NCBI GenBank assembly: GCA_017940605.1 | Contig: JAGAYF010000060.1 | Coordinates: 332-64,331 of the forward strand | Direction: 5' to 3' | Source: Bacteroidaceae bacterium | GTDB taxonomy: Bacteria; Bacteroidota; Bacteroidia; Bacteroidales; Bacteroidaceae | DNA length: 64,000 bases | Part shown: positions 1 to 64,000 of the stretch, piece by piece | How the letters are laid out: every line of letters begins with the position of its first letter | Position numbering within the stretch: the first letter of the stretch is position 1 | Position numbers and translations under genes: made by a program | The notes under the pieces: generated by a model | Seen by the model: only the letters and a program-made list of their open reading frames with translations | Told to the model about the DNA's origin: nothing | Database searches by the model: none

Positions 1-49
1 ATAAGTACGTTTCAGGGAAATGGTCGTTCTCGTTTAGGATAAACAAGAC

Positions 50-152
50 CTGTGCGCCGTAAAAGATTTTCCCCAAGGCGTGGGAATTGTATGAATAAGG
101 CGTAAAAGGTGCTCAGACGGGGCGTGAAAAAACCTCTATGAGGCATAAAAAA
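50..152 (+). repeat. Dispersed intergenic repeat (GGCGTAAAA-box element), copy 1
   Basis: GCGCCGTAAAAGATTTTCCCCAAGGCGTGGG core-like segment, followed by AAGGCGTAAAAGG, GGGGCGTGAAAAAA and GAGGCATAAAAAA boxes. Aligns by eye with nine other copies in this window. Confidence 0.7.
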
Positions 153-526
153 TCAAGAATGCTGCCTGGTTGCCTTTCTGTGTCTTGTCAGACGGTTTTT
201 CAGATGTCTGTCCAGTGTCCTGCGACTGCCGGTGCGGTCCTGCGTGCTTTCTGTGCTGTGCGGGGAATGTGAGCGGGCCTGTCACCAACTTGGTGTGTAG
301 CGTGAAAATCGTGGTTTCTTGATAAGTTGCGGGGATGCCCATATTGTTATATATTATATATGTCGCGCGCGAAAGAATTATTTACAAATGTAAAAAAATG
401 AAATTTATCAGAAAAAAAAGCCAGGTTTTTGTTGTCGGGAAAAAAACTTGTTGTAATTTTACAGCGCATTGTCGCATGTCGGCATCATAAAATCGTAAAA
501 TAAAAAACATAAAAATAAATAATTGT

Positions 527-2599
527 ATGAAGAAACATTTGCTTAAATTCGATTGGATGAAGGCTTTGCCAATCTGCCTGATATTGTTGGCAGGTTTCCA
601 GATGTCTTGCAAGGATTCAGTGGATGAGGGTGATATCTACACCTTTACCGGGCAGACGATAACCCAGTATATCGCCGCTGACTCCAACTACTCCATGTTC
701 TACACAGTGCTCCAGAAGTCCAAGGTTTCCAAGACTTCCAAGAGTTATCTGAGTTCCCTGCTTTCGGCACGTGGCCATTTCGTGGCGTTTGTACCCACCA
801 ATGAGGCCATGACCGCCTATCTGGACTCCATCTACGACAAGACGGACTACACAATCGACACCATGTCCGAAGGAATCGCAAGTACGATTGCCCAGAACTG
901 TATCATCGATTATGAGGACGAGAATGCACAGATGTCAACCGAGTACCAAGTGGGTGCCATCGTCAAGGGTACGTTGAATGACCGTCACATCTTGGTTTCT
1001 TTCGATACCCTCCAGGGCGGAAAGTTCACCATCGTGCTGAATGGCAGCAGCCATATTACCCAGTCTGACATCCAGTTGTCCAATGGCTATATCCAGATCG
1101 TAGACAAGGTGCTGTCTCCTTCGAATTCCACTCTTCCTGCGCTCTTGGGAGAAGCAGAGAACATGCGAATCTTTACTCACTTGCTGGATGTGACGGGATG
1201 GGCCGATTCAATGATATGGTATCGCGATGAAGTCTACGAAGACACGCCCGATGAACAGAAGAAAACCAAGATAAAATGGACATCATACTATCCTCCTGAA
1301 CACCGCTATTACGGATTCATGGCATTCCCCGAAAGCGACAGCGTGTATAATGCACAGTGGGGCGTACCTATGCCCGTTGTTGAGAACAAGCTTGTGAGCA
1401 ACTGGGATGAGATCATGGATGTCATTAATGAGAAATGCCGCGAGGTGTATAAAGATGCAACAGACAATGATCTGACTAGCCATAACAATGCCATCAATCA
1501 GTTCGTGTCCTACCACCTCATCAACTTCAAGGAGCCCTACAACAAACTGGTGCGCCACATGACTGAGGCCGGCTTCAATGTCAATACTCCCGAGATTCTC
1601 ACGTTAAATGTTTGGGAATATATGGAAACAATGGGCCCGCCCCGTCGCTTGCTCAAGGTGACGCAGACCGCTGTCGACGGTGTGATGCACATTAACCGCC
1701 ACAGCTATTATGACAACTCATTCAATGGCACATATCGCGAGACAAGCTGCACAATTGAAGGTGCAACCATTTCGCCCAACAATGGATCATACGACAACAA
1801 CGCCTTGAACGGCTACTATTATCCCATTGACCGCATACTTCTCTACGATGAGAGCGTTCCCAATATTGTGCTGAACGAGCGTATCCGCTACCATATGGCA
1901 GCTCCCATGGGCGAGTTGATGTCCAACGACGTGCGCTGCGAGTGGGAATTGGGTAAGCGATATATTGTCCCAATTGGATATTGTGCAACCTTGGACAACT
2001 CACTATGTGAAACGGACTTCCGTCACATGGCAAAGAACGGCGGTAACTCTTGGCAAGGTATCCAGGGCAATCAGTTTGCATTTGCAAACAAGTATATCGT
2101 GACGTTCCGCTTGTTCCCCGTTCCCTATGACGGAACATACGAAGTGCGTTACGCTGTATCGAATCTTTCGACTCGTGGCTTGTGTCAGGGATATTTTGGA
2201 ACTGACCCGAATAACATGAAAGCGGTAGGTCTGCCATTTGACTTGCGTTTGTTAGGAACGGATCCCAGAATCGGTTCTGTTGCTGATGTGACATTGTTTA
2301 ATGATACTGCATTGTGTATTGAGAATGACTTGTCTATGCGCAATCATATGTATATGAAAGGACCGAAGTACTACTGTGCGAACATTCTTACGGGTCCCCA
2401 TACCAAAACATTGCGTGAGCGTACCGAATCTTTGCGCTTGATCGTGTACCGTGGCCCGATGAAAGCAGGTGAAACATACTATTTCCGCTTTAAGACTCTG
2501 CTTCCGCAGGATGCAACACGCGAATTGTTCGGTACATACTTTGAACTTGTGCCGAAGAATGTGTGGGACAACCCAATGAGGAACGAAGATGTTTGGTAA
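527..2599 (+). CDS. Fasciclin (FAS1) domain-containing lipoprotein
   Basis: 690-aa ORF. Signal peptide with lipobox-like LLAGFQMSC. FAS1 hallmark motifs FVAFVPTNEAM and NGYIQIVDKVL. Followed by a hairpin plus T-run. Confidence 0.8.
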   Translation: MKKHLLKFDWMKALPICLILLAGFQMSCKDSVDEGDIYTFTGQTITQYIAADSNYSMFYTVLQKSKVSKTSKSYLSSLLSARGHFVAFVPTNEAMTAYLDSIYDKTDYTIDTMSEGIASTIAQNCIIDYEDENAQMSTEYQVGAIVKGTLNDRHILVSFDTLQGGKFTIVLNGSSHITQSDIQLSNGYIQIVDKVLSPSNSTLPALLGEAENMRIFTHLLDVTGWADSMIWYRDEVYEDTPDEQKKTKIKWTSYYPPEHRYYGFMAFPESDSVYNAQWGVPMPVVENKLVSNWDEIMDVINEKCREVYKDATDNDLTSHNNAINQFVSYHLINFKEPYNKLVRHMTEAGFNVNTPEILTLNVWEYMETMGPPRRLLKVTQTAVDGVMHINRHSYYDNSFNGTYRETSCTIEGATISPNNGSYDNNALNGYYYPIDRILLYDESVPNIVLNERIRYHMAAPMGELMSNDVRCEWELGKRYIVPIGYCATLDNSLCETDFRHMAKNGGNSWQGIQGNQFAFANKYIVTFRLFPVPYDGTYEVRYAVSNLSTRGLCQGYFGTDPNNMKAVGLPFDLRLLGTDPRIGSVADVTLFNDTALCIENDLSMRNHMYMKGPKYYCANILTGPHTKTLRERTESLRLIVYRGPMKAGETYYFRFKTLLPQDATRELFGTYFELVPKNVWDNPMRNEDVW

Positions 2600-2635
2600 A
2601 ACAGTGTGAGAGAATACGAAACGACATAATGGAAG

Positions 2636-2668
2636 GCCATCCCTTGGTTGGGGTGGCTTTTCTTTTTC
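2636..2668 (+). terminator. Rho-independent terminator-like hairpin after the fasciclin gene
   Basis: GCCATCCC / GGGGTGGC stem (one G-U pair), 6-nt loop, then TTTTCTTTTTC. Confidence 0.6.
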
Positions 2669-2699
2669 CTATTTTGACTGTTAATTTCCGACAAATCCT

Positions 2700-2707
2700 T
2701 ATCTTTG
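2700..2707 (+). promoter_or_regulatory. Bacteroidetes -7 promoter box (TATCTTTG)
   Basis: Exact match to the TAnnTTTG consensus, about 100 nt upstream of the lolD-like start. Confidence 0.45.
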
Positions 2708-2806
2708 CAGCATTATTCGGCATTGCGAATGCGCAGCTTTGTTGAATAAGTGGTTTCGTGCGGACTAATGGGTGTCTGGTCGCGGTGAAAGAGATAATTG
2801 TTCAGA

Positions 2807-3484
2807 ATGATAGAGATTTATAACATAACAAAGAGCTTCGGCGCGCTTCAAGTATTGAAGGGCATTGACTTAAACATCAACAGCGGCGAGGTGGTGAGCA
2901 TCGTAGGACCCAGCGGTGCGGGTAAGACGACATTATTGCAGATTTTGGGTACGCTCGATAGGCCCGATACTGGGTTCGTTATTTTTGGCGGCAACGATGT
3001 GTGCCGCTTGAAAGGCAAGGCCTTGTCGCAGTTCAGGAACAAGGAGATCGGCTTTGTGTTTCAGTTCCACCAACTGCTGCCTGAGTTTACGGCATTGGAG
3101 AATGTAATGATTCCTGCATTCATCGCCGGCATGGGAAGGCGCGAAGCGTACCAGCGCGCCACCGAATTGCTGGATTTCATGGGGTTGTTGGGCAGGGCTG
3201 AGCATCGTCCCAAGCAATTGTCGGGGGGCGAGAACCAGCGCGTGGCCGTTGCGCGCGCCTTGGTCAACCATCCGTCCGTCATCTTAGCCGATGAGCCATC
3301 GGGCAGCCTTGACAGTCAGAACAAACAGGAGTTGCACCAATTGTTTTTCGATTTGCGCGACCGTTTCGGCCAGACATTCGTCATCGTGACCCACGATGAG
3401 CAGCTGGCCCAGCTCACCGACCGCACCATCCACATGAAAGACGGTCTGATCGTCAATGCAGCCCCTAAGAGTGCCACCCTATAA
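2807..3484 (+). CDS. lolD: Lipoprotein-releasing / MacB-type ABC transporter ATP-binding protein (LolD family)
   Basis: Walker A GPSGAGKT, signature LSGGENQR, Walker B ILADEPSG. LolD-like [18 protein letters not shown] block. ATG at 2807 preferred over TTG at 2798. Confidence 0.85.
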
Positions 3485-3493
3485 TTTTTCGCC

Positions 3494-4324
3494 ATGTCAT
3501 ATAGCATAGGAAAATTCAATAGATTGAGAATCGCCGACTTCAATTCGCACGGCGCACTGCTGGACGGCGGCACTGAGCAGGTGCTGATGCCAGGCAAATA
3601 CGTGTCGCCCGAAAGCAAGGTGGGCGATGAAGTCGAGGTGTTTGTCTACTTGGACCAGCAGGACCGCCCGGTGGCCACGACGGAACAGCCTTTGGCTCAA
3701 GTCGGCCAGTTTGCATTCCTGCGTGTTGCGTGGGTAAACAAGTACGGCGCGTTCCTCCACTGGGGAGTCACCAAGGACCTTTTTGTCCCCTATCGTGAAC
3801 AGGCCCGCCGCATGGTCAAGGACGCGGCCTATTTGGTCTACATCTACATTGATCAGGTCACGGGGCGCATTGTCGCTACCAACAAGCTGGACCGTTATGT
3901 GCAAATCCAGAAACAAGGCTATGCCAAGGGTCAGAAAGTCAATGTGTGGGTTTGGAAACAGACCGAAATGGGGTTCAAGGTCATCGTGGACAACCAATAT
4001 CAGGGCTTGGTGTTCAAGAACGAGATTTTCCGCCCTCTGCACATCGGCGATGCCCTCACGGCCGTTGTCAAGTCGGTGCGTCCCGATGGCAAACTGGATA
4101 TATCACTGCAGAATGACGGCAAGCGCCACCTGGATGATTTCTCTGAGCAGCTCTTTGCACAGTTGCAGGCGGCGGGCGGTTTTCTGCCCGTCAATGACGA
4201 CACTCCTCCTGAGGAGATATACCAGCGCTTCGGTGTCAGCAAAAAAACCTTCAAGCGTACGATTGGTACGCTCTATAAGAAACAAGTCATCAGTTTGGAG
4301 GACGACGGCATCCGTCTGGTGTAA
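3494..4324 (+). CDS. cvfB: S1-like RNA-binding domain protein, CvfB/YitL family
   Basis: 276 aa with repeated S1-like segments (GKFNRLRI..HGALLDGG; QVGQFAFLRV; GQKVNVWVWKQTEMG) and a C-terminal winged-helix-like tail GVSKKTFKRTIGTLYKK. Confidence 0.8.
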   Translation: MSYSIGKFNRLRIADFNSHGALLDGGTEQVLMPGKYVSPESKVGDEVEVFVYLDQQDRPVATTEQPLAQVGQFAFLRVAWVNKYGAFLHWGVTKDLFVPYREQARRMVKDAAYLVYIYIDQVTGRIVATNKLDRYVQIQKQGYAKGQKVNVWVWKQTEMGFKVIVDNQYQGLVFKNEIFRPLHIGDALTAVVKSVRPDGKLDISLQNDGKRHLDDFSEQLFAQLQAAGGFLPVNDDTPPEEIYQRFGVSKKTFKRTIGTLYKKQVISLEDDGIRLV

Positions 4325-4409
4325 ATTTTCCTAAATACGTTCGTTAGTTACTGATTATCAGTGATTCTCTTTCTGCGTTTGTTCATAGGAATCAAACGCG
4401 GTCTTGGAA

Positions 4410-4500
4410 TGATTCTCCAAGGCGTGAAAACCTCGTGAACAAGGCGTAATAGCAGGGCCAATGCGGCCTGAAAAATTTCTGATAAGGCGCAAAAAATGCC
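4410..4500 (+). repeat. Dispersed intergenic repeat, copy 2
   Basis: CCAAGGCGTGAAAACC, GAACAAGGCGTAATAG, ATGCGGCCTGAAAAATTTCTGATAAGGCGCAAAAAATG. Confidence 0.8.
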
Positions 4501-4766
4501 CTTGCCTGCGGCAGCGTCTGTCTGTCGTGCCCCAGAGCGTGTGTTCAGTTGCATTCGCCAGCCTCTCCACGCCTGCAGGCGGCTGCATCTTTGGTCCTTG
4601 TCACGTGGCAAGCCGGTACGCACTTCCCGTGTGCCTGGCCTCCATGTCACTGCACAGGTCCGCGTGGCCTGTTTTCTGTGGGCAGAAAGTGCGGAATTGC
4701 AGATTTATGATTAACTTTGCATTCCCTTACGGCTTGCCTTGGATGCAGGTCGTGTATGCTTGAAAT

Positions 4767-5531
4767 ATGTTAGAAGTTAAGAATTTATGTGCCTCGGTCG
4801 AGGGTAAGGAGATACTGAAGGGTGTGAACCTACGCATTGGCCATGGCGAAATCCATGCCCTCATGGGCCCCAATGGCTCGGGCAAGAGTACGCTGAGCAA
4901 TGTGCTGGTGGGCAATCCGCTGTATGAGGTGACACAGGGCACGGTCGCCTTTAACGGCAAGGATTTGTTGGCCATGAAGGCCGAAAACCGCAGCCATGAA
5001 GGGCTGTTCATGTCTTTCCAGCAGCCTGTGGAGATTCCCGGTGTGAGCATGGTCAACTTCCTGCGTGCCGCCATCGATGCCAAGCGCAAGTACCTGGGGC
5101 TGCCGCCCGTCAATACGGCCGATTTCCTGAAGGAGATGAAGGAAAAGCGCAAGATGGTGGGGTTGGATGCAGCCCTGGCACGGCGCAGCGTCAATGAGGG
5201 CTTCAGCGGAGGCGAGCGCAAGCGCAATGAAATTTTTCAGATGGCCATGCTGCAACCTCGGTTGGCCATTCTGGATGAAACTGATTCGGGCCTGGATGTC
5301 GATGCGCTTCGCATCGTGGCTGAGGGCTTCCACCAATTGCGCAATGATGAGATGAGTGCCATTGTCATCACGCATTACAGAAAAATGTTGGAGTACCTGC
5401 GCCCCGACGTGGTGCATGTCATGATGGACGGGCGCATTGTCAAGACCGGCGGCCCAGACCTGGCCGACCGCATCGAGGCCGAGGGATTTGACTGGGTGAA
5501 GGCCGAGGTTGGTGCTTCGGCCGCACAATAG
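4767..5531 (+). CDS. sufC: Fe-S cluster assembly ATPase SufC
   Basis: MLEVKNL..GEIHALMGPNGSGKSTLSNVL; FSGGERKRNEI; LAILDETDSGLDVDAL. Confidence 0.95.
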   Translation: MLEVKNLCASVEGKEILKGVNLRIGHGEIHALMGPNGSGKSTLSNVLVGNPLYEVTQGTVAFNGKDLLAMKAENRSHEGLFMSFQQPVEIPGVSMVNFLRAAIDAKRKYLGLPPVNTADFLKEMKEKRKMVGLDAALARRSVNEGFSGGERKRNEIFQMAMLQPRLAILDETDSGLDVDALRIVAEGFHQLRNDEMSAIVITHYRKMLEYLRPDVVHVMMDGRIVKTGGPDLADRIEAEGFDWVKAEVGASAAQ

Positions 5532-5548
5532 CTGAACCTGCTTTGAAG

Positions 5549-6922
5549 ATGGATAGCTTGGCACAATACCTCCGGTTGTTCGACCAAAACAGGCCCTTGC
5601 TGCTCGACGGCCCGCAAGCCGTGGCCGCGCCGTTGCGGCTCAGGGCCTATGAGGCATTGCAGACCCATGGCCTGCCCACGAGAAAGGAGGAAAAATACCG
5701 TTATACCGACGTCCAGTCCTGCCTGGCCCTTGACTATGGTCTGAACCTGCACCGCAGGCCTTCCGGCATGGAGGCCCATGACGTGAGTCGCGGCAGGGTG
5801 GCGGGCGTAAATGGGCCGCTTGTGCTGATGGCCAACGACGAAGTCCTCTCGGTGGCCGACGTCCGCTGTCCCATGCCCGCAGGGGTCGAGGTGAACTCCT
5901 TGGGTGTCGTGGCTGCCCAGTCACCACGGTGGCTGGCCGACCACCTGGCCCAATTGGCCGTTGTGGAACAGGACAGTATGGTAGCGCTCAATACCCTGTT
6001 GGCCCAGGAAGGGCTGGTGGTCCGCGCCCATGCCGGCTGTTGCCCCGGGCAGCCCATTCAGGTTGTATGTCAGGGCGCGAGCCAAATGGACCTGATGACA
6101 CTGCGCCGCCTGCTCGTCGTTGTGGAGGAAGATGCCGAACTCTCTCTCCTGATGGTTTACCGCGATGCAGGTGAGTACAGGCGTTTGGTGTCTCAGGTGG
6201 CCGAGGTATACCTGGAAAAGAATGCGCGGTTGCACCTGTGGCTTGTAGAGCAAGGTCAGGCCGCCACCCAACTGTTTGACCATGTCGTGGTGCGGCAGGC
6301 GGCTCGCAGTCGGCTGGATTGCGGTTGCTTCTCCCTGCAGGGCGGAACGACGCGGCGCACCCTGGAGGTGTGCCAACTGGGACAGGAAGCCGTGACCCAG
6401 GTATACGGCGGTGTCATAGGGCTGGGCCGCGAGCACGTAGACAACCACCTGCTCATCCGGCACGAAGCCCCCAATTGTCAGAGCGATGTCCTATTTAAAT
6501 ATGTATTGGACGATGAGAGCGTAGGCGCATTTGCCGGTAAGGTGCTGGTGCAGCGCGGTGCGCAAAAGATACAATCCCAGGAGACCAATGCCAACCTGTG
6601 CGTGTCGCCCACGGCGCGTATGTTTACCCAGCCCATGCTGGAGATATATGCCGATGACGTGAAGTGCAACCACGGATCTACGGTCGGCCGATTGGACGAG
6701 AGAGCCCTTTTCTACATGGCCCAGCGCGGCATACCCGAGCCCGAGGCCCGCATGTTGTTGCAGGAAGCCTTCTTGGGCGAGGCCGTTGCGCGTGTGGCCC
6801 ATGAGCCCTTGCGCGAAAGGCTGTCCTATTGGGTGGAGGAGCGTTTCCGCTATAAAATGGGGCACTGCAATGGGTGTGACATTTGTGATACAGAACGTTT
6901 GTTGAAAGAAAAGAAAGAATAG
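5549..6922 (+). CDS. sufD: Fe-S cluster assembly protein SufD
   Basis: 457 aa directly after sufC. C-terminal SufD-type block CNHGSTVGRLDERALFYMAQRGIPEPEARMLL. ATG at 5549 (TTG at 5543 also possible). Confidence 0.9.
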   Translation: MDSLAQYLRLFDQNRPLLLDGPQAVAAPLRLRAYEALQTHGLPTRKEEKYRYTDVQSCLALDYGLNLHRRPSGMEAHDVSRGRVAGVNGPLVLMANDEVLSVADVRCPMPAGVEVNSLGVVAAQSPRWLADHLAQLAVVEQDSMVALNTLLAQEGLVVRAHAGCCPGQPIQVVCQGASQMDLMTLRRLLVVVEEDAELSLLMVYRDAGEYRRLVSQVAEVYLEKNARLHLWLVEQGQAATQLFDHVVVRQAARSRLDCGCFSLQGGTTRRTLEVCQLGQEAVTQVYGGVIGLGREHVDNHLLIRHEAPNCQSDVLFKYVLDDESVGAFAGKVLVQRGAQKIQSQETNANLCVSPTARMFTQPMLEIYADDVKCNHGSTVGRLDERALFYMAQRGIPEPEARMLLQEAFLGEAVARVAHEPLRERLSYWVEERFRYKMGHCNGCDICDTERLLKEKKE

Positions 6923-6927
6923 TTCCC

Positions 6928-8139
6928 ATGCTGGATATTCGCAAGATAAGGGAGGAATTTCCCATCCTGCATACGCAGGTGTACGGCAAGCCGTTGACCT
7001 ATCTGGACAACGCGGCCACGACGCAGAAGCCGCGGTGCGTGGTCGAGGCGGAGCGTCAGCAATACTATACCCTGAATGCCAATGTGCACCGTGGGGTTCA
7101 TTACCTGTCGGAGCAGGCCACCGATTTGTTGGAGCAGGCGCGCGATTCAGTCCGCCGGTTCATCGGCGCGGCCTCCGTGCAGGAGATTGTCTTTACGCGT
7201 GGCACGACCGAGGGAATCAACCTTGTGGCCAGCTCCCTGGGGCAGGGATGGCGCGAAGGTGACGAAATCCTGGTTTCGGCCATGGAGCACCACTCCAATA
7301 TCGTGCCCTGGCAACTGTTGGCCCAGCGCAGGAAATTGGTCGTCAAGGTCATCCCCATGGACGACCAAGGCAATTTGTTGCTGGATGCCTATGCCTCGCT
7401 CTTTACCGAGCGCACGCGTATGGTTTGTGTCACCCAGGTGTCCAATGTCCTTGGTACGGTCAATCCTGTCAGGGAGATGGCACGCATAGCCCATGCGCAC
7501 CAGGCGCTTGTCTTGGTGGACGGTGCGCAGAGCACGCCCCACATGCCCGTCAATGTGGCCGACATGGATTGCGACTTCTTTGTCTTCAGCGGACACAAGG
7601 TGTATGCCCCCACAGGCATCGGTGTCCTGTACGGCAAGGAGGCTTTGTTGGAAAAGATGCCCCCCTACCAGGGCGGAGGTGAGATGATTGCTTCCGTTAC
7701 GTGGGACAAGACGGTGTTTGAGGAGCTTCCCTATAAGTTTGAGGCTGGTACGCCCAACTATGTGGGCAGCCATGCGCTGAAGGTGGCCCTGGACTACGTG
7801 CAGGCCTTGGGTCTGGAAGACGTCAACGCCTATGAGCGCAGCCTGGGGAGCTATGCGCGTGAGCGCATGGCCGGCATCGATGGCTTGCGCATCTATGGCG
7901 AGGCTTCGGAGCGCGAGGCCATTGTCTCTTTCCTCGTGAAGGGCATCCATCATTTGGACATGGGTACTTTGCTCGACCGCCTGGGAATTGCAGTGCGCAC
8001 GGGCCACCACTGTGCCCAGCCCGTGATGGACCGCATGGGCATTGACGGTACGGTGCGCGCGTCGTTCTCTTTCTATAACACCCGCGAGGAGGTCGATGCG
8101 CTCGTGGATGGCATAGAAAGGGTGCGGAAAATGTTCTGA
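6928..8139 (+). CDS. sufS: Cysteine desulfurase SufS (class V aminotransferase)
   Basis: IREEFPIL..YLDNAATTQKP; PLP-Lys context FSGHKVYAPTGIGVLYG; active-site loop RTGHHCAQP. Confidence 0.95.
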   Translation: MLDIRKIREEFPILHTQVYGKPLTYLDNAATTQKPRCVVEAERQQYYTLNANVHRGVHYLSEQATDLLEQARDSVRRFIGAASVQEIVFTRGTTEGINLVASSLGQGWREGDEILVSAMEHHSNIVPWQLLAQRRKLVVKVIPMDDQGNLLLDAYASLFTERTRMVCVTQVSNVLGTVNPVREMARIAHAHQALVLVDGAQSTPHMPVNVADMDCDFFVFSGHKVYAPTGIGVLYGKEALLEKMPPYQGGGEMIASVTWDKTVFEELPYKFEAGTPNYVGSHALKVALDYVQALGLEDVNAYERSLGSYARERMAGIDGLRIYGEASEREAIVSFLVKGIHHLDMGTLLDRLGIAVRTGHHCAQPVMDRMGIDGTVRASFSFYNTREEVDALVDGIERVRKMF

Positions 8140-8141
8140 TC

Positions 8142-8747
8142 ATGCTCTTGCCTTATCTGAACAAGGGAATGGTCGAGGCGGGATGCGACGAGGCAGGCCG
8201 CGGATGCCTGGCAGGCAGCGTGTATGCCGCGGCGGTCATCTTTCCCCCCGATTACCATAACGCCGAAATCAATGACAGCAAACAACTGTCGGCGCACAAG
8301 CGGAACTTGCTGCGCAAGATGATACAGCGTGATGCCCTGGCGTGGGCCTTGGGCATCGTGACACCCCAGGAAATCGACAGAATAAACATCCTAAACGCCT
8401 CCATCCTGGCCATGCACAGGGCACTGGATGCGCTTGCGGTGCGTCCCGAGGCCATCATCGTGGACGGCAACAAGTTTAAGCCCTATCGCAACCTGAAGCA
8501 CACGACCGTAGTCAAGGGTGACGGCAAGTACCTCTCCATAGCTGCGGCCAGCATCCTGGCCAAGACGTACCGCGATGACTACATGCTGGCGTTGCATACC
8601 GAGTATCCTGGCTACGGGTGGAATCGCAACATGGGCTACCCCACGCGCGAGCATCGCGAGGCCATTGCCCGTCTGGGCACAACCCCTTACCATCGCATGA
8701 GCTACAATCTGTTGGGCGCGCGCCAACTGGAACTCCCGTTTGACTGA
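8142..8747 (+). CDS. rnhB: Ribonuclease HII
   Basis: GCDEAGRGCLAGSVYAAAVI; DSKQLS; ASILAK. Starts 2 nt after the sufS stop. Confidence 0.95.
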   Translation: MLLPYLNKGMVEAGCDEAGRGCLAGSVYAAAVIFPPDYHNAEINDSKQLSAHKRNLLRKMIQRDALAWALGIVTPQEIDRINILNASILAMHRALDALAVRPEAIIVDGNKFKPYRNLKHTTVVKGDGKYLSIAAASILAKTYRDDYMLALHTEYPGYGWNRNMGYPTREHREAIARLGTTPYHRMSYNLLGARQLELPFD

Positions 8748-8750
8748 GCC

Positions 8751-9659
8751 ATGAACTTCGATGCCTTTCAGAAACAGCTCCAGCTTATGGAACTCCTGAC
8801 ACGCCAAGGCGGGGCTACGCTCGAGGAACTGTCCCATTCGCTGGGCATCACGGCGCGTTCCGTCTACCGCTACATAGAGTTCTACCGTGAGACCGGCTTC
8901 GGCATCCTGCGCGAGGGCCAGCGCTACATGCTTGACCCCAAGTCGCCGTTCTTCCGCAAGGTGGCCGGCGGTGCTTACTTCAGCGAGGACGAAGTGGACA
9001 CGCTGCTTCACGTCATTGAGCAGACTGACCGCCACGATTCCCAGACCGACCTGCTGCATTCCAAGCTCATGCGCCAAAGCAAGTGGCGCGTCATGAGCCG
9101 CTACGTCTCCAACCGCACCTATGCCGACAATGTGCGCTTCCTCTACAAGGCCGTTGCCGACCATCGGATGGTCAAGCTCCATCAGTACAAGTCATTGCGC
9201 AGCGGCACGGTGTCCGACCGCATCGTCGAGCCCTATGCCTTCCTGGGCGATAAGGACAGCGTACGCTGCTACGAACCCTCCAGTCAGGAGAACAAGACAT
9301 TCCGCGTATCGCGCATCGGCGTGGTGGAACTCCTCCCCGTTCACTGGAACGATGCTGCGCGGCACGACACCCTCTTCACCGATTCCTTCCACTTCAGCGG
9401 CGACCGCTACCACGAGGTGCGCGTCAGGCTCGACTTCCTGGCCGTGCAGCTGCTGCTGGAGGAATATCCGGCCTGCGAGGTCGACCTGAGGCCACTCGAC
9501 GAAACCCACTGGCTGCTGCATACACGCGTGTGCAGCTTCAAGGGCATTGGACGCTTCTGCCTGAGCCTGCCGCGCAACGTGCAGGTCCTGGGGGAGGACG
9601 ATTTTGTGGAATATTTCCATGATGAAGTGAAATATTTAACGCAAAATAACACCGACTGA
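8751..9659 (+). CDS. HTH + WYL domain transcriptional regulator
   Basis: N-terminal winged HTH (LEELSHSLGITARSVYRYIEFYRETG). Central WYL-like segment (MVKLHQYKSLRSGTVSDRIVEPYAFLGDKDSVRCYE..KTFRVSRI). Starts 3 nt after the rnhB stop. Confidence 0.8.
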   Translation: MNFDAFQKQLQLMELLTRQGGATLEELSHSLGITARSVYRYIEFYRETGFGILREGQRYMLDPKSPFFRKVAGGAYFSEDEVDTLLHVIEQTDRHDSQTDLLHSKLMRQSKWRVMSRYVSNRTYADNVRFLYKAVADHRMVKLHQYKSLRSGTVSDRIVEPYAFLGDKDSVRCYEPSSQENKTFRVSRIGVVELLPVHWNDAARHDTLFTDSFHFSGDRYHEVRVRLDFLAVQLLLEEYPACEVDLRPLDETHWLLHTRVCSFKGIGRFCLSLPRNVQVLGEDDFVEYFHDEVKYLTQNNTD

Positions 9660-9719
9660 CACACGCTGTCACAAAACGGCCGTTCCTTTGCACCGTAACC
9701 AAGAAACAAGTTGAACACG

Positions 9720-10025
9720 ATGAAAAAGGAATTGACCCTTCAGCCCGGCTGCTATGCAGCCCCCACCGCCGCCGTGCGCATGGCCGGCCACCTTAGGCTT
9801 ATGCTTTCCCGTCTTGTCCTGCGCAGCCGTTGGCTGGCAGCGGCATCACGGCTCTTCTCGCGCGTCATGGACCAGCCCATCGGGCCCAGCGATACGTTGC
9901 GCATCCTGCATGTCCAGCTGGCGGCCGCCTGCCTCCTCCTGCCCTGCGCCATGGCGGCCCTGCTGCGCCTGCTTTTCCTGGCCTGGCTGGCCCTGGCCCT
10001 GTGGCAGTGCAGGCACATGAAGTGA
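9720..10025 (+). CDS. Hypothetical small membrane protein (101 aa)
   Basis: Only sense-strand ORF filling the 445-bp gap between the WYL gene and xpt. GC3-rich codons (CTG/GCC/CGC) like neighbouring real genes. Hydrophobic C-terminus LAAACLLLPCAMAALLRLLFLAWLALALW. No recognisable motif, and the Ala/Leu/Arg-rich composition could also be a GC artefact. Confidence 0.35.
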   Translation: MKKELTLQPGCYAAPTAAVRMAGHLRLMLSRLVLRSRWLAAASRLFSRVMDQPIGPSDTLRILHVQLAAACLLLPCAMAALLRLLFLAWLALALWQCRHMK

Positions 10026-10067
10026 AGAAAACGCCCTGCCGCATGTCCCCATTCTTCGGGAAAGTAA

Positions 10068-10075
10068 TAATTTTG
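10068..10075 (+). promoter_or_regulatory. Bacteroidetes -7 promoter box (TAATTTTG) for xpt
   Basis: Exact TAnnTTTG match 31 nt upstream of the xpt ATG. Confidence 0.6.
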
Positions 10076-10105
10076 TGCCTCTAAAGAACCAGACACCCAC
10101 ACCCT

Positions 10106-10678
10106 ATGCAGCAACTCAAGGAACGCATATTGCACGACGGCCGCTGCCTGCCAGGCGGCGTGCTCAAGGTCGACGGCTTCGTCAACCACCAAATGGATGC
10201 ACAGCTCATGCACGACATGGCCGCCGAACTGGTGCGCCGCTTCCATGGCGTGCCCGTCGACAAGGTCTTCACCATCGAGGCCAGCGGCATCGCACCCGCC
10301 ATCATGGTGGGGTGGCTGCTGCAGTGCCCCGTCGTCTTTGCCAAGAAGAAGCGGCCCTCCACCATGCACCAGCCCCCTCTCGAGGCCCGCATCCGCTCCT
10401 TTACCAAGGGGGTCGACACCTCCATCTACGTGAGCCGCGAGTTCCTGCGGCGCGGCGAGCGCATCCTCTTTGTCGACGACTTCCTGGCCAACGGCAGCGC
10501 GGCCCGCGGCATCCTGGACCTCGTGTGCCAGGCCCAGGCCCGTCTCGTGGGCATGGGCTTCATCATTGAGAAGGCCTTTCAGCACGGCGGCGATGCCCTG
10601 CGCCGTGAGGGCATCAGGGTCGAGTCGCTGGCCGTCATTGACAGCCTGGACGACGGCATCATCCGGCTGCGTCCTTGA
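10106..10678 (+). CDS. xpt: Xanthine phosphoribosyltransferase
   Basis: MQQLKERILHDG..GGVLKVDGFVNHQMD..TIEASGIAPA; PRPP loop ILFVDDFLANGSAA. Confidence 0.93.
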   Translation: MQQLKERILHDGRCLPGGVLKVDGFVNHQMDAQLMHDMAAELVRRFHGVPVDKVFTIEASGIAPAIMVGWLLQCPVVFAKKKRPSTMHQPPLEARIRSFTKGVDTSIYVSREFLRRGERILFVDDFLANGSAARGILDLVCQAQARLVGMGFIIEKAFQHGGDALRREGIRVESLAVIDSLDDGIIRLRP

Positions 10679-10777
10679 CGCGCGCCAATAAAAAAGAATG
10701 AATCCCCCTTTTTGTGTTGCTCCCCCATTTCGTGACTTTGGCTTCGCCGAAGTTACTGGCACTCGGAAAAGCTCAAA

Positions 10778-10813
10778 TAAATTTGGCTTTTCTCTCGTTT
10801 TTCCGTAACTTTG
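10778..10813 (+). promoter_or_regulatory. Two tandem -7 promoter boxes (TAAATTTG at 10778, TAACTTTG at 10806) with no adjacent gene
   Basis: Both are exact TAnnTTTG matches. The next sense-strand gene (HU-like) starts about 320 nt downstream. Confidence 0.45.
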
Positions 10814-11136
10814 CGTCACCTATAGAAATGCTATGCCCCTCACCATGTGTCATGCTCCCTATACCATATTATATATAGGCAACGACTCTTCCCCTAACTT
10901 GGGGGAAGAATTAAGTGCTTCAGCGGGCCGCAGGTCGCATTTTGCCCCCCCCATGTAAGTATTTTCGTATCAGCTTGTTACGGTTATGTAACGAGCCGCG
11001 TGCCCGCTCCCGTTCTGAGGAGCGGCCTGCCGTCCGTGCCGTCCCTGTGGGGGCGGCCGCCTGCGTCATGGGGGCATGCATGAAAGTCCTCATTGAATAC
11101 GTCTGTTATCAACCAATCAACCCAATTTTATAAATT

Positions 11137-11568
11137 ATGATTTACTACAAAATTCAGAAGAAAGCCAGTCCCAAGGACGACTCCAAGAAGTACTACCTGC
11201 AGATGAGCAAGGCCAAGCACGTGAGCCTGGAGGAGATTGTCAAGCGCGTGGAAAAGCGTTCCACCGTAAGTCGCGGCGACGTGATGAACGTCCTCGATGC
11301 CCTGCAGTTCGAGGTCATTGAGTGCCTCAGGAACGGCGACACCGTGCGCCTGGGCGACCTGGGCACGTTCTACACCACCATGTCCAGCCAGGGCGTGGCC
11401 ACCGAGGAGGAGGCCAAGAAGAAGAACGTCAACCTCATCAAGAAGCTCAACGTGCGCTACCTGCGCAGCAAGGCCATGTCCGAGGAGGTCACCCCGCAGA
11501 AGATCACCATCCAGCGGCAGCCCGAGCCCAAGGAGACAACGACCGACGCCACAGGCAGCGGTGACTGA
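11137..11568 (+). CDS. HU-family DNA-binding protein (Bacteroidetes-type, with C-terminal extension)
   Basis: 143 aa. HU/IHF-like core EEIVKRVEKRSTVSRGDVMNVLDALQFEVIECLRNGDTVRLGDLGTFY, then a Lys-rich arm and an acidic/Thr-rich tail. Confidence 0.85.
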   Translation: MIYYKIQKKASPKDDSKKYYLQMSKAKHVSLEEIVKRVEKRSTVSRGDVMNVLDALQFEVIECLRNGDTVRLGDLGTFYTTMSSQGVATEEEAKKKNVNLIKKLNVRYLRSKAMSEEVTPQKITIQRQPEPKETTTDATGSGD

Positions 11569-11597
11569 CATGCACCCCTCGGCACGGGGGCGTGAGA

Positions 11598-11861
11598 CTT
11601 ACAGGTGGGTGGCCTCCATGCCCACCCGTAAGTCTCCCCGATACTTACCCGTAAGTGTCCTCCATACCTACCTGTGGTTCTCACGCCGGTCACCCGTAAG
11701 TGTCGCGCCGGTCACCCGTAGGTGTCATGACACCCTGCCGTAAGTCTCATCACACTTACCCGTAAGTGTCCATGAGACTCACCCGTAGGTATCCCCGACA
11801 CTTACCCGTAGGTATGCAGGACATTCACCTGTAAGTCTCACGACACCCTCCCCAGGGTCTC
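11598..11861. repeat. Phased tandem array of 12 palindromic units of 22-23 bp (iteron/operator-like)
   Basis: Core 16-mers start at 11598, 11621, 11644, 11667, 11689, 11711, 11733, 11755, 11778, 11801, 11824 and 11846. Consensus is CT(T/C)ACCCGTA(A/G)GT(G/C)TC. With the linker, each unit approximates the dyad GACACTTAC-CC-GTAAGTGTC. Confidence 0.9.
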
Positions 11862-11927
11862 GCCCCCGCCTGCCGCAAGGTGCACGAAACCAGAATGCAA
11901 ACCTCATGCAACACAACGTTTAACTCT

Positions 11928-13454
11928 ATGAAACATAAGAATACCAAAGAACCCCGACTTCGGCTCTGCCTGTTAGTGGCTTGCCTGATGATGCTGGGCG
12001 GCACGGCCGGCCTGCGGGCGCAGAGCTACTCCCTCTATGTGGGCGACGAAGTCATGGTGTACAACCCCACGCCGCCCCAGGGCAGCATTGATGCCTGTAC
12101 GTGGACGAGCAACACGGCCGGATGCTCCACCACCCAGCGCGCCAATGGATGCATCATCAGCGTGGATGCCTACTTCTCGGGCGTGGCCACGGTGGAGTGC
12201 TACTACAACTACTCCTACTATTCCTCGGCCGCGAAATCCTATGTGGTCAGCCATGGTTCGGCCTACTACTACGTTTCGGCCAAGCCCATCACCATGAAGC
12301 TCAATGCCAAGGAAATTACCCTGCACCCCACGCAGGGCTACGAACTGACCTGCACGTTCAGCCCAGAGCCCAAGTTCTCGCTTGACCCATTCGTCGAGTG
12401 GTCGTCCACCGACGAGAGCGTGGCCACGGTGACCCAGAGTGGCTATGTCAGGGCCAAGAAAGGGGGCAAGTGTACCATCATTGCCGACGGCCACACGGGC
12501 AATGCGCCCCAGCAGTGCACCGTCACCGTGACCGAAGTGCCGCCCACGGGCGTGAGCCTGTCGGGCGATGTCACGCTTAATGTGGGTGAGAGCAAGTCGA
12601 TCACGGCCAAGGTTACCCCTACCTATGCCACCACCTCCCTCACGTGGTCCAGCAGCCGTCCGGCGGTGGCCACGGTGAGCAGCACGGGCCAGGTGAAGGC
12701 CGTGGCCTCGGGTACGGCCGTCATTACCGTGCGCACCGGCAACGGCCTGTCGGCCACCAGCCAGGTGACCGTGCGCCCCGAGCCCACGCGCATCAACGTG
12801 TCGCCTTCGACGCTGCGGCTCAAGATGGGCGAGAGCGCCACGCTCAGCCATTCGCTCTATCCCACCAATGCCGGCACGACGTCCCTCACGTGGTCCACGT
12901 CCGACGGGATCGTGGCCACGGTGACCGACCAGGGCGTGGTGAAAGCCGTGGCATCCGGTACGGCCGACATCAGCATAACGGCGGCCAACGGTGTCAGCGG
13001 TAAGTGCCGCGTCACCGTGCCCACGCCGCAGTATGTCTTCCTGGTGTGGATGAAGAACGGCGAAAAGCTGGTCTACTCCACCAACGACAAGCCCCGCGTG
13101 CAGATGGGGGCGCAGACCGTGACCGTCAGTTCCTCGCGCGGTGCGCTGGAGTATGCCGGTGAGCAAGTGCTGAAGTTCACCATGCAGGATGCCGACCTGC
13201 CCATTCCCGACGGCATCCGCCCCGTCCAGGCCGCCGGCCCCGCCGTGCCGCACATGGACTACGGCGGCGACCGTGTGGACCTGTCGGGTTGCCGCGCAGG
13301 CGGCCCAGTGGCCGTCTATGACCTGCAGGGCCACCTGCTCATGCGCCGCACGGCCGATGCCGAGGGCCGTCTCTCCCTGTCCCTGTCGGAACTGAACAGG
13401 GGCATCTATCTCATCAAGACAGAAAACAATACCTATAAAATACACAAGAAATGA
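11928..13454 (+). CDS. Big_2 (bacterial Ig-like) repeat protein with T9SS C-terminal sorting domain
   Basis: Signal peptide LRLCLLVACLMMLGGTAGLRAQ. Three Big_2-like repeats (..WSSTDESVATVTQSGYVRAKKGGKCTI; WSSSRPAVATVSSTGQVKAVASGTAVITV; WSTSDGIVATVTDQGVVKAVASGTADISI). C-terminus VAVYDLQGHLL..LSELNRGIYLIKTENNTYKI is typical of T9SS CTDs. ATG at 11928 preferred over GTG at 11880. Confidence 0.85.
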   Translation: MKHKNTKEPRLRLCLLVACLMMLGGTAGLRAQSYSLYVGDEVMVYNPTPPQGSIDACTWTSNTAGCSTTQRANGCIISVDAYFSGVATVECYYNYSYYSSAAKSYVVSHGSAYYYVSAKPITMKLNAKEITLHPTQGYELTCTFSPEPKFSLDPFVEWSSTDESVATVTQSGYVRAKKGGKCTIIADGHTGNAPQQCTVTVTEVPPTGVSLSGDVTLNVGESKSITAKVTPTYATTSLTWSSSRPAVATVSSTGQVKAVASGTAVITVRTGNGLSATSQVTVRPEPTRINVSPSTLRLKMGESATLSHSLYPTNAGTTSLTWSTSDGIVATVTDQGVVKAVASGTADISITAANGVSGKCRVTVPTPQYVFLVWMKNGEKLVYSTNDKPRVQMGAQTVTVSSSRGALEYAGEQVLKFTMQDADLPIPDGIRPVQAAGPAVPHMDYGGDRVDLSGCRAGGPVAVYDLQGHLLMRRTADAEGRLSLSLSELNRGIYLIKTENNTYKIHKK

Positions 13455-14320
13455 AAGCAATGAACAAGAGAATACATGCAACAATCATACGCCCCCTGCT
13501 CACGCTGTGCCTTGCCCTGACGGCCTGGACGCAGGCTGGGGCGCAGGGCGTGGTCATCTACAAGACCAACGGCGAGACAACCATCCTGCAGGCCAGTGAC
13601 ATCAAGGAAATCGTACCCTTTGGCTACGGCGAGAAGCCCTGGACCGAGGTAACGGGCGGCAAGGTGTACACCGTCAATGGCGTCAAGTTCACCATGGTAG
13701 AAGTGGAGGGTGGCTCATGTACATATACTAGTAGGCATATTTATCGATTAGAGAAATTCAGTATAGGCCAAACTGAGGTGACGCAGGCCCTATGGGAAGC
13801 CGTGATGGGATCAAACCCCAGTTACAGTAAGGGAATGATAGGCCCTAATTTCCCTGTTAACAATGTGAGCTGGCATGACTGCCAGACCTTTATTGTTAAG
13901 CTCAATCAATTAACGGGACTAGAGTTTCGGTTACCTAATCAGTTTGAGTGGTATTATGCGGCTTTTGGGGGAAATAATGGAAAAAAATATAAGTTTAGTG
14001 GTTCTGACGATGCCGGTGAGGTGGCATGGTACAGTGCTAATTCTGATTGGCATGTACATGAGGTAGCCACAAAGAGTCCTAATGAGTTAGGAATTTACGA
14101 TATGAGTGGCAATGTGGAAGAATGGTGCTATAATTGGTACGGTTCGCTGCCTTCTAGTGGTGCTATTGGCACCAGTTATCAAGGTCCTGCAAACAAAACT
14201 GAACGGGCATATAAAGGTGGTGGCTATACTTCTTCTGAATCAGAACTGAACAATGGTTGGGGTTTTAGTTATGCCCCCTCCTCAAAATATTCGTATTTAG
14301 GCCTTCGTCTTGCTCTATAG
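13451..14320 (+). CDS. Secreted FGE-sulfatase (SUMF1/GldJ/GldK-like) domain protein
   Basis: Signal peptide. FGE-fold motifs FSIGQTEVTQALWEAVMG, PVNNVSWHDCQTF, RLPNQFEWYYAA, NELGIYDMSGNVEEW, AYKGGGY. Start overlaps the upstream stop (ATGA at 13451-13454). Confidence 0.85.
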   Translation: MKAMNKRIHATIIRPLLTLCLALTAWTQAGAQGVVIYKTNGETTILQASDIKEIVPFGYGEKPWTEVTGGKVYTVNGVKFTMVEVEGGSCTYTSRHIYRLEKFSIGQTEVTQALWEAVMGSNPSYSKGMIGPNFPVNNVSWHDCQTFIVKLNQLTGLEFRLPNQFEWYYAAFGGNNGKKYKFSGSDDAGEVAWYSANSDWHVHEVATKSPNELGIYDMSGNVEEWCYNWYGSLPSSGAIGTSYQGPANKTERAYKGGGYTSSESELNNGWGFSYAPSSKYSYLGLRLAL

Positions 14321-14352
14321 AGAGCCAAGCGATAGCTGAAGTGTGATTGTTT

Positions 14353-14383
14353 TGTCGGCATCCCTGTCATAGGGATGCCGACA
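14353..14383 (+). terminator. Perfect 13-bp stem hairpin after the FGE-domain gene
   Basis: TGTCGGCATCCCT-gtcat-AGGGATGCCGACA. No clear T-run. Confidence 0.5.
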
Positions 14384-14451
14384 GGCGTATGTAGGGCAGG
14401 GATGTAAGGCACAAAAACAGGGAAAATGTTGAATGTTTCGCAGATTCTCAG

Positions 14452-14459
14452 TAAATTTG
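14452..14459 (+). promoter_or_regulatory. Bacteroidetes -7 promoter box (TAAATTTG)
   Basis: Exact TAnnTTTG match 38 nt upstream of the ATG at 14497. Confidence 0.6.
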
Positions 14460-14496
14460 CAACGCAAAGAATACACGCACAATAACGTACATAAAT

Positions 14497-15090
14497 ATGA
14501 TGACAAACAAGAAGAATACACAGACCGGCGCGCCGTCTGCCCCCAGGAGGGGTAGGCGTGACGTGGGCACGTGGCTGGTGCGCAACGCTCTGCTGCTCGT
14601 GGTGGCCGGCTTCCTCCTGTCGAAGGTGACGCGGCTCAACATGTCGTACAGCTGGTTGTGGAACAATTACCTGAAAGGCAACGTGGAGATGATAAGGCAG
14701 TACCCCAACCTGACCTATGACGAGAAGATGGGGATGAAGCTCGGGGCTGACTACCAGTACCTGCTGTGGCTGCGCGACAACACGCCCCAGGATGCCGTTG
14801 TGTACTACCCCTCGGCAGGCGACTTCAGGGCCGGCCATCCTGCGGTGCAGCAGAACCCATTCAACGGCAAGCTGAACGACAAGCTGACGGCCGTGAGGGT
14901 GCTCTATCCGCGCCGTGTGGTCACCGAGGACGAGTGGGGCAAGACCTCATGGACGGCCAAGGTGACCCACGTGGGCGTAGTGAACGGCCGCAACAAGGAC
15001 AAAGTGCCCTACCCAGTGCCTGACAACTTCGTCATCGGTGCGCTGCCCATGCAGCAGCCCGTGCAACCCGCTAAAACCCAAGAACCATGA
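14497..15090 (+). CDS. Hypothetical single-pass membrane protein
   Basis: 197 aa. Basic N-terminus, one TM segment (LVRNALLLVVAGFLLSKV), then a soluble domain of about 150 aa. Stop overlaps the next start (ATGA at 15087-15090). Confidence 0.7.
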   Translation: MMTNKKNTQTGAPSAPRRGRRDVGTWLVRNALLLVVAGFLLSKVTRLNMSYSWLWNNYLKGNVEMIRQYPNLTYDEKMGMKLGADYQYLLWLRDNTPQDAVVYYPSAGDFRAGHPAVQQNPFNGKLNDKLTAVRVLYPRRVVTEDEWGKTSWTAKVTHVGVVNGRNKDKVPYPVPDNFVIGALPMQQPVQPAKTQEP

Positions 15091-16463
15091 TGCACATAGC
15101 CCTTTTGCTGCTTTTTGTGGGCGGTTTCCTGCTCATAACGCGCATATCGCCCCGTTTCTCCCTGACCGAAAGGATAGGCTTTGCCTTTCCCGTGGGGCTG
15201 GGAGCGGTGACTTTCCTCATGATGTTGCAGGACTGGATGGGCATAGGGCTCACGCGCCAGTCATGCCTGGTGCTGACCCTGCTCGTGGCCGTCATGGGCG
15301 CGGCGTTGCTCGTGCCTCGGCGCAGGGAGGTGCTTGAGGGACTGACTCCGCGCATGGATTTCTCGTGGTTCAACCTGCTGTGGCTCTTGCTGCTGGTCGT
15401 ATTGGTCTATGTGGAGTACGGAAACTGGTTGAAGTGCATGTACTTCCCCGTCTACGACCGCGACAGCATGGCGGGGTTTGACACCATTGGCTACATTGCG
15501 GCACAGGAGCATACCTACCGTGGGATGAGCATCTTTGGCGGCGACTACATGCCCAAGCTGCACCAGGCAGGAAGCTGCATCTCCTACCTGCCCATGCTGC
15601 AGCTGGCCTATGCCTACGTCTATGCCTTTGGCGCAGATACGTCCAAGGTGATTCCGGGCCTGTTCTACCTGTCGTTCATCGTGGGTTTCTACGGATTGTG
15701 CTGCCGGGCCACGAACCGCACGGCAGCCATGCTGGCCACGCTGGCCACGGTCTTCACTCCCGAGATGCTGAGCTTCTCATCGCTGTCCATCACCAATGTG
15801 GTGCAGGCCGCCATGGCCTCCACGGGATTGCTGTACGTGGCACTGTGGTTTCAGAAAGGCGAGAGGCGCGACCTCATCCTGGGCGCGGTGCTCATTGCCG
15901 TCAATAACTGGCTGCGTGCCGAGGGAATCATCTTCGGCGGTGTGGCAGGCCTGCTGGTACTGGTGCAGTGCTGCCGCCGCAAGGCTTCCTGGTGGGCATT
16001 GGCTGCCCCTGTGGCCACGTTGCTGCCTACGGTGGTGTTCTCGGCCTATGCTGCGGCCAACCAGCTTACGTCAGAAAGCGCGGTGATAGCGCGCCTGTAC
16101 TGGGACGGTGAGAAGGCGGCCCAGATATGGGGCGGAGCGTGGTCCTTGCTCAGGAACATGCAGTACTACGGCTGGACATGGCTGGCCGTTCTCCTGGCTT
16201 TTGCAGCCAACATCTACTACACGGTGCGCCGCCGCGACAATGTGAGCGTTCTGGCGGCCCTGGTGCTGAGCATCGCGCTCTACTACGTGGTCCTGTACCA
16301 TGTCGACTACAAGTGGGACTCCATTGGCAACGTGCTGGCCTATTCAGCCAAGCGCTACATGTTCTGCTACGTGCCCATTGCCTGGTATTACGTGTGCACG
16401 TGCCGCATTGTGCAGAGGGGCATGGGGTGGATTGAAGATACCTGTGGATTAAGAACAAAATAA
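15087..16463 (+). CDS. Polytopic membrane protein, possibly a GT-C fold (ArnT/PMT-like) glycosyltransferase
   Basis: 458 aa with about 11-12 hydrophobic segments. Acidic motif in the first long loop (FPVYDRDSMAGFD). The function is an inference from topology only. Confidence 0.7.
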   Translation: MMHIALLLLFVGGFLLITRISPRFSLTERIGFAFPVGLGAVTFLMMLQDWMGIGLTRQSCLVLTLLVAVMGAALLVPRRREVLEGLTPRMDFSWFNLLWLLLLVVLVYVEYGNWLKCMYFPVYDRDSMAGFDTIGYIAAQEHTYRGMSIFGGDYMPKLHQAGSCISYLPMLQLAYAYVYAFGADTSKVIPGLFYLSFIVGFYGLCCRATNRTAAMLATLATVFTPEMLSFSSLSITNVVQAAMASTGLLYVALWFQKGERRDLILGAVLIAVNNWLRAEGIIFGGVAGLLVLVQCCRRKASWWALAAPVATLLPTVVFSAYAAANQLTSESAVIARLYWDGEKAAQIWGGAWSLLRNMQYYGWTWLAVLLAFAANIYYTVRRRDNVSVLAALVLSIALYYVVLYHVDYKWDSIGNVLAYSAKRYMFCYVPIAWYYVCTCRIVQRGMGWIEDTCGLRTK

Positions 16464-16464
16464 T

Positions 16465-17901
16465 ATGCATATGATGAAAAAATGGTTTGTGCTATTACTT
16501 ACCCTGCCCTTGCTTCAGTTGCAGGCCAGGGTCTATCTGGGTGCTCCCTTCAATGATGGGATGGTCTTGCAGCAGGAAAGCAAGGTTCTCCTGTGGGGAA
16601 AGGCAGCACCGGGGGCTTCTGTGACGATTACCCCCTCGTGGAACTACAAGAACACCGTTGTTCAGGCCAATGCCGACGGTCGCTGGACGGCGCGCCTGCA
16701 GACACCCAAGGGCGGATTCACGCCCTATGCCATTACGTTCAATGACGGCGAATCGCCGCTGGTGGTGCGCGATGTGCTGGTGGGCGAAGTGTGGGTGGCC
16801 ACGGGCCAGAGTAACATGGAGATGCCGCTCCAGGGATGGAAGGACACCCCCATTGACAATTCGGCCGCAGCCATCCAGCAGTCCATCGGCTACAAGGGCA
16901 AGCTGCACTTTACCTACACGCCCCAGGCCCTCTATGCCAAAGAGCCGCAGGACTCCATGCCGGCCCAGTGGCACGACTGTACGCCTGAGACGGCTAAGGA
17001 TTTTTCGGCTACGGCCTACTATTTTGCCACGACCCTCATCAATGCGCTGCAAGTGCCTGTGGGCATCATCAACTGTCACCGCGGCGGCTCCAACGTCGAG
17101 GCATGGATGCCGCGCGAGCTCCTGGCCAACTACAGCGACGTGGACCTGAGCGACAAGGCCTATGAAAAGATGAACGAACACACGCCTGCGGGACTCTACA
17201 ACGCCAAGGTGTGTCCCCTCAAGGGATATACCATTGCCGGTTTCATTTGGTATCAGGGCGAATCCAACGTAGGCTATGCCAATCAGGATTATGCCAACCG
17301 CTTGGCCACGATGGTGAGCCGCTGGCGGCGCGACTGGAAACAGGGCAACCTGCCATTCTACTTCGTAGAGATTGCTCCCTTTGAATACGGCGACTCGGCG
17401 CAGGTCCGTGCCGCTTTCCTGCGCGAGCAGCAAGTGTTGGCATCTCACCGCATCCCCAACAGTGGAATGGTCTGCACCAACCAACTGGTGAAGCCGCAGG
17501 AAGACAAGCAGATTCACCCGTCAAACAAACAGCCTATTGGGGTTGGACTGGCCAACTGGGCACTGGCCAAGACCTACAAGAAGGAAAACATCAATTATGC
17601 CAGCCCTGAATTTAAGAGTATGAAGATAAAGAACGGACGTGCCTACATTTCCTTTACCCATGCCAAGAACGGTTTCAACCTGCACGACGGATTCAAGGGC
17701 TTTGAGGTGTGCGGGGCGGACCGCAAGTTCGTGCCGGCCAAGGCCATCGTTAAGAACGGCCAGATCGTGGTGAGCAGTCCCGATGTGGCCGAGCCTGTGG
17801 CCGTGCGCTATTGCTTCAGGAATTTCCAGATAGGCAACTTGGCCAACAATGTCAAGATGCCGGTCATTCCTTTCCGTACAGACAATTTTGAATACCAATG
17901 A
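16465..17901 (+). CDS. Sialate O-acetylesterase family (SGNH-type) carbohydrate esterase
   Basis: Signal peptide. Family blocks FNDGMVLQQ, LVGEVWVATGQSNMEMPL, GFIWYQGESN, VRYCF. Starts 1 nt after the upstream stop. Confidence 0.85.
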   Translation: MHMMKKWFVLLLTLPLLQLQARVYLGAPFNDGMVLQQESKVLLWGKAAPGASVTITPSWNYKNTVVQANADGRWTARLQTPKGGFTPYAITFNDGESPLVVRDVLVGEVWVATGQSNMEMPLQGWKDTPIDNSAAAIQQSIGYKGKLHFTYTPQALYAKEPQDSMPAQWHDCTPETAKDFSATAYYFATTLINALQVPVGIINCHRGGSNVEAWMPRELLANYSDVDLSDKAYEKMNEHTPAGLYNAKVCPLKGYTIAGFIWYQGESNVGYANQDYANRLATMVSRWRRDWKQGNLPFYFVEIAPFEYGDSAQVRAAFLREQQVLASHRIPNSGMVCTNQLVKPQEDKQIHPSNKQPIGVGLANWALAKTYKKENINYASPEFKSMKIKNGRAYISFTHAKNGFNLHDGFKGFEVCGADRKFVPAKAIVKNGQIVVSSPDVAEPVAVRYCFRNFQIGNLANNVKMPVIPFRTDNFEYQ

Positions 17902-18037
17902 TGCCTGGGCGGCAGCCCAACTTGTGCTAAATTATTTACATGGAAAGAAGATGGCATATTGCTGAATTTGCAACCTATGGGGAGATAGGATGGTTCTTGC
18001 CCCTCATGAGAATAGAATAACTTAAAAAGTCAAGATA

Positions 18038-19327
18038 ATGCAGCGCAGATTATGGATATTGATGGCCTTGGCGTGTTTGTTGTCAGTGCAACAGATGGCC
18101 GCCAAGGGAAAAATTTCGGGTGTCAAGCCGGCAGCCTATACGATTGTGTACTCCCAGAAAGCCGAACCCGAGGAGGGACTGCTCATGGCGCAGGAGTTGC
18201 AGCGCAAGCTGGCCTCCGCCACGCAGGTCACCCTGCCCCTTGTGGGCGACAGCCTGTTCAGGGGCGGGAAAGCCCTATACATTACGCATTCGCCCCAGAT
18301 GCAGGTCTTTGATTACAGCATTCGTTGCACCAAGGGACGGTTCACGATTGACGGAGGCGGCTGCTGGGCCATGGCCAAGGCCGTGGATATCCTGGCAGGG
18401 AAGCTTAAGGAGGGCGATGTTCCCGCCAACTTCGTCCTGAAGGGCAGTGTGTACGACCAGGAGCTGTTTCCGCGCCCCGAAGGCGTGAACCTGCGCATCC
18501 TGGACGACAATGTGTGGGGCTACCGCAAGGAGAAGATTCCCGATGCGTGGAAAGGGCTGCCCGCCGACCCCCGCGACGATGCGCGTGTGCCGCAGTTCTA
18601 CCAGCTTTTCCGCGCCTATATGCCCGATGTCATTACGTTGCAGGAATACAACGACCACATGGATGCCCGGCTCTTCCCTAAGCTGGAGAAACTGGGCTAC
18701 GAGCATACCTACAAGCCCAAGGAAAATTGGAACAACACACCCGTCATCTACAACAAGAACGCGGTCGATCTCATCAAGGCCGACTATCTGCTGTATCCGC
18801 GCATGGGCTTGGCCAATACCTTTACCAAGTCCTACACCGTGGCCATCTTCAGGCACAAAGCCACGGGCCGCGTGTTCGGCGTGGCCAGTACGCACCTGTG
18901 GTGGATGGGCGACGCGCGCCAAGTGGGCAGCAGTCAGTTGCGGGCCGCCCAGGTGCGTCTCCTGATGTGCCAGATAGAATTGTTGCAAAAGGAATACAAC
19001 TGTCCGTTCTTCGTATGTGGCGACATGAACTGCGAAGAGCGCAGCATTCCCATCCAACAATTCCTGCAAGGCGGCTATGAACCCTGCTACAAGCTGGCTA
19101 CGCTCTACGCTGACAACAATAACGGCCACCATATCTGCGGACCGGACGACGGATACGCGCGCCAGAGCCGCCGCATCAGCCCCACGCGCGACGGAGCCAT
19201 AGACCACTGCTTCCTTTACAACGGACAGGGGCGCGTTGAGGTGAAGGTGTTCGACTGCATCCAGCCTTACTTTACCGTACCCCTGACGGACCATTACCCC
19301 AACTTGGTCGATGCCGTCCTGAAGTAG
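18038..19327 (+). CDS. Secreted endonuclease/exonuclease/phosphatase (EEP) family protein, paralogue 1
   Basis: Signal peptide. EEP blocks LRILDDNVWG, VITLQEYN, ASTHLWW, FVCGDMNC, IDHCF, LTDHYPN. Confidence 0.85.
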   Translation: MQRRLWILMALACLLSVQQMAAKGKISGVKPAAYTIVYSQKAEPEEGLLMAQELQRKLASATQVTLPLVGDSLFRGGKALYITHSPQMQVFDYSIRCTKGRFTIDGGGCWAMAKAVDILAGKLKEGDVPANFVLKGSVYDQELFPRPEGVNLRILDDNVWGYRKEKIPDAWKGLPADPRDDARVPQFYQLFRAYMPDVITLQEYNDHMDARLFPKLEKLGYEHTYKPKENWNNTPVIYNKNAVDLIKADYLLYPRMGLANTFTKSYTVAIFRHKATGRVFGVASTHLWWMGDARQVGSSQLRAAQVRLLMCQIELLQKEYNCPFFVCGDMNCEERSIPIQQFLQGGYEPCYKLATLYADNNNGHHICGPDDGYARQSRRISPTRDGAIDHCFLYNGQGRVEVKVFDCIQPYFTVPLTDHYPNLVDAVLK

Positions 19328-19361
19328 GCAAAAGAAGAATAATGTAGACCAAGGTACGAAA

Positions 19362-20693
19362 ATGAAAAGGATATTTTTTTGTTTGTCGCTGTTTGCTGCT
19401 TTCCTCACCTGTGCAACGGCGCAGGAGAAGGGGGAAACGGTGGTTTCGCTGACAACATTGACGGGCCTTGCCGAGCGATTGGCGGCGGGATGGCCGCTTG
19501 CGGGCTACACCATCAGGTACAAATCGTCGGCCGAGGCCGAGGAGGGCCTGGACAGGGCGCAGGCGATGCAGGCCAACGTGAAAGCGAAAATCGGCCCCGT
19601 GTTGCCGATTACGGTCATGGGGGCATCGAATGGCTTGTTTCTTGATTTCACGCACAGCGACAACCGCGGTGTATTTGAATACGAGGTAACCACGTCGGAA
19701 GGCAGGGTGACGATCGACGGTGGCGGGTGTTGGGCCATGCAGTACGCGGCCGATGCCGTCGTTTCCTACATTTCCAAGCGGGACTTGCCGTTAAAATACT
19801 ACCTGAAGGGGACTGTGGAGGGCAAGACCCTGTTCCCGCGCCCCGAAGGCGTGAACCTGCGCATCCTGGACGACAATATCTGGAGTAATTCCAGCGAAAA
19901 GGTGCCCGATGCATGGAAAGAGCTCAACGCCGACCCGCGCGACGATGTGCGCGCCCCCCAATTTGCCCAGCTGGTGCGGGCTTACATGCCTGATGTCTTT
20001 ACAATGCAGGAGTATGACAGGCACATGGATGCACGGCTCATGTCACGTCTGCAGTCCTTGGGGTTTGTGTCGGCCACTCCCTCGCAAACACAATGGAACT
20101 ACACGCCCATCCTGTACCGCACGGTCGCATTGGAATTGCTGAAGGCCGATTACCTGCTGTACACCCCCGAGACGTGGAGCAACGGCAATACAAAATCCTT
20201 TACCTCGGCTGTGTTCAAGCACAAGGCGACGGGCAAGATTTTTGCCGTCATTACAACGCACCTGTGGTGGAAGTCTGAATCGGCCCAGGCAGGAAGTACG
20301 GCGGCGCGTGCGGCCCAGGTGAAAAGCCTCATGGAGGCTGCCGAGGCCATCAAGGCGGAATACGACTGCCCCATCTTCGTGACGGGCGACATGAACTGCT
20401 ATGAGAGCACCGAACCCATGCAATTGTTTCTCCAGGCTGGCTACCAGCCGTGCTACAAGATTGCTACGGTGTACGGCAACAACGACAACGGCCACCATGT
20501 GTGCAGTTCCGAAGGCTTCTCGCGCAAATCCAACCGCCCCAGCCCCTACCGCGAACTGGGTGCCATAGACCACTGTCTTTTGTATAACGGAAAGGATGCC
20601 GTCGAGGTGAAAGTGTTCGACTGCATCCAGGCATACTTCACCATCAAGCTCACAGACCACTATCCCAACCTGATAGACGCCGAGCTCAAGTAG
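19362..20693 (+). CDS. Secreted endonuclease/exonuclease/phosphatase (EEP) family protein, paralogue 2
   Basis: Same architecture and blocks as the upstream gene (LRILDDNIWS, FTMQEYD, ITTHLWW, FVTGDMNC, IDHCL, LTDHYPN). Shares a 42-nt identical DNA run with paralogue 1. Confidence 0.85.
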   Translation: MKRIFFCLSLFAAFLTCATAQEKGETVVSLTTLTGLAERLAAGWPLAGYTIRYKSSAEAEEGLDRAQAMQANVKAKIGPVLPITVMGASNGLFLDFTHSDNRGVFEYEVTTSEGRVTIDGGGCWAMQYAADAVVSYISKRDLPLKYYLKGTVEGKTLFPRPEGVNLRILDDNIWSNSSEKVPDAWKELNADPRDDVRAPQFAQLVRAYMPDVFTMQEYDRHMDARLMSRLQSLGFVSATPSQTQWNYTPILYRTVALELLKADYLLYTPETWSNGNTKSFTSAVFKHKATGKIFAVITTHLWWKSESAQAGSTAARAAQVKSLMEAAEAIKAEYDCPIFVTGDMNCYESTEPMQLFLQAGYQPCYKIATVYGNNDNGHHVCSSEGFSRKSNRPSPYRELGAIDHCLLYNGKDAVEVKVFDCIQAYFTIKLTDHYPNLIDAELK

Positions 20694-21365
20694 TCAGGGC
20701 CTGTGCAGGCCCATGTGGCCGCCGTCGCTATGGGCATAGCGGCGCAGGAGTTCCTGCAAGTGGCGCGCGCAGCCCTCTGTGGCGGCCTGGTTGCCGTCGT
20801 ATCCGTTGATAAGGAAGAGCAAACGGGTGGTTTCCAAGCCTATTTTCGTGCGCTCGTGGTCGCTCGTCGGTGTGCCGATGCCTCCCACGGCATCGCGGTA
20901 GACCGGCAGGTCGGCTATGTTGAGCAGGCCGCGCCCTATGCCCTCATAGGGTTCGCCCTCGCGGCCCACGCCCAGTGTGAGTTCCGTTCCCTGAATCTTG
21001 TCCATGTCGAAACCGCCAATGCTGTAGGCCCAGTGCATGGATGCCAGGTTGTTCAGGTCGACCAGGGTGCTTATTTCATAGAGCGACTTGCCTTGCAGCA
21101 GGCGGCGCACCAGTGCTTCGTTGCTGGGGCGGTATCGGCTGGGGTCCTTGCCCAGTGCGCGGTAGACGCGCCGCGTGGCCTCAATGCCGGCACGCTGCTT
21201 CAGGCTGTCGGGTGTGTATTCGGTCAGCAGGCGTTGCCCCTCGCCATGGATTTCCTGCCACAGCAGGTCGTCGTGTTCCGAATTCCGCACCTGCGCTTCC
21301 ACCGTAGCCACGCACAGTTGCGGGCAGGCGGCTTGTATCTCGGGTGAAAAATGGAGTGCTATCAT
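20694..21365 (-). CDS. B3/B4 tRNA-binding domain protein (PheT-related)
   Basis: 223 aa from the ATG at 21365. The 5' extension of the track ORF runs into the dispersed repeat. Family resemblance (..RRVYRALGKDPSRYRPSNEALVRRLLQGKSLYEISTLVDLNN..) recognised by eye. Confidence 0.7.
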   Translation of the reverse strand: MIALHFSPEIQAACPQLCVATVEAQVRNSEHDDLLWQEIHGEGQRLLTEYTPDSLKQRAGIEATRRVYRALGKDPSRYRPSNEALVRRLLQGKSLYEISTLVDLNNLASMHWAYSIGGFDMDKIQGTELTLGVGREGEPYEGIGRGLLNIADLPVYRDAVGGIGTPTSDHERTKIGLETTRLLFLINGYDGNQAATEGCARHLQELLRRYAHSDGGHMGLHRP

Positions 21366-21546
21366 GTGAAAAAATCTTGTCTTGCGTGAGGAAACCCGTG
21401 GGCTGCCCTGCGGAATGCTGCCGATGGGGCGGTCCTGCAAAATTACGGCTTTTCCACGACACGGCCCTATGATGCCTCCGTTTTTTCGGCACGACGGTGG
21501 GCGGGAGGCCGACCTGAGAACGGCGGCATCAACCCAACGGAAAACC

Positions 21547-21629
21547 ACAGGGCGCAAAAGGCCGGCCGATGCGGCCTGAAAAAAATCCTGCAAGGCGTAA
21601 AGGACGGACCAACGGGGCGTAAAAAAATC
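21547..21629 (+). repeat. Dispersed intergenic repeat, copy 3
   Basis: ACAGGGCGCAAAAGG, GATGCGGCCTGAAAAAAATCCTGCAAGGCGTAAAGG, AACGGGGCGTAAAAAAATC. Confidence 0.85.
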
Positions 21630-21720
21630 AAAATTGGGGAAACCCCGTTCTTTGTGGCCCAGTCGAAGCCCTGTTCCCCAAAAATGCGTTATTTTTGCAT
21701 GGATAAAAAGACTTCATTCC

Positions 21721-24702
21721 ATGATGGATGCACAATACAGGAATTTCTTGAATGACATGAGGCACACCCTGTCCCCCGCGCAGGTGGTGACCGACGAGTT
21801 GCGCACGCTGGCGTGGGGAACGGACGCGAGCTTCTACCGCATGACCCCACGGGTGGTGGTCTTTCCCCATGACGAAGAGCAAATGCAGCAGGTCATGGCC
21901 GCCTGTGCGCGGTGGCGGCTGCCGTTCACCTTTCGCGCGGCCGGTACGTCCCTGTCGGGCCAGGCCGTGAGCAACTCCGTACTCATCGTGGCCGGCCGCG
22001 CGTGGTGTCGCTGCCAGGTGAGCCCCGACGGCAGTACGGTGGCCCTGCAGCCCGGGCTGGTGGGGGCAGAAGTGAACAGGCGGCTGCGCCCCCTGGGGCG
22101 TGTCTTTCCGCCCGACCCCGCGTCGATAGGCAGTGCCATGGTGGGCGGCATCGTGGCCAACAATGCCTCGGGCATGAATTGCGGCGTCCATGCCAACAGT
22201 GACCGCATGATGGTGAGCGCGCGCCTCATCCTGGCCGACGGAACGCTGGTCGACACAGCCGATGCCTCCAGCCGCGCCCAGTTTGCCCAGACGCACGCCA
22301 CGTTGCTGGACCAGCTGGCCCAGCTGCGCGACGAGGTGAGGGCCGATGAGGCCCTGTGCCAACTGATTCGGCGCAAATACAGCATCAAGAACGTGACGGG
22401 GCTGAACCTGCGCCCCTTGGTGGCCTATGACGACCCGTTGGACATCATGGCCCACCTGATGGCGGGTTCGGAAGGCACGCTGGCCTTTGTGGCCGAGGTG
22501 CGCATGCGCACCCTGTGCGACTATCCGCACAAGGCTTCGGCCATGGTCTACTTCCACAGCATGGAGCAGAGCTGCCGCGCCGTGGTGGAACTGAAGAAGA
22601 TGCTGACCTCGGACGACGACCTGCGCATGAGTGCTGAACAGTGCTTGGTCAAGAGTGCCGAAATGCTGGACTACCTGTCGTTGCAGGCCGTCGAGGATGC
22701 CGTCTACCTGGACTACCGTGCCGATGTGGACGCAGGGCGCGTGCCCGGCGTGGCGGCCGGCGACTACAGCCACCTGACGGCCCTCCTTTTGGAGACCAAG
22801 GCTGCCGACCGCGGGGAACTCATGCGCCGCGTGGCGGCCATCGAGGGCGTGCTGGCGCAGTACGACCTGTACCGCCCCGCTCGCTTTACCGACGACCCTG
22901 CCGAATACAGCGCCTACTGGGCCATCCGCTCGGGCATCTTTCCGCGCGTGGGCGGAATGCGCCCCAAGGGCACGTCGTGCCTCATCGAGGACGTGGCGTT
23001 TCCCGTGGAGGTCCTGCCCGAGGCTACTGTCAGGCTGCAGAGGCTCATCAGCGACCACGGCTACCACGATGCCTGCATCTATGGCCATGCGCTGGAGGGG
23101 AACTACCACTTCATATTGAACCAAAGTTTCAGCACTGATGCCGAAGTGGCCCGCTATGAGCGCATGATGCGCGATGTGGCCCGTCTGGTGGTCGAGGAGT
23201 ATGGCGGCTCGCTCAAGGCCGAGCACGGAACGGGGCGGAACATGGCCCCTTTCGTGCGCTATGAGTGGGGCGACAGGGCCTATGGGGTGATGCAGCGGCT
23301 GAAGCACCTGTTTGACCCACAGGGGTTGCTGAATCCCGGGGTTATATTCAACGATGACCCGCAGTGCTTCGTGAAGGACCTGAAGCCCCTGCCCATCCTG
23401 TCCTTTTCCTACGGCGAACTGCCCGACAGCCTCACCGCCCGCGAGGCGGCCGAAGGGGCTGAGGCTGCCGACCGCTGCATTGAGTGCGGTTTCTGTGAGG
23501 TGAACTGCGTGTCGTGCGGGCTTACGCTGTCGGCGCGCATGCGTATAGCCGTGCTGCGGGAAATCCTGTCGCTGGAAAAAGCGGGGCAAGCCCCCGAGCG
23601 CGCGCGCCGCCTGAGGCGGATCTATCGCTATTGGGGCAACCAGACCTGTGCTGCCGACGGGTTGTGCGCCACGTCGTGTCCCATGCGCATCAACACAGGA
23701 CATGTGACGCATGTGGTGCGCCAACTGGAAACACAGCAAGACAAGACGGCGCAAGTGGCGGGCCGCCTGGCCGCCAAGCACTTGGGCGGAGTGGAACAGG
23801 GCTTGCGTGGACTGCTTGCCGCGGCTGAGGGGGCACACAGCCTGTTGGGCGACCGCGCCATGGCCTTGGTGGCTGGTGCTATGCACCGCATGGGCGCGCC
23901 GCTCTGGACAACGGCCATGCCCCATGCCCGCCGTAAGCCCGTGCAACCTGTTGCCCGGGCCGGAAGTGGGCGCAAGGTGGTGTATTTTCCCAGTTGCATC
24001 AACCAAACCATGGGGTTGGCCAAGGGGACACCCGTGAAAAATTCGCTGGTCGAGGAGATGTGTCTTTTGTTGCACAAGGCGGGATACGATGTCCTGTTCC
24101 CGAAAAAAATGGCGGGCCTGTGCTGCGGCCAGATATGGGAGAGCAAGGGCATGATGGAGGTGGCCGACCGGAAATCGCAGGAATTGGAGGCCGCCCTGTG
24201 GGAGGCCTCGGAGGGTGGTCGCTGGCCCATATTGTGCGACCAGAGCCCGTGCCTGCATCGCATGCGCAAGACGGTGAAAGGGCTGAAGTTGTATGAACCT
24301 GTGGAGTTTATCCTTACGTTTCTGAGACCCTACCTGGATTTCCACCCCCTGGAACGGCCCGTTGCGGTGCATGTGACCTGCTCTACGCGCCTGATGGGGC
24401 TGGCAGACCGCATGGTGGAGCTGGCGCGGCTGTGCTCGACGCGCGTATATGTGCCCGAGGGGGTGGGTTGCTGCGGCTTTGCGGGAGACAAGGGCTTCAC
24501 CCATCCTGAATTGAACCGCCATGCACTGCGCCGACTGCGGCCGCAGCTGGAGGAACACGGAATAGAGCGCGGCTACTCAAACAGCCGTACCTGTGAAGTG
24601 GGACTGCAGGCCAACGGCGGCATTCCCTACATGAGCATAGCCTACCTGGTGAATGAATGCACCGTGCCCCAGGCCGCGGAGACGGGCGGGGAAGTGCAAT
24701 GA
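21721..24702 (+). CDS. FAD-linked oxidase fused to 4Fe-4S and CCG domains (YdiJ / D-lactate dehydrogenase-like)
   Basis: 993 aa. FAD-binding PCMH-type N-terminus (FRAAGTSLSGQA), ferredoxin-like CIECGFCEVNC and CAADGLCATSCP, C-terminal Cys-rich CCG-type repeats. ATG at 21721. Confidence 0.85.
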   Translation: MMDAQYRNFLNDMRHTLSPAQVVTDELRTLAWGTDASFYRMTPRVVVFPHDEEQMQQVMAACARWRLPFTFRAAGTSLSGQAVSNSVLIVAGRAWCRCQVSPDGSTVALQPGLVGAEVNRRLRPLGRVFPPDPASIGSAMVGGIVANNASGMNCGVHANSDRMMVSARLILADGTLVDTADASSRAQFAQTHATLLDQLAQLRDEVRADEALCQLIRRKYSIKNVTGLNLRPLVAYDDPLDIMAHLMAGSEGTLAFVAEVRMRTLCDYPHKASAMVYFHSMEQSCRAVVELKKMLTSDDDLRMSAEQCLVKSAEMLDYLSLQAVEDAVYLDYRADVDAGRVPGVAAGDYSHLTALLLETKAADRGELMRRVAAIEGVLAQYDLYRPARFTDDPAEYSAYWAIRSGIFPRVGGMRPKGTSCLIEDVAFPVEVLPEATVRLQRLISDHGYHDACIYGHALEGNYHFILNQSFSTDAEVARYERMMRDVARLVVEEYGGSLKAEHGTGRNMAPFVRYEWGDRAYGVMQRLKHLFDPQGLLNPGVIFNDDPQCFVKDLKPLPILSFSYGELPDSLTAREAAEGAEAADRCIECGFCEVNCVSCGLTLSARMRIAVLREILSLEKAGQAPERARRLRRIYRYWGNQTCAADGLCATSCPMRINTGHVTHVVRQLETQQDKTAQVAGRLAAKHLGGVEQGLRGLLAAAEGAHSLLGDRAMALVAGAMHRMGAPLWTTAMPHARRKPVQPVARAGSGRKVVYFPSCINQTMGLAKGTPVKNSLVEEMCLLLHKAGYDVLFPKKMAGLCCGQIWESKGMMEVADRKSQELEAALWEASEGGRWPILCDQSPCLHRMRKTVKGLKLYEPVEFILTFLRPYLDFHPLERPVAVHVTCSTRLMGLADRMVELARLCSTRVYVPEGVGCCGFAGDKGFTHPELNRHALRRLRPQLEEHGIERGYSNSRTCEVGLQANGGIPYMSIAYLVNECTVPQAAETGGEVQ

Positions 24703-24718
24703 AAGGGAACGGAAATCC

Positions 24719-25222
24719 TTAATCGATTTTTTCAACCTGCAAACGCCAACGGGGATGCTTGGACTTGAGCGTGCTTAAGTTGGCGTAGAGCCATCCGTCG
24801 TCGATGTGCATGCTGCCGAATTCCTTTACGCCGTCGTTGAACCATATCCACGGCCGGCGATCGCTGAAGTTGATGGTCAGCCCGTGGCGGATGTCGCGGT
24901 AGTCCTTGAGTGAGCAGTACCAGACTTCCTCGCTGCCCTCCTGGGTGATTTGTGCGGTTTCGTCGTCATTTAAAAGGAAGTAGAATGTCTGTCCTTTCAC
25001 GTCAACGACTTTGTATGTGCCGATGTAGCTCTTGTCGGACACACTGGTGTGGGACTTGTGCTTGTCCAACTGGGTGTTGAGATGGGCAATGCTGTCTTGC
25101 AGCAGCGTGATGCTGTCCGTCAGTTGGGCTATGCGTGTCTCTTGGGCTTTCCGGCCATTGCAACCAGCGATGAAAAGGACGGTCAGTCCCAATAGCAGGA
25201 GGTTAGAGGGGGTTTTCTTCAT
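24719..25222 (-). CDS. Hypothetical lipoprotein
   Basis: 167 aa from the ATG at 25222. Lipobox LFIAGC, then a short coiled-coil-like segment and a globular domain. Overlaps the upstream gene by 20 nt. Confidence 0.7.
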   Translation of the reverse strand: MKKTPSNLLLLGLTVLFIAGCNGRKAQETRIAQLTDSITLLQDSIAHLNTQLDKHKSHTSVSDKSYIGTYKVVDVKGQTFYFLLNDDETAQITQEGSEEVWYCSLKDYRDIRHGLTINFSDRRPWIWFNDGVKEFGSMHIDDGWLYANLSTLKSKHPRWRLQVEKID

Positions 25223-26405
25223 GTTCTGAGGAATTAGAGATGGTTTGTGTGGGGATGGGCTGATGCAACAGCCACTCCATGAGATGGATGTCCATGTCGG
25301 CTTCGCCTTGCAGCAGGTATTGGTCGCGGCGGGCCTGGGTGTCATGCAGGATGTGGGCGGCGTGTTCCGCATCATTCCTGAGCAGGAGCGAAACGGCCAT
25401 GAGTATGCGTTGCTTGCTGCTCTGGGTAGCGGCGTAGAGGCGGACGTACTTTTCAGTTTCTGGGTCGTAGGCGTTTTGTGCCTCGTGGGTGCGCCCGGTG
25501 ACCAGGCATACGAACACATATTCGGCCGACAGTTCCAGCCGGAATAGCTTGAGCAGGTGATCCCTTTGGCTCATGGCATCGGCCAGCAGGGCATGGGCTT
25601 CCTCCCAGCGGTGGAGGTTTAGGAGACGGGCCGTGGCCATCATTTGCCAATTGGCCCACATGGAGTCTGTCCAACTGCCCGTTTGCGTTGGCTCGAACCA
25701 CGGGGAGGGCATGTCCTTGGGCTGTGTGCCTTCCTGTATGAGGGCGTTGGCCATGAGCATGCGGCATAGGAGGAACTTGGCTTGGGGCGATTTTTCCAGG
25801 TGGAAGAGGTTGTGGCCGTCGTTGGGGATGCCCGATATCTTGAGCGGTATGCCGTTGAGCAGCCCGTAGATGATACCCATGATGGCCATGCTGAGCAACA
25901 GGACCTCCAGCCATTGGGGCAGGGCGCACAAGTCCAGCGTTGCTATGGCAAGGGCGGCCGTTAGCAGGTTGGCGAGTACGCCGCCGGCGTTGTACCAGCG
26001 CGTATCCACCTGTTCGATGGGCTTGTCGGGCGGTGACATGAGGCATTGGCCGCCTGTGCCTGCCAATGAAAAGCGTTTCCATCGGTAATGGCCGTCGTGG
26101 CGGATGAGAGTGAACTGAAAAATGCGGAACGATACGAAGCGGTAGCCCGTGAGCAGGCCCATCAGAAGGTGTCCGGCTTCATGTAGGATGATTTGCAGGA
26201 CGGCGGAAACGGCCATCCATAGAATGAACCAACCAATCAGGGCAAAGGTGATCGCACTGTGCGATGAGAATACCTGTTGAAAGGCTTCGGCCACCGATTT
26301 GCCACTGCTTGCCGCCCCTATGAGGATGCCGACGCACAAACTCAAGGCCATCCCGATCAGGAACGTGAGCAGGAATTTGAGTACGCGCAGGAAGAATTGC
26401 TTCAT
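25203..26405 (-). CDS. M50 / site-2-protease-like membrane zinc metallopeptidase with C-terminal helical domain
   Basis: HEAGH inside a TM segment (LQIILHEAGHLLMG). Second motif NGIPLKISGIPNDGHNL resembles NxxPxxxxDG. Helical-repeat-like C-terminus of about 200 aa. Confidence 0.75.
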   Translation of the reverse strand: MKQFFLRVLKFLLTFLIGMALSLCVGILIGAASSGKSVAEAFQQVFSSHSAITFALIGWFILWMAVSAVLQIILHEAGHLLMGLLTGYRFVSFRIFQFTLIRHDGHYRWKRFSLAGTGGQCLMSPPDKPIEQVDTRWYNAGGVLANLLTAALAIATLDLCALPQWLEVLLLSMAIMGIIYGLLNGIPLKISGIPNDGHNLFHLEKSPQAKFLLCRMLMANALIQEGTQPKDMPSPWFEPTQTGSWTDSMWANWQMMATARLLNLHRWEEAHALLADAMSQRDHLLKLFRLELSAEYVFVCLVTGRTHEAQNAYDPETEKYVRLYAATQSSKQRILMAVSLLLRNDAEHAAHILHDTQARRDQYLLQGEADMDIHLMEWLLHQPIPTQTISNSSEHEENPL

Positions 26406-26411
26406 GGAGGG

Positions 26412-27695
26412 TTACGGAAGAGATTGGAACTGAATGGGGATGTGATACCAGACTTTTACGGGTTGACCTTTTTGGCGGCCCGGGGTAAACCTGGACAAGG
26501 ATTTGACGGCATTGATGGCGGCTTGGTCGCAACTGGGGTACAAGGATTTTTCAACCTCTACATTCCCCACTTCGCCCGTTTCCGATACCACGAAACGCAG
26601 AAAAACGATGCCTTGCACCAGCTTCTTCCTGGCATCGGCGGGATAGATGAGGTGGTAGGCTACATCCCGCATTAGTTGGGCTTCACCGCCGGGGTATCGG
26701 GGCATCTGTTCCACCAAGTTGTAGATTTTTTCGTCGGCTTTGCTTGCAGAAGACGGTTGATACGGGGCGGATGCGGTGGATGTAGAGGACGGATGGCTAC
26801 GTTTCTCCATTTCCTCGAACCATTTCAGGACGATGCCGTGGTATTCATCCACATATTTGTACTTGAGGTTGTTAATCCAGCCGTGGCCGCCCGTGGGGAA
26901 GACGCAAATGGACATGGGGATGCCGAAAGACTTGAGGGCGCGGGCGTATTCCAGGGAATGCCATGAGGGAACGAGGGGATCGTCGTCGCTGAGCAGCATT
27001 AAGGTCGGCGGAGTGGTGCGAGTCACCTGTTTTTCCAAGGAATACTTCTGCGCCAAGTCTTCGGGGACATCCTTTCCCAAAAGGTAGAGGTAGGTGTTGC
27101 GGTGCGACTGGCTGGCCAACGAGTCAAAGACGATGACGGGGTAGAGCAATATGGCGTGGGCGGGCTTGTCCTCGTCGGGAAGCAGGGTAGAGGCCATGGC
27201 TGCCAGGTGTCCGCCCGCCGAACTGCCCATGACGGCCACCTTGGATGGGTCGATGCTCAATTCTTCGGCGTGGCTGCGCATATAGCGCAAGGCTGCCTGT
27301 ACGTCTTCCAGCGGAACGTCGTAGTGGCCCTTGTTGGGCAGACGATATTTCAGGATGGCCGATGTGATTCCGTTCTCCTGGAAGAACTTGCTCATGGTAA
27401 GTCCGATGTTGAGGGTCTTGTAGCCGCCGCCTGGGCAGATAATGACACTGTGTCCCTGGTTCTTTTCGGGATTGGCCTTGTGAATGTAGAGCACTGTCTC
27501 GGATGTCTGTGCCAATTGCAGGCCCTTGGGGTTGATTTCGTCGCGCGTCTCTTGGCTGGAGTGGGGAGCGGTGGTGTTATCCCATAGCTTCACAACGAGG
27601 TCGGCCTCAGTGTTGATGCTTACGACCTTGGGCGTCTGCGCGTTTCCTATGAGCGGTAAAGTGAAAAGGAGAATGCTTGTCCAAAAGTTTTTCAT
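26412..27695 (-). CDS. Secreted alpha/beta-hydrolase (esterase) fused to a TonB C-terminal domain
   Basis: Signal peptide MKNFWTSILLFTLPLIGNAQ. Esterase part ICPGGGY, nucleophile elbow GSSAGGHLA, GGHGW. Ser/Thr/Pro linker. C-terminal TonB_C (VEQMPRYPGGEAQLMRDV..GIVFLRFVVSETGEVGNVEV..AINAVKSLSRFTPGRQKGQPVKVWY). Confidence 0.85.
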   Translation of the reverse strand: MKNFWTSILLFTLPLIGNAQTPKVVSINTEADLVVKLWDNTTAPHSSQETRDEINPKGLQLAQTSETVLYIHKANPEKNQGHSVIICPGGGYKTLNIGLTMSKFFQENGITSAILKYRLPNKGHYDVPLEDVQAALRYMRSHAEELSIDPSKVAVMGSSAGGHLAAMASTLLPDEDKPAHAILLYPVIVFDSLASQSHRNTYLYLLGKDVPEDLAQKYSLEKQVTRTTPPTLMLLSDDDPLVPSWHSLEYARALKSFGIPMSICVFPTGGHGWINNLKYKYVDEYHGIVLKWFEEMEKRSHPSSTSTASAPYQPSSASKADEKIYNLVEQMPRYPGGEAQLMRDVAYHLIYPADARKKLVQGIVFLRFVVSETGEVGNVEVEKSLYPSCDQAAINAVKSLSRFTPGRQKGQPVKVWYHIPIQFQSLP

Positions 27696-27722
27696 TATGT
27701 GTCGTTTTACCTTTTAATAAAG

Positions 27723-27757
27723 AATGTAACCGCCCAACATGGTGGGGCGGTTACATT
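27723..27757 (-). terminator. 13-bp stem hairpin after the GH2 gene
   Basis: AATGTAACCGCCC-aacatggtg-GGGCGGTTACATT. On the minus strand it is followed by the T-rich TTCTTTATT. Confidence 0.6.
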
Positions 27758-27769
27758 AAAATGAGGTTC

Positions 27770-29656
27770 TTACTTCAAGGAGGCGATAACTCCCTTGTTG
27801 ATTTCGGCCAGTCGCCTTTCGTTAACTTTTACAATGCGGTCGTAGGTCATGATGCCGTTCACTTCTATTTCCACGTCAGTGGTCTGTGTGTAGACGGCGG
27901 CCGAGCATCCTGTTCCTACAAATACCTTGAGCATGTCGGCAAAGTTGGCGTATTGGTCAAGCACTTCCTGTCCGTTCTGCTTCACTCCGCCGTAGCCCCA
28001 GTTCTTGTCCTGCTGCCACAGGTGGCCTTGCACGGGCAGGCCGATGCCTCCGTACTCGCCCAATACGTTGATGAACTTGCTCTCAAAGGCATTCATGGCG
28101 GGGCAGGGGTAGTGGTGCATGTCAATGATGTCTCCGCAGAGCGAGAAGTTGCCGCCGGAGGACTCGTTGATGAGGCGCGTGTCGTCCTGCTTGCGTGTGA
28201 ACTTCACTACCTCGGGTGTGTCGAACTGTCCCCATGCTTCGTTGAAGGGTACCCACACTACGATGCACTGGAAGTTCTTGATGGCGGCGATGATTTCCTT
28301 CCATTCCTTGTAGTAGTTGTCTTTCCATTGTTGGGGAATGGGACAGTCGGTTCCGCCGAGGAAACTGTCGCGCGACCACTTGTTGCGGGAAATTTTCATG
28401 ATGTCTTCATCGCGTGTGTTGCGGCCGCTGTGGTCGGCGATGCAGGGCATGTCCTGCCATACCATCATGCCCAGCTGGTCGCAGTGGAAGTACCAGCGTG
28501 CGGGTTCAATCTTAATGTGCTTGCGAATCATGTTGAAGCCCCAGTCCTTTGTCTTCTGCACGTCAAAGCGCAGTGCCTCGTCAGTCGGTGCTGTGTAGAG
28601 TCCGTCGGGCCACCATCCCTGGTCCAGCGGACCGAATTGGAACAGTATTTCGTTGTTGAGGGCCAGGCGGCGGTACTTGTTGGGGCTTTCGTCGCGCTTC
28701 ATGGAAACCTTGCGCATGGCTGTGTATCCCTGTACTTCGTCAATGATTTTTCCTTTGCGCGTCACGGTCAGCTTTACTCCGTACAGGTAGGGGCTGTCGG
28801 GCGACCAAGTCTTCATGTCGGCAATGCTTACCTCGGCCTTGCCGTTGGCAACGGTCTCCTTGGCCACTACTTTCTGCGAGGGCTTCTCGGGATTGTAGCC
28901 GATGCCGCCGTCCAGGATTTCCACCTTCACGTCGTCGCCGGCCTGTGCACCTTGCACGTCGACAGAGATGCTCATTTTCTTCTCATCAATGTTGGAAACG
29001 ATGTAGTAGTTCTCGATATGGGTCGGGGCTACGGGCTCCAGCCACACTGTCTGCCAGATGCCGGTCACGGGCGTGTACCAAATGCCGGAAGAAACGCCCG
29101 ACTGCTTTCCGCGCGGCTGGAAGGAATTGTCGGTTGCGTCCCATACGCGCACGCGCAGGGTCTGCTTGCCCGATTTCTTCAGGTATTGCGTAATGTCATA
29201 GCTGAAGGGGGTGTATCCGCCGGTGTGGTTGCCCACTTTCTGGCCGTTCACCCACACGTCGCTCTGCCAGTCCACTGCGCCGAAGTGGAGAATGACGTTC
29301 TTGCCCTTCCAATTCTTGGGCACGACGAAGGTGCGCTCATACCACAGGGCTTTCTGCTTGCCCACAAACTTGCCCACGCCCGACAGGCTCGACTCTACGC
29401 AGAACGGCACGAGGATGTCGCCTTCGCTGCTGAAGTCGGTGGCGTTGGCGTCGGTGATGGCATAGTTCCACAGGCCGTTCAGGTTCTGCCAGTCGGCGCG
29501 CACCATCTGGGGGCGTGGATACTCGGGCAGCGGCAGGGCGGAATTGACTTGGGCGGCCCATTTTGTCTTGATGTTGTTGCCTGCGGGACTCCATGGGGCG
29601 GCTTTCAGGCCCATGGCCATGGCCAGGCAGGAAACGATGAAGGTTGTCTTTTTCAT
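27770..29656 (-). CDS. Glycoside hydrolase family 2
   Basis: Signal peptide. GH2 sugar-binding block WYERTFVVPKNWKGKNVILHFGAVDWQSDVWVNGQKVGNHTGGYTPFSYDIT. TIM-barrel acid/base context VVWVPFNEAWGQ. Confidence 0.9.
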   Translation of the reverse strand: MKKTTFIVSCLAMAMGLKAAPWSPAGNNIKTKWAAQVNSALPLPEYPRPQMVRADWQNLNGLWNYAITDANATDFSSEGDILVPFCVESSLSGVGKFVGKQKALWYERTFVVPKNWKGKNVILHFGAVDWQSDVWVNGQKVGNHTGGYTPFSYDITQYLKKSGKQTLRVRVWDATDNSFQPRGKQSGVSSGIWYTPVTGIWQTVWLEPVAPTHIENYYIVSNIDEKKMSISVDVQGAQAGDDVKVEILDGGIGYNPEKPSQKVVAKETVANGKAEVSIADMKTWSPDSPYLYGVKLTVTRKGKIIDEVQGYTAMRKVSMKRDESPNKYRRLALNNEILFQFGPLDQGWWPDGLYTAPTDEALRFDVQKTKDWGFNMIRKHIKIEPARWYFHCDQLGMMVWQDMPCIADHSGRNTRDEDIMKISRNKWSRDSFLGGTDCPIPQQWKDNYYKEWKEIIAAIKNFQCIVVWVPFNEAWGQFDTPEVVKFTRKQDDTRLINESSGGNFSLCGDIIDMHHYPCPAMNAFESKFINVLGEYGGIGLPVQGHLWQQDKNWGYGGVKQNGQEVLDQYANFADMLKVFVGTGCSAAVYTQTTDVEIEVNGIMTYDRIVKVNERRLAEINKGVIASLK

Positions 29657-29694
29657 ATTATCTTGAATAAATGGTTAATATATCTTTCTGTATG

Positions 29695-29702
29695 CAAAGA
29701 TA
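29695..29702 (-). promoter_or_regulatory. -7 promoter box (TATCTTTG on the minus strand) for the GH2 gene
   Basis: Exact TAnnTTTG match. Forms the left arm of a perfect 12-bp inverted repeat. Confidence 0.55.
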
Positions 29703-29714
29703 GCGAATTTTTGC

Positions 29715-29722
29715 TATCTTTG
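29715..29722 (+). promoter_or_regulatory. -7 promoter box (TATCTTTG) for the anSME gene
   Basis: Exact TAnnTTTG match 19 nt upstream of the ATG at 29741. Forms the right arm of the same inverted repeat. Confidence 0.6.
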
Positions 29723-29740
29723 CAGCAAATTATGTAAAAA

Positions 29741-30982
29741 ATGCCCATAGCCAATCCTTTTGCGCATCCCATGTACGTCATGGCCAAGCCTGCGGGGTCT
29801 GCCTGCAATCTGGCATGCAAGTATTGCTACTACCTGGAAAAACAGCATCTCTACAAGAACGAGCCCCATCGCATCATGAGCGACGAGCTCCTTGAGAAAT
29901 TCGTGCGCGAATACCTGGAAAGCCTGACTACGCCCGAGGCCATGTTTACGTGGCACGGCGGAGAGACGCTGATGCGCCCCCTCTCTTTCTACGAAAAGGT
30001 GGTGCGGCTGCAGCAGCAGTACGGCCGCAGCCGCCGCATTGAGAACAGCATACAGACCAACGGCACGCTGCTGACCGCCGACTGGTGCAAGTTCTTCAAG
30101 CAAAACAACTGGCTCGTGGGCATCTCCATCGACGGGCCGCAGGAGTTCCACGACGAGTACCGCCGCAACAAGAGCGGCGCGCCGTCGTGGGCCAAGGTGA
30201 TGCGCGGCATTGACTTGCTCAACCGCTATGGCGTGGAGTGGAATGCGCTCGCGGTGGTCAATGACTTCAACGCCGACTATCCGCTCGATTTCTACCGTTT
30301 CTTCAAGGAGATAGGCTGCCACTACCTTCAGTTCACGCCCGTGGTGGAGCGGTTGCAGGCCCACGCCGACGGGCGCATGCTGGCATCGGTCGAGGAGGGG
30401 ACGGAGGCAACGCTCACCGACTTCAGCGTGACGCCCGCCCAATGGGGAGAGTTTCTGTGCGCGGTGTTCGATGAATGGGTGCGCCAGGACGTGGGCGAAT
30501 ACTTTGTGCAGACGTTCGATGCCACGCTGGCCAACTGGGTGGGGGTGACTCCCGGCATTTGCAGCCTGTCGCGTAACTGCGGCCATGCGGGTGCCATGGA
30601 ATGGAACGGCGATGTGTACAGCTGCGACCACTTTGTGTTTCCTCAGTACAGGCTGGGCAATATTTACCAAAAGTCGCTCGTGGAGATGATGTACAGTCCG
30701 CAGCAGCAGGAGTTCGGCGCACGGAAGATGGGGGCTCTCCCCGGCCAGTGCCGTCGGTGCGAGTGGCTTTTTGCCTGCAATGGGGAGTGCCCCAAGAACC
30801 GTTTCTGCCGCACGCGAGAGGGAGAGGCCGGACTGAACTACCTGTGCAGCGGCTACCGTCGGTTCTTCAGCCATGTAGCACCCTATATGGACTTCATGAA
30901 GCGCGAGCTGGATGCCCAGCGTGCGCCGGCCAATGTCATGGAAGCCGTCAGGAAGGGCCTGTTTAAGGAAGAACGAAACTGA
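29741..30982 (+). CDS. Anaerobic sulfatase-maturating enzyme (radical SAM/SPASM)
   Basis: AKPAGSACNLACKYCYY radical-SAM cluster. C-terminal SPASM Cys clusters (CSLSRNCGH.., CDHF, CRRCEWLFACNGECPKNR). Confidence 0.9.
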   Translation: MPIANPFAHPMYVMAKPAGSACNLACKYCYYLEKQHLYKNEPHRIMSDELLEKFVREYLESLTTPEAMFTWHGGETLMRPLSFYEKVVRLQQQYGRSRRIENSIQTNGTLLTADWCKFFKQNNWLVGISIDGPQEFHDEYRRNKSGAPSWAKVMRGIDLLNRYGVEWNALAVVNDFNADYPLDFYRFFKEIGCHYLQFTPVVERLQAHADGRMLASVEEGTEATLTDFSVTPAQWGEFLCAVFDEWVRQDVGEYFVQTFDATLANWVGVTPGICSLSRNCGHAGAMEWNGDVYSCDHFVFPQYRLGNIYQKSLVEMMYSPQQQEFGARKMGALPGQCRRCEWLFACNGECPKNRFCRTREGEAGLNYLCSGYRRFFSHVAPYMDFMKRELDAQRAPANVMEAVRKGLFKEERN

Positions 30983-31044
30983 AACGTTGCTTTTTCATGC
31001 CCACGGGGGCATGTCGCGTCTCCTGCATGGGGAGGCGGAGGCCC

Positions 31045-31147
31045 GTTGCGGCCTGACGGCAGGGCTGCGGGGCGCAAGAGGTGGACGGATGCGGCCTGAA
31101 AAATTTCATGCAAGGCGTAAGACATCCGCCAATGAGGCGTAAGAATC
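31045..31147 (+). repeat. Dispersed intergenic repeat, copy 4
   Basis: GTTGCGGCCTGACGG partial core, GGGGCGCAAGAGG, GATGCGGCCTGAAAAATTTCATGCAAGGCGTAAGAC, AATGAGGCGTAAGAATC. Confidence 0.85.
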
Positions 31148-31244
31148 CGCGCCCGAGCCGTGTGCGTCACCCTATGCCGCAAATGGCGGGTTTCCTGATG
31201 GAAGTGCAGGTTGCAATCAGGCACTTTCCCTGCATCATGCCAAC

Positions 31245-31279
31245 AAGGGCGGATGTCCATGGAGTTGGCATCCGCCCTT
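31245..31279. terminator. 11-bp stem hairpin between convergent genes
   Basis: AAGGGCGGATG-13 nt loop-CATCCGCCCTT. No T-run on either strand, so a terminator function is uncertain. Confidence 0.35.
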
Positions 31280-31309
31280 GTGGCTGTGTAGGTTGGCAGG
31301 ACTCTGCGC

Positions 31310-33469
31310 CTATGATTCCTCGGCCTGTTCGGCTTCGTGTTCCTTGATGAGTTTTTCCTGTACCTCGGCAGGCACGAGCTCGTAGCCGTTGAACTTCATG
31401 TTGAACGATGCGCTGCCGGCCGTTACGGAGCTCAGCGCAGTCGAGAAGTTGCTCATTTCCTTGAGCGGCACGCGGGCGTTCAGCTTCTGGTAGCCGTTCT
31501 CGGAGTCCATGCCCATGATGATGCCGCGGCGGCCCTGCAGGTCGCTCATGACATCGCCCATGTAGTCGGCGGGAACATAGACTTCAACGTCGTATATGGG
31601 CTCCAGGATTTTTGGCCCTGCGTTCTTGAATGCTTGGCTGAAAGCACGGCTGCCGGCAATCATGAACGAAATTTCGTTGGAGTCGACGGGGTGCATCTTT
31701 CCGTCAACGACGATGACGCGCACGTCGCGGGCGTAGCTTCCCGTGAGAGGGCCGCGCTCCATGCAGCTCATGATGCCCTTGAGGATGGCCGGCATGAAGC
31801 GTGTGTCAATGGCACCGCCCACTACCGAGTTGACGAAGACAAGCTTGCCGCCCCATTCCAGCGGTATCTCCTGCTGGCTCTTGACCGTGATGCGGAACTC
31901 CTGGCCGTTGAACGTGTAGGCAGGCTGCACGGGGTCGCCCTCGGTGTACGGCTCAATGATGAGGTGCACTTCACCAAACTGTCCTGCACCGCCGCTCTGC
32001 TTCTTGTGACGGTATTCGTCCTTGGCTTTCCTGGTAATCGTTTCGCGGTAGGGAATGCGCTGCTCGTAAAGCTCGATGGGTATCTTGTCCAGGTTTTCCA
32101 GCCTCCATTTCAGCGTGCGCAGGTGGAATTCGCCCTGTCCGTGTATGAGAACCTGGCGCAGCTCCTTGCTCTGTTCCACTACCCACGTGGGGTCTTCCTC
32201 GCTCATGCGGTTGATGGCCGCCATCATCTTTTCCGTGTCAGATTGGTTGACGGCGCGGATGGCGCGGGTGCATTTGGGATTGGGAAACTTGATGAAGTCG
32301 AAGCGGTTGTCGCAGTCCTTGGAATTTAAGGTATTGCCCGTGTGCACGTCCTTCAGCTTCACGGTGCATCCAATGTCGCCCGCGTGCAGTTCGTCCACGC
32401 TGGTGCGGCCTGCGCCCGATGCCACGAAAATTTGGCCGATGCGTTCCTTGCTTCCGCGCTCTGCGTTGGTCAGTTCGTCGCCTGCCTTGACCGTTCCGCT
32501 CATGACTTTGAAGTATTGCACCTCGCCTATGTGCGGTTCCATGCCCGTCTTGAAGAAGAAGAGGCTTGTCGGACCGTTCGGGTCGGGAGTGATCTCCTTT
32601 CCTGCCGCATTCAGAACTTTTGGCATCTCATCTACGAACGGAACGACGTTGCTCAGGAATTCCATCATGCGGTCCACGCCGATGTTCTGGCGTGCGCAGA
32701 CGAGGAAGAGGGGCAGGATGCCGCGGTTGACAAGGCCCTTGCGGATTCCCTCGCGCATTTCGTCCTCCGTCAGCGATTCGCTTTCAAAGAACTTCTCCAT
32801 TAATTTCTCGTCGTGCTCTGCGGCAGCCTCTACCAGGGCTTTGTGCAGTTCGTTGGCCTTTTCCAGCTGGTCGGCGGGGATTTCCTCTATTTTTGCCTTG
32901 CCTCCCTCGGCTGGGTAGGTGTATTTCTTCATCATCAGAACGTCTATGAAGGAATTGAATCCAGGTCCGGGATTGAGCGGATACTGTACGGGGATGACGC
33001 TTGGGCCATATACTTCGCGCAGCTTCTCCAGAACGGAGTCGAAGTCGCACTTCTCGTCATCCAGTTGGTTGAGCAGGAAGATGACGGGCTTTTGCAGCTT
33101 CTCGGTGTAGCGGAAATGGTTCTGCGTGCCCACTTCCACGCCGTATTGTCCGTTGAGCAGGATGACTGTGGTGTCTGTCACATTGAGCGCGGTGATTGCG
33201 GCGCCTACGAAGTCGTCTGAACCCGGACAGTCTATGAAGTTTAGTTTCTTATTGTTGTATTCGGCGTGGAACACGGTGCTAAAAACGGAATATCCGTACT
33301 CTTGTTCCACGGGAAAATAGTCACTCACCGTATTCTTCTGGGAAATGCGGCCTCTTCTCTGAATCTGACCACTCTCAAAGAGGATGCTTTCGGTAAGAGT
33401 GGTCTTACCCGAGCCATCGTTGCCAAGGAGGGCAATGTTTTTGATGGCATTTGTTTGATAGACTTTCAT
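31310..33469 (-). CDS. Elongation factor G paralogue (EF-G2-like, non-canonical G domain)
   Basis: 719 aa from the ATG at 33469. G1 GNDGSGKT, G3 DCPGSDDF (Ser where canonical EF-G has His in DTPGH), G4 NQLD. EF-G domains II-V recognisable (e.g. GGAGQFGEV, PILEPIYDVEV). Confidence 0.9.
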   Translation of the reverse strand: MKVYQTNAIKNIALLGNDGSGKTTLTESILFESGQIQRRGRISQKNTVSDYFPVEQEYGYSVFSTVFHAEYNNKKLNFIDCPGSDDFVGAAITALNVTDTTVILLNGQYGVEVGTQNHFRYTEKLQKPVIFLLNQLDDEKCDFDSVLEKLREVYGPSVIPVQYPLNPGPGFNSFIDVLMMKKYTYPAEGGKAKIEEIPADQLEKANELHKALVEAAAEHDEKLMEKFFESESLTEDEMREGIRKGLVNRGILPLFLVCARQNIGVDRMMEFLSNVVPFVDEMPKVLNAAGKEITPDPNGPTSLFFFKTGMEPHIGEVQYFKVMSGTVKAGDELTNAERGSKERIGQIFVASGAGRTSVDELHAGDIGCTVKLKDVHTGNTLNSKDCDNRFDFIKFPNPKCTRAIRAVNQSDTEKMMAAINRMSEEDPTWVVEQSKELRQVLIHGQGEFHLRTLKWRLENLDKIPIELYEQRIPYRETITRKAKDEYRHKKQSGGAGQFGEVHLIIEPYTEGDPVQPAYTFNGQEFRITVKSQQEIPLEWGGKLVFVNSVVGGAIDTRFMPAILKGIMSCMERGPLTGSYARDVRVIVVDGKMHPVDSNEISFMIAGSRAFSQAFKNAGPKILEPIYDVEVYVPADYMGDVMSDLQGRRGIIMGMDSENGYQKLNARVPLKEMSNFSTALSSVTAGSASFNMKFNGYELVPAEVQEKLIKEHEAEQAEES

Positions 33470-33676
33470 ATAAAAACGTGTTTGTATTAATGTATTATGG
33501 TTTTGTTGGCGCAATTTGGCATTTTTTTTTGAAAAAAGCAAGCGAATGCCGTATGTTTTACAGCATAAATCCTGATTTTTTTCCAAAAAATGCGTTTTAA
33601 ATCAAAAATGGGCCGTTTAGGGAAGCCGAAAGATGCTTTTCCGATGCCTTGAAAACGCCAAAACGCAGTTTTTTTA

Positions 33677-33684
33677 TAATTTTG
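33677..33684 (+). promoter_or_regulatory. -7 promoter box (TAATTTTG) for hemW
   Basis: Exact TAnnTTTG match 31 nt upstream of the ATG at 33715. Confidence 0.6.
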
Positions 33685-33714
33685 CCCCATCCCCACGGGG
33701 TGACCGACAGTCCT

Positions 33715-34860
33715 ATGAATGGTTTATACCTGCATATCCCCTTCTGCGCCCGCCGCTGCGCCTACTGTGATTTCTATTCCACGGTAGAGGGGGCTGAAAT
33801 GCGGGAGCGGTTTGTGACTGCCCTGTGCCGCGAGATTCAGCTGCGTGCCCCATTCCTGCCCAGCGCGGTGCTGCATTCGGTCTACCTGGGCGGCGGCACG
33901 CCCTCCCAATTGAACCCCTCTCAGCTTAGTCGCATATTCAGGACCATAGGCCAACGGTTTTCGCTGGCGGCCGATGCCGAGGTTACCCTTGAGGTGAATC
34001 CTGACGACATAGCCCCTACTTATTTAAAAGAACTGGCAAAACTGCCCGTCAACAGGCTGAGCATGGGCATCCAGACCTTTGACGACCGATTGCTGCGCCT
34101 GCTGAACCGCCGCCATACGGCCCGGCAGGCCCGCCGTGCCTTCCTGATGATGCGGGAGGCGGGTTTCAGCAACATTAGCGTGGACCTGATGTATGGCTTG
34201 CCCGACCAAACCGTCGCTGACTGGGAGCGTGATGTCGACGAGGCCCTGTCCATGGGGGCTGCGCACCTTTCGGCCTATGCGCTCACCTATGAGGAGGGGA
34301 CGGCCTTGGAGCGTATGCGCCGCCAGGGGCAGGTGCGCGAGGCGGACGAGGAACTGAGCCGGCAGATGTACGAACTGTTGCTCGACAAGGTGCGCGCACG
34401 GGGATGGGAACACTACGAGATCTCCAATTTCTGCCTTCCCGGATGTCGAGCCTGCCATAATTCGGGCTATTGGAACGGCATGAACTACCTGGGGTGCGGT
34501 CCGGGGGCTCATTCCTACGACGGCGCGGTGCGCCGCTGGAACACGGCCGACCTGACGGCCTATGTGTCGGCCGGTGGTGACGTTGACGGCCGCCGTCTCT
34601 TTGAAGATGAGGTGCTGACACCGGCCATGCGGGCCGACGAGATGGTGATGACCCGGCTGCGCACGGCCGACGGGCTGTCCTTGGCGGCATATGGCAATGC
34701 GTTTGGCACAGCGGAACGGGCTGCCCTGACGAAACGGGCGCAAGAGCCCCTGCAGCGCGGATGGCTGGCCTATGATGTTGCCACCGACACGCTGCGGCTG
34801 ACGCGCCAGGGGCTGTTCCTGTCGGACGGCATTATGGCCGACCTCATGCCCGGCCTGTGA
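33715..34860 (+). CDS. hemW: Radical SAM family heme chaperone HemW (HemN-like)
   Basis: LYLHIPFCARRCAYCDFYS; GGGTPS; HemN C-terminal domain. Confidence 0.9.
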   Translation: MNGLYLHIPFCARRCAYCDFYSTVEGAEMRERFVTALCREIQLRAPFLPSAVLHSVYLGGGTPSQLNPSQLSRIFRTIGQRFSLAADAEVTLEVNPDDIAPTYLKELAKLPVNRLSMGIQTFDDRLLRLLNRRHTARQARRAFLMMREAGFSNISVDLMYGLPDQTVADWERDVDEALSMGAAHLSAYALTYEEGTALERMRRQGQVREADEELSRQMYELLLDKVRARGWEHYEISNFCLPGCRACHNSGYWNGMNYLGCGPGAHSYDGAVRRWNTADLTAYVSAGGDVDGRRLFEDEVLTPAMRADEMVMTRLRTADGLSLAAYGNAFGTAERAALTKRAQEPLQRGWLAYDVATDTLRLTRQGLFLSDGIMADLMPGL

Positions 34861-34957
34861 TGTCAGGGGAAAAGCAAGTCGGGCCGAGCGTGGCCAAGGA
34901 GGAAAAACATGGGGTGGCTTCCAGCATGCAACGATGATGGACATGCTTCTGCCTGCC

Positions 34958-35059
34958 TTGGGCAAAAGTGAACCGAACAGGGCGTAAAAGGTGGGCGTAT
35001 GCGGCCTGAAAGATTTTGTGCAAGGCGTAAAAAACGAGCGAACAAGGCATAAGAAATAG
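34958..35059 (+). repeat. Dispersed intergenic repeat, copy 5
   Basis: GAACAGGGCGTAAAAGG, TATGCGGCCTGAAAGATTTTGTGCAAGGCGTAAAAAAC, GAACAAGGCATAAGAAATAG. Confidence 0.85.
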
Positions 35060-35219
35060 CGCCCGTCCCCACGGGTGCACGTCTTTGGCCTTGCAGGCTA
35101 GGCATGGCGGCCCGGGCCAGGGGCGGAATGTGCATGAGGTTTCCCCAGGTGGCCTGTGTGCCGTTGTCTTTCCTGCGTGGGTGCTCCGGCGGTGGATTCG
35201 CGTGTGTGCCCATAAGGCA

Positions 35220-35270
35220 CTGCCGCCCACTTCCTGTGCGGAAAGTGGGCGGCAGCATGCTTGCTTTTTT
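35220..35270 (+). terminator. Perfect 13-bp stem hairpin followed by a distal T-run
   Basis: CTGCCGCCCACTT-10 nt-AAGTGGGCGGCAG, then catgcttgcTTTTTT. Lies 360 nt after the hemW stop and 15 nt after a minus-strand mini-ORF. Confidence 0.45.
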
Positions 35271-35386
35271 CAGATGGCGGCCTCGGGGGTCGGTCTTATG
35301 GCGGCCTGCATCTTGCGCGCCATCATTTTCAGGTAAGCAATGGTTTCTTCACGGGGTGAAAGTTCTGGTAGGGTAAAATCGTTCAT
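35270..35386 (-). CDS. Candidate 38-aa small protein downstream of the ECF sigma factor gene
   Basis: ATG..TGA ORF translated by hand as MNDFTLPELSPREETIAYLKMMARKMQAAIRPTPEAAI. It is 63 nt downstream of the sigma gene on the same strand. No motif recognised and it is below the track's size cut-off. Confidence 0.25.
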   Translation of the reverse strand: MNDFTLPELSPREETIAYLKMMARKMQAAIRPTPEAAI

Positions 35387-35449
35387 AGGCATCCACATTA
35401 TCAATATACATATTCATAACGTGGCCTTGCCGTTTTTATTTTACGGAAA

Positions 35450-36043
35450 TCAATTTAAAGCGAAAGAAATATTTTTCTCCTCAGCCATCTTGCGCATGTT
35501 GATGATGGCATACCTCATCCGCCCCAGCGCGGTGTTGATGCTGATTCCCAGTTCTTCGGCTATTTCCTTGAAGCTCAGGTTTTGGTAGAACCGCATGAAT
35601 ACGATTTCTCCCTGGGGCTGGGGCAGCATTTTGTAGAGGGCCTTGACGTCGCGCAGGGTCTGGTCGTGTATCTGCTGTGATTCAATGCTGGGATCGCTCA
35701 GGTTGGCGCTGTTGAATATCTGTCCGTCTTCCGTCTCGTCGCCCACGGTGTTCTCGCCGGCTTTCTGGCGGTAGAAGTCCATGATCATGTTGTGCGCAAT
35801 GCGCGTCACCCATGCCTGAAACTTGCCCTCGGTGCTGTAACGCTTGGACTGGATGTTGACAATGACCTTGATGAACGTTTCTTGAAACAGGTCATTGGCC
35901 GTGTCCTCGTCGTGCACGGTGTATAGGATGTAGGAATAAATCTTGTTCTTGTATCTATCCAACAAAACATCGAACGCCTCATTCGTCCCCTCGGCATACA
36001 ATTTGACCAACTCGTCATCGGTCAAAAGTTTCCAATCATTCAT
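35450..36043 (-). CDS. ECF-type RNA polymerase sigma factor (sigma-70 family)
   Basis: Region 2 (DTANDLFQETFIKV..FQAWVTRIAHNMIMDFYR) and region 4 HTH (LSFKEIAEELGISINTALGRMRYA). Confidence 0.9.
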   Translation of the reverse strand: MNDWKLLTDDELVKLYAEGTNEAFDVLLDRYKNKIYSYILYTVHDEDTANDLFQETFIKVIVNIQSKRYSTEGKFQAWVTRIAHNMIMDFYRQKAGENTVGDETEDGQIFNSANLSDPSIESQQIHDQTLRDVKALYKMLPQPQGEIVFMRFYQNLSFKEIAEELGISINTALGRMRYAIINMRKMAEEKNISFALN

Positions 36044-36218
36044 TACTTCTTCTTTTAGAAATTATAGGAGTAATGTCTTTTCAATAGGCTTTCTGTTTTG
36101 TAAGATGGATTAATTCAGGGGCAAAATAAGGAATTATTTTTCAGATGACCAAATTTTTTTGCAAAAAAATGCGGTTTCTGCCCTTTCGGGTGCGTCGGGG
36201 TGCAGCCGTGTCGACTGT

Positions 36219-37190
36219 CTATTGGAAGGAAATGGATTCAGCATGCTGGCCTCTCAGGAAGTCGCCGATGGCCATGCGCTTCTTGCCGGCCACCTGGATT
36301 TCCTCAATGGCCAGCAGGCCGCTTCCCGTCTGTACCGACAGGGTGCTGCGGCCGTCGGTGACGGTTTGGCCGGGCAGCAGGCCGTCATGGCTTTTGCCTG
36401 TCGGCCGGGAGCGGAAAATCTTGGCCGTGGTCTCACCCTGGGGCGTTTTCATCACGCTCCATGCTCCTGGCGAGGGGCTCAGTCCGCGAATGTGGTTATG
36501 TATGTCCTGGGCCGGGCGTTCCCAACGGATTTGGCATGTTTCGCGGAAAATCTTGGGGGCGGGCTTCAGTGCCCTGCCCTTGCTGTCGGCATCGCTTTGG
36601 GCATGGCTGTCCACGTGTCCCTGTAGCAGCGCGTCGACGGTCTTGACTACCAGGTCGCCGCCCATGACCATGAGCCGGTCATGCACAGTGCCAAAGTCGT
36701 CGTCGGGCAGGATGGGGGTGCTCACTTGGTCAATGATGTTTCCTGTGTCTATTTCGTGCTTTAGGAAGAAGGTCGTGATGCCGGTTTCCCTTTCACCGTT
36801 CATGATGGCCCAGTTGATGGGGGCTGCGCCGCGGTATTGGGGCAGCAGCGAGGCGTGCAGGTTGAACGTGCCCAGCCGTGGCATGGCCCATACCGCTTCG
36901 GGCAGCATGCGGAAGGCGACCACGATTTGCAGGTCGGCCCGCCAGGCGCGCAGCTGCTCCAGGAAAGAGGCTTCCTTCAGGTTCTGGGGCTGCAGGACGG
37001 GAATGCCGGCCTGTTTGGCATATACTTTGACAGGACTGGGCTGCAACTGGTTCTGGTGGCGGCCGATGGCTTTGTCGGGCATGGTGACGACGCCGACTAC
37101 GTGGTAGCCCTCGGTGACTAAGCGCCGCAGGCTTTCCACTGCAAATTCGGGCGTGCCAAGATAAACGATTCTGAGGTCCTTCTTTTCCAT
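36219..37190 (-). CDS. fmt: Methionyl-tRNA formyltransferase
   Basis: LRIVYLGTPEFAV..; FNLHASLLPQYRGAAPINWAI. Confidence 0.95.
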   Translation of the reverse strand: MEKKDLRIVYLGTPEFAVESLRRLVTEGYHVVGVVTMPDKAIGRHQNQLQPSPVKVYAKQAGIPVLQPQNLKEASFLEQLRAWRADLQIVVAFRMLPEAVWAMPRLGTFNLHASLLPQYRGAAPINWAIMNGERETGITTFFLKHEIDTGNIIDQVSTPILPDDDFGTVHDRLMVMGGDLVVKTVDALLQGHVDSHAQSDADSKGRALKPAPKIFRETCQIRWERPAQDIHNHIRGLSPSPGAWSVMKTPQGETTAKIFRSRPTGKSHDGLLPGQTVTDGRSTLSVQTGSGLLAIEEIQVAGKKRMAIGDFLRGQHAESISFQ

Positions 37191-37208
37191 ATTATATATA
37201 GCGCGGGG

Positions 37209-39002
37209 TTATTCTTCTGAAAAATCGACCAGCATTTGGCGGTACGCGCTGAAGAGCTTGCTCTTGTAGATGAAGCCCACGAACCTCTCGTTGCTGTCGA
37301 GGACGGGTAGGGCCTCAAGGTTCTTTGCTTTCTCAAAGCAGCCCATCACTTTGGTCATGGGGTCGTCTATGTGTACCACGCTCACGGGGTCTTTCATGAG
37401 TTGCGATGCGTTGAGGGCGTGGTAGAGTTCCTGGCGGAACAGTACGCGCCTGATTTCAGGTAGGTAGATGACGCCGTGCAGCGTGCCCAGCCCGTCAACC
37501 ACGGCAAAGACATTGGTGTTTTCCTTGGCAAAGGCACTGACCAACTTGCCCAGGTCGGCGTCGGGCGGGATGCGCATGCACAATTTGTCGATAACCGTGT
37601 CCAGACTCATGAGCGTCAGGATGGCGTGGTCCTTGTGGTGGGTGATGAGCTGGCCTTTCTTGGCCAGTCGCATGGCATAGATGCTGTGGCGCTCGAATGT
37701 GTAGATGGTGAGGTAGGAACTCACGGCGACAATCATGAGGGGGACGAGCATTCCATAGCCTCCGGTCAGTTCTGCTATCAGGAAGATGCTGGTCAACGGG
37801 GCATGCATGATGGCAGTCATGACACCGGCCATCCCCAGCAGGGCGAAGTTCTTGGAAGAGATTCCGTCTGCCCATCCGAACTGATTCCATAGCGTGGCAA
37901 ATACGAAGCCGCACAGGCATCCCAGGAACAACGAGGGGGCAAACAAGCCGCCGCAGCCCCCTGCTCCCGTCGTGGCCGTGGTGGCAAAGACCTTGGTGAG
38001 CATAATCATGGCCAGCATGGGGACAAGCATGTTGTTGTCCCCTTCGAACAAGGAATTGTTGAGCAGTTGGGCCTGATGGCCGTTCAGAAGCAGGGATATG
38101 GAATCATAGCCTTCGCCGTAGAGCGGCGGGAACAGGAAAATCAAAATACTTAGCATGACTCCGCCGACGGCAAATTTGATGTACATGTTGCTGATGTGCC
38201 TGAAACCGTTTTCCAGCGCGTTCATGATCCAGGTAAAGTAGAGGGAGACCAGTCCGCAGAAAACACCCAGCAGGATTGTGCTGGGAACGCGGTCCACTGT
38301 AAAGGCATTGTCCATGTGGAAAGTGAACATCGTGTCCGTTCCCGAGAGTGCCGCCGTCAGGATGCTGGCTGTGACGCAACTGACCAGCAGTGGCAGCAGG
38401 GATGCCATGGTTAAGTCGAGCATGAGTACCTCCAAGGTGAACAGAAGCCCTGCAAAGGGGGCCTTGAAGATGCCTGCGATGGCACCACTCGCCCCGCAAC
38501 CTATCAGAAGCATCAGTGTCTTCTGGTCTACGCGGAATGCCTTGCCCAATGTAGAGCCGATGGCCGAACCTGTCAGCACTACCGGCGATTCTGCTCCCAC
38601 GCTTCCGCCGAATCCGATGGTGATGCTGCTGGCTATGACGCTGCTCCAGCAATTGTGGCTCTTTATGTGGCCCTGGCGGCGCGATATGGCGAAGAGAATC
38701 TTGGTTACGCCATGCCCGATGTCGTCCCGCACCACGTATTTGATGAACAGGGCGGTGAATAGGATGCCTATGGCAGGAAATACAAGCAGCAACCAATTGT
38801 GTTGGTCAACGTTGAAACCCTCGAACAGGAATTTGTGAATTTCTTCGATGAACCATTTCAGCACTTGGGCGGCCAAGGCGGTCAGGATGCCCACCATGAA
38901 GGCCAGCATCAGGGTGCGTTGGCGCAGGCTGAGGTGATTCTCCGTCCACTTGATGAATCGCAGTGAGGATTGCGGGGCTGTTGCTGTGTCTTGGGCTGCC
39001 AT
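37209..39002 (-). CDS. ClC-family chloride channel/antiporter with C-terminal CBS pair
   Basis: GSVGAESP (GSGIP-like selectivity motif), GIFKAP (GxFxP), many TM segments, CBS-like C-terminus. Confidence 0.9.
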   Translation of the reverse strand: MAAQDTATAPQSSLRFIKWTENHLSLRQRTLMLAFMVGILTALAAQVLKWFIEEIHKFLFEGFNVDQHNWLLLVFPAIGILFTALFIKYVVRDDIGHGVTKILFAISRRQGHIKSHNCWSSVIASSITIGFGGSVGAESPVVLTGSAIGSTLGKAFRVDQKTLMLLIGCGASGAIAGIFKAPFAGLLFTLEVLMLDLTMASLLPLLVSCVTASILTAALSGTDTMFTFHMDNAFTVDRVPSTILLGVFCGLVSLYFTWIMNALENGFRHISNMYIKFAVGGVMLSILIFLFPPLYGEGYDSISLLLNGHQAQLLNNSLFEGDNNMLVPMLAMIMLTKVFATTATTGAGGCGGLFAPSLFLGCLCGFVFATLWNQFGWADGISSKNFALLGMAGVMTAIMHAPLTSIFLIAELTGGYGMLVPLMIVAVSSYLTIYTFERHSIYAMRLAKKGQLITHHKDHAILTLMSLDTVIDKLCMRIPPDADLGKLVSAFAKENTNVFAVVDGLGTLHGVIYLPEIRRVLFRQELYHALNASQLMKDPVSVVHIDDPMTKVMGCFEKAKNLEALPVLDSNERFVGFIYKSKLFSAYRQMLVDFSEE

Positions 39003-39025
39003 TTTCAGAACTATACCTATTTATA

Positions 39026-39586
39026 TTATGGCCGGATGACCTTTACGTCGCCCTTTTCCCCTATCTTGATGATGGTGCTGGGCACAGCGTTGCCTTTTTC
39101 CTGCTGTCTGTACCCAACGATGTAGTCTACGCTGGACTTTATCGCGTCACTGATTTCCTTGAAGTTTTTTGGGGCTGGCTGTCCGCTGATATTGGCACTG
39201 GTTGACACGATAGCCTTGCGGAATCTCATGCAAAGTGTCTTGCTGAAGGGCTCATGCGTGATGCGGATGCCTGCCGTCCCGTCCTCGGCCATCAAATTTG
39301 CAGCCAGGTTGCGGGCATTCTCATAGATGATGGTGATGGGGCGCGTGGACAGCTCTATCAAATCCCAGCTGACAGGGGGAACGTTCCTGACATAGAACTC
39401 AACTTTCGCCTCCGAGTCCACAAGCGTGATGAGCGCCTTGCTGTCGGCGCGTTGCTTGATGGCATAAATCCTTGCCACGGCTTCCGGGTTGGTCGCATCG
39501 CACCCAAGCCCCCACACCGTGTCTGTAGGGTAGAGGATGATACCGCCGTTTTGCATGACCTCCACGGCATTCCTGATGTCTTCCAT
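39026..39586 (-). CDS. tsaC: L-threonylcarbamoyladenylate synthase (TsaC/YrdC family)
   Basis: GGIILYPTDTVWGLGCDA; SANISG. ATG at 39586 fits the usual N-terminus. An upstream ATG at 39700 would add 38 basic residues. Confidence 0.85.
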   Translation of the reverse strand: MEDIRNAVEVMQNGGIILYPTDTVWGLGCDATNPEAVARIYAIKQRADSKALITLVDSEAKVEFYVRNVPPVSWDLIELSTRPITIIYENARNLAANLMAEDGTAGIRITHEPFSKTLCMRFRKAIVSTSANISGQPAPKNFKEISDAIKSSVDYIVGYRQQEKGNAVPSTIIKIGEKGDVKVIRP

Positions 39587-39800
39587 GGCCGAATGCGGCA
39601 GCGTCTCTTTATTTTTCCTGTCGCGGCCTTCAGCCTGTGTGTCAGCGGTATGGTGGTCCTTGCCGGTGCGGCGATGGGTGGTTTTCATCCTGTCGTTCAA
39701 AATGCGGCCTCCTTTTTTCTTGTGTCTTCTGTGCTGTTCTTTTGTCTTACAAAGGTAAGTTTTTTTCCAGTATTCTTCCCGTTTTCAAGACAAAAATGCG

Positions 39801-39808
39801 TAAATTTG
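39801..39808 (+). promoter_or_regulatory. -7 promoter box (TAAATTTG)
   Basis: Exact TAnnTTTG match 20 nt upstream of the ATG at 39828. Confidence 0.55.
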
Positions 39809-39827
39809 CCGTAAAAACACAAAAAGT

Positions 39828-40526
39828 ATGAATAGAGCGGTCAAATTTGTGGCGGCGGTGTGCATGATCCTTTCCTTGCCTTTAGGGGTGAATGCCAAGG
39901 TGGATATCCGCGATTTTGGTAACACAGCGCGCTATGCCAAGGCCAATGCGGCCTTGGGACAGCCGAAGCAGAACGAGAAGCGCGTAGTCATGTTCGGCAA
40001 TTCCATCATGGAATGCTGGCAACTACGGTATCCCGAGTTTTTTGAAAGGACAGGATACATCTGCCGTGGCATAAGCGGCCAGACAACCTACCAATTCCTG
40101 TTGCGCTTCCGCCAGGATGTCATCAATCTCCATCCCCGCGTCGTCGTCATAGGCGGACCGACCAACGACATTGCGGAAAACACCTGTCCGTACAACGAAG
40201 AAACCACGTTTGGCAACATAGTGACGATGGTTGAGCTGGCCCGCCAGAACAAGATACGCGTCGTCCTGTCGGCAGTGCTGCCTTCGCAGAAGTTCCCCTG
40301 GAGCAAGGCTACGGGGGTCTCGCCCAAGATCAAGTTGCTCAATGCTCGGCTGAAGGCCTATGCGAAGCAGCAAAAGATACCCTTTGCCGATTACTACGAT
40401 GCCATGCTTGACAGCGACGGCATCTCGCAAAACAAGTCCTACACGACCGATGACGTGCATCCCAACAAGTCAGGCTACCAGGTGATGGAGCAAATACTCC
40501 TGCCCTTGGTAAAAAAACAATTGTAG
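39828..40526 (+). CDS. SGNH/GDSL-family hydrolase
   Basis: Signal peptide. Block I VVMFGNSI, block III GGPTND, block V DDVHPN. Confidence 0.85.
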   Translation: MNRAVKFVAAVCMILSLPLGVNAKVDIRDFGNTARYAKANAALGQPKQNEKRVVMFGNSIMECWQLRYPEFFERTGYICRGISGQTTYQFLLRFRQDVINLHPRVVVIGGPTNDIAENTCPYNEETTFGNIVTMVELARQNKIRVVLSAVLPSQKFPWSKATGVSPKIKLLNARLKAYAKQQKIPFADYYDAMLDSDGISQNKSYTTDDVHPNKSGYQVMEQILLPLVKKQL

Positions 40527-40620
40527 GACAGGACAAACGCATGATGTGCGCCCCGTCTGGGACGCAGTTATCCATAGAAAACAAAATATATCCAATTACA
40601 ACAAAAACAAAAATAGCAAA

Positions 40621-41538
40621 ATGAAACCAACATTATTTCTTTTGGCAGCCGGAATGGGCAGCCGCTATGGCGGCCTGAAGCAGCTGGACGGCCTGGGCCC
40701 TCATGGCGAGACGATTATGGACTATTCCATCTACGATGCCATTCAGGCGGGATTCGGCAAGCTGGTCTTCGTCATCCGCAAGGACTTTGAGCAGGACTTC
40801 CGCCAGAAAGTGGTGAGCAAGTACCAGGACCACCTGCCCGTTGAGGTGGTGTTCCAGTCGCTGGACGCGCTGCCCGAGGGCTACACCGTGCCCGAGGGAC
40901 GCGAGAAGCCCTGGGGTACCAATCACGCCCTGCTCATGGGCAAGGATGTCATACAAGAGCCGTTTGCTGTCATTAATTGCGACGATTTCTACGGCCGCGA
41001 CTCCTTCCGCGTCATGGGCCAGTTCCTGAGCCAGCTACCCCAGGGCAGCCAGCACGTCTATTCCATGGTGGGATTCCGCGTAGGCAACACCCTGAGCGAG
41101 AGCGGCACGGTGAGCCGCGGCGTATGCTCCACCGACGACAGCGGATACCTGCAGACCGTGGTGGAGCGCACCAAGATAGAGCGCAAGGAGGACGGCCAGA
41201 TCAAGTATCTCAATGACGACGGGGCTTCATGGACCGCCATTGACCAGGCCACGCCCGTGAGCATGAACTTCTGGGGATTCACGCCTGACTATTTTGCGCA
41301 CAGCGAGGCTTTCTTCAAGAACTTCCTCCAGTTGGAGAGCACGCGGAACAACCTGAAGGCCGAATTTTTCATTCCTCTCATGGTGGACAAGCTCATCAAG
41401 GAGGGCACTGCCACGGTCAAGGTGCTCGATACTACCAGCAAATGGTTCGGAGTGACCTATCCGGAGGACCGTCCCGACACAGTGGCCAAGATCAAGGCGC
41501 TGGTGGAGGCCGGCGAGTATCCAGAGCAGCTGTTCTGA
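40621..41538 (+). CDS. Sugar-phosphate nucleotidyltransferase family protein
   Basis: LLAAGMGSRYGGLKQLD nucleotide-binding loop. 305 aa from the ATG at 40621. Confidence 0.8.
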   Translation: MKPTLFLLAAGMGSRYGGLKQLDGLGPHGETIMDYSIYDAIQAGFGKLVFVIRKDFEQDFRQKVVSKYQDHLPVEVVFQSLDALPEGYTVPEGREKPWGTNHALLMGKDVIQEPFAVINCDDFYGRDSFRVMGQFLSQLPQGSQHVYSMVGFRVGNTLSESGTVSRGVCSTDDSGYLQTVVERTKIERKEDGQIKYLNDDGASWTAIDQATPVSMNFWGFTPDYFAHSEAFFKNFLQLESTRNNLKAEFFIPLMVDKLIKEGTATVKVLDTTSKWFGVTYPEDRPDTVAKIKALVEAGEYPEQLF

Positions 41539-41564
41539 GCGACTGAGTAGGACAAATACAATTG

Positions 41565-41604
41565 TGCGGTTGCATACACAGGGATGTGTTGCAACCGCAT
41601 TTTC
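41565..41604 (+). terminator. Rho-independent terminator
   Basis: TGCGGTTGCA-15 nt-TGCAACCGCA followed by TTTTCTT. Confidence 0.7.
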
Positions 41605-41649
41605 TTATGTGTGGGGTGGGTGAGCTGCGGGCTGAACGGCGTGGGGTAG

Positions 41650-41738
41650 GCTTGATTTTTTACGCCTTGTTCACTGGATTTTTACGCCCTGCATGAAATT
41701 TTTCAGGCCGCGTTGGCCCACTGTTTGCGCCTTGTTCT
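41650..41738 (-). repeat. Dispersed intergenic repeat, copy 6 (the only inverted copy)
   Basis: The reverse complement reads GAACAAGGCGCAAACAG..AACGCGGCCTGAAAAATTTCATGCAGGGCGTAAAAATC..GAACAAGGCGTAAAAAATC. Confidence 0.85.
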
Positions 41739-41854
41739 GCCGCCGTCGGTGCTTTGTTGTCTGCCGTTTGCCCGTATGAGGGGTACTTTCTTCCCGTTCC
41801 CTGCACCAGTATGCCGCTGGCGGAAATGCCTGCCACGCTGCGGCGGGCTGCTGT

Positions 41855-42931
41855 TCAGAGCTTCTCAATCTGGCCCAGCTGCAGGATGACCAGTGGCATC
41901 CCCGTCTGGCGCGCTACGTCCTGCTCTGTGTGCAAAGGCTCGTCCCATGGGTGCTTGGCCAGGGCGTACTTGCTGTGATGCACGGTGATGAACCGCCGTG
42001 GGTTGAGGTCGCGCACCACCTGGCCCAGCTGCTCGGGCATTGTGTGTATGTAGGCCCAGTCCTTGTCGTACTGGCCGTTCTCGAGTATGGCCAGGTCAAT
42101 GTGTGGAAAGCGTTGGCCAATGCGGCGGAAGCGTCCGTCGTAGCCTCCGTCGCCGCCAATGTAGATGCAGGCCGTGTCGGTCTGCACCATGTAGGATGCC
42201 CACAGCGTCTTGTTGGGGTGCAGCCCGCGGCCGCTGAAGTGGCGCGTGGGCAGGCAGTGGATGGTGAGCTGCGGGCCGAGGGCGGTCGAGTCGTCCCAGT
42301 CGAGCTCGGTTATCTTGTGGGCAGGGTAGCCCCAATACTCAAAGTATTCGCCGATGCCCAGCGGTACGACCACGTGCTGGACGCGCTCGCGCAACTCCTT
42401 GACAGTACGGTAGTCCAGATGATCCCAATGGTCGTGCGTAATAAGGAGCACGTCAATGCTGTCGGGCAGGTCGGAGGGGCGGAAGGCGTTGGCGTGGCGG
42501 AAAGGACGGTTGACGAAGGACACGGGGGCGGCATCGTAGAAAACGGGATCGACCAGGATGCGCTGTCCGGCGGTCTGGAGCAGGTAGGAAGAGTGGCCGA
42601 ACCAGGCAATGCAGTCCTCGCTGCGGTCTGTCTCGCCCCATTGCGGGTGGGTGATGGGCAGGGGTTCGTCGGGACGCAGGCGCGGCGGCTTGCTGAACAG
42701 GAAATTGATGAGGTTGGCCAGCAGTCCCTTGTCGCTGGTCAGCTGTTGGGTGGGTTCTTGGTTGCGGAATTGCCCATCTCGGTAGTTGGGCGACTTTTGT
42801 ATGCGCTCCAGGCGCTGTCCGCGTGGCAGGCGGCCGAAACTGGGGTGGTCGAGGAAACACACAGTCCCGATGGCAACGATTGCCAGGAGCGATAATACAA
42901 TGATCAATGGCATGGCTTTTTTATTTTTCAT
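41855..42931 (-). CDS. MBL-fold metallo-hydrolase (membrane-anchored or secreted)
   Basis: N-terminal hydrophobic anchor. HSSYLL; ITHDHWDHLD metal-binding motif. Confidence 0.85.
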   Translation of the reverse strand: MKNKKAMPLIIVLSLLAIVAIGTVCFLDHPSFGRLPRGQRLERIQKSPNYRDGQFRNQEPTQQLTSDKGLLANLINFLFSKPPRLRPDEPLPITHPQWGETDRSEDCIAWFGHSSYLLQTAGQRILVDPVFYDAAPVSFVNRPFRHANAFRPSDLPDSIDVLLITHDHWDHLDYRTVKELRERVQHVVVPLGIGEYFEYWGYPAHKITELDWDDSTALGPQLTIHCLPTRHFSGRGLHPNKTLWASYMVQTDTACIYIGGDGGYDGRFRRIGQRFPHIDLAILENGQYDKDWAYIHTMPEQLGQVVRDLNPRRFITVHHSKYALAKHPWDEPLHTEQDVARQTGMPLVILQLGQIEKL

Positions 42932-42947
42932 GGTGCAAAGGTATGAA

Positions 42948-43015
42948 AATGGGGTGAAAAATTCCTGTATGCGGCTTGAAAATCGGTGAGGGGCAGAAAA
43001 TATCCTGCAAAACGG
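42948..43015 (+). repeat. Degenerate dispersed intergenic repeat, copy 7
   Basis: AATGGGGTGAAAAATTCC, TATGCGGCTTGAAAATCGG, GAGGGGCAGAAAATATCCTGCAAAACGG. Recognisable but diverged. Confidence 0.5.
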
Positions 43016-43141
43016 TCATTATTGGCAAGTGGACTTGGCAATTGATTTTTTAAAGCAGTGTCCCTGCTGGTTTTTGGGTTTCAAAAATATGTTTTACAGC
43101 ATTTTTATTCAACAAAAATAGCCAGTAAGAATATTTGTTTG

Positions 43142-43149
43142 TAATTTTG
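43142..43149 (+). promoter_or_regulatory. -7 promoter box (TAATTTTG)
   Basis: Exact TAnnTTTG match 64 nt upstream of the ATG at 43213. Confidence 0.5.
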
Positions 43150-43212
43150 CGACTGAAAACAGGCTCGTTTTTTCCTTCTGCCTGATTGTGTAATAATCAT
43201 AACTGAGGATAT

Positions 43213-44949
43213 ATGGATTGGTTGTCTTCTTTGTTTACTAATTGGGGCGCGTCGTCCCACATCGTGGCCCTCTATGCCATCGTGATCGCGGTGGGGTACA
43301 TCTTGGGCAAGGTCAAGTTTGGCGGCATTGCGCTGGGGTCTACCTTTGTCCTGTTTGTGGGCATTATCGTAGGGCATGTGTACAACGTAATGGGCATTGC
43401 CTCGCCCGAAGGGTACGCCTGCCCGCTGTCTACTATGAATTTCATCCAGGATTTCGGGCTGGTGCTGTTCGTCTACTGTATAGGCTTGTCCGTCGGCCCG
43501 GGTTTCTTCTCGTCTTTCAAGGAAGGCGGCGTGAAGATGAACCTATTGGCCATCGTGGTCGTGCTGCTTAACGTGGGCATCATGTTCGGACTGTACTATC
43601 TGTTCTTTGACACCGAGAATCCCAAGAACCTGCCGATGATGGTGGGCGTGCTGTGCGGTGCAGTGACCAATACGCCTGGCCTGGGCGCGGCCAATGAAAC
43701 GTTGGCCGAGGTAATGTCGCACAACGACGGCCTGCAGGTCGCCATGGGCGAGAGCAGCATTGCGTCGGCCTATGCCTGTGCTTACCCGTTGGGTGTGCTG
43801 GGCATGATTGGCGCGGTTATCCTGACGCGCTACCTGCTGAAGATTTCCCTGAAGGAGGAAGACGAGGCCATTCAGCGCGAAAAGGATGCCAATCCCCATG
43901 CGCGGCCGCACCAAATGACGATTGTGGCGAGCAATAAGTCCTTGGTCGGCAAGAATCTCTTTGAAGTGAGTCAGTTTCTGGGGCGCAACTTCGTCTGTAC
44001 GCGCATCGAGCGCAACGGACAAATCATTCGCAGCAACAATGACACGCCGTTCACGCTGGGAGACAAGATGCGCATCGTGTGTGCGGCCGATGACGCCGAG
44101 GCCATCACGGCATTCCTCGGCGATCAAATAGAAATGGAGTGGGATGAAGAGAATTCGCCGGTCGTATCGCGCAGGATCATCGTGACGAAGCCTGCCATCG
44201 AGGGCAAGACCTTTGGAGAAATGCACTTCAACTCGATACACGGTGTCTATGTCACGCGATTCACCCGTTCGGGCATTGAAATGTTTGCAGACAGACACCT
44301 GAAAATGCAGATCGGAGACCGCTTGCGTGTCGTCGGCCCTGAGGAAAATGTGAAAAACGTGGCCGATTTGGTGGGCAATCAAGTGAAACGGCTGGACTAC
44401 CCCAACATTGCCCCCATCTTCATTGGCATCCTGCTCGGCATCGCCTTGGGAAGCATTCCTTTCAAGTTCCCGGGCATCCCCAATCCCGTGAAACTGGGTA
44501 TCGCGGGCGGCCCGCTCATCGTGGCACTGCTCATCGCGCGTTTCGGCTACAAGGTACACCTGGTTTCCTACACAACAACCAGCGCCAACATGTTCGTAAG
44601 GGAACTGGGGCTGTTGCTGTTCCTGGCGAGCGTGGGCATGAAGGCCGGCGCGCACTTCTGGGAAACGCTGATCCAAGGTGACGGCGTAAAATACGTGTGG
44701 GTGGGTTTTCTCATTACCGTCATCCCCATCCTGATAATGGGATTGGTGGCCCGCTTACGCTATAAACTGAACTATTTCACGTTCATGGGCTTTACAGCAG
44801 GCACTTACACCGACCCGCCCCTGCTTGCATTCTCCAGCGAAATGGCCAGCAACGATGCCCCCGCGGTGGGATATTCCACAGTGTACCCATTGTCGATGTT
44901 CCTCAGGATTCTGAGTGCGCAGCTAATCATCTTGTTCTGCTGTTCCTGA
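43213..44949 (+). CDS. YidE/YbjL (AAE) family putative transporter with two TrkA-C domains
   Basis: 578 aa. Duplicated membrane halves flank two RCK_C-like segments (..LGDKMRIVCAADD.. and ..IGDRLRVVGPEEN..). N-terminus VIAVGYILGKVKFGGIALG is typical of the family. Confidence 0.85.
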   Translation: MDWLSSLFTNWGASSHIVALYAIVIAVGYILGKVKFGGIALGSTFVLFVGIIVGHVYNVMGIASPEGYACPLSTMNFIQDFGLVLFVYCIGLSVGPGFFSSFKEGGVKMNLLAIVVVLLNVGIMFGLYYLFFDTENPKNLPMMVGVLCGAVTNTPGLGAANETLAEVMSHNDGLQVAMGESSIASAYACAYPLGVLGMIGAVILTRYLLKISLKEEDEAIQREKDANPHARPHQMTIVASNKSLVGKNLFEVSQFLGRNFVCTRIERNGQIIRSNNDTPFTLGDKMRIVCAADDAEAITAFLGDQIEMEWDEENSPVVSRRIIVTKPAIEGKTFGEMHFNSIHGVYVTRFTRSGIEMFADRHLKMQIGDRLRVVGPEENVKNVADLVGNQVKRLDYPNIAPIFIGILLGIALGSIPFKFPGIPNPVKLGIAGGPLIVALLIARFGYKVHLVSYTTTSANMFVRELGLLLFLASVGMKAGAHFWETLIQGDGVKYVWVGFLITVIPILIMGLVARLRYKLNYFTFMGFTAGTYTDPPLLAFSSEMASNDAPAVGYSTVYPLSMFLRILSAQLIILFCCS

Positions 44950-45007
44950 CGGAAAGGCATGCGCATTGCGGTCGCGGGCGACGGCGATGCGGAGATGGAA
45001 AAAATAT

Positions 45008-45041
45008 GGCGGAGATACCCTTGTGGTGTCTCCGCCTTTTT
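45008..45041 (+). terminator. Rho-independent terminator
   Basis: GGCGGAGATAC / GTGTCTCCGCC stem (one mismatch) followed by TTTTT. Confidence 0.65.
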
Positions 45042-45067
45042 GTGTGTCTCTCAAGTGAGGTGCGACC

Positions 45068-46054
45068 TCAGCTCAGCGCCCGGAACGTTACTTCCAGCCC
45101 GTCATAGGCTGCGCGGACGGGCATGGGCAGCACCTTGTTCAATTCGTCCTGCGAAAGGCGATCGTGCAAACTGTTGGCAATGTGCGTGATGTACACAGGC
45201 TGGCCGGTGGGCGGCGTGTAGCGCTGCGTCTTGATGAGCATGTTGGCAATGCGGGCCACGACGTTGGGAGTGGAGTGGTTGAACATGCGATAGTCGTCGT
45301 CGTGCTCGACTCCCATCGTGCCTTCCATGATGAAGCCGGTGATGGGGCGCGGAGTGATGTCGCTGCGATGGGTATCGATGCCGGCCAGGCGGCTTGCCTT
45401 GCCCATGATGCCGCCCGTGTCGGTGGCATAGAGCAGTCGCACGCCCAGGTTGCTTTCAGTCGTTCCCTTCTCCACGAGATAGATCTGTGCCTGCTCCTCA
45501 TAGAAATTCGTGCTGTGGTTGGCGGGCAGCGGAGTGAAGCTGAGGCCCTCGACCACCACGGGAACGCCTACCTTGAGCGTGTGAAACTTGGGAACAGCCA
45601 GGTGATTCTCCCTGGCTACGCTCATAAACTCGGCCTTGGCGCGGTCAACCCATGTCTCCGATATGTAAACGTGCTTGACGCCCAGCTTCAGTGCCTCCAG
45701 GGGCTGGTAATGGTCGCGGTGCGAATGGGTGTAGAACAAGTGTTCGGGCTTGCAACCCTCGGGAAACATGTCCATCACGCTTACGGTGAGGTCTATCAGC
45801 ACCTTGCCGTCGAGCAAGACGCTGCTGTTGCGCCGCTCGGTGGTCGTGCCCTGCTTCCATCCTGCCGCGCCCGTCCCCAGGAATCTCACCTTCAGGTCAT
45901 TCGGGCCGGCCGCCACGTTTTCACATGTCACGGGCAGTCCTTCCGTTGCCCAGGACTTGTTTGCCTGTGCACTGGCGGCCTTGGCCTTGCCGCCGCCCAG
46001 CCTGGACAGGACTACTGCGGCCAGGCTGCTCTGTAGAAAATGTCTTCTGTTCAT
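45068..46054 (-). CDS. MBL-fold metallo-hydrolase with twin-arginine signal
   Basis: MNRRHFLQSSLAAV.. Tat-like signal. YTHSHRDH metal-binding motif. Confidence 0.85.
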   Translation of the reverse strand: MNRRHFLQSSLAAVVLSRLGGGKAKAASAQANKSWATEGLPVTCENVAAGPNDLKVRFLGTGAAGWKQGTTTERRNSSVLLDGKVLIDLTVSVMDMFPEGCKPEHLFYTHSHRDHYQPLEALKLGVKHVYISETWVDRAKAEFMSVARENHLAVPKFHTLKVGVPVVVEGLSFTPLPANHSTNFYEEQAQIYLVEKGTTESNLGVRLLYATDTGGIMGKASRLAGIDTHRSDITPRPITGFIMEGTMGVEHDDDYRMFNHSTPNVVARIANMLIKTQRYTPPTGQPVYITHIANSLHDRLSQDELNKVLPMPVRAAYDGLEVTFRALS

Positions 46055-46091
46055 GTCTGTATGGTTGTTTTCAGTTTGTTGGCAGTCAATG

Positions 46092-46826
46092 TCACTCCAG
46101 GCCTATGGAACCCACCACCAGGGCCAGTCCCGTTATCTCGTCCTTGGGAATGTCAATGGGCGGATAGTCCTTGTTGTCCGAAATGGCTTGTATGAAGTTT
46201 TCCTTGTCGCTCTTCAGCAGGCGTTTCACCAGCAATCCCTGTTCGCGCGTGGCTATGACGTGGCATTTATTCCACTGAATGAACTGGCTGTCCCTGATGA
46301 TGGAGCAGGCAATGATGTCGCCGGGCATGAGGTGGGGCATCATGCTGACGCCCGACACTTCTATCATGAAGTCGACGTGACAGTACCGAAACTTGGGGAC
46401 TACGTAGAATTCCTTGACGTCCGATTCGGATATCATGAAGTTGTTGTTGCCAAATCCTGCGGCCACCGTCTGCAGCACCAGGGGAATGGGCTTGACGTTC
46501 TGCGTGTTGGCAAAGGGGATGGCGTATCCGCTGTATTTGTGGGTGCGTCTCACCCCCTGCGGCACGGCATTGCGGTCGCTGTCGGGTGCTGTCTCGCCCG
46601 CATAATCGGGGTTGATCATCGGCCCGTCGCCCGTGAGCAGCCAACTGGTGTTTACCTCGGGTGCAAAGGCAAGAAATTTTGCGATGTTGTCCTCGCTGAT
46701 GCCGTTGTTCTGCGCCAGGATGCCGCGCGTCGTGCCCGAGCGCTTGTAGAACTCATAGGCGGTGATGCCTCGGTGGTCTAAGTAACGAAGGATGTTCTGC
46801 TTGACCAGTGATTTCTCTTGTATCAT
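46092..46826 (-). CDS. HTH + peptidase S24 (LexA/CI-like) repressor
   Basis: N-terminal HTH (ITAYEFYKRSGTTRGILAQ). C-terminal S24 block with Ser context EVSGVSMMPHLMPGDII and Lys context GLLVKRL. Confidence 0.85.
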   Translation of the reverse strand: MIQEKSLVKQNILRYLDHRGITAYEFYKRSGTTRGILAQNNGISEDNIAKFLAFAPEVNTSWLLTGDGPMINPDYAGETAPDSDRNAVPQGVRRTHKYSGYAIPFANTQNVKPIPLVLQTVAAGFGNNNFMISESDVKEFYVVPKFRYCHVDFMIEVSGVSMMPHLMPGDIIACSIIRDSQFIQWNKCHVIATREQGLLVKRLLKSDKENFIQAISDNKDYPPIDIPKDEITGLALVVGSIGLE

Positions 46827-46985
46827 ATGTGTGTTGTATGGTTTGAAAACGGGTGTTCCGTGTCAGAAATTTTTGCGAAGTTACAAAATATTGTTGAATG
46901 CAAGAAATTTTAACCAAAATGTTTGCGCAAACGGAAAAATAATTGCATAAACGACCGCTGCTGCGCGGTTTCGGCCCGCGTGGTT

Positions 46986-47105
46986 CAGGGCAGGCAAAAA
47001 CTGGTTCAGGGAAAAGCGGTCAGGACAAGGCGTAAAAGGTAGTCGGATGCGGCCTGAAAAATTCCATGCAGGGCGTAAAAGTCCGGTGAACAAGGCGTAA
47101 AAAAC
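46986..47105 (+). repeat. Dispersed intergenic repeat, copy 8 (best-preserved copy)
   Basis: GGACAAGGCGTAAAAGG, GGATGCGGCCTGAAAAATTCCATGCAGGGCGTAAAAGTC, GAACAAGGCGTAAAAAAC. Confidence 0.9.
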
Positions 47106-47199
47106 ACGCGGCGGACCGTCCTGGTGGCCACGGCGTGAGAATGAGTTGTTTTTTCAGTTGTTTATGAAATCTGGGTTTTGGGCGTGCCATGGGAAAACC

Positions 47200-48153
47200 C
47201 TACCCCTTGTGCTCCGAGTAGATGACGCCTAGCAGGATGAGCAGCAGGCCGCCCAGGATGTACAGGTTCATTTCCTCGTCCATGAAGAGGACCGACACGA
47301 TGCTGGCCGACACGGGGTTGATGTACAGGTAGTAGGACGACTTGAGCGGCCCCAGTACCTCCAGCACCTTGTTCCACAGGATAAAGCACAAGTAGGAGGC
47401 AATTACCGTGAGGAACAGCAGGTTGCCCCACACGACGGGGCGTTGCAGGAGCGGCAGTTCGTCGGCGATGGGGCGGATGAACAGCACGGGCAGTATGGTG
47501 ACGAGCCCGTAGAAGAAGATTTTTCGCGTAATGAACACGACGTCGTAGTGTTTTCCCAGGGGTTTGATAATCAGGCTGTACAGCGCCCACAGAATGGCGG
47601 CCAGCAGGGCCAGCCCGTCGCCCAGGAAGGAGGCTTGCCATGTGAATTGGCCCTTGAAGATGAGGCAGCCTATGCCCACCAGCGCGATGGCCAGTCCCGT
47701 GACAAAGCGGTGGGTAATGGTGGCCCGCTCGATGCGGAGCATGTAGGCGAACAGTGTGGTCAGCAGCGGCGTGAAGGCAATGATGAACGACACGTCGGTG
47801 GTTTGTGCAAAGTGCAGGCCGTAGTTCTCGGCCACGAAGTAGAGCGAACCGCCCGTCAGGCCGGCCAGCATGAGCAGGGCCTCGTCGCGCAGGCTGTCGG
47901 CCCGCCACTTCTTGTGGCTGGTGAGGACCAGCAGGGCGTATGCGCCCAGGAAACGCAGGAAGAAAATGTTGGTTTCGCCCATGCCTTGCAGGATGAGCGT
48001 CTTGGTTGATGCGAAAGTCGCCCCCCATGTGGTCATGACCAGGAAGGCAATGGCGTGATACAGGATGAGTCGCCCGGAACTTCGTTCCGTAGATGGTGTG
48101 TGGCCGTTCACTGTGGTTTTTGGGTGCAAAGTTACGTGTTTTGCAGCATTCAT
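47200..48153 (-). CDS. EamA/DMT-family transporter
   Basis: 317 aa from the ATG at 48153, with about 10 TM segments in two EamA-like halves. Confidence 0.8.
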   Translation of the reverse strand: MNAAKHVTLHPKTTVNGHTPSTERSSGRLILYHAIAFLVMTTWGATFASTKTLILQGMGETNIFFLRFLGAYALLVLTSHKKWRADSLRDEALLMLAGLTGGSLYFVAENYGLHFAQTTDVSFIIAFTPLLTTLFAYMLRIERATITHRFVTGLAIALVGIGCLIFKGQFTWQASFLGDGLALLAAILWALYSLIIKPLGKHYDVVFITRKIFFYGLVTILPVLFIRPIADELPLLQRPVVWGNLLFLTVIASYLCFILWNKVLEVLGPLKSSYYLYINPVSASIVSVLFMDEEMNLYILGGLLLILLGVIYSEHKG

Positions 48154-48215
48154 GGGTAAAAAGGCGCAGGGTTGCTGGGCTTTTTCGGGGAAAATGTGTT
48201 TACTTTGCAGTTGGA

Positions 48216-51200
48216 ATGGCAGCAAAGAGCGCGAAAAGAGGATGGAAGGTGCTGGCCCTCGTGGCCGCAGCACCCGTGGCCCTGTTCCTGCTGCTGGCCG
48301 TCGCGGTCTATCTGCCGCCCGTCCAGCAATGGGTGAAGCGCGAGGCGTGCCAGCGCCTGTCGCAGGCCACCGGAACGGACATCACGGTGGACTATGTGCG
48401 CCTGGCCTTTCCCTTGGACCTCACCCTGAACGGCGCAACGGCCGTGCAGCATGCCGACACGCTGCTGCACGTGCGCTCGCTGCGGCTGGGCATCCGCGTG
48501 TGGCCCTTGTTGCAAAGGAAAGTGGAGCTCAGCGGTTTCCAACTGCTCCAGGCCCAGGTTGACACCAAGGATTTCATCAGTGACACACGGGTCAGGGGGC
48601 GTCTGGATGAGCTGAGCGTAGACATACCCGCCTGTTATCGGCTGGATTCCCAGTCATTGACCCTGGGAACGGCCCTGCTGCGCCGCGCCGACGTGGCGGT
48701 GCAGCTGAGCGACACGGCCCAGGAGGACACCACTGCGTCGGAGCCGTCGCACATGCGCATCAGCCTGGGGAAAGTCCAGGTGGACGATGTGGCTTTCCGC
48801 CTGCACCTGCCCGGCGACTCCATGAGGGTGGGGGGCAACCTGCTCCAGGCTGCGGCCCAGGACGTGCTGGTGGATTTGGGGCGGCCTCTGTACCGCGTAG
48901 GTGGGCTGCAGGTGATGGGTAACGGGCTGTCCTATGACGTTCCGTGGGAAAAGCATACCGTTGGCCTGGACTACAATCACCTGAGGCTGGACTCGCTGCG
49001 CTTGCAGGCTGATTCCGTGGAGTATGACCAGGGAAGAATGAGCATCAACCTGAGGCAGCTGGCCTTCAGCGAGCAGAGCGGATTGCGAATGGAGGAAATC
49101 AGCGGCGTTCTGCGTTCCGACGACAGGACAGTCAGGCTGTCGTCTTTCCTGATGCGCACGCCCCACAGCCAGTTGGCGGCACAAGGGCGCGTGGACTGGG
49201 ATGCGCTGGAAAACGGCAAGGGAGGCAACATGGATGTCACGGCGCAGGGCAGCGTGGGCTATGACGACCTGCTCCTGCTGGCCGGCAGTGCCGCCCCCGA
49301 CCTGAGGAGCTACGTGCCAAAGGGGCAGCCCGTCCTGCTGAAGGCCCATGTGACGGGCAATGTGGACCGTGCCGAGGTGAAAGAGTTGGAGGCCCGTCTG
49401 GGCAATGCCGTGGCCTTTACCGCCAAGGGTACGTTGGCCGACATCAGGCAGGATGATATGCGCGCTGTCAAGCTGCAATATAAGGTGAAGACGGGCGACA
49501 TGGCCTTCTATCGGAAGATCCTGCCTGATGGGCTGCGCATTCCGCCCCGTTTCCTGCTGGGAGGCGAACTGAGCCTGAACGGCTCAACGGTAGGGACGAA
49601 TACGACCCTGCGCGAGGGTGACGGGTGGCTGTCGGTCAAGGGCAATTATAATATGAATACGGAAAACTATGCCGCCAAGGTCGTGGCGCAGCGTTTCCCC
49701 CTGCAGAGCTATCTCCCCGAATGGGCATTGTCGCCGCTTACGGCACAGGCCGAGGCCCAGGGGCGCGGCTTTGATTTCCTGGACAAGCATGCCCGCCTGA
49801 ATGCTCAGGTCCGTATTCAGCAATTGAGCCTTGACAGCATACCTTTGGACTCCATTCAGGTGGCTGCAGTGCTTCAGGCGGGGCAGTTGCAGGGTTCGCT
49901 GAAGAGCAATAACCGCATGCTGACGGCGAACACCGATTTCCAGGCTTCACTGGGGGCTGTCGTGGAGGGCAGTCTTGTGGGCAATGTGGAGAATCTGGAT
50001 TTGCTGACCCTGACAAGGGGGGCAGATTCTTCCCGTCTTATGATGGAAATCCGCGCAAAGGGATATGCCGCGCAGGATGGCTCGAAAATGGGGGTGAGTG
50101 GAGGCTTGCAGCATGTAAACATTGTAACGCCCAACAACGGATACCCTGCCGATAATGTCAACTTTGAGTTTGCCACTGCGCAAGACAGTACGGTGGCCCG
50201 TTTGCTGAGCGGCGACCTCAGCCTGCGCTTGCAAAGCCAGACGGCACTGGGTGTCATCACGGACAGTCTGGCGCAAGTGGTGCGGACACTGGAACGGCAA
50301 ATCAAGGAAGCCCGTCTGGATCATCAGGAACTGAAGAGCCATCTGCCCGAACTGGTCCTGCGGCTTTCGGCAGGCAAGAACAACCCCGTGTCACGCCTGC
50401 TGCATTATCGCGGATATGATTTTAATAATCTGAGCTTGGATCTGAACGCCGACAGAACCAGCGGACTGAACGGATTGTTCGGTCTGTGGTCATTTAAGAC
50501 GGGGGCTCTCCTCCTGGATAAGATCACGGCGCAGGTAAAACAGGATACGGGCGGGCTGCGCCTTGAGGGACTGGTGGAAAATACAAGCAAAAAAAATCCG
50601 AACAAGTTCACGGCATCGGTGAACGGGGAGGTCCTGAGGGACGGATTCTCTGTATTGACCATATACAGGGACAGCAAGAAAAAGGAAGGCGTTCACCTTG
50701 GCGTGAAGGGCAGTTTGGCCGCCAGCGGAGACGTGACCCTGCAGCTTTTCCCCGAGGAATCAACCATCGCATACCGGAAATTCCGCATCAACAAGGATAA
50801 CTACGTAACGATAACCCCACGCGGTTTCGTCTTGGCTGACGTAGATTTGCTGGCAGACGACCAAACGGGGCTTAAAGTCAACGCGACGCAGCAAGACTCG
50901 CTGAATGACATAACGGTCAGCCTGAGCCATGTCAATTTGGACGAGTTATGCAGCGTGCTGCCCTATCTCCCCAGCATGGGAGGCTTCCTGAACGGCGACT
51001 TGCACATTGAACGGCGGGACACGGCCCTTTCGGCCAGCGGAACACTGCTCATGGATGATTTCAGATACGAAAATTACAGCATGGGAGCCTTTGGAGCGGA
51101 ATTGGTATACCTGCCAAAAGGAACGAATGAGCATTACGTGAATGCCATCGTGCTGAATGACAACCGCGAAGTGGCGTCATTTGACGGGACATACCTGAAT

Positions 51201-52808
51201 GAGGATGCCGGAAGGCTGGATGCGACGGTGGTACTTGAGAAATTCCCATGCCATCTCCTGAATGCTTTCCTTCCCAACGACGGAAGCGTGGCCTTGGGCG
51301 GTTATGCGAACGGCGAACTGGGCATTGCGGGTGCGATAGGCAGTCTGGAATTCAACGGAAGCCTGTTGCCGGATTCCATGCGCATACTTTCGCCGCTTTA
51401 CGGCGTTGACCTACGCATGGCGGACAAGCCGCTCCCAATCAAAGCAAGCTGTATTTATATGGATAGCCTGATGCTGTATTCCGCAAAGAGCCCAAATCCG
51501 CTGTTAATGGACGGAAAGGTGAACTTCAGCGATTTGGACAGGATCACGCTTGACGTGGCTTTCAAGGCAAAAAACTTCCAAATCGTCAACTCGGCCCGCA
51601 CGAAGGAGGCAGTCCTCTTTGGCAAGGTTTTCACCGATATAGATGCCACCTTGAAGGGAACCACCAACTTTATGATTGTTAAAGGAAATCTGAAAGTCCT
51701 GGGAAACACCGACATGACCTATGTAATGAAGGACACGCCCCTTTCTGTGGAGGACCGTCTCAGCGGATTGGTGGAATTTGTGGATTTTGCCGATAGTACA
51801 TCAGAGAAAACGGAGTCCGTTTCCGCAGGAAATATGCTGATGACCCTGTCCGTGAATATCAGCGAGGCGGCCAAGATGCACTGCGAGCTTAGTGCCGACG
51901 GCGACAGCTACTTTGACTGTCAGGGAGGCGGAAACCTCACGATGAAATACCTGCCCAGCGGCGACATTTCCCTGTTGGGAAGGTTCTCAATGAGCAAAGG
52001 CGAGATGAAATACGAGCTTCCGTTCATTCCGCTCAAGACATTTACGCTGAGCGGCGACAACTACATCCAGTTTACGGGCAATCCCTACAATCCCACCCTG
52101 CATATCACGGCGATTGAAAAGACGCGGGCTTCCGTTAACGACAACGGGGTAAACACGCGCATGGTATCATTCAACGTAGGCGTGGCCATCACGCAGACAT
52201 TGGAGAACATGGGCTTGCAGTTCCTGATAGAGGCTCCCGAAGACCTGAGCGTGCAAAACGACTTGGCCTCCATGTCCGAGGAGGACCGTGGAAAATTGGC
52301 CGTCACCATGCTTGCGACGGGCATGTACCTGATATCGTCCAACAAGTCTTCATTCAAGGCGAACAATGCCCTCAATTCGTTCCTCCAAAGCGAGATACAG
52401 AATATCGCAGGCAATGCGCTCAAGACGATTGACCTCACTGTGGGGGTCGAGGGGAGCACAACGGCCAGCGGCAATGCGCAGACGAACTACTCGTTCCAGT
52501 TTGCCAAGCACTTGTGGAACGACCGCGTGACCTTTATCATAGGCGGGAAAGTCTCGGCTGGGTCGGAAAATTCCAGTGAGAACCAAAGTTTCATCGACAA
52601 CATTACATTGGAGTACCGTCTTGACGAAAGCGGCAGCCGCAACCTGCGTGTTTTCTATGACCACGACACCCAGGACCCCTTGGAGGGGACATATTCATCG
52701 GCTGGCGTGGGACTGGTCTTGCGCCGCAAGACGGCTCATTTCGGCGATCTGTTCATATGGCGGCCGCAACGCAAAAACGCAAAGGTCCTCCCCACAAAAC
52801 AACCCTAA
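48216..52808 (+). CDS. tamB: Translocation and assembly module protein TamB
   Basis: 1530 aa. N-terminal TM anchor VLALVAAAPVALFLLLAVAVYL, long beta-rich body, DUF490-like C-terminus. Immediately followed by a BamA/TamA-family gene. Confidence 0.85.
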   Translation: MAAKSAKRGWKVLALVAAAPVALFLLLAVAVYLPPVQQWVKREACQRLSQATGTDITVDYVRLAFPLDLTLNGATAVQHADTLLHVRSLRLGIRVWPLLQRKVELSGFQLLQAQVDTKDFISDTRVRGRLDELSVDIPACYRLDSQSLTLGTALLRRADVAVQLSDTAQEDTTASEPSHMRISLGKVQVDDVAFRLHLPGDSMRVGGNLLQAAAQDVLVDLGRPLYRVGGLQVMGNGLSYDVPWEKHTVGLDYNHLRLDSLRLQADSVEYDQGRMSINLRQLAFSEQSGLRMEEISGVLRSDDRTVRLSSFLMRTPHSQLAAQGRVDWDALENGKGGNMDVTAQGSVGYDDLLLLAGSAAPDLRSYVPKGQPVLLKAHVTGNVDRAEVKELEARLGNAVAFTAKGTLADIRQDDMRAVKLQYKVKTGDMAFYRKILPDGLRIPPRFLLGGELSLNGSTVGTNTTLREGDGWLSVKGNYNMNTENYAAKVVAQRFPLQSYLPEWALSPLTAQAEAQGRGFDFLDKHARLNAQVRIQQLSLDSIPLDSIQVAAVLQAGQLQGSLKSNNRMLTANTDFQASLGAVVEGSLVGNVENLDLLTLTRGADSSRLMMEIRAKGYAAQDGSKMGVSGGLQHVNIVTPNNGYPADNVNFEFATAQDSTVARLLSGDLSLRLQSQTALGVITDSLAQVVRTLERQIKEARLDHQELKSHLPELVLRLSAGKNNPVSRLLHYRGYDFNNLSLDLNADRTSGLNGLFGLWSFKTGALLLDKITAQVKQDTGGLRLEGLVENTSKKNPNKFTASVNGEVLRDGFSVLTIYRDSKKKEGVHLGVKGSLAASGDVTLQLFPEESTIAYRKFRINKDNYVTITPRGFVLADVDLLADDQTGLKVNATQQDSLNDITVSLSHVNLDELCSVLPYLPSMGGFLNGDLHIERRDTALSASGTLLMDDFRYENYSMGAFGAELVYLPKGTNEHYVNAIVLNDNREVASFDGTYLNEDAGRLDATVVLEKFPCHLLNAFLPNDGSVALGGYANGELGIAGAIGSLEFNGSLLPDSMRILSPLYGVDLRMADKPLPIKASCIYMDSLMLYSAKSPNPLLMDGKVNFSDLDRITLDVAFKAKNFQIVNSARTKEAVLFGKVFTDIDATLKGTTNFMIVKGNLKVLGNTDMTYVMKDTPLSVEDRLSGLVEFVDFADSTSEKTESVSAGNMLMTLSVNISEAAKMHCELSADGDSYFDCQGGGNLTMKYLPSGDISLLGRFSMSKGEMKYELPFIPLKTFTLSGDNYIQFTGNPYNPTLHITAIEKTRASVNDNGVNTRMVSFNVGVAITQTLENMGLQFLIEAPEDLSVQNDLASMSEEDRGKLAVTMLATGMYLISSNKSSFKANNALNSFLQSEIQNIAGNALKTIDLTVGVEGSTTASGNAQTNYSFQFAKHLWNDRVTFIIGGKVSAGSENSSENQSFIDNITLEYRLDESGSRNLRVFYDHDTQDPLEGTYSSAGVGLVLRRKTAHFGDLFIWRPQRKNAKVLPTKQP

Positions 52809-52817
52809 TCAGCGCGA

Positions 52818-55304
52818 ATGAAAAAGATACATAGCCTTCTTCTTGCGACAGCACTGCTGTTCCTCTCGGCCTGCTCGACAACGGAGAACCTGCCCGAGGG
52901 AGAAATCCTGTATACGGGTATCTGGAAGATATCCTACACCGATAAGGAGCAGACCGTCAAGAAGCAAAAACGGGATACGGCAGGAGTCATCGTGGCCGTG
53001 GCCGATGCGGCGGAGCAGGTGGGAAATGTGCTGAAGGGCGACGTGAAATCGTTGTCCGACCTCCTGGAAACACAGGACACCATCGTCAAATCAAAAAAGC
53101 GCAAGGCTGCTGAAAAACAGTTGGACAAGACAGAGGCCCAGGCCCTCCTTACGGCGACCGAGGAGGTCAATGCCGTGCTGGAGTATGCCCCCAACAACTC
53201 CCTCTTTGGCAGTTCCTACTACCGCTTCCCCCTTCCTGTGGGCTTGTGGGCCTATAATAAATATGTAAACAAGGAGGGAGGCCTGAGCAAATGGATGTAC
53301 AAGAGCTTCTCCACCGAACCTGTGCTGCTTTCGTCGGTCAATCCCGATACGCGCGTCAAGGTAGCCACCAACACCCTCCACAATTACGGCTATTTTCAGG
53401 GAAAAGTAAAATACGAGCTGGACATATCGCCCAGGAATGACCGCAAGGCCAAGATCAACTACTATGTACGTCCGGGCCGCGTGTACCGTCTCGATTCCAT
53501 TGCCTATGCAGGATTTTCGGCGGTCCAGGACAGCATCATCCAGGCCAACCGGCGCACCAGCGTGCTCAGGAAAGGCGATGCTTTCAATGTTGTCAAGCTG
53601 ACAGAGGAGCAGACACGGTTGGAGAAACTGCTGAGAAACGAGGGCTACTATTACTACAAGGCAGGCAACTCCACCTACAAGGCCGACACCGTGGCCCGTC
53701 TCTATTATGTGCAACTGCAAATGTCGCCCAAGAACAACCTGCCGCCGCGCCTGCAACGTCGGTTGTACATGGGAGCGACCCACATATCCATGTTCCGCTA
53801 CGACGGGGAACTGCTGGACACGACACGCACGATACGCACCACCCATTTCAACTTCGGGGGCAGGAAGATGCCCCTGCGCCCCATAGCCTGGTTTCGCAAC
53901 ATAGCCCACCGCCACGGCCAGCTGTACAGGCAGGACGATCAGGAAAGGACGCAGGAGCTGCTGTCCTCAATGGGGGTCTTCAGCCAGTACAATGTGAACT
54001 ACATGATGCGCGACACGACTGCCGGCTGCGACACATTGGACCTGTACATCACGGCAACGCTCGACAAGCCCTGGACAACCGACCTGGAAATGAACGTAAC
54101 TGAGAAGAACAGCGACAGGATAGGACCGGGGCTCAGCCTGAGCCTGCAGCGCAAGAACACATTCCGCGACGCAGAACTGCTGAACTGGAAGATATACGGA
54201 AATTATGAATGGCGCACGCACAACGAGCATACGGCATCCAAGACATTCTTCAATTCCTATGAGGTAGGCACGCAGCTCTCGCTGGATTTTCCCCACATCG
54301 TCTTCCCTGGCATAGGCCGCCGCACGTTCCGTTTCCCCACTGCCACGTCATTCTCGGTCAGCGCCGACTGGCTGAACCGCGCCCAGTACTTCAACCTCTT
54401 CTCTATGGGGCTGAAGGTGACCTACTCATGGCACAAGAACGCCACGTCGCGCCATGAGCTGACGCCGTTCTCGCTGACCTATGACAAGCTCATACACAGC
54501 ACCCACGAATTCGACTCTATCATGCAGGCCAACCCTGCACTGTCGGTCAGCATGCGCGACCGATTTGTGCCCGCCATGCAGTACACCTACACGTTCCAGT
54601 CGGCGTCGCACCACCGCAACCCATTGTGGTGGCAGTTCAGCATCAAGGAGGCCGGCAACGTGACATCGGCCATCTATGCCCTGGGCGGCGAGTCGTTCTC
54701 CAAGGAGAACAAGAACCTGTTCCGCAATCCGTTTGCCCAATACGTGAAGGTGACCAGCGAACTGCACAATAACTTCCGCATTACGCGCCAGCGCAAGGTC
54801 GTGACGCGCCTGTCGGCGGGCATCATCTACTCCTACGGCAATTCCAAGGTGGCTCCCTACAGCGACCAGTTCTTTGTGGGCGGTGCCAACAGCATCCGCG
54901 CCTACACCATCCGCACGGTGGGCCCCGGCCGCTACTACACGCCCCGTTCCAAGTACTCCTACCTGGACCAGACGGGCGATTTCAAGCTGGAGGCCAATGC
55001 CGAGTACCGCTTTGCCCTGTTCGGCGGCCTGAATGGTGCGCTTTTCGTCGATGCCGGCAACGTATGGCTCTTGCGCAAGGACGAAAACCGCCCGGGCGGC
55101 CGTTTCTCGCTCAGGCATTTCGCCCGTGACATAGCCCTGGGCACGGGGGCGGGCCTGCGCTACGACATGGACTTCCTCGTGCTGCGGCTTGACCTCGGCG
55201 TGGCCCTGCACGACCCCGCCGACAACCATCGCAGCGGATACTACAATATAGGGAAATTCAAGGACGGCTTGGCTCTGCACTTCGCCATCGGCTATCCCTT
55301 CTGA
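52818..55304 (+). CDS. BamA/TamA-family outer-membrane protein, lipoprotein variant (TamL-like)
   Basis: Lipobox LLFLSAC. POTRA-like N-terminal region. Omp85 C-terminal barrel (..GGANSIRAY.., ..NGALFVDAGNVW.., terminal aromatic residue F). Confidence 0.85.
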   Translation: MKKIHSLLLATALLFLSACSTTENLPEGEILYTGIWKISYTDKEQTVKKQKRDTAGVIVAVADAAEQVGNVLKGDVKSLSDLLETQDTIVKSKKRKAAEKQLDKTEAQALLTATEEVNAVLEYAPNNSLFGSSYYRFPLPVGLWAYNKYVNKEGGLSKWMYKSFSTEPVLLSSVNPDTRVKVATNTLHNYGYFQGKVKYELDISPRNDRKAKINYYVRPGRVYRLDSIAYAGFSAVQDSIIQANRRTSVLRKGDAFNVVKLTEEQTRLEKLLRNEGYYYYKAGNSTYKADTVARLYYVQLQMSPKNNLPPRLQRRLYMGATHISMFRYDGELLDTTRTIRTTHFNFGGRKMPLRPIAWFRNIAHRHGQLYRQDDQERTQELLSSMGVFSQYNVNYMMRDTTAGCDTLDLYITATLDKPWTTDLEMNVTEKNSDRIGPGLSLSLQRKNTFRDAELLNWKIYGNYEWRTHNEHTASKTFFNSYEVGTQLSLDFPHIVFPGIGRRTFRFPTATSFSVSADWLNRAQYFNLFSMGLKVTYSWHKNATSRHELTPFSLTYDKLIHSTHEFDSIMQANPALSVSMRDRFVPAMQYTYTFQSASHHRNPLWWQFSIKEAGNVTSAIYALGGESFSKENKNLFRNPFAQYVKVTSELHNNFRITRQRKVVTRLSAGIIYSYGNSKVAPYSDQFFVGGANSIRAYTIRTVGPGRYYTPRSKYSYLDQTGDFKLEANAEYRFALFGGLNGALFVDAGNVWLLRKDENRPGGRFSLRHFARDIALGTGAGLRYDMDFLVLRLDLGVALHDPADNHRSGYYNIGKFKDGLALHFAIGYPF

Positions 55305-55421
55305 CGCGCCTTGTTCTCGTATGCGCCACCTGCCCTTCAGGACAGGTGGATGGTGTCATGTGTACGCCGGCGTGGGCGGAAAATGTGGGGAAAGGCGCGG
55401 CGCATCCAGCATCTCTGATCT

Positions 55422-55529
55422 GAACAGACCAATGCGGCCTGAAAGTGCTGCCGGCAAGGCGTGAAAGACGGTCGGATGCGGCTTGAAAAACTACACGCAA
55501 GGCGTAAAAATGCCCCGAACAAGGCGCAG
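55422..55529 (+). repeat. Dispersed intergenic repeat, copy 9 (core duplicated)
   Basis: AATGCGGCCTGAAAGTGCTGCCGGCAAGGCGTGAAAGAC, then GGATGCGGCTTGAAAAACTACACGCAAGGCGTAAAAATG, then GAACAAGGCGCAG. Confidence 0.85.
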
Positions 55530-55741
55530 TTGGCCGCACTTTCGCGTCTGCGTCCTTTTGGCAGGGGCTTCCAGGTCTGTGGAATGCTTGCAAATGCAGG
55601 TAAGGATGCGTGAAGATTCAGTCAGGGCTGAAAAGGAATATTTATGCACCGCCGAGGGGCAATTCAGCATGTTTCCCGTCTTTCCTTTTCGCCGTTTGCC
55701 TTTTCCCTGTCAGGCTGTTCGTTGCGGTTTACCGCTGGTGG

Positions 55742-55779
55742 AAAAAAAATAAAAACCTGCGGACTTCCGTCCACAGGTT
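55742..55779 (-). terminator. Rho-independent terminator of the small lipoprotein gene
   Basis: AACCTGCGGAC-ttcc-GTCCACAGGTT. The plus-strand A-run (AAAAAAAATAAAAA) gives a T-run after the hairpin on the minus strand. Confidence 0.7.
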
Positions 55780-55806
55780 TCAATCTCTCAAAGTCTTGTT
55801 AACTGA

Positions 55807-56013
55807 TTACTCAGCAGCAGGAGCTTCTTCTGCAGGAGCAGCTTCCTCAGCGGCAGCAGAGTCAGCTACGGTTGAATCAACAGCAGCAGAATCCTCAGCT
55901 ACGGCTTCGATAGAATCAGTGTCAGCAGCAGGAGCTTCCTGAGCTGCCTTCTGGCCGCAAGATGCAAAAGACATTGCAACAACGGCTGCGAAAACAAATA
56001 CTAACTTCTTCAT
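55807..56013 (-). CDS. Small acidic Ala/Glu/Asp-rich lipoprotein (68 aa)
   Basis: Signal peptide plus lipobox MSFASC, then a low-complexity acidic tail. It has its own terminator and AT-rich flanks. Confidence 0.7.
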   Translation of the reverse strand: MKKLVFVFAAVVAMSFASCGQKAAQEAPAADTDSIEAVAEDSAAVDSTVADSAAAEEAAPAEEAPAAE

Positions 56014-56211
56014 TTTTCTAACTTTTACTAGTTAAACAATCTATTTGCTTATTAAAACCGCTGCAAAATTACAACCTTTTTCAAAAGTGCAATCAAAAAA
56101 TGTATTTTTTTTTCATTATTTTATGTAACTTTTTTCAAAATATTGATTTTCAGTATATGTATTGAACGCTTGTTTGGAACAAAAAATCCAATGGTTTAGG
56201 GAAAAAAGCAG

Positions 56212-56219
56212 TAACTTTG
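56212..56219 (+). promoter_or_regulatory. -7 promoter box (TAACTTTG) for mtaB
   Basis: Exact TAnnTTTG match 21 nt upstream of the ATG at 56240. Confidence 0.6.
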
Positions 56220-56239
56220 CGTCTGAAAACTGCTGATTG

Positions 56240-57601
56240 ATGAAAGAAGCCAATTGCCTGGATGGAAAGTGCGCCGTGTTCGTAACGCTGGGGTGCAAGC
56301 TGAACTTCGCGGAGACATCAGCCCTTTGCGACCGCCTGCAAGCCCAGGGAGTGCGTCGCGCAAGGCCTGGAGAAGCGGCCGACATCTGCATTGTCAACAC
56401 CTGCACCGTGACGGAGACATCCAATCACAAGAGCCGGCAGGCCATTCACCGCGTAGTGCGCGAGAATCCCGGCGCATTGGTGGTTGTCATGGGGTGCTAT
56501 GCGCAGGCATGCGCCGAACAGGTGGCGGCAATCGGCGGAGTGGGGCTGGTCGTGGGCATGGAGCAGAAAGGAAACGTGGTGGAACTGCTCCGTCGCCACT
56601 TTCCGCAGCATGCAGCGCGGCAAGGGGAGGGCGCAACGCCTTCCGGCCACATCTACAGCACCGACAGAAAATCCATAGCCTCGTTTGTCCCGTCCTGCTC
56701 GCGGGGTACGCGCACGCGATACTTTATAAAGATACAGGATGGCTGCGATTATTTTTGCACATACTGCGCAATTCCCATGGCACGCGGCCGAAGCCGCAAC
56801 GGAAGCATAGCAACCGTGGTGGAACAGGCGCGAAAGGCGGCTCAGGAGGGCGCGCGCGAAATCGTAATCACGGGAGTGAACATCGGAGACTTCGGAAAAA
56901 GCACGGGAGAGCGCCTGCTGGATCTCCTGGCCGAGTTAGACCAGATTGCAGGCGTTGCCCGTTACCGCATATCCTCGATAGAACCCAACTTGCTCACACC
57001 GGAAATTCTGGAGTTCTGTGCAAAGAGCCGCGCATTCATGCCCCATTTCCACATTCCGCTGCAAAGCGGCAGCGATGCGGTCCTTCAGCTGATGCACCGC
57101 CGTTACGACACCCGTTTCTTTGCCGAAAAAATCCAATCCGTCCGACAATTCCTTCCCCATGCCTTTATCGGGGTGGACGTCATCGTGGGAATGCGCGGCG
57201 AAACGCCCGAATTGTTCGAACAGACCCATGCATTCGTGCGCGGACTGGACATTTCGCAACTCCATGTCTTTACATACAGCGAGCGGCCCAACACAGCGGC
57301 GTTGCGCATCCCCTATGCGGTGGAGGAAAAGGAGAAACGCCGACGCTCCCAGCTGTTAATGGCACTTTCTGAGGAGAAAAGGAAGTCGTTCTACAGGCTT
57401 CACGTGGGTTCTGTGCGCCCAGTGCTGACCGAACACGGACAAGCGGGACAGCCAGTCAGGGGATTCACCGACAACTACGTACGGGTGGAGCTGCCACGGC
57501 TGCCGTACGGCCATCCGCTTGCGGACAACCAAATCGTGCAGGTGCAGCTGGGCGATTTCAACAAGGACCAAACGGCACTCATCGGTACAATAAAAGAATG
57601 A
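56240..57601 (+). CDS. mtaB: tRNA (t6A37) methylthiotransferase MtaB (MiaB family radical SAM)
   Basis: TLGCKLNFAE..IVNTCTVT N-terminal cluster, radical SAM CDYFCTYCAIP, C-terminal TRAM-like domain. Confidence 0.88.
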   Translation: MKEANCLDGKCAVFVTLGCKLNFAETSALCDRLQAQGVRRARPGEAADICIVNTCTVTETSNHKSRQAIHRVVRENPGALVVVMGCYAQACAEQVAAIGGVGLVVGMEQKGNVVELLRRHFPQHAARQGEGATPSGHIYSTDRKSIASFVPSCSRGTRTRYFIKIQDGCDYFCTYCAIPMARGRSRNGSIATVVEQARKAAQEGAREIVITGVNIGDFGKSTGERLLDLLAELDQIAGVARYRISSIEPNLLTPEILEFCAKSRAFMPHFHIPLQSGSDAVLQLMHRRYDTRFFAEKIQSVRQFLPHAFIGVDVIVGMRGETPELFEQTHAFVRGLDISQLHVFTYSERPNTAALRIPYAVEEKEKRRRSQLLMALSEEKRKSFYRLHVGSVRPVLTEHGQAGQPVRGFTDNYVRVELPRLPYGHPLADNQIVQVQLGDFNKDQTALIGTIKE

Positions 57602-57604
57602 ATC

Positions 57605-58645
57605 ATGTCAGAAAAGAAAATAGCAGTCGTCATTCTCAACTGGAACGGCAGCAACATGTTGCGGCGCTTCCTTCCGTCGGTTGTCAGCCATTCGCCCGAA
57701 GCGCGCATCGTCGTGGCCGACAACGGTTCTGAGGATGATTCCCTTCAGGTGCTGCACAACGAATTTTCCACGGTTGACACGCTTGTCCTGGACCGCAACT
57801 ACGGTTTTGCCGAGGGCTACAACCGTGCATTGGAGCAGGTGAATGAACCCTACAGCCTGTTGCTAAATTCCGATGTCGAGGTTACGCAGGGCTGGCTGCG
57901 CCCTATGCTGGATTTCATGGAGGAGCATCCTGAAGTGGATGCGTGCCAACCCAAAATCCTTGCGGAGCGACAGCGCGAATGCTTTGAATACGCCGGTGCG
58001 GCGGGCGGATTCATGGATGCGTGGGGCTATACGTTTTGCCGTGGTCGCTTGTTCCATCTGGTGGAGCGCGACAACGGACAGTACAATCAACCCATGCCCG
58101 TCTTCTGGGCCACGGGGGCGGCCCTGATGGTGCGCACCGACGCCTTCCGACGCCACGGCGGGTTGGACGGCCGCTTCTTTGCGCACATGGAGGAGATCGA
58201 TTTCTGCTGGCGTCTGCGCAGCCGCGGCCGCGGGCTGTACTGCATTCCCCAAAGCGTGGTCTACCATGTCGGGGGAGCGACGCTGAGCAAGTCCAATCCG
58301 CGCAAGACGTTCCTCAACTTCCGCAACAACCTCCTGATGATATATAAAAATGCCTCGCCCGCGGCATTGCGCAAAATCCTGCTCGTCCGTTTCTTCCTGG
58401 ACTACCTTGCGGCATTCCAGATGTGCCTGCAGGGCCGCCTGTCCGAGGCCAGGGCCGTTGTGCAGGCGCGCAGGGAATTTCGCAGGACGCGCCACCAATT
58501 TGACGGCCAGCGCAGCGAAAACCTGCGGGCGACGGTACTGCACGACATTCCCGAAATGATGCACGGATGCCTGCTGTGGAAATTCTATGTACGCAGGCAA
58601 AAGACATTCTCCGCCCTGCATTGGAATCCCCATCCTGAAAAATAG
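57605..58645 (+). CDS. Glycosyltransferase family 2
   Basis: KIAVVILNWNG..VVADNGSEDDS..LLNSDVEV (DxD-like)..FCWR. Confidence 0.88.
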   Translation: MSEKKIAVVILNWNGSNMLRRFLPSVVSHSPEARIVVADNGSEDDSLQVLHNEFSTVDTLVLDRNYGFAEGYNRALEQVNEPYSLLLNSDVEVTQGWLRPMLDFMEEHPEVDACQPKILAERQRECFEYAGAAGGFMDAWGYTFCRGRLFHLVERDNGQYNQPMPVFWATGAALMVRTDAFRRHGGLDGRFFAHMEEIDFCWRLRSRGRGLYCIPQSVVYHVGGATLSKSNPRKTFLNFRNNLLMIYKNASPAALRKILLVRFFLDYLAAFQMCLQGRLSEARAVVQARREFRRTRHQFDGQRSENLRATVLHDIPEMMHGCLLWKFYVRRQKTFSALHWNPHPEK

Positions 58646-58649
58646 ACAC

Positions 58650-59363
58650 ATGGAACTTTCTCCCGCCCTCTATCTCATACCCTGCACGTTGGGCAATGCG
58701 CCCATTGAGCAGGTCCTGCCGTCATACAACAAGGAGGTCATATTGGGCATACGCCACTTCATCGTTGAGGAGGTGCGCACGGCCCGCCGCTTCCTCAAGG
58801 CCGTTGACAAGGGCATCGACATTGACGAATTGACTTTCTGCCCCATGGGAAAGCATGCCGATGCGGCGTTGTTCCGCCAGTACCTGCGGCCCTTGGCGCA
58901 GGGTGAGCCCGTGGGGGTCATTTCCGAGGCCGGTTGTCCCGCCATTGCCGACCCCGGGGCATTGATAGTGGCCCTGGCTCACCAGCAGGGCTTCCGGGTC
59001 GTGCCCCTGGTAGGGCCGTCGTCCATCCTGCTGGCGTTGATGGCATCGGGATTCAACGGACAGAATTTCTCGTTCCACGGATACCTGCCCATTGACCCTG
59101 CCGGCCGCACGGCCAAGATTAAGAAGATGGAGAGCGCGGCCTACGCCGACCGACAAACCCAGCTGTTCATCGAGACGCCCTATCGAAATGCGCAGATGAT
59201 GCAGGAACTCCTGCGCACCTGCCGATCGCAGACCCGCATTTGCCTTGCGGCAGGAATTACCTGCCCCGAGGAATACATACGCACCCTCACCGTGCAGGAA
59301 TGGCGCAAGGTGACGTTGCCCGACCTGCGCAAGATTCCAGCCATTTTCCTATTGTACATTTGA
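58650..59363 (+). CDS. RsmI-family (tetrapyrrole-methylase fold) SAM-dependent methyltransferase
   Basis: LYLIPCTLGN..; ISEAGCPAIADPG; 237 aa from the ATG at 58650. Confidence 0.8.
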   Translation: MELSPALYLIPCTLGNAPIEQVLPSYNKEVILGIRHFIVEEVRTARRFLKAVDKGIDIDELTFCPMGKHADAALFRQYLRPLAQGEPVGVISEAGCPAIADPGALIVALAHQQGFRVVPLVGPSSILLALMASGFNGQNFSFHGYLPIDPAGRTAKIKKMESAAYADRQTQLFIETPYRNAQMMQELLRTCRSQTRICLAAGITCPEEYIRTLTVQEWRKVTLPDLRKIPAIFLLYI

Positions 59364-59428
59364 TTCCTTGCGGTTCGGACCGCAGCCGATGCCAGTCGGC
59401 ATGTCCCCACGAGGCTCATTCAGAAACG

Positions 59429-59531
59429 CTAAGGCGTGAACGAGCCAGAATGGGGCGTGAAAGCTGTGCCAATGCGGCCAGAAAAAATTCCTGCAAGGCG
59501 TAAAAACAAGGCGAACAAGGCGTAAAAAACC
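59429..59531 (+). repeat. Dispersed intergenic repeat, copy 10
   Basis: CTAAGGCGTGAACG, AATGGGGCGTGAAAGC, AATGCGGCCAGAAAAAATTCCTGCAAGGCGTAAAAAC, AAGGCGAACAAGGCGTAAAAAACC. Confidence 0.85.
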
Positions 59532-59658
59532 GTTTTGACAGGGTCAAACCGTGTCTGGATGCCTTGCGGAAGATGTTTGGGTGGAATGAGTTGTGCCACA
59601 GTGCATGGCCCAAGCGGAAAATGCGCTGCCCGAAAATCGTGAGGGCGGATGCCTTCGT

Positions 59659-60210
59659 CTACTGCTCTATCTGGTCGTAGCGGATGATGGAGTCGTTCTT
59701 CGACGGCGCGTTGCGGGCCAGCGATTCGCTGAGCTTCATCTTGTTGTAGCGGTCGCCCCACTCCGACAGCAGGCAGTAGCCGTTGCCCAGTGGGTCGCGC
59801 ACCTTGATTTGCGGAACGTCCAAGTCGCCGGGCTTGTTGGGCATCCTGATTCCCTGTCCGTCGAAGGGCTCAATCTCGACCGTCGTCGTGCCGCGCCCCA
59901 CAATGCCCAGCTCGCGGGCGGCGGCATAGGAGAGATCTATCATCGTGCCGTGCCCCAGGCGGTCATTGACCTTCACGGTGACTTCCTTGTCGGTCCTTGT
60001 GTCGCGCACGCGCACCATTGTCCCGAAGGGCAGCGTCTTGTGGGCGCAGGTAAAGCTGTCTCGGTGGTAGATTTCGCCGTTGCTCGTGCGCCGGCCATGG
60101 AAACGGTTGTGGTAGTAGGTCGCTTTTCCTACCTGCTTCTGCGCAATGGCGAAGTCCAGGGTGAAAAGCAAGGAGATGGTAAAAATGACTACATGCTTGA
60201 TTTTTATCAT
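59659..60210 (-). CDS. rlpA: Septal ring lytic transglycosylase RlpA-family protein (DPBB domain)
   Basis: Signal peptide. GKATYYHNRFHGRRTSNGEIY..AHKTLPFGTMVRVRD..VTVKVNDR. 183 aa from the ATG at 60210. Confidence 0.85.
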   Translation of the reverse strand: MIKIKHVVIFTISLLFTLDFAIAQKQVGKATYYHNRFHGRRTSNGEIYHRDSFTCAHKTLPFGTMVRVRDTRTDKEVTVKVNDRLGHGTMIDLSYAAARELGIVGRGTTTVEIEPFDGQGIRMPNKPGDLDVPQIKVRDPLGNGYCLLSEWGDRYNKMKLSESLARNAPSKNDSIIRYDQIEQ

Positions 60211-60557
60211 TCTGAATGGTTTCCGGACAGGCGGGCTCAGCGTCACATTGAACCGTTTCCCGAAGAGGCAAAGTCGGGTGCCTGAACGATTTTGACAGGG
60301 CAAAGGACCGAAAAAAAAAGCACATGGCCAACTTTTTCACGTTAAAATCTGCGTATTGCCTCACCGATTTTTGCTGAAAATGACCATTTTAAATTTTTCT
60401 AAACCCCGTGATGATGCATAATGCCGAAGATTTAACTATTTTTTGCATTGGCAAATGAAAAAAGAGGCGCAAAAGGCAGGAAATGTGGAATAAAATCGGC
60501 AATTTTGAAGTCCCGAAGCCAAAAAAACGCTTGGGGGAAACGCCCAGAAGCATACGA

Positions 60558-61574
60558 ATGAAGATTGGTGACATAGACTTAGGCGACCGACCCGTCCTGC
60601 TGGCCCCCATGGAGGACGTGACCGACATAGGATTCCGCACCCTTTGCCGCAGGATGGGGGCGGCCATGGTGTATTCCGAGTTTGTGTCGTGCGATGCGCT
60701 GACGCGTTTTGTCAATCGAACAATGGAAAAACTCAAGGTCAATGACGAAGAGCGCCCCGTGGCCATACAAATCTATGGGAAAGACCCGCAGGCCATGGCC
60801 GAGGCGGCGCGCATCGTGGAGAGCGAGAGCCATCCCGACATCATTGACATCAATTTTGGCTGTCCTGTCAAGAAAGTGGCTGGAAAGGGGGCGGGAGCAG
60901 GCTTGCTGCAGAACATTCCGCTCATGTTGGAGGTGGCGCGGTCGGTGGTCCGTGCGGTGAAAACGCCCGTCACGGCCAAGACGCGTTTGGGTTGGGACAT
61001 GAACCATATTGTCGTGACGGAACTGGCTGAGCAGCTGCAGGACTGCGGCATACAGGCGCTGACCATCCACGGGCGCACGCGTTCACAAATGTATACGGGC
61101 ACGGCCGACTGGTTACCCATAGCGCAGGTGAAAAGCAACCCGCGCATTGGGATTCCCATCATAGGCAACGGCGATATTGACTCGGGCGAGAAGGCGTTGC
61201 AGGCGTTCTTGCAATACGGAACCGATGCCGTCATGGTTGGGCGCGCAACTTTTGGCCGTCCGTGGGTGTTCAAGGAAATCCATGACGCGATCCATCCCGT
61301 CGAGCCCTTGGATACGTCGCGCGTTGTGCCCAGCCGGTACGCTCCCATGACGCCCGATTGGAAACTGGACGTGCTGAAGGAGCAAATTCGCATGAGCGTG
61401 GCCCGCATTGACGAATACAGGGGCATCCTGCACGTGCGCCGCCATCTTGCTGCCACGCCATTGTTCAAAGGCATCCCCAATTTCCGCCAGAAGCGCATAG
61501 AAATCCTGCGCGCGGAAAGGGTGGGGGAATTGTTTGACCTGTTGGAGGAAATCCGTCCCCTGTTGTTGCAATGA
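60558..61574 (+). CDS. dusB: tRNA-dihydrouridine synthase (DusB-like)
   Basis: LLAPMEDVTDIGFR; DINFGCP; HGRTR. ATG at 60558 gives the usual N-terminus (ATG at 60483 also open). Confidence 0.88.
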   Translation: MKIGDIDLGDRPVLLAPMEDVTDIGFRTLCRRMGAAMVYSEFVSCDALTRFVNRTMEKLKVNDEERPVAIQIYGKDPQAMAEAARIVESESHPDIIDINFGCPVKKVAGKGAGAGLLQNIPLMLEVARSVVRAVKTPVTAKTRLGWDMNHIVVTELAEQLQDCGIQALTIHGRTRSQMYTGTADWLPIAQVKSNPRIGIPIIGNGDIDSGEKALQAFLQYGTDAVMVGRATFGRPWVFKEIHDAIHPVEPLDTSRVVPSRYAPMTPDWKLDVLKEQIRMSVARIDEYRGILHVRRHLAATPLFKGIPNFRQKRIEILRAERVGELFDLLEEIRPLLLQ

Positions 61575-62623
61575 GATATCCAGGTATAGTGTTGCTCTTG
61601 GTGGGCTTGGTGCTTTTGCTGGGCTGCTGCGGCGGCGATTTAGGCCGCAGCCATCCTGCCCCGTCCGATTTTGAAATGGAGATAAGCCTGCCCGCGACTC
61701 CGGCAAAGGAGCAGGGAAAATGGCCGGCAGGGTGGATTTACGCCACGTTGGGCATGGTGGAGAGCGACCGCCTTGCGGTGGGGGATTCGCTGCGTCTGTC
61801 GGCATCCTATCTTGTCAGAATGCGCTGCGAAGAGCTTCTGGAAAAAAACTTGGCCGAGGGCGGGAGGAACATCAAGGCGCATGATTTTGCGGCAACCCCG
61901 TTTCACTGCCTGGACCTGCTGGAAAAAAACGGCACATTGGTGCACGCGACGTTCCGACCCCACTTGTACACGTCGTGGGCGGCCTGCCGTTCTGCGCTCA
62001 ACGCCAAAAGTCTGCGTTCCAACGAAGCAAGGATGCGGAATTTCATGGATACGGTGTTTTCCTTCGTGCCCAATGCGGTCGCACTCTATGGAGCGGTCTA
62101 CTCACCCCATGATCTGATGCGATCCGTGCTGCGGGAAAATTCCTACGAGGGCTTCCGGACGGCCTTGTTGCGTTGGGATGCTGACGCAAGGCCCGATTCG
62201 CTTCTGCCCGAGGCCTTGCAGGAGCGCTACAAGGTGATTGCGCCCGACAGTGCCTGTTCCCTCATGCTTTCTACCCTGAGGGCGGGGCATTCGTTGGTGT
62301 GGATGGGCGACACAATAGGGGATGATTTTTCCACGGCGCGGAGAACGGCCGTCGCCCACGGTCCAAAGAAAGCGGCAGGGGCTTCCCGTCCCTCCTTGCC
62401 GCGACCGCTCCCCGTCTCACAAATGCAAGCGCTGCACATAGTGGGGACAGCGAGGCCCAAGGCCCTGTCCCGCGCCATTTGCACCGATGGAAGCAGCCTC
62501 TTCTTCGTGGCGCAGCTGCCGCACAAGGACGCAACGGGCCAGGCAGTGCGGTTTTATCTGTCGGAAAACTATGTAAGGAATCACACGGCCGCGATATATC
62601 GCCTTTCACCGCGTTTCTGGTGA
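61571..62623 (+). CDS. Lipoprotein with degenerate papain-like (C1/PepC-like) peptidase features
   Basis: Lipobox-like LLLGCC. EQGKWPAGWIYATLGMVES aligns by eye with the C1 active-site block QGxCGSCWAFS..E, but has Gly at the catalytic Cys position. Start overlaps the dusB stop (ATGA). Confidence 0.6.
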   Translation: MRYPGIVLLLVGLVLLLGCCGGDLGRSHPAPSDFEMEISLPATPAKEQGKWPAGWIYATLGMVESDRLAVGDSLRLSASYLVRMRCEELLEKNLAEGGRNIKAHDFAATPFHCLDLLEKNGTLVHATFRPHLYTSWAACRSALNAKSLRSNEARMRNFMDTVFSFVPNAVALYGAVYSPHDLMRSVLRENSYEGFRTALLRWDADARPDSLLPEALQERYKVIAPDSACSLMLSTLRAGHSLVWMGDTIGDDFSTARRTAVAHGPKKAAGASRPSLPRPLPVSQMQALHIVGTARPKALSRAICTDGSSLFFVAQLPHKDATGQAVRFYLSENYVRNHTAAIYRLSPRFW

Positions 62624-62644
62624 GCCTGTGCCGTGTCTCTCCGC

Positions 62645-64000
62645 TTATTCGCGGTTGGCGCGCTTGCGCTGCAGGTGGTCCAGGATGATTTTGCGCATGC
62701 GGATGCTCTGTGGGGTGACTTCCACGTATTCGTCTCCCTTTATCCACTCCAGCGCTTCCTCCAAGGAAAAGATAATGGGGGGTATGATGCGTGCTTTCTC
62801 GTCTGTTCCGCTGGCCCGCACGTTGGTCAGCTGTTTTGCCTTGGTTACGTTGACCACTAAGTCGTTTTCGTGGACGTGTTCGCCCACGATCTGGCCGCCG
62901 TATACCTTTTCCTGCGTATTGATGAAGAACTTGCCCCTGTCTTGCAGCTTGTCGACGGCGTAGGCATAGACTGTGCCGTCCTCCAGAGCTACCATGGAAC
63001 CGTTTACGCGGCGGTCGATGTCGCCCTTGTAGGGTTCGTAATCCAGGAAGCGGTGTGCCATGATGGCTTCGCCCTGACTGGCCGTCATGACGTTGGTCCT
63101 CAGACCGATGATGCCGCGTGAAGGAATGTTGAACGTGATGTTGACGCGTTCTCCCTGGCTTTGCATGGCCGTCATTTCCCCCTTGCGCCGCGTAATCATG
63201 TCTATCAGTTTGCTGGAGCACTCTTCGGGAGTGTTTATCGTGAGTTCCTCTATGGGTTCGCACCGTTTGCCGTCGACGTCCTTGTATATGACCTGCGGCT
63301 GTCCCACCTGGAGTTCGTATCCCTCGCGTCTCATGGTCTCTATGAGAACGGAAAGGTGCAGCACGCCGCGTCCCGACACGATCCAACTGTCGAAACCCTG
63401 GCCTTTCTCCACCCGAAGCGCCAGGTTCTTCTTCAGTTCGCGCTGCAGGCGTTCATCTATCTGGCGGCTGGTGCAAAATTTTCCTTCCTGTCCAAAGAAA
63501 GGCGAATCGTTGATGGTGAAGAGCATGCTCATCGTGGGTTCGTCAATGGCGATGGCGGGCAGCGGGTCGGGGGTCTCGGCATCGCATACGGTGTCGCCAA
63601 TCTCAAAATTTTCCAATCCCACCATGGCGCAGATGTCGCCCGAGTTCATGGCATCTATCTTGCTGTGTCCCATGCCCTCAAATGTGTGCAGCTCCTTGAT
63701 CTTCGTCCTTTCTGTGCTTCCGTCGCGGTGCACGACGGCCACGGCCTGGCCTTCGCGGAACGTGCCGCGCTTGACGCGCCCGATGGCGATGCGCCCCGTG
63801 TAGTTGGAGTAGTCAAGCGACGTGATGAGCATCTGCGACGGGCCGTCCTGCCGTTCAGGAGCGGGTATGACCTCGACAATCTTGTCAAGCAGGTAGGTAA
63901 TGTCTTGCGTCGGTGTGTTGAAGTCCTCGCCCATCCATCCGTTCTTGGCCGAACCGTACACGATGGGGAACTCCAGCTGATCCTCGGTGGCGTCGAGTGC
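62645..64000 (-). CDS. typA: Translational GTPase TypA/BipA (partial; N-terminus beyond the window edge)
   Basis: ..FPIVYGSAKNGWM.., domains II-V and the BipA-specific C-terminus. The reading frame stays open to position 64000. Confidence 0.92.
   Translation of the reverse strand, partial: ALDATEDQLEFPIVYGSAKNGWMGEDFNTPTQDITYLLDKIVEVIPAPERQDGPSQMLITSLDYSNYTGRIAIGRVKRGTFREGQAVAVVHRDGSTERTKIKELHTFEGMGHSKIDAMNSGDICAMVGLENFEIGDTVCDAETPDPLPAIAIDEPTMSMLFTINDSPFFGQEGKFCTSRQIDERLQRELKKNLALRVEKGQGFDSWIVSGRGVLHLSVLIETMRREGYELQVGQPQVIYKDVDGKRCEPIEELTINTPEECSSKLIDMITRRKGEMTAMQSQGERVNITFNIPSRGIIGLRTNVMTASQGEAIMAHRFLDYEPYKGDIDRRVNGSMVALEDGTVYAYAVDKLQDRGKFFINTQEKVYGGQIVGEHVHENDLVVNVTKAKQLTNVRASGTDEKARIIPPIIFSLEEALEWIKGDEYVEVTPQSIRMRKIILDHLQRKRANRE

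Follow-up and report, generated by a model that had tools for sequence, protein, structure and literature searches.

A phased array of short, partly symmetric DNA units lies between a gene for a DNA-binding protein of the HU-HIG family and a gene for a secreted T9SS protein in the window analysed here, which is the whole 64,000-nucleotide stretch of DNA from a Bacteroidaceae bacterium. This layout raises the question of whether the array is a functional companion of one of its neighbors or a repeat that came to rest between them by chance.

The array and its flanking genes

The array (11594–11861; Table 1) comprises 12 units with a mean period of 22.5 bp. All 12 core starts given in a preliminary description of this locus proved correct: successive cores start 22 or 23 bp apart, which is the register of the HU-HIG-linked arrays described below (types A and B, period 22), and they are joined by linkers of 6–7 nt. 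The forward cores of units 2–11 begin at 11621, 11644, 11667, 11689, 11711, 11733, 11755, 11778, 11801, and 11824. Tandem Repeats Finder assigns a period of 22–23 to positions 11616–11846, with unit matches of 68–76%. When the 64 kb window was scanned with the 16-mer core consensus of the preliminary description, allowing up to 3 mismatches, 13 matches were obtained against 1.8 expected, a number that was reached in 0 of 100 shuffles. All 13 fall within 11594–11839 and the rest of the window contains none, which bears out this consensus. Both outer units had been called degenerate. Unit 12 is so, whereas unit 1 turned out to be an inverted copy of the core, which pairs with unit 2 as a 16-nt hairpin (94% complementary). 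A long-range inverted repeat of ~27 nt encloses the whole element.

Table 1 Features of the array locus, in window coordinates
Feature	Position	Strand	Remark
Probable −7 promoter box of the HU-HIG gene	11098–11105	+	TACGTCTG; one mismatch to TAnnTTTG
HU-HIG family DNA-binding protein gene, 143 aa	11137–11568	+	Pfam PF18291, E = 7e-24
Left arm of long-range inverted repeat	11571–11598		Pairs with 11857–11885 in the minimum-free-energy fold of either strand; also found in repeat search
Unit 1, inverted core copy	11594–11609	−	Minus strand reads CCCACCTGTAAGTCTC, 2 mismatches (motif search)
Units 2–11, forward cores	11621–11839	+	16 nt each plus 6–7 nt linker
Unit 12, degenerate	11846–11861	+	CCCTCCCCAGGGTCTC; in register, 22 bp past unit 11; GGTCTC kept
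Right arm of long-range inverted repeat	11857–11885		Repeat search and minimum-free-energy folds
Secreted Big_2 repeat protein gene, T9SS C-terminal sorting domain	11928–13454	+	Pfam Big_2, E = 1.5e-33

Because the period is not a multiple of three and the sole open reading frame that crosses the array is spurious and out of frame, the region is non-coding, as had been argued before. The short linkers also rule out a CRISPR array, whose unique spacers measure ~26–40 bp, again in agreement with the earlier view. The array does not belong to a catalogued family among those searched. No Rfam match was found at the gathering score in the whole window and six related loci, and at E values up to 1 the array region gave just two chance-level matches. 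The array had no blastn match among 72,556 plasmids or 50,697 phage records, and a metagenome scan with the window-type two-unit pattern yielded no further copy, only unrelated marine 22-bp repeats.

The units had been described as palindromic, each approximating a 20-bp dyad. This is true of units 3 and 8, the only ones in which 8 of 9 arm pairs match, but it overstates the symmetry of the others: matching arm pairs number 4–8 of 9 across the array, with a mean of 5.7, and the 9-2-9 dyad plan is good in 2/12 units. Conservation is concentrated in an asymmetric core of 13 nt, (Y)ACCCGTARGTNTC, which has 87% column identity and five columns that are invariant across 10/10 forward units. The remaining 9 columns of the unit have 66% identity (heterogeneity of core versus rest, P = 0.006). 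The half-site orientation flips every ~11 bp, and complementarity is equal in the two registers (63% and 65%).

The array starts 26–29 nt past the stop codon of the upstream gene (29 nt for the first listed core). The product of this gene is a member of the HU-HIG clade of the HU/IHF superfamily by its PF18291 domain and by its best structural match. Its AlphaFold model (pLDDT 88) has a confident HU fold, for which the best PDB match is the HU-HIG protein of Bacteroides vulgatus (4FMR), followed by canonical HU structures. This modelled fold, together with a cleft that is not occluded by an Ig domain, makes it plausible that the protein binds DNA. At the tip of the HU ‘arm’, the model has a helix instead of a β-ribbon, so any contact of this protein with DNA would be non-canonical. 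The probable promoter box of the gene was assigned from an alignment made by eye: it precedes the ATG by ~30–40 nt, at the site where relatives have their exact TAnnTTTG boxes, and is followed by a 5′ leader (ATCAACCC..AATTTTATAAATT-ATG) that is similar to theirs.

The downstream gene begins 66 nt past the last array unit, which confirms the reported placement of the array between an HU-family gene and a T9SS gene. Its Por_Secre_tail match (E = 1.5e-5, 25.6 bits) lies slightly below the 27-bit cut-off. Both genes are on the + strand. As noted previously, there is no exact TAnnTTTG box between them (11569–11927), and this interval also contains no terminator-like site on the + strand. The downstream gene is a possible regulatory target of the array.

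Arrays downstream of other HU-HIG genes

HU-HIG loci were collected by protein, and not by motif, and they form 22 groups besides the window. A clear array with a 22-bp period lies on the same strand, at most ~300 bp downstream of the HU-HIG stop codon, at 14/22 of these loci; one more locus is a probable case, and seven have no array. Tandem Repeats Finder detected no further array of period 21–23 in the HU-HIG loci, which amount to an estimated ~100 kb. The window array occupies this same position relative to its PF18291 gene, and because 14–15 of 22 other HU-HIG loci have a 22-bp array just downstream, its position is not accidental. The architecture of iterons, centromeres, or operator arrays that had been suggested for the locus, with a possible link to HU, fits this pattern.

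The HU-HIG-linked arrays are of two types. Type A, with the unit TTGTCYTATARGACAA in 2–3.5 copies, is found in Prevotella, Tannerella, and a genome of 68% GC (P. intermedia, L040, L042, L049, L051, L052, L062/63, L064, T. forsythia (L044), and viral contig L066). Type B, with the unit ACTACCYRTARGTAGT in 4 copies, is found on viral contigs, where it begins at the stop codon (L067, L069, L070, and L068, the last of which shares its contig with L048); L054 is a diverged, probable type-B case. A central CCTATAGG and a 6-4-6 dyad plan are common to both types; the 9-2-9 plan of the window units is set in another register than 6-4-6 with its centre CYRTARG.

The window core, ACCCGTAAGT, and unit 3 of type B (ACTACCCGTAAGTAGT) are identical. 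Furthermore, the window and type-B arrays both begin at or near the stop codon, on the coding strand and with no terminator in between, and an inverted unit opens the array in the window, in L048, and in L069. The window HU-HIG protein is closest to type-A proteins (46–58% identity), yet the core is type-B-like, so that simple covariation of protein and site is not seen. With 12 units and 68–76% matches, the window array also departs from the tight set of 2–5 conserved units found in the HU-HIG-linked class. It appears to be an unusually long and diverged form of an undescribed pairing, present in Bacteroidales and phages, of an HU-HIG gene with its own phased array.

Type-A arrays are at least as conserved as the HU-HIG coding sequence: between taxa, their mean identity is 78%, compared to 70% for the coding sequence and 46% for the DNA just past the array. 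The AT-rich type-A unit is kept in the 68% GC genome, and the distal array edge is where between-strain synteny stops. Within the 429 kb of DNA that was fetched, the type-A core (≤1 mismatch) occurs outside the arrays at two viral loci that were fished by that very pattern and in one chance match, and a blastn search of the type-A module against the plasmid and phage records gave a weak Fusobacterium match only.

The preliminary description had also proposed that the array is a copy-number switch, in which gain or loss of units phase-varies the downstream surface protein. A tandem repeat immediately upstream of a surface-protein gene has the architecture for this, but we found no other support for the proposal. 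Units that are just 68–76% alike are a poor substrate for slippage; the array is identical in the one independent assembly (L001), although this says little, as it is the same strain bar a 1-nt indel; and the 3-unit array of P. intermedia is identical between strains despite flanking DNA that is 3% diverged. Such a switch is hardly credible.

Another proposal was that of a structured RNA. If the two flanking genes are co-transcribed, the RNA between them would fold into successive hairpins, which might make the transcript more stable, cause its termination or attenuation, or titrate away an RNA-binding protein. Two + strand genes with neither a promoter box nor a terminator-like site between them would suit this, as would the very stable fold of the + strand (−157 kcal/mol, z = −8.7) and, weakly, the co-directional orientation at 5/6 loci. 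However, the strand without a gene folds even better (− strand, −193 kcal/mol, z = −11.8). Both strands fold well because the units are palindromic, and palindromic DNA of any kind does so. The best dyads have a 2-nt loop, it is the asymmetric core and not the stem that is conserved, and the wobble-type arm mismatches are balanced, with no strand bias (11 G.T versus 9 A.C, next to 20 of other kinds). The related type-A arrays usually stand behind an intrinsic terminator, and their 24 units contain no compensatory changes: pair 8–13 is T-A in 9 units, C.A in 10, T.G in 5, and C-G in 0, and pair 5–16 is G.G in 7. These substitution patterns fit independent variation of half-sites in DNA, not RNA stems. 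Taken together with the Rfam result, which did not exceed chance level, they make an RNA element improbable.

Same-core arrays elsewhere and known repeat systems

The core motif, which is confined to the array within the window, recurs in tandem in other genomes. The two-unit pattern ACCCGTARGT-N12-13-ACCCGTARGT was found at 27 loci in species-representative genomes, ~19 of which are in Prevotella and other Bacteroidales. There are several such loci per genome, with units more alike within than between genomes, and some Prevotella loci contain three different 22-bp arrays inside 8 kb. All dispersed arrays that were examined are intergenic and stand beside housekeeping genes (such as pheT, pgk, ligA, purU, and luxS). 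Within 8 kb of the ACCCGTAAGT-core Prevotella arrays, we detected no HU-HIG gene, and local HMMs located HU-HIG genes at two of the dispersed-array loci only (L017 and L048). Among the Pfam matches listed for 43 flanking ORFs are housekeeping genes, two DUF4248 proteins, and two KilA-N proteins. In Segatella copri (L017), a ACCCGTAAGT-type array runs from the stop codon of a BT4734/VapE-like gene and is followed by DUF4248 and HU-HIG genes; in L022, 113 bp separate the array from a VapE-like gene, on the side of that gene's 3′ end. The array in type B and in L017 is always immediately upstream of a DUF4248 gene, the product of which could be the binder at these loci. By our own count, which is weak, array orientation agrees with that of co-directional flanking genes in 5/6 loci. 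A literature search on the core motif, 22-bp Prevotella repeats, and DUF4248 found nothing relevant.

These dispersed arrays, with their within-genome likeness and housekeeping neighbors, speak for a different origin of the window array, namely as one of the intergenic minisatellites that, like BrickBuilt or REP/BIME, are dispersed through genomes. It would then be selfish or neutral and possibly borne by a MITE, a repeat that spreads and lengthens by slippage, and this would mean that its adjacency to the HU-HIG gene is coincidental. The degenerate units and inverted-repeat ends of the window element agree with such an origin. BrickBuilt, a minisatellite/MITE of Porphyromonas gingivalis (Klein et al. 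2015), is a spacer-less 23-nt tandem repeat of up to ~18 units with inverted-repeat ends, is always intergenic, and is present in 19 copies per genome; it often adjoins T9SS (PorSS CTD) cargo genes, and one copy lies by the HU-family gene PGN_0872, but it is not described as HU-linked (PMC4596501). The two elements are alike in being from the order Bacteroidales and in their tandem 22–23 nt units, inverted-repeat ends, T9SS neighbor, and lack of an Rfam match. Unit sequence and terminal repeats nevertheless rule out that the window array is BrickBuilt. The BrickBuilt unit AGAYCATARTATCCTCTCRTRTG is unrelated to the window unit, its best match anywhere in the window having 7 mismatches; neither of the IS5-like leader and tail terminal repeats (AAGACCTTTGCA / CCGAAAGGTCTC, ≤2 mismatches) is present at the array. 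The 64 kb window contains one array copy; BrickBuilt has 19 copies per genome.

In enterobacteria, REP/BIME elements form clusters between genes, made up of short imperfect palindromes whose orientation alternates; HU and IHF associate with them, and REP325 RNA is bound by HU. REP units are 35–40 bp long, lack strict phasing, number in the hundreds, and owe their mobility to RAYT transposases, and they are not genetically linked to HU genes. The window array shares the intergenic location, the imperfect palindromes, and the alternating half-sites, but it is a single cluster in 64 kb with strict 22–23 bp phasing, and no other window-type unit pair came up in the metagenome scan. Considering (i) the recurrence of HU-HIG linkage at independent loci, (ii) a viral contig that carries the same core straight after an HU-HIG gene, and (iii) core columns that are better conserved than the linkers, which would not be expected if a slipped array had decayed neutrally and evenly, a minisatellite with a coincidental neighbor is an unlikely explanation.

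Tandem direct repeats of ~22 bp are also the classical layout of iterons. The R6K gamma ori contains seven 22-bp iterons as direct tandem repeats, and IHF or HU is often accessory to iterons. The window array might accordingly represent the iterons or the centromere of a mobile element, integrated or former, with a VapE/primase-type origin or a partition site at which the HU-HIG protein would help by bending the DNA. The VapE-like genes beside the arrays of L017 and L022 and the presence of type-B arrays on viral contigs favor this idea, but the window itself does not. Its neighbors are chromosomal in kind (RNase HII, WYL regulator, xpt, Big_2, and FGE-sulfatase proteins), and the seven flanking ORFs scanned with Pfam (WYL regulator, xpt, HU-HIG, Big_2, FGE-sulfatase, and two without assignment) include no Rep initiator, VapE, ParA, or integrase. 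There is no DnaA-box cluster at the array, the one 1-mismatch DnaA box being 1.2 kb off, and no adjoining unwinding region, as AT-rich DNA near the array is found at two gene starts only. The array has no similarity to plasmid or phage records, and type-A arrays occupy many different housekeeping contexts. We assign little likelihood to an origin or partition site. A DGR for the FGE-sulfatase gene was also rejected, as there is no template/variable repeat pair within 12–20 kb.

In sopC and in the parC sites of R1 and pSK41, phased dyad-containing repeats lie directly beside the gene of their binding protein. In the F plasmid, sopC lies downstream of sopB and consists of 12 repeats, each 43 bp long; in pSK41, the parC repeats measure 20 bp and form a wrapped, superhelical complex. 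The window has a similar layout, an array next to the gene of a DNA-binding protein, with HU-HIG as the candidate binder. It differs in its chromosomal context, in its period compared to that of sopC, in the fold of the neighboring protein (HU, and not ParB or ribbon-helix-helix), and in lacking a ParA-type or actin-type NTPase gene (no ParA, ParM, or TubZ by Pfam in the seven flanking ORFs). The 77-bp inverted repeat of the P. gingivalis capsule locus, which is paired with HU-beta, is a loose analogy only, with a different HU type and a different layout.

A proposed HU-HIG binding platform

We propose that the window array acts in cis as a phased platform to which the adjacent HU-HIG protein, or a partner, binds, and that it has here grown to 12 units ahead of the T9SS gene; we give this proposal an even chance of being correct. 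A nucleoprotein platform had been the first hypothesis put forward for the locus, and comparative linkage makes it the best reading; binding, the identity of the binding protein, cooperativity, and an effect on transcription are steps that we infer.

According to the model, the element would belong with the upstream HU-HIG gene as a set of phased recognition sites, each with a 13-nt core, spaced at 22–23 bp or about two helical turns. It would be the expanded, diverged 12-unit counterpart of the 2–5-dyad arrays of Prevotella, Tannerella, other Bacteroidales, and Bacteroidales-type viral contigs, where the symmetric sites are probably protein-binding sites. Each unit would be bound by a dimer, made up either of HU-HIG or of a partner protein. 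Adjacent dimers would be about two helical turns apart, with successive sites offset by ~50 degrees if there are 10.5 bp per turn, and contacts between dimers could produce a cooperative, wrapped nucleoprotein filament. Such a filament, lying between the HU-HIG gene and the promoterless-looking T9SS gene, could gate read-through transcription into the latter because no promoter of that gene is recognisable. The putative control of the 11928 gene is suggested by our recognising neither a promoter nor a terminator between the two genes.

Counting against the platform, Burroughs et al. (2017), the one comparative study that we found, argue that the HU-HIG family is unlikely to be sequence-specific; they also report almost no conserved gene linkage for the clade, in an analysis that covers coding genes only and does not mention downstream arrays (PMC5499826). 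Other points against it are the helical arm tip of the modelled protein, the type-B-like core beside a protein closest to type A, the same-core Prevotella arrays next to housekeeping genes, the seven HU-HIG loci that lack an array, the DUF4248 protein as a candidate binder in type B and L017, and the number and degeneracy of the window units. A broader and rather doubtful extension of the platform proposal is that HU-HIG proteins are sequence-specific and that the 22-bp dyad array of each lineage serves as an ‘address’ beside its gene, at which the protein nucleates. Gene and array would then constitute a self-marking module of chromosomes and phages, and long 22–23 bp minisatellites would have arisen through expansion of its binding sites, among them the window array, the arrays dispersed in Prevotella, and perhaps BrickBuilt. 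If so, the module could act as a boundary or as a platform, either for silencing or as a decoy.

HU-HIG proteins form a large, fast-evolving family that is restricted to Bacteroidetes and enigmatic in function. A conserved non-coding partner would provide this family with its first candidate DNA targets, and the candidate arrays are conserved at least as well as the gene, remain AT-rich in a 68% GC genome, and mark an edge of synteny. Such a partner would make HU-HIG function testable by binding and deletion in the tractable species P. intermedia and T. forsythia. Furthermore, the link between HU-HIG genes and arrays may explain why 22–23 bp intergenic minisatellites are frequent in Prevotella and Porphyromonas, including those next to genes of T9SS surface proteins.

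Units and symmetry of the window array

The tandem array that separates the HU-HIG gene from the adhesin-like gene (the window array) is real: Tandem Repeats Finder reports a period of 22-23, and all 12 core starts listed in the preliminary description are correct, with a spacing of 22 or 23 bp throughout (mean 22.5). The consensus CTYACCCGTARGTSTC has 13 matches at ≤3 mismatches in the 64-kb window compared to 1.8 expected, a number reached in 0 of 100 shuffles, and none of them lies outside the array. The palindromic character of the array had, however, been overstated. Unit 1, previously called degenerate, instead carries the core on the minus strand, as an inverted copy that pairs with unit 2. 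The dyads of about 20 bp are near perfect in units 3 and 8 but only partial elsewhere, with an arm complementarity of 4-8 out of 9 per unit (mean 5.7). The units have an asymmetric core of 13 nt in common, (Y)ACCCGTARGTNTC, the columns of which are 87% identical compared to 66% for the other columns, a heterogeneity (P = 0.006) that is unlikely under uniform decay. The orientation of the half-sites alternates about every 11 bp, complementarity is equal in both registers, and an inverted repeat closes the whole element.

No Rfam family matches the array at the gathering score or at E up to 1, and a blastn search of 72,556 plasmid and 50,697 phage records returned no match. As the linkers are only 6-7 nt long, the array is not a CRISPR array. 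Features of a replication origin are lacking: there is no DnaA-box cluster, no adjoining AT-rich unwinding region and no Rep, VapE or ParA gene among the seven flanking ORFs scanned. BrickBuilt, the 23-nt minisatellite/MITE of Porphyromonas gingivalis, was rejected, as its unit AGAYCATARTATCCTCTCRTRTG and IS5-like terminal repeats are both absent. The proposal that the array is a structured RNA element finds no support in the window, where both strands fold strongly (z = −8.7 and −11.8) and wobble-type mismatches are balanced (11 G.T versus 9 A.C, with 20 of other kinds). Phase variation, also proposed, is not supported.

The flanking genes are as originally stated, an HU-family gene upstream and a T9SS adhesin-like gene downstream. 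The interval between them contains no exact TAnnTTTG box, also as stated, and no terminator-like site was found there on the + strand. The organism of the window stands apart, and the nearest homologues of its HU-HIG protein are only about 60% identical to the latter. The structural model of the protein has a confident HU fold (pLDDT 88), with 4FMR and canonical HU as the best PDB matches; the N-terminus bears an additional hairpin and the arm tip is helical, owing to which any DNA contact would be non-canonical.

Upstream of the HU-HIG gene, the 458-bp xpt/HU-HIG spacer holds two exact Bacteroidetes −7 boxes, TAAATTTG and TAACTTTG, at a distance of 330-360 bp from the ATG; they may belong to a long leader or to a transcript that lacks annotation. 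Closer to the gene, some 190 bp before its start, is a run of eight Cs. L001, an independent ENA assembly of the same locus, has one C more in this run, its sole real difference from the window in 6.4 kb, which could be homopolymer slippage or assembly noise. The FGE-sulfatase-domain gene has a GC content of 0.42-0.45 versus about 0.60 in the region, which suggests a foreign origin; no DGR-type template/variable repeat pair was found within 12-20 kb of it.

Coordinates of features in the window and in related loci (L numbers denote fetched loci)
Feature	Locus	Position	Remark
Two exact −7 boxes	Window	10778-10813	
Eight-C run	Window	10945-10952	
Probable −7 box of HU-HIG gene	Window	11098	
HU-HIG gene	Window	ends 11568	Pfam PF18291, E = 7e-24
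Closing inverted repeat	Window	11571-11598 and 11857-11885	~27 nt
All CTYACCCGTARGTSTC matches	Window	11594-11839	
Tandem repeat	Window	11616-11846	Tandem Repeats Finder
Big_2 protein gene	Window	starts 11928	T9SS sorting tail, adhesin-like
FGE-sulfatase-domain gene	Window	13451-14320	
Tandem arrays, Prevotella sp. CAG:1031	L003	727-820, 5205-5300, 7360-7419	
Tandem arrays, Prevotella sp. CAG:1031	L021	634-737, 4740-4783, 5662-5821	
Box (G/A)TAACTCNTTGRTAATCA	L033	3545-3585	P. intermedia
Cassette, P. intermedia	L033	3659-4236	
Cassette, P. intermedia	L034	3660-4313	
Second 22-bp array	L049	2952-3024	
CCGCGTTTTTTTGCGG pair	L060	2470-2520	
SIR2_2-domain gene	L052	3193-4749	

Arrays downstream of HU-HIG genes

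Loci of homologues of the window HU-HIG protein were fetched by protein, with no motif used. An array lies within about 300 bp downstream of the HU-HIG gene in 14-15 of 22 independently fetched loci, and Tandem Repeats Finder reported no other arrays of period 21-23 elsewhere in these loci (an estimated 100 kb or so). Type A is a module common to ten groups (P. intermedia, T. forsythia, L040, L042, L049, L051, L052, L062/63, L064 and the viral contig L066), in which the HU-HIG stop is usually followed by an intrinsic terminator, the box (G/A)TAACTCNTTGRTAATCA (in most loci) and 2-3.5 units of the 22-bp dyad TTGTCYTATARGACAA. Across the 429 kb fetched, the type-A core (≤1 mismatch) is confined to these arrays, two viral loci that had been fished using that pattern and one chance match. 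Type B, found in viral contigs (L048, which is the same contig as L068, L067, L069 and L070, with L054 as a diverged probable case), comprises four units of ACTACCYRTARGTAGT in an exact 22-bp register from the HU-HIG stop codon onward, and a DUF4248 gene usually comes next. The two types have the centre CCTATAGG in common. Exceptions are L037-39, where an IS element cuts the 3′ end of the HU-HIG gene, L060/61 with a tandem HU-HIG pair, and five phage records with other neighbours (L055-59).

Several local features accompany these loci. L060, whose context is prophage-like, has two copies of CCGCGTTTTTTTGCGG at a 22-bp distance downstream of its tandem HU-HIG pair. The (G/A)TAACTCNTTGRTAATCA box precedes the type-A arrays of different families by about 20 nt (L033, L044, L049, L051, L052, L066); its centre, TGATAATCA, is itself palindromic and presumably resembles half of a Fur box. 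In L049, a second 22-bp array of three CCTTTTTCAGGGTCAAAAAGAA units lies between the HU-HIG terminator and this box. In L052, some 40 bp separate the type-A array from the start of a SIR2_2-domain gene, a type often seen in defence systems.

Conservation and the dispersed-minisatellite alternative

Between taxa, type-A arrays are on average 78% identical, compared to 70% for HU-HIG coding sequence and 46% for the DNA just past the array, and the AT-rich type-A unit is kept in a genome of 68% GC (L064). Between strains, similarity ends at the distal edge of the array: P. intermedia strains are identical to position 3658, the array ending at 3652, and in L042 versus L043 the last base of the array is the end of identity. 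The polarity of type-A arrays relative to the gene is fixed (first units ..AAGAGAA, last unit ..AAGACAA). Beside the centre, 24 type-A units have the pair T-A (9 units), C.A (10) or T.G (5) and never C-G, and 7 units have G.G at another pair. Judged from these sequences, the half-sites undergo independent transitions without compensation, as in protein-binding dyads and unlike RNA stems. The HU-HIG-linked arrays look functional, and at the DNA level. Past the P. intermedia array, a replaceable cassette precedes a conserved Bro-N gene; in one strain its product is a GTPase-like protein of 135 aa, in the other an unrelated protein of 193 aa.

The main rival reading is that the window array is a dispersed minisatellite. 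When species-representative genomes were scanned for pairs of cores at a distance of 22-23 bp, 27 loci were obtained. About 19 of these belong to Prevotella or other members of the Bacteroidales, and one genome often contributes several; a few others, from taxa such as Streptomyces and Treponema, appear to be tandem repeats that arose by chance. With 3-20 units at a period of 22 bp, the Bacteroidales arrays are intergenic in every case examined and adjoin ordinary housekeeping genes, and some Prevotella loci carry three distinct 22-bp arrays inside 8 kb. Intergenic arrays of 22 bp are a general feature of the Prevotella/Bacteroidales group, which supports the minisatellite reading. In Prevotella sp. 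CAG:1031, each of two 8-kb stretches (L003, L021) contains three arrays with different units, all of period 22 bp but for one short 21-bp array in L021; many intergenic regions of some Prevotella genomes are therefore filled with short-period arrays. Three matches are set apart from the rest: the array of L017 (Segatella copri) has a VapE/BT4734 primase-like gene on one side and, on the other, a DUF4248 gene and then an HU-HIG gene; that of L022 borders the 3′ end of a VapE-like gene; and that of the viral contig L048 begins at the HU-HIG stop codon, on the coding strand, with a DUF4248 gene next.

That the window array instead belongs to the HU-HIG-linked class is, in our view, rather likely. 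It follows an HU-HIG gene, on the strand of that gene, and keeps the same 22-bp register as types A and B; like type B it lacks the type-A terminator, its core ACCCGTAAGT and unit 3 of type-B arrays are the same sequence, and its first unit is inverted, as in L048 and L069. It nevertheless has 12 units versus 2-5 in types A and B, these units are more degenerate with the dyad in another register, and its HU-HIG protein is 46-58% identical to type-A proteins versus 30% to type-B. Given this combination, we read the array as an apparently expanded, diverged variant of the class and not as a typical member.

A putative binding platform

Of the earlier hypotheses, a nucleoprotein platform is the best supported, and the window array probably serves as such a platform, bound by the neighbouring HU-HIG protein or by a partner; the HU-HIG protein itself is a tentative candidate for the binder. 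We infer binding, cooperativity and a regulatory effect as follows. Dimers of HU-HIG or its partner would bind sites two helical turns apart, and neighbouring dimers would touch, giving a cooperative, wrapped complex between the two genes. Since the HU-HIG gene comes with a probable −7 box of its own and the adhesin-like gene has no recognisable promoter, such a complex could gate read-through into the latter.

The window array is a variant of an already known kind of architecture. In parC centromeres and sopC, sites two helical turns apart carry touching dimers in a cooperative wrapped complex. The sopB-sopC and ParR-parC systems are nearest in logic, but their NTPase partner is missing at the window array, and R6K-type iterons resemble it in unit length and in nothing else. 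BrickBuilt is the nearest described element in form and taxon, although its sequence differs. Its unit palindrome TCTCAYRTGAGA and the type-A TCTTATAAGAGA are alike at 10 of 12 positions with a shifted register. BrickBuilt_14 is next to the HU-family gene PGN_0872, and at eight loci BrickBuilt has T9SS CTD genes as neighbours (PMC4596501). Kinship with type-A sites is a lead only.

A literature search for the window motif and for such arrays found no description, and the one genomics study of HU-HIG that was found, with non-coding DNA outside its scope, reported almost no conserved linkage (PMC5499826), so the pairing of HU-HIG genes with arrays has apparently not been described before. Through the comparison, what began as a single odd array becomes a widespread, testable module of the HU-HIG family.

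Follow-up and report, generated by a model that had tools for sequence, protein, structure and literature searches.

A roughly 100-bp non-coding intergenic repeat of phased boxes, about one per 6 kb, in an uncultured ruminant-gut Bacteroidaceae genome

The sequence at 46986-47105 of a 64,000-nucleotide stretch of DNA (hereafter the window) raises the question of what kind of element recurs between the genes of an uncultured ruminant-gut Bacteroidaceae genome, and whether it works as DNA, as RNA, or as a coding sequence. It had been described as one of ten related copies, and a search of the window with an nhmmer profile built from the copies recovered this family as nine strong copies (E-values of 1e-17 to 1e-25) and one weak, decayed copy. 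Three further copies lie beyond the window on the same 76-kb contig, giving a total of 13 (c1 to c13), or one repeat of ~100 bp per ~6 kb and roughly 1.7% of the contig; all family statistics given here are drawn from these 13 copies on a single contig. The sequence GGCGTAAAA occurs 13 times versus 0.58 expected, the core ATGCGGCCTGAAAAATTTC occurs 8 times with three or fewer mismatches versus 0.04 expected, and a 30-nt pattern of boxes 2 and 3 occurs 7 times versus 0 in shuffled sequence. De novo repeat finding resulted in families with 6-8 copies and lengths of 60-96 nt. The repeat is not an assembly artefact, as independent assemblies carry the identical element; at 99.9-100% identity, further assemblies of this organism are uninformative about polymorphism at the strain level. 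The mean pairwise identity of the copies is only 69%, and a comparison of copy similarity with genomic distance gave no significant sign of local spread (rho = -0.20, permutation p = 0.14).

Each copy is an array of four to six directly repeated boxes of ~22 bp that belong to two types, A (AACAAGGCGTAAAA) and B (ATGCGGCCTGAAAAATTTC), in the fixed order A-B-A, often followed by another A. Box starts are spaced 22-21-22 bp apart in every copy, approximately two helical turns. Copy c1 consists of A-type boxes alone, with GACGGGGCGTGAAAAA in place of the B box. In all 11 copies that bear the core, boxes A1, B2, and A3 align without any indel, and 21 of the 65 core columns are invariant, a number that uniform decay to the same divergence would put at ~5 (0 of 3000 simulations). 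Conservation peaks at the centre of the array and the edges are ragged. The number of boxes varies between copies in a minisatellite-like manner, all boxes inside a copy are directly oriented with none alternating, and weak degenerate boxes are enriched ~4-fold in the flanks. Tandem Repeats Finder (TRF) did not call the arrays as tandem repeats, with the exception of a slippage-type patch of 9-13-nt repeats in c10. The predicted curvature of eight of nine copies falls within about the top 5% of 100-bp segments and that of all nine exceeds their own dinucleotide shuffles (summed z = 3.2), as calculated with our own implementation of the model and its parameters; the signal is modest and partly compositional, as the shuffles average 17-20 degrees versus a genome median of 12.8. 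The A box also contains GAACAAG, in which GAAC and CAAG, the target tetranucleotides of IS91, overlap.

The copy that prompted the question, c8 (plus strand; nhmmer match 47001-47105, E = 1e-24), begins with two degenerate boxes (46986-47016) and continues as A-B-A-A. Its boxes are A1 GACAAGGCGTAAAAGG (47024-47039; 22.2 bits with the position weight matrix, PWM), B2 GATGCGGCCTGAAAAATTCC (47046-47065; read from the sequence in a mismatch scan for ATGCGGCCTGAAAAATTTC), A3 TGCAGGGCGTAAAAGT (47067-47082; 21.1 bits), and A4 AACAAGGCGTAAAAAA (47089-47104; 26.5 bits), all on the plus strand. The copy is antisense to both of its neighbours, an EamA gene (minus strand, stop at 47200) and a LexA-like gene (minus strand, start at 46826). 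On the minus strand the A-run of box A4 reads as a U6 tract located right after an adjacent GC-rich hairpin (47105-47137, minus strand; -16.4 kcal/mol, z = -1.1, unexceptional alone), and hairpin and T6 run together plausibly form a predicted intrinsic terminator for the EamA gene; the hairpin itself is outside the repeat family. Homologues of the LexA-like gene sit in Mu-like prophages, in unrelated contexts, and no orthologous loci were gained from them. Mu-type transposase sites were considered as an identity for the boxes and rejected: in related Bacteroidales, Mu-like prophages have 12-nt GTAACCCCTAA boxes at their ends, which are unrelated to those of the repeat.

A gene map curated from Pfam matches and called genes confirmed that all copies are intergenic. 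Five lie in convergent gaps, each with the stop codon of the co-oriented gene 60-130 nt upstream. Copy c4 (31043-31148, plus strand; B-A-B-A-A; E = 1e-22) is 60 nt past the stop of a plus-strand radical-SAM/SPASM gene (identified by Pfam) and before a strong hairpin shared with EF-G (31250-31290; -35 kcal/mol, z = -6.8), and c5 (34952-35058, plus strand; E = 3e-25) is 92 nt past the HemN stop codon, with a terminator hairpin (35220-35256) following 170 nt later. The sole inverted copy in the window, c6 (41654-41756, minus strand; E = 3.5e-23), is 99 nt past the stop of a minus-strand gene encoding a metallo-beta-lactamase fold, shares the orientation of that gene, and precedes a bidirectional terminator (hairpin 41564-41599, z = -5). 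The remaining two are c9 (55431-55532, plus strand; B-A-B-A-A; E = 2.5e-22), 127 nt past the Omp85 stop codon and facing a small minus-strand lipoprotein gene, and c10 (59427-59532, plus strand; A-A-B-A-(partial A)-A; E = 1e-22), 63 nt past the TP_methylase stop and facing a DPBB_1 gene. A similar seat is taken by c1 (70-167, plus strand; E = 2e-17; PWM boxes at 94, 116, and 137), 103 nt past the stop of a plus-strand glycosyltransferase gene, and by c2 (4414-4513, plus strand; A-A-B-A; E = 2e-21; PWM boxes at 4416, 4438, 4460, and 4481), between the stop codon of CvfB, 90 nt before it, and the SufC promoter. Two copies occupy divergent gaps: c3 (21533-21629, plus strand; A-B-A-A; E = 4e-19 over 21533-21626), flanked by two TAnnTTTG-type promoters, and the decayed c7 (42944-43009, plus strand; E = 0.09 only), which retains an intact B box, ATGCGGCTTGAAAA, along with degenerate A boxes. 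Of those beyond the window, c12 is found 170 nt past a strong terminator, and c11 (L026, 13034-13129) and c13 (L029, 140-222) are, like c8, antisense to both flanking genes and at or beyond the terminator of the upstream gene.

Overall, 8 of the 13 copies are co-oriented with a gene whose stop codon is 60-290 nt upstream. The plus orientation previously noted for nine of the ten copies in the window extends to 11 of 13 on the contig, but the accompanying claim that orientation is independent of the flanking genes did not hold, as all five convergent-gap copies are co-oriented with the gene ending upstream. The gaps that hold copies measure 281-560 nt. Their reported excess of GC-rich DNA was found for copy-holding gaps that lack a promoter, with a GC content of 0.53-0.62 versus 0.27-0.44 in most other gaps. 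The weak similarity said to continue past the last box was not recovered; all-against-all BLAST, MAFFT alignment, and 8-mer enrichment versus shuffles identified no homology or common motifs in the flanks of the copies beyond base composition.

The repeat is absent from every relative examined (L020/L021, L022-25, L033, L034-35, and L036-38, in which EF-G is 88%, 83%, 92%, 84%, and 82% identical, respectively). The orthologous HemN gap, the locus of c5, measures 117-160 nt in relatives versus 415 nt here, and the recognisable element accounts for only ~107 nt of the ~300 nt of extra DNA, the remainder of which is not homologous between copies. None of these relatives is close enough to offer an empty site, their intergenic DNA being too diverged to read boundaries or a target-site duplication. 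A scan for GCGGCNNGAAANNNNNNNNGCARGGCGTAA across 185,579 species genomes (from which the source genome is evidently absent or masked), JGI metagenomes, and viral contigs resulted in 12 single matches only, which are attributed to chance because they fall in unrelated taxa and have no neighbouring boxes. BLAST found the element in no plasmid or phage, the scan with the box 2-box 3 pattern found nothing in P. gingivalis, a GTDB species, and a profile of the three open minus-strand frames, aimed at spurious ORFs annotated over copies, found nothing at E <= 10 in a collection of 5.8 billion proteins. Rfam returned 0 matches at the gathering threshold; raising the limit to E = 5 gave four chance matches, none of them on a copy. 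A verbatim search for the box sequences in the literature yielded primer coincidences only. As far as it could be tested with Rfam, the literature motif search, plasmids, and phages, the original prediction was therefore right that no described family is matched.

The frequent seat behind a stop codon brings up a possible, if doubtful, role as a 3'UTR RNA module, in which repeated AAGGCGUAAAA motifs on an unstructured purine-/A-rich transcript would bind an RNA-binding protein or ribonuclease and affect mRNA stability or 3' end formation. The eight co-oriented copies fit this role, as does the position of all five convergent-gap copies on the side of the co-oriented gene, with c4, c5, and c6 before a strong shared terminator hairpin and the inverted c6 following a minus-strand gene. 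The RNA is also predicted to be unstructured, which suits single-strand binding: no conserved structure was found on either strand (alifold energies of -5.9 kcal/mol for the plus and -2.1 kcal/mol for the minus strand, with no compensatory pairs), and single-copy folding z-scores range from -1.2 to +2.0. However, three copies are antisense to both flanks, two lie between divergent promoters, and c12 sits well past a terminator; the strict spacing of ~21.7 nt is meaningful for double-helical DNA and not for single-stranded RNA, and the relatives do not have the element. It is from the three antisense copies and the two in divergent gaps that we argue for a role at the level of DNA rather than mRNA. 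A small-RNA module, another of the ideas first put forward, is not supported, given the lack of structure and covariation, the three antisense copies, and the absence of a Bacteroidetes-type promoter; by eye, no sigma-54 or TAnnTTTG promoter occurs inside the element, and real TAnnTTTG boxes are located outside the copies. A scan with sigma-70 promoter and terminator consensus sequences is uninformative for a Bacteroidetes genome.

We regard as improbable a second alternative, that the array is a strand-polarised chromosome signal read in one orientation for replication or segregation, much like KOPS, Chi, and Ter though in the form of a larger protein-binding array, and selected onto the leading strand. 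The strand bias (two-sided binomial p of about 0.02, from one contig) points in this direction, as do two copies that remain on the plus strand in gaps between two minus-strand genes; in addition, the plus strand is probably the leading one, judging from a cumulative GC skew that climbs over the length of the window. Nevertheless, the bias is confounded with gene direction, since about 31 of the 49 genes share the plus strand and only one contig is involved, and two copies break the rule. A core maintenance signal would also be expected to be older and wider, whereas relatives with 82-92% identical EF-G are without the element, and known polar motifs measure 5-23 bp, not 100 bp.

A more ambitious proposal, to which we give slight credence, holds that the arrays are not selfish and instead form a lineage-specific chromosome-organising system, in which hundreds of phased, orientation-biased putative protein-binding platforms at the ends of transcription units would be read by a dedicated DNA-binding protein that marks replichore polarity or insulates neighbouring units. 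Such a system would be a large-format, Bacteroidales-specific counterpart of KOPS-like polar motifs or of BIME-bound nucleoid organisation.

That the repeat is small, non-coding, intergenic, multi-copy, and confined to one lineage would be expected of a MITE, as had also been suggested, in its classical form with a DDE transposase acting in trans, yet we consider this very improbable. Scanning five copies and their flanks for inverted repeats revealed no terminal ones common to the copies, the ends being direct repeats of the same box, and the pattern of a most conserved centre and ragged edges is the reverse of that of a MITE. No target-site duplication is evident around the loosely bounded copies.

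A coding mini-ORF for a 17-aa basic peptide (MRPEKFHARRK...NKA*) can hardly be the explanation: an ATG-initiated ORF of 17 codons recurs in c3, c4, c5, c8, and c10, its equal length following from the fixed box spacing, but the ATG is replaced by ACG or GCG in c6, c12, and c13 (3 of the 11 core-bearing copies), the run-on lengths differ in c2, c9, and c11, and the substitutions are mostly non-synonymous, with variable columns that have no period of three or other codon-position pattern. The non-coding nature of the repeat, already proposed at the outset, was corroborated by the observation that all three plus-strand frames meet the TAA of successive boxes.

The repeat is most likely an amplified DNA element that belongs to no described family. 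The fuller account that we favour, at about even confidence, is a lineage-specific amplified family of non-coding DNA repeats whose phased boxes are putative protein-binding sites. We infer that the boxes are bound by protein and that the family spread through a mobility mechanism. Against this account stand the missing terminal inverted repeats and recognisable target-site duplications, and the 76 kb encode no transposase, RAYT, or recombinase. The boxes would be recognised by a DNA-binding protein, which may be a nucleoid-associated protein or else the agent of the element's own copying or mobilisation, and its binding might be cooperative, along a single face of the moderately curved DNA. 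On this account copies have accumulated in dispensable DNA, and they usually sit 60-130 nt past a stop codon and before a terminator or the next promoter, thereby lengthening the gap. The strand bias could have arisen from replication-linked, single-strand-dependent spreading or from co-orientation with the mostly plus-strand genes, two sources that the present data cannot separate. The interpretation given in the original prediction is partly supported.

To our knowledge, interspersed repeats have hardly been described in gut and rumen Bacteroidales, the main example being BrickBuilt of P. gingivalis. The box repeat is unusual in its high density and in having phased direct-repeat boxes instead of palindromes or inverted repeats, and we consider it of moderate, not exceptional, interest. 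If the boxes bind a protein, they could give access to the way the nucleoid is organised, or to a so far unrecognised mode of mobility, in an uncultured lineage; if the family is only a decaying selfish repeat, its value lies mainly in annotation, where it gives rise to spurious minus-strand ORF calls. The family also shows that 3' intergenic regions can triple in length within one lineage and is a potential strain marker.

Several known systems share some of these properties. The REP unit of enterobacteria and pseudomonads is an imperfect palindrome of 20-40 nt that forms a stem-loop, and its orientation alternates within BIMEs. The box repeat resembles REP/BIME elements in being high-copy, extragenic, and lineage-specific, in combining a few motif types as a mosaic of constant order, and in its typical location past the 3' ends of genes, but its boxes are direct repeats without stem-loop potential and no RAYT gene is encoded on the 76-kb contig. 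REP/BIME elements are bound by gyrase, IHF, Pol I, and RAYT (PMC2817692). Of the early suggestion of a REP/BIME-like protein-binding element, the mode of working remains the best-fitting one, whereas membership fails on the missing palindrome or stem-loop. The BOX elements of Streptococcus pneumoniae comprise boxA, a variable number of boxB, and boxC, modules of 45-59 nt with predicted stable secondary structures; they too are modular interspersed intergenic repeats in which the number of modules varies between copies, but they lack helical phasing of short boxes.

Spacing close to that observed here is found in iterons, Tn7 ends (TnsB sites), and Mu ends (MuA sites), in which three to seven direct protein-binding sites of ~17-22 bp are placed ~22 bp apart, with the bound proteins on one face of the helix. 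The direct repeats at ~22-bp spacing in the present family are alike in this respect. However, iterons mark one replication origin beside a rep gene, while the boxes are scattered over 13 or more chromosomal loci in the midst of housekeeping genes, and Tn7 and Mu ends are inverted pairs that bracket an element, while the arrays here stand alone, lacking a partner end as well as a rep or transposase gene. MIRUs (mycobacterial interspersed repetitive units) are units of 46-101 bp inside operons that contain small ORFs overlapping the stop and start codons of their neighbours. The box repeat shares with them the character of dispersed, minisatellite-like intergenic direct repeats oriented with adjacent genes, but it has neither operon-internal units of 46-101 bp nor ORFs that overlap stop and start codons.

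BrickBuilt of P. gingivalis is made up of 1 to ~23 identical 23-nt units without spacers, is present in 19 copies per genome, and is flanked by a conserved leader and tail with small terminal inverted repeats (PMC4596501). Like the box repeat, it belongs to the Bacteroidales, is dispersed, strictly intergenic, and species-restricted, and has a direct-repeat core of ~22-23 nt with variable repeat number (PMC4596501). The box repeat differs in its period of 21-22 nt, its two box types in a fixed order, and its variable inter-box spacers; it also has no leader, tail, or inverted repeats, and its density is about ten-fold higher. A separate tandem array in the window, at 11595-11846, is closer to BrickBuilt than the box repeat is. 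The repeat is best read as an interspersed mosaic element broadly akin to BIME, BOX, and BrickBuilt, a member of none of them and distinct in its phased direct boxes.

An nhmmer profile was made from the aligned copies of the repeat family and run back on the window. This search recovered all ten loci claimed in the original prediction, nine as strong copies (E-values of 1e-17 to 1e-25) and one as a weak, decayed copy (c7, 42944–43009, plus strand, E = 0.09). The strong copies lie on the plus strand at 70–167 (c1), 4414–4513 (c2), 21533–21626 (c3), 31043–31148 (c4), 34952–35058 (c5), 47001–47105 (c8), 55431–55532 (c9), and 59427–59532 (c10), and on the minus strand at 41654–41756 (c6). The 12 kb of the contig outside the window, covered by the same-organism assemblies L026 and L029, hold three more: c11 (L026 13034–13129, window coordinate 64605, plus), c12, a longer array (L026 19349–19452, plus), and c13 (L029 222–140, minus), which amounts to 13 copies on the 76-kb contig, or one per 5.8 kb. 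Counting of short words gave the same picture, with 13 occurrences of GGCGTAAAA in the window against 0.58 expected, eight of the core ATGCGGCCTGAAAAATTTC (up to three mismatches) against 0.04 expected, and seven of a 30-nt two-box pattern against none in shuffles. A repeat search of the window returned families of 6–8 members, 60–96 nt long, with the inverted copy at 41.6 kb pairing with every other copy. Because the contig was assembled independently from several ruminant-gut samples and these assemblies are 99.9–100% identical to the window, the repeats are not assembly artefacts.

The anatomy of the element was derived from a weight matrix for the boxes and an anchored, ungapped alignment of the 11 core-bearing copies. 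A copy consists of direct-repeat boxes in a row, of two types, A, with the consensus (G/T)(A/G)(C/A)A(A/G)GGCG(T/C)(A/G)AAA, and B, with the consensus (A/G)ATGCGGCCTGAAAAATTTC. The succession A1-B2-A3 forms an invariable centre in the 11 core-bearing copies. Seven copies add a box A4 that ends in an A6 run, others have an extra upstream A or B box (patterns A-A-B-A, A-B-A-A, B-A-B-A-A, and A-A-B-A-A), and the array of c12 extends with one more B box; box number thus varies in minisatellite fashion, and c10 contains a slippage-type partial box. In every copy the distances between box starts are 22, 21, and 22 bp and the core is free of any indel, the mean spacing of 21.7 bp corresponding to about 2.06 helical turns. 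The flanks contain about four times as many weak degenerate boxes as expected, most of them in the same orientation, on small counts (8 versus ~2 expected).

Mean identity between copies in the core is only 69%, yet invariant columns number 21 of 65, where an even spread of the same amount of change would give about five (0 of 3000 simulations). Constraint falls on GGCG in the A boxes and on GCGGCC.GAAA in the B box. Such an excess of invariant columns, together with the absence of indels, points to the boxes and the distances between them as the part of the element that counts; the constraint could act on mobility, if subfamilies keep their boxes in order to be copied, or on a function for the host. 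We favor, at roughly even chances, an amplified DNA repeat, specific to this lineage, in which the phased boxes would be recognition sites for a protein and copies would have built up where transcription units end, in DNA that is dispensable. Proteins that bind cooperatively to a single face of the double helix require such a period of two helical turns. Predicted curvature, from our own implementation of the Bolshoy-Trifonov wedge model and hence indicative only, placed eight of nine copies in about the top 5% of the window's 100-bp segments and all nine above their own dinucleotide shuffles (summed z = 3.2); each effect taken singly is modest, and composition accounts for much of the signal.

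The position of the copies was read from a gene map curated from Pfam hits and called genes. All five copies in convergent gaps (c4, c5, c6, c9, and c10) lie 60–130 nt past the stop codon of a co-oriented gene, and c4, c5, and c6 precede a shared terminator (strong hairpins, z from -3.4 to -6.8). This co-orientation favors a module acting in the RNA of 3' untranslated regions, which we nevertheless think unlikely, as a spacing of ~21.7 bp makes no obvious sense for single-stranded RNA and several copies speak against an obligatory role at the mRNA level. These are the antisense copies, namely c8 and c11 in minus-minus tandem gaps, at or beyond the terminator of the upstream gene, and c13, past a terminator in a plus-plus tandem gap (c1 and c2, in gaps of this kind, run with the genes), and the divergent-gap copies c3 and c7, located between TAnnTTTG-type promoters. 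Copy c12 lies 170 nt past a strong terminator. A conserved structure, as a small-RNA module or a REP-like palindrome would have, was sought with RNAalifold and found in neither strand (-5.9 kcal/mol for plus, -2.1 kcal/mol for minus, no compensatory pairs), and individual copies are no more stable than their shuffled versions (z from -1.2 to +2.0). Rfam returned no match at the gathering threshold, and its four chance matches, at E-values up to 5, all fall away from the copies.

The plus strand carries 11 of 13 copies (two-sided binomial p ~0.02), as would suit a replichore-polar signal of chromosome architecture, a reading we regard as doubtful. A rule of co-orientation with the gene ending upstream accounts for 8 of 11 copies and fits the data about equally well; the two are confounded, since the plus strand also holds about 31 of 49 genes and, judging by GC skew, seems to be the leading strand; either could underlie the strand bias. 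The original prediction was therefore too strong in taking orientation to be independent of the neighboring genes, given also the convergent gaps. Two local features were seen on this map. Beside the EamA gene, at 47089–47137 (minus), the A6 run of the last box of c8 forms a U-tract after a GC-rich hairpin (by itself unexceptional, z = -1.1), resembling an intrinsic terminator for that gene, and c8 may have been co-opted as part of it. The long gap behind Omp85 is convergent, because it holds a small lipoprotein-like gene absent from the gene calls consulted (55810–56013, minus, ~67 aa, MKKLVFVFAAVVAMSFASCGQK..., Ala-rich and acidic), followed by a clean intrinsic terminator at 55745–55785.

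A classical MITE is very improbable: the copies share no terminal inverted repeats, and their most conserved part is the centre rather than the ends. We give next to no credence to a mini-ORF, as a 17-codon ORF (MRPEKFHARRK...NKA*) recurs in five copies only because box spacing is fixed, its ATG is lost in three, no codon-position pattern is seen, and the TAA of successive boxes stops all three plus-strand frames, in agreement with the earlier view that the element is not coding. An iteron set or transposon end was also rejected, the arrays being solitary and scattered among housekeeping genes; neither a rep nor a transposase gene is among the genes of the 76-kb contig, and plasmids and phages gave no match to the element. 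GAACAAG inside the A boxes (e.g., 47088–47094) contains overlapping GAAC and CAAG, the target tetranucleotides of IS91-family rolling-circle elements. This match is probably a coincidence, and no IS91-like gene was seen on the contig.

The family is restricted to its lineage. The two-box pattern, which matches seven of the ten copies in the window, gave only chance single hits in 185,579 species (one genome each), JGI metagenomes, and IMG/VR. No copy is present at the syntenic loci of the closest relatives reached, whose EF-G is 92% (L033), 88% (L020/21), 84% (L034/35), 83% (L022–25), or 82% (L036–38) identical. HemN is separated from a small conserved ORF by 117 nt in L034, 160 nt in L020, and 415 nt in the window, which bears out the proposed extra GC-rich noncoding DNA in copy-bearing gaps. 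A terminator hairpin ~45 nt past the HemN stop codon in L034 has its homolog 372 nt past the stop in the window, and the extra ~300 nt are made up of a head of 92 nt, the element itself (107 nt), and a tail of 170 nt. Similarity continuing past the last box was not found, as the heads and tails of different copies are not homologous and have no motif in common that composition would not explain. Downstream of the ECF sigma-factor gene, an ORF of ~38 aa (~35275–35391, minus) has 75% nucleotide identity with a called 38–39-aa ORF at the same position in L020 and L034.

Several other features of the contig were recorded. The LexA/S24-like gene adjoining c8 (46092–46826, minus; product 100% identical to MBP3775176.1 of a Bacteroidaceae bacterium MAG) sits in a housekeeping context in the window and directly after EF-G in L033. 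Its closest homologs belong to Mu-like prophages of other Bacteroidales (L017 and L019), where they occupy the repressor end; it may derive from a phage repressor that was domesticated or relocated. Two Exo_endo_phos-family genes (18038–19327 and 19362–20693) are tandem paralogs, 74–77% identical over long stretches. Directly after c12 and up to the contig end, more than 450 nt of extremely C/T-rich noncoding DNA (L026 19460–19955, ~71030–71526 in window coordinates) contain an internal direct repeat of ~120 nt.

Searches of Rfam and of the searchable literature gave neither a sequence relative nor a description of the family. Its way of working, on the assumption of protein binding, is most like that of REP/BIME elements, as mosaic, extragenic protein-binding platforms, and to this extent the REP/BIME-like proposal stands; the defining palindrome is absent. 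Its geometry is like that of iterons and the multi-site ends of Tn7 and Mu, in a different genomic context. Among elements described from the Bacteroidales, BrickBuilt of P. gingivalis comes nearest, being dispersed, intergenic, and species-restricted, with a core of ~23-nt direct repeats (PMC4596501); the present family has neither its uniform repeats without spacers nor the leader and tail segments that bear its terminal inverted repeats. Closer to the 23-nt BrickBuilt minisatellite is a tandem minisatellite at 11595–11846 of ~11 units of 22–23 nt (ACTTACCCGTAAGTGTC, a rough consensus, plus 5–6 variable nt), each with an internal palindrome, between an HU-like gene (11138–11569, plus, PF18291/PF00216) and a Big_2/Por_Secre_tail gene; one BrickBuilt copy likewise adjoins a PF00216 gene. 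The family c1–c13 is real and previously undescribed and falls among bacterial interspersed mosaic repeats, unusual in its phased direct-repeat architecture without palindromes or inverted repeats, its very high density, its strict spacing, and its orientation bias.
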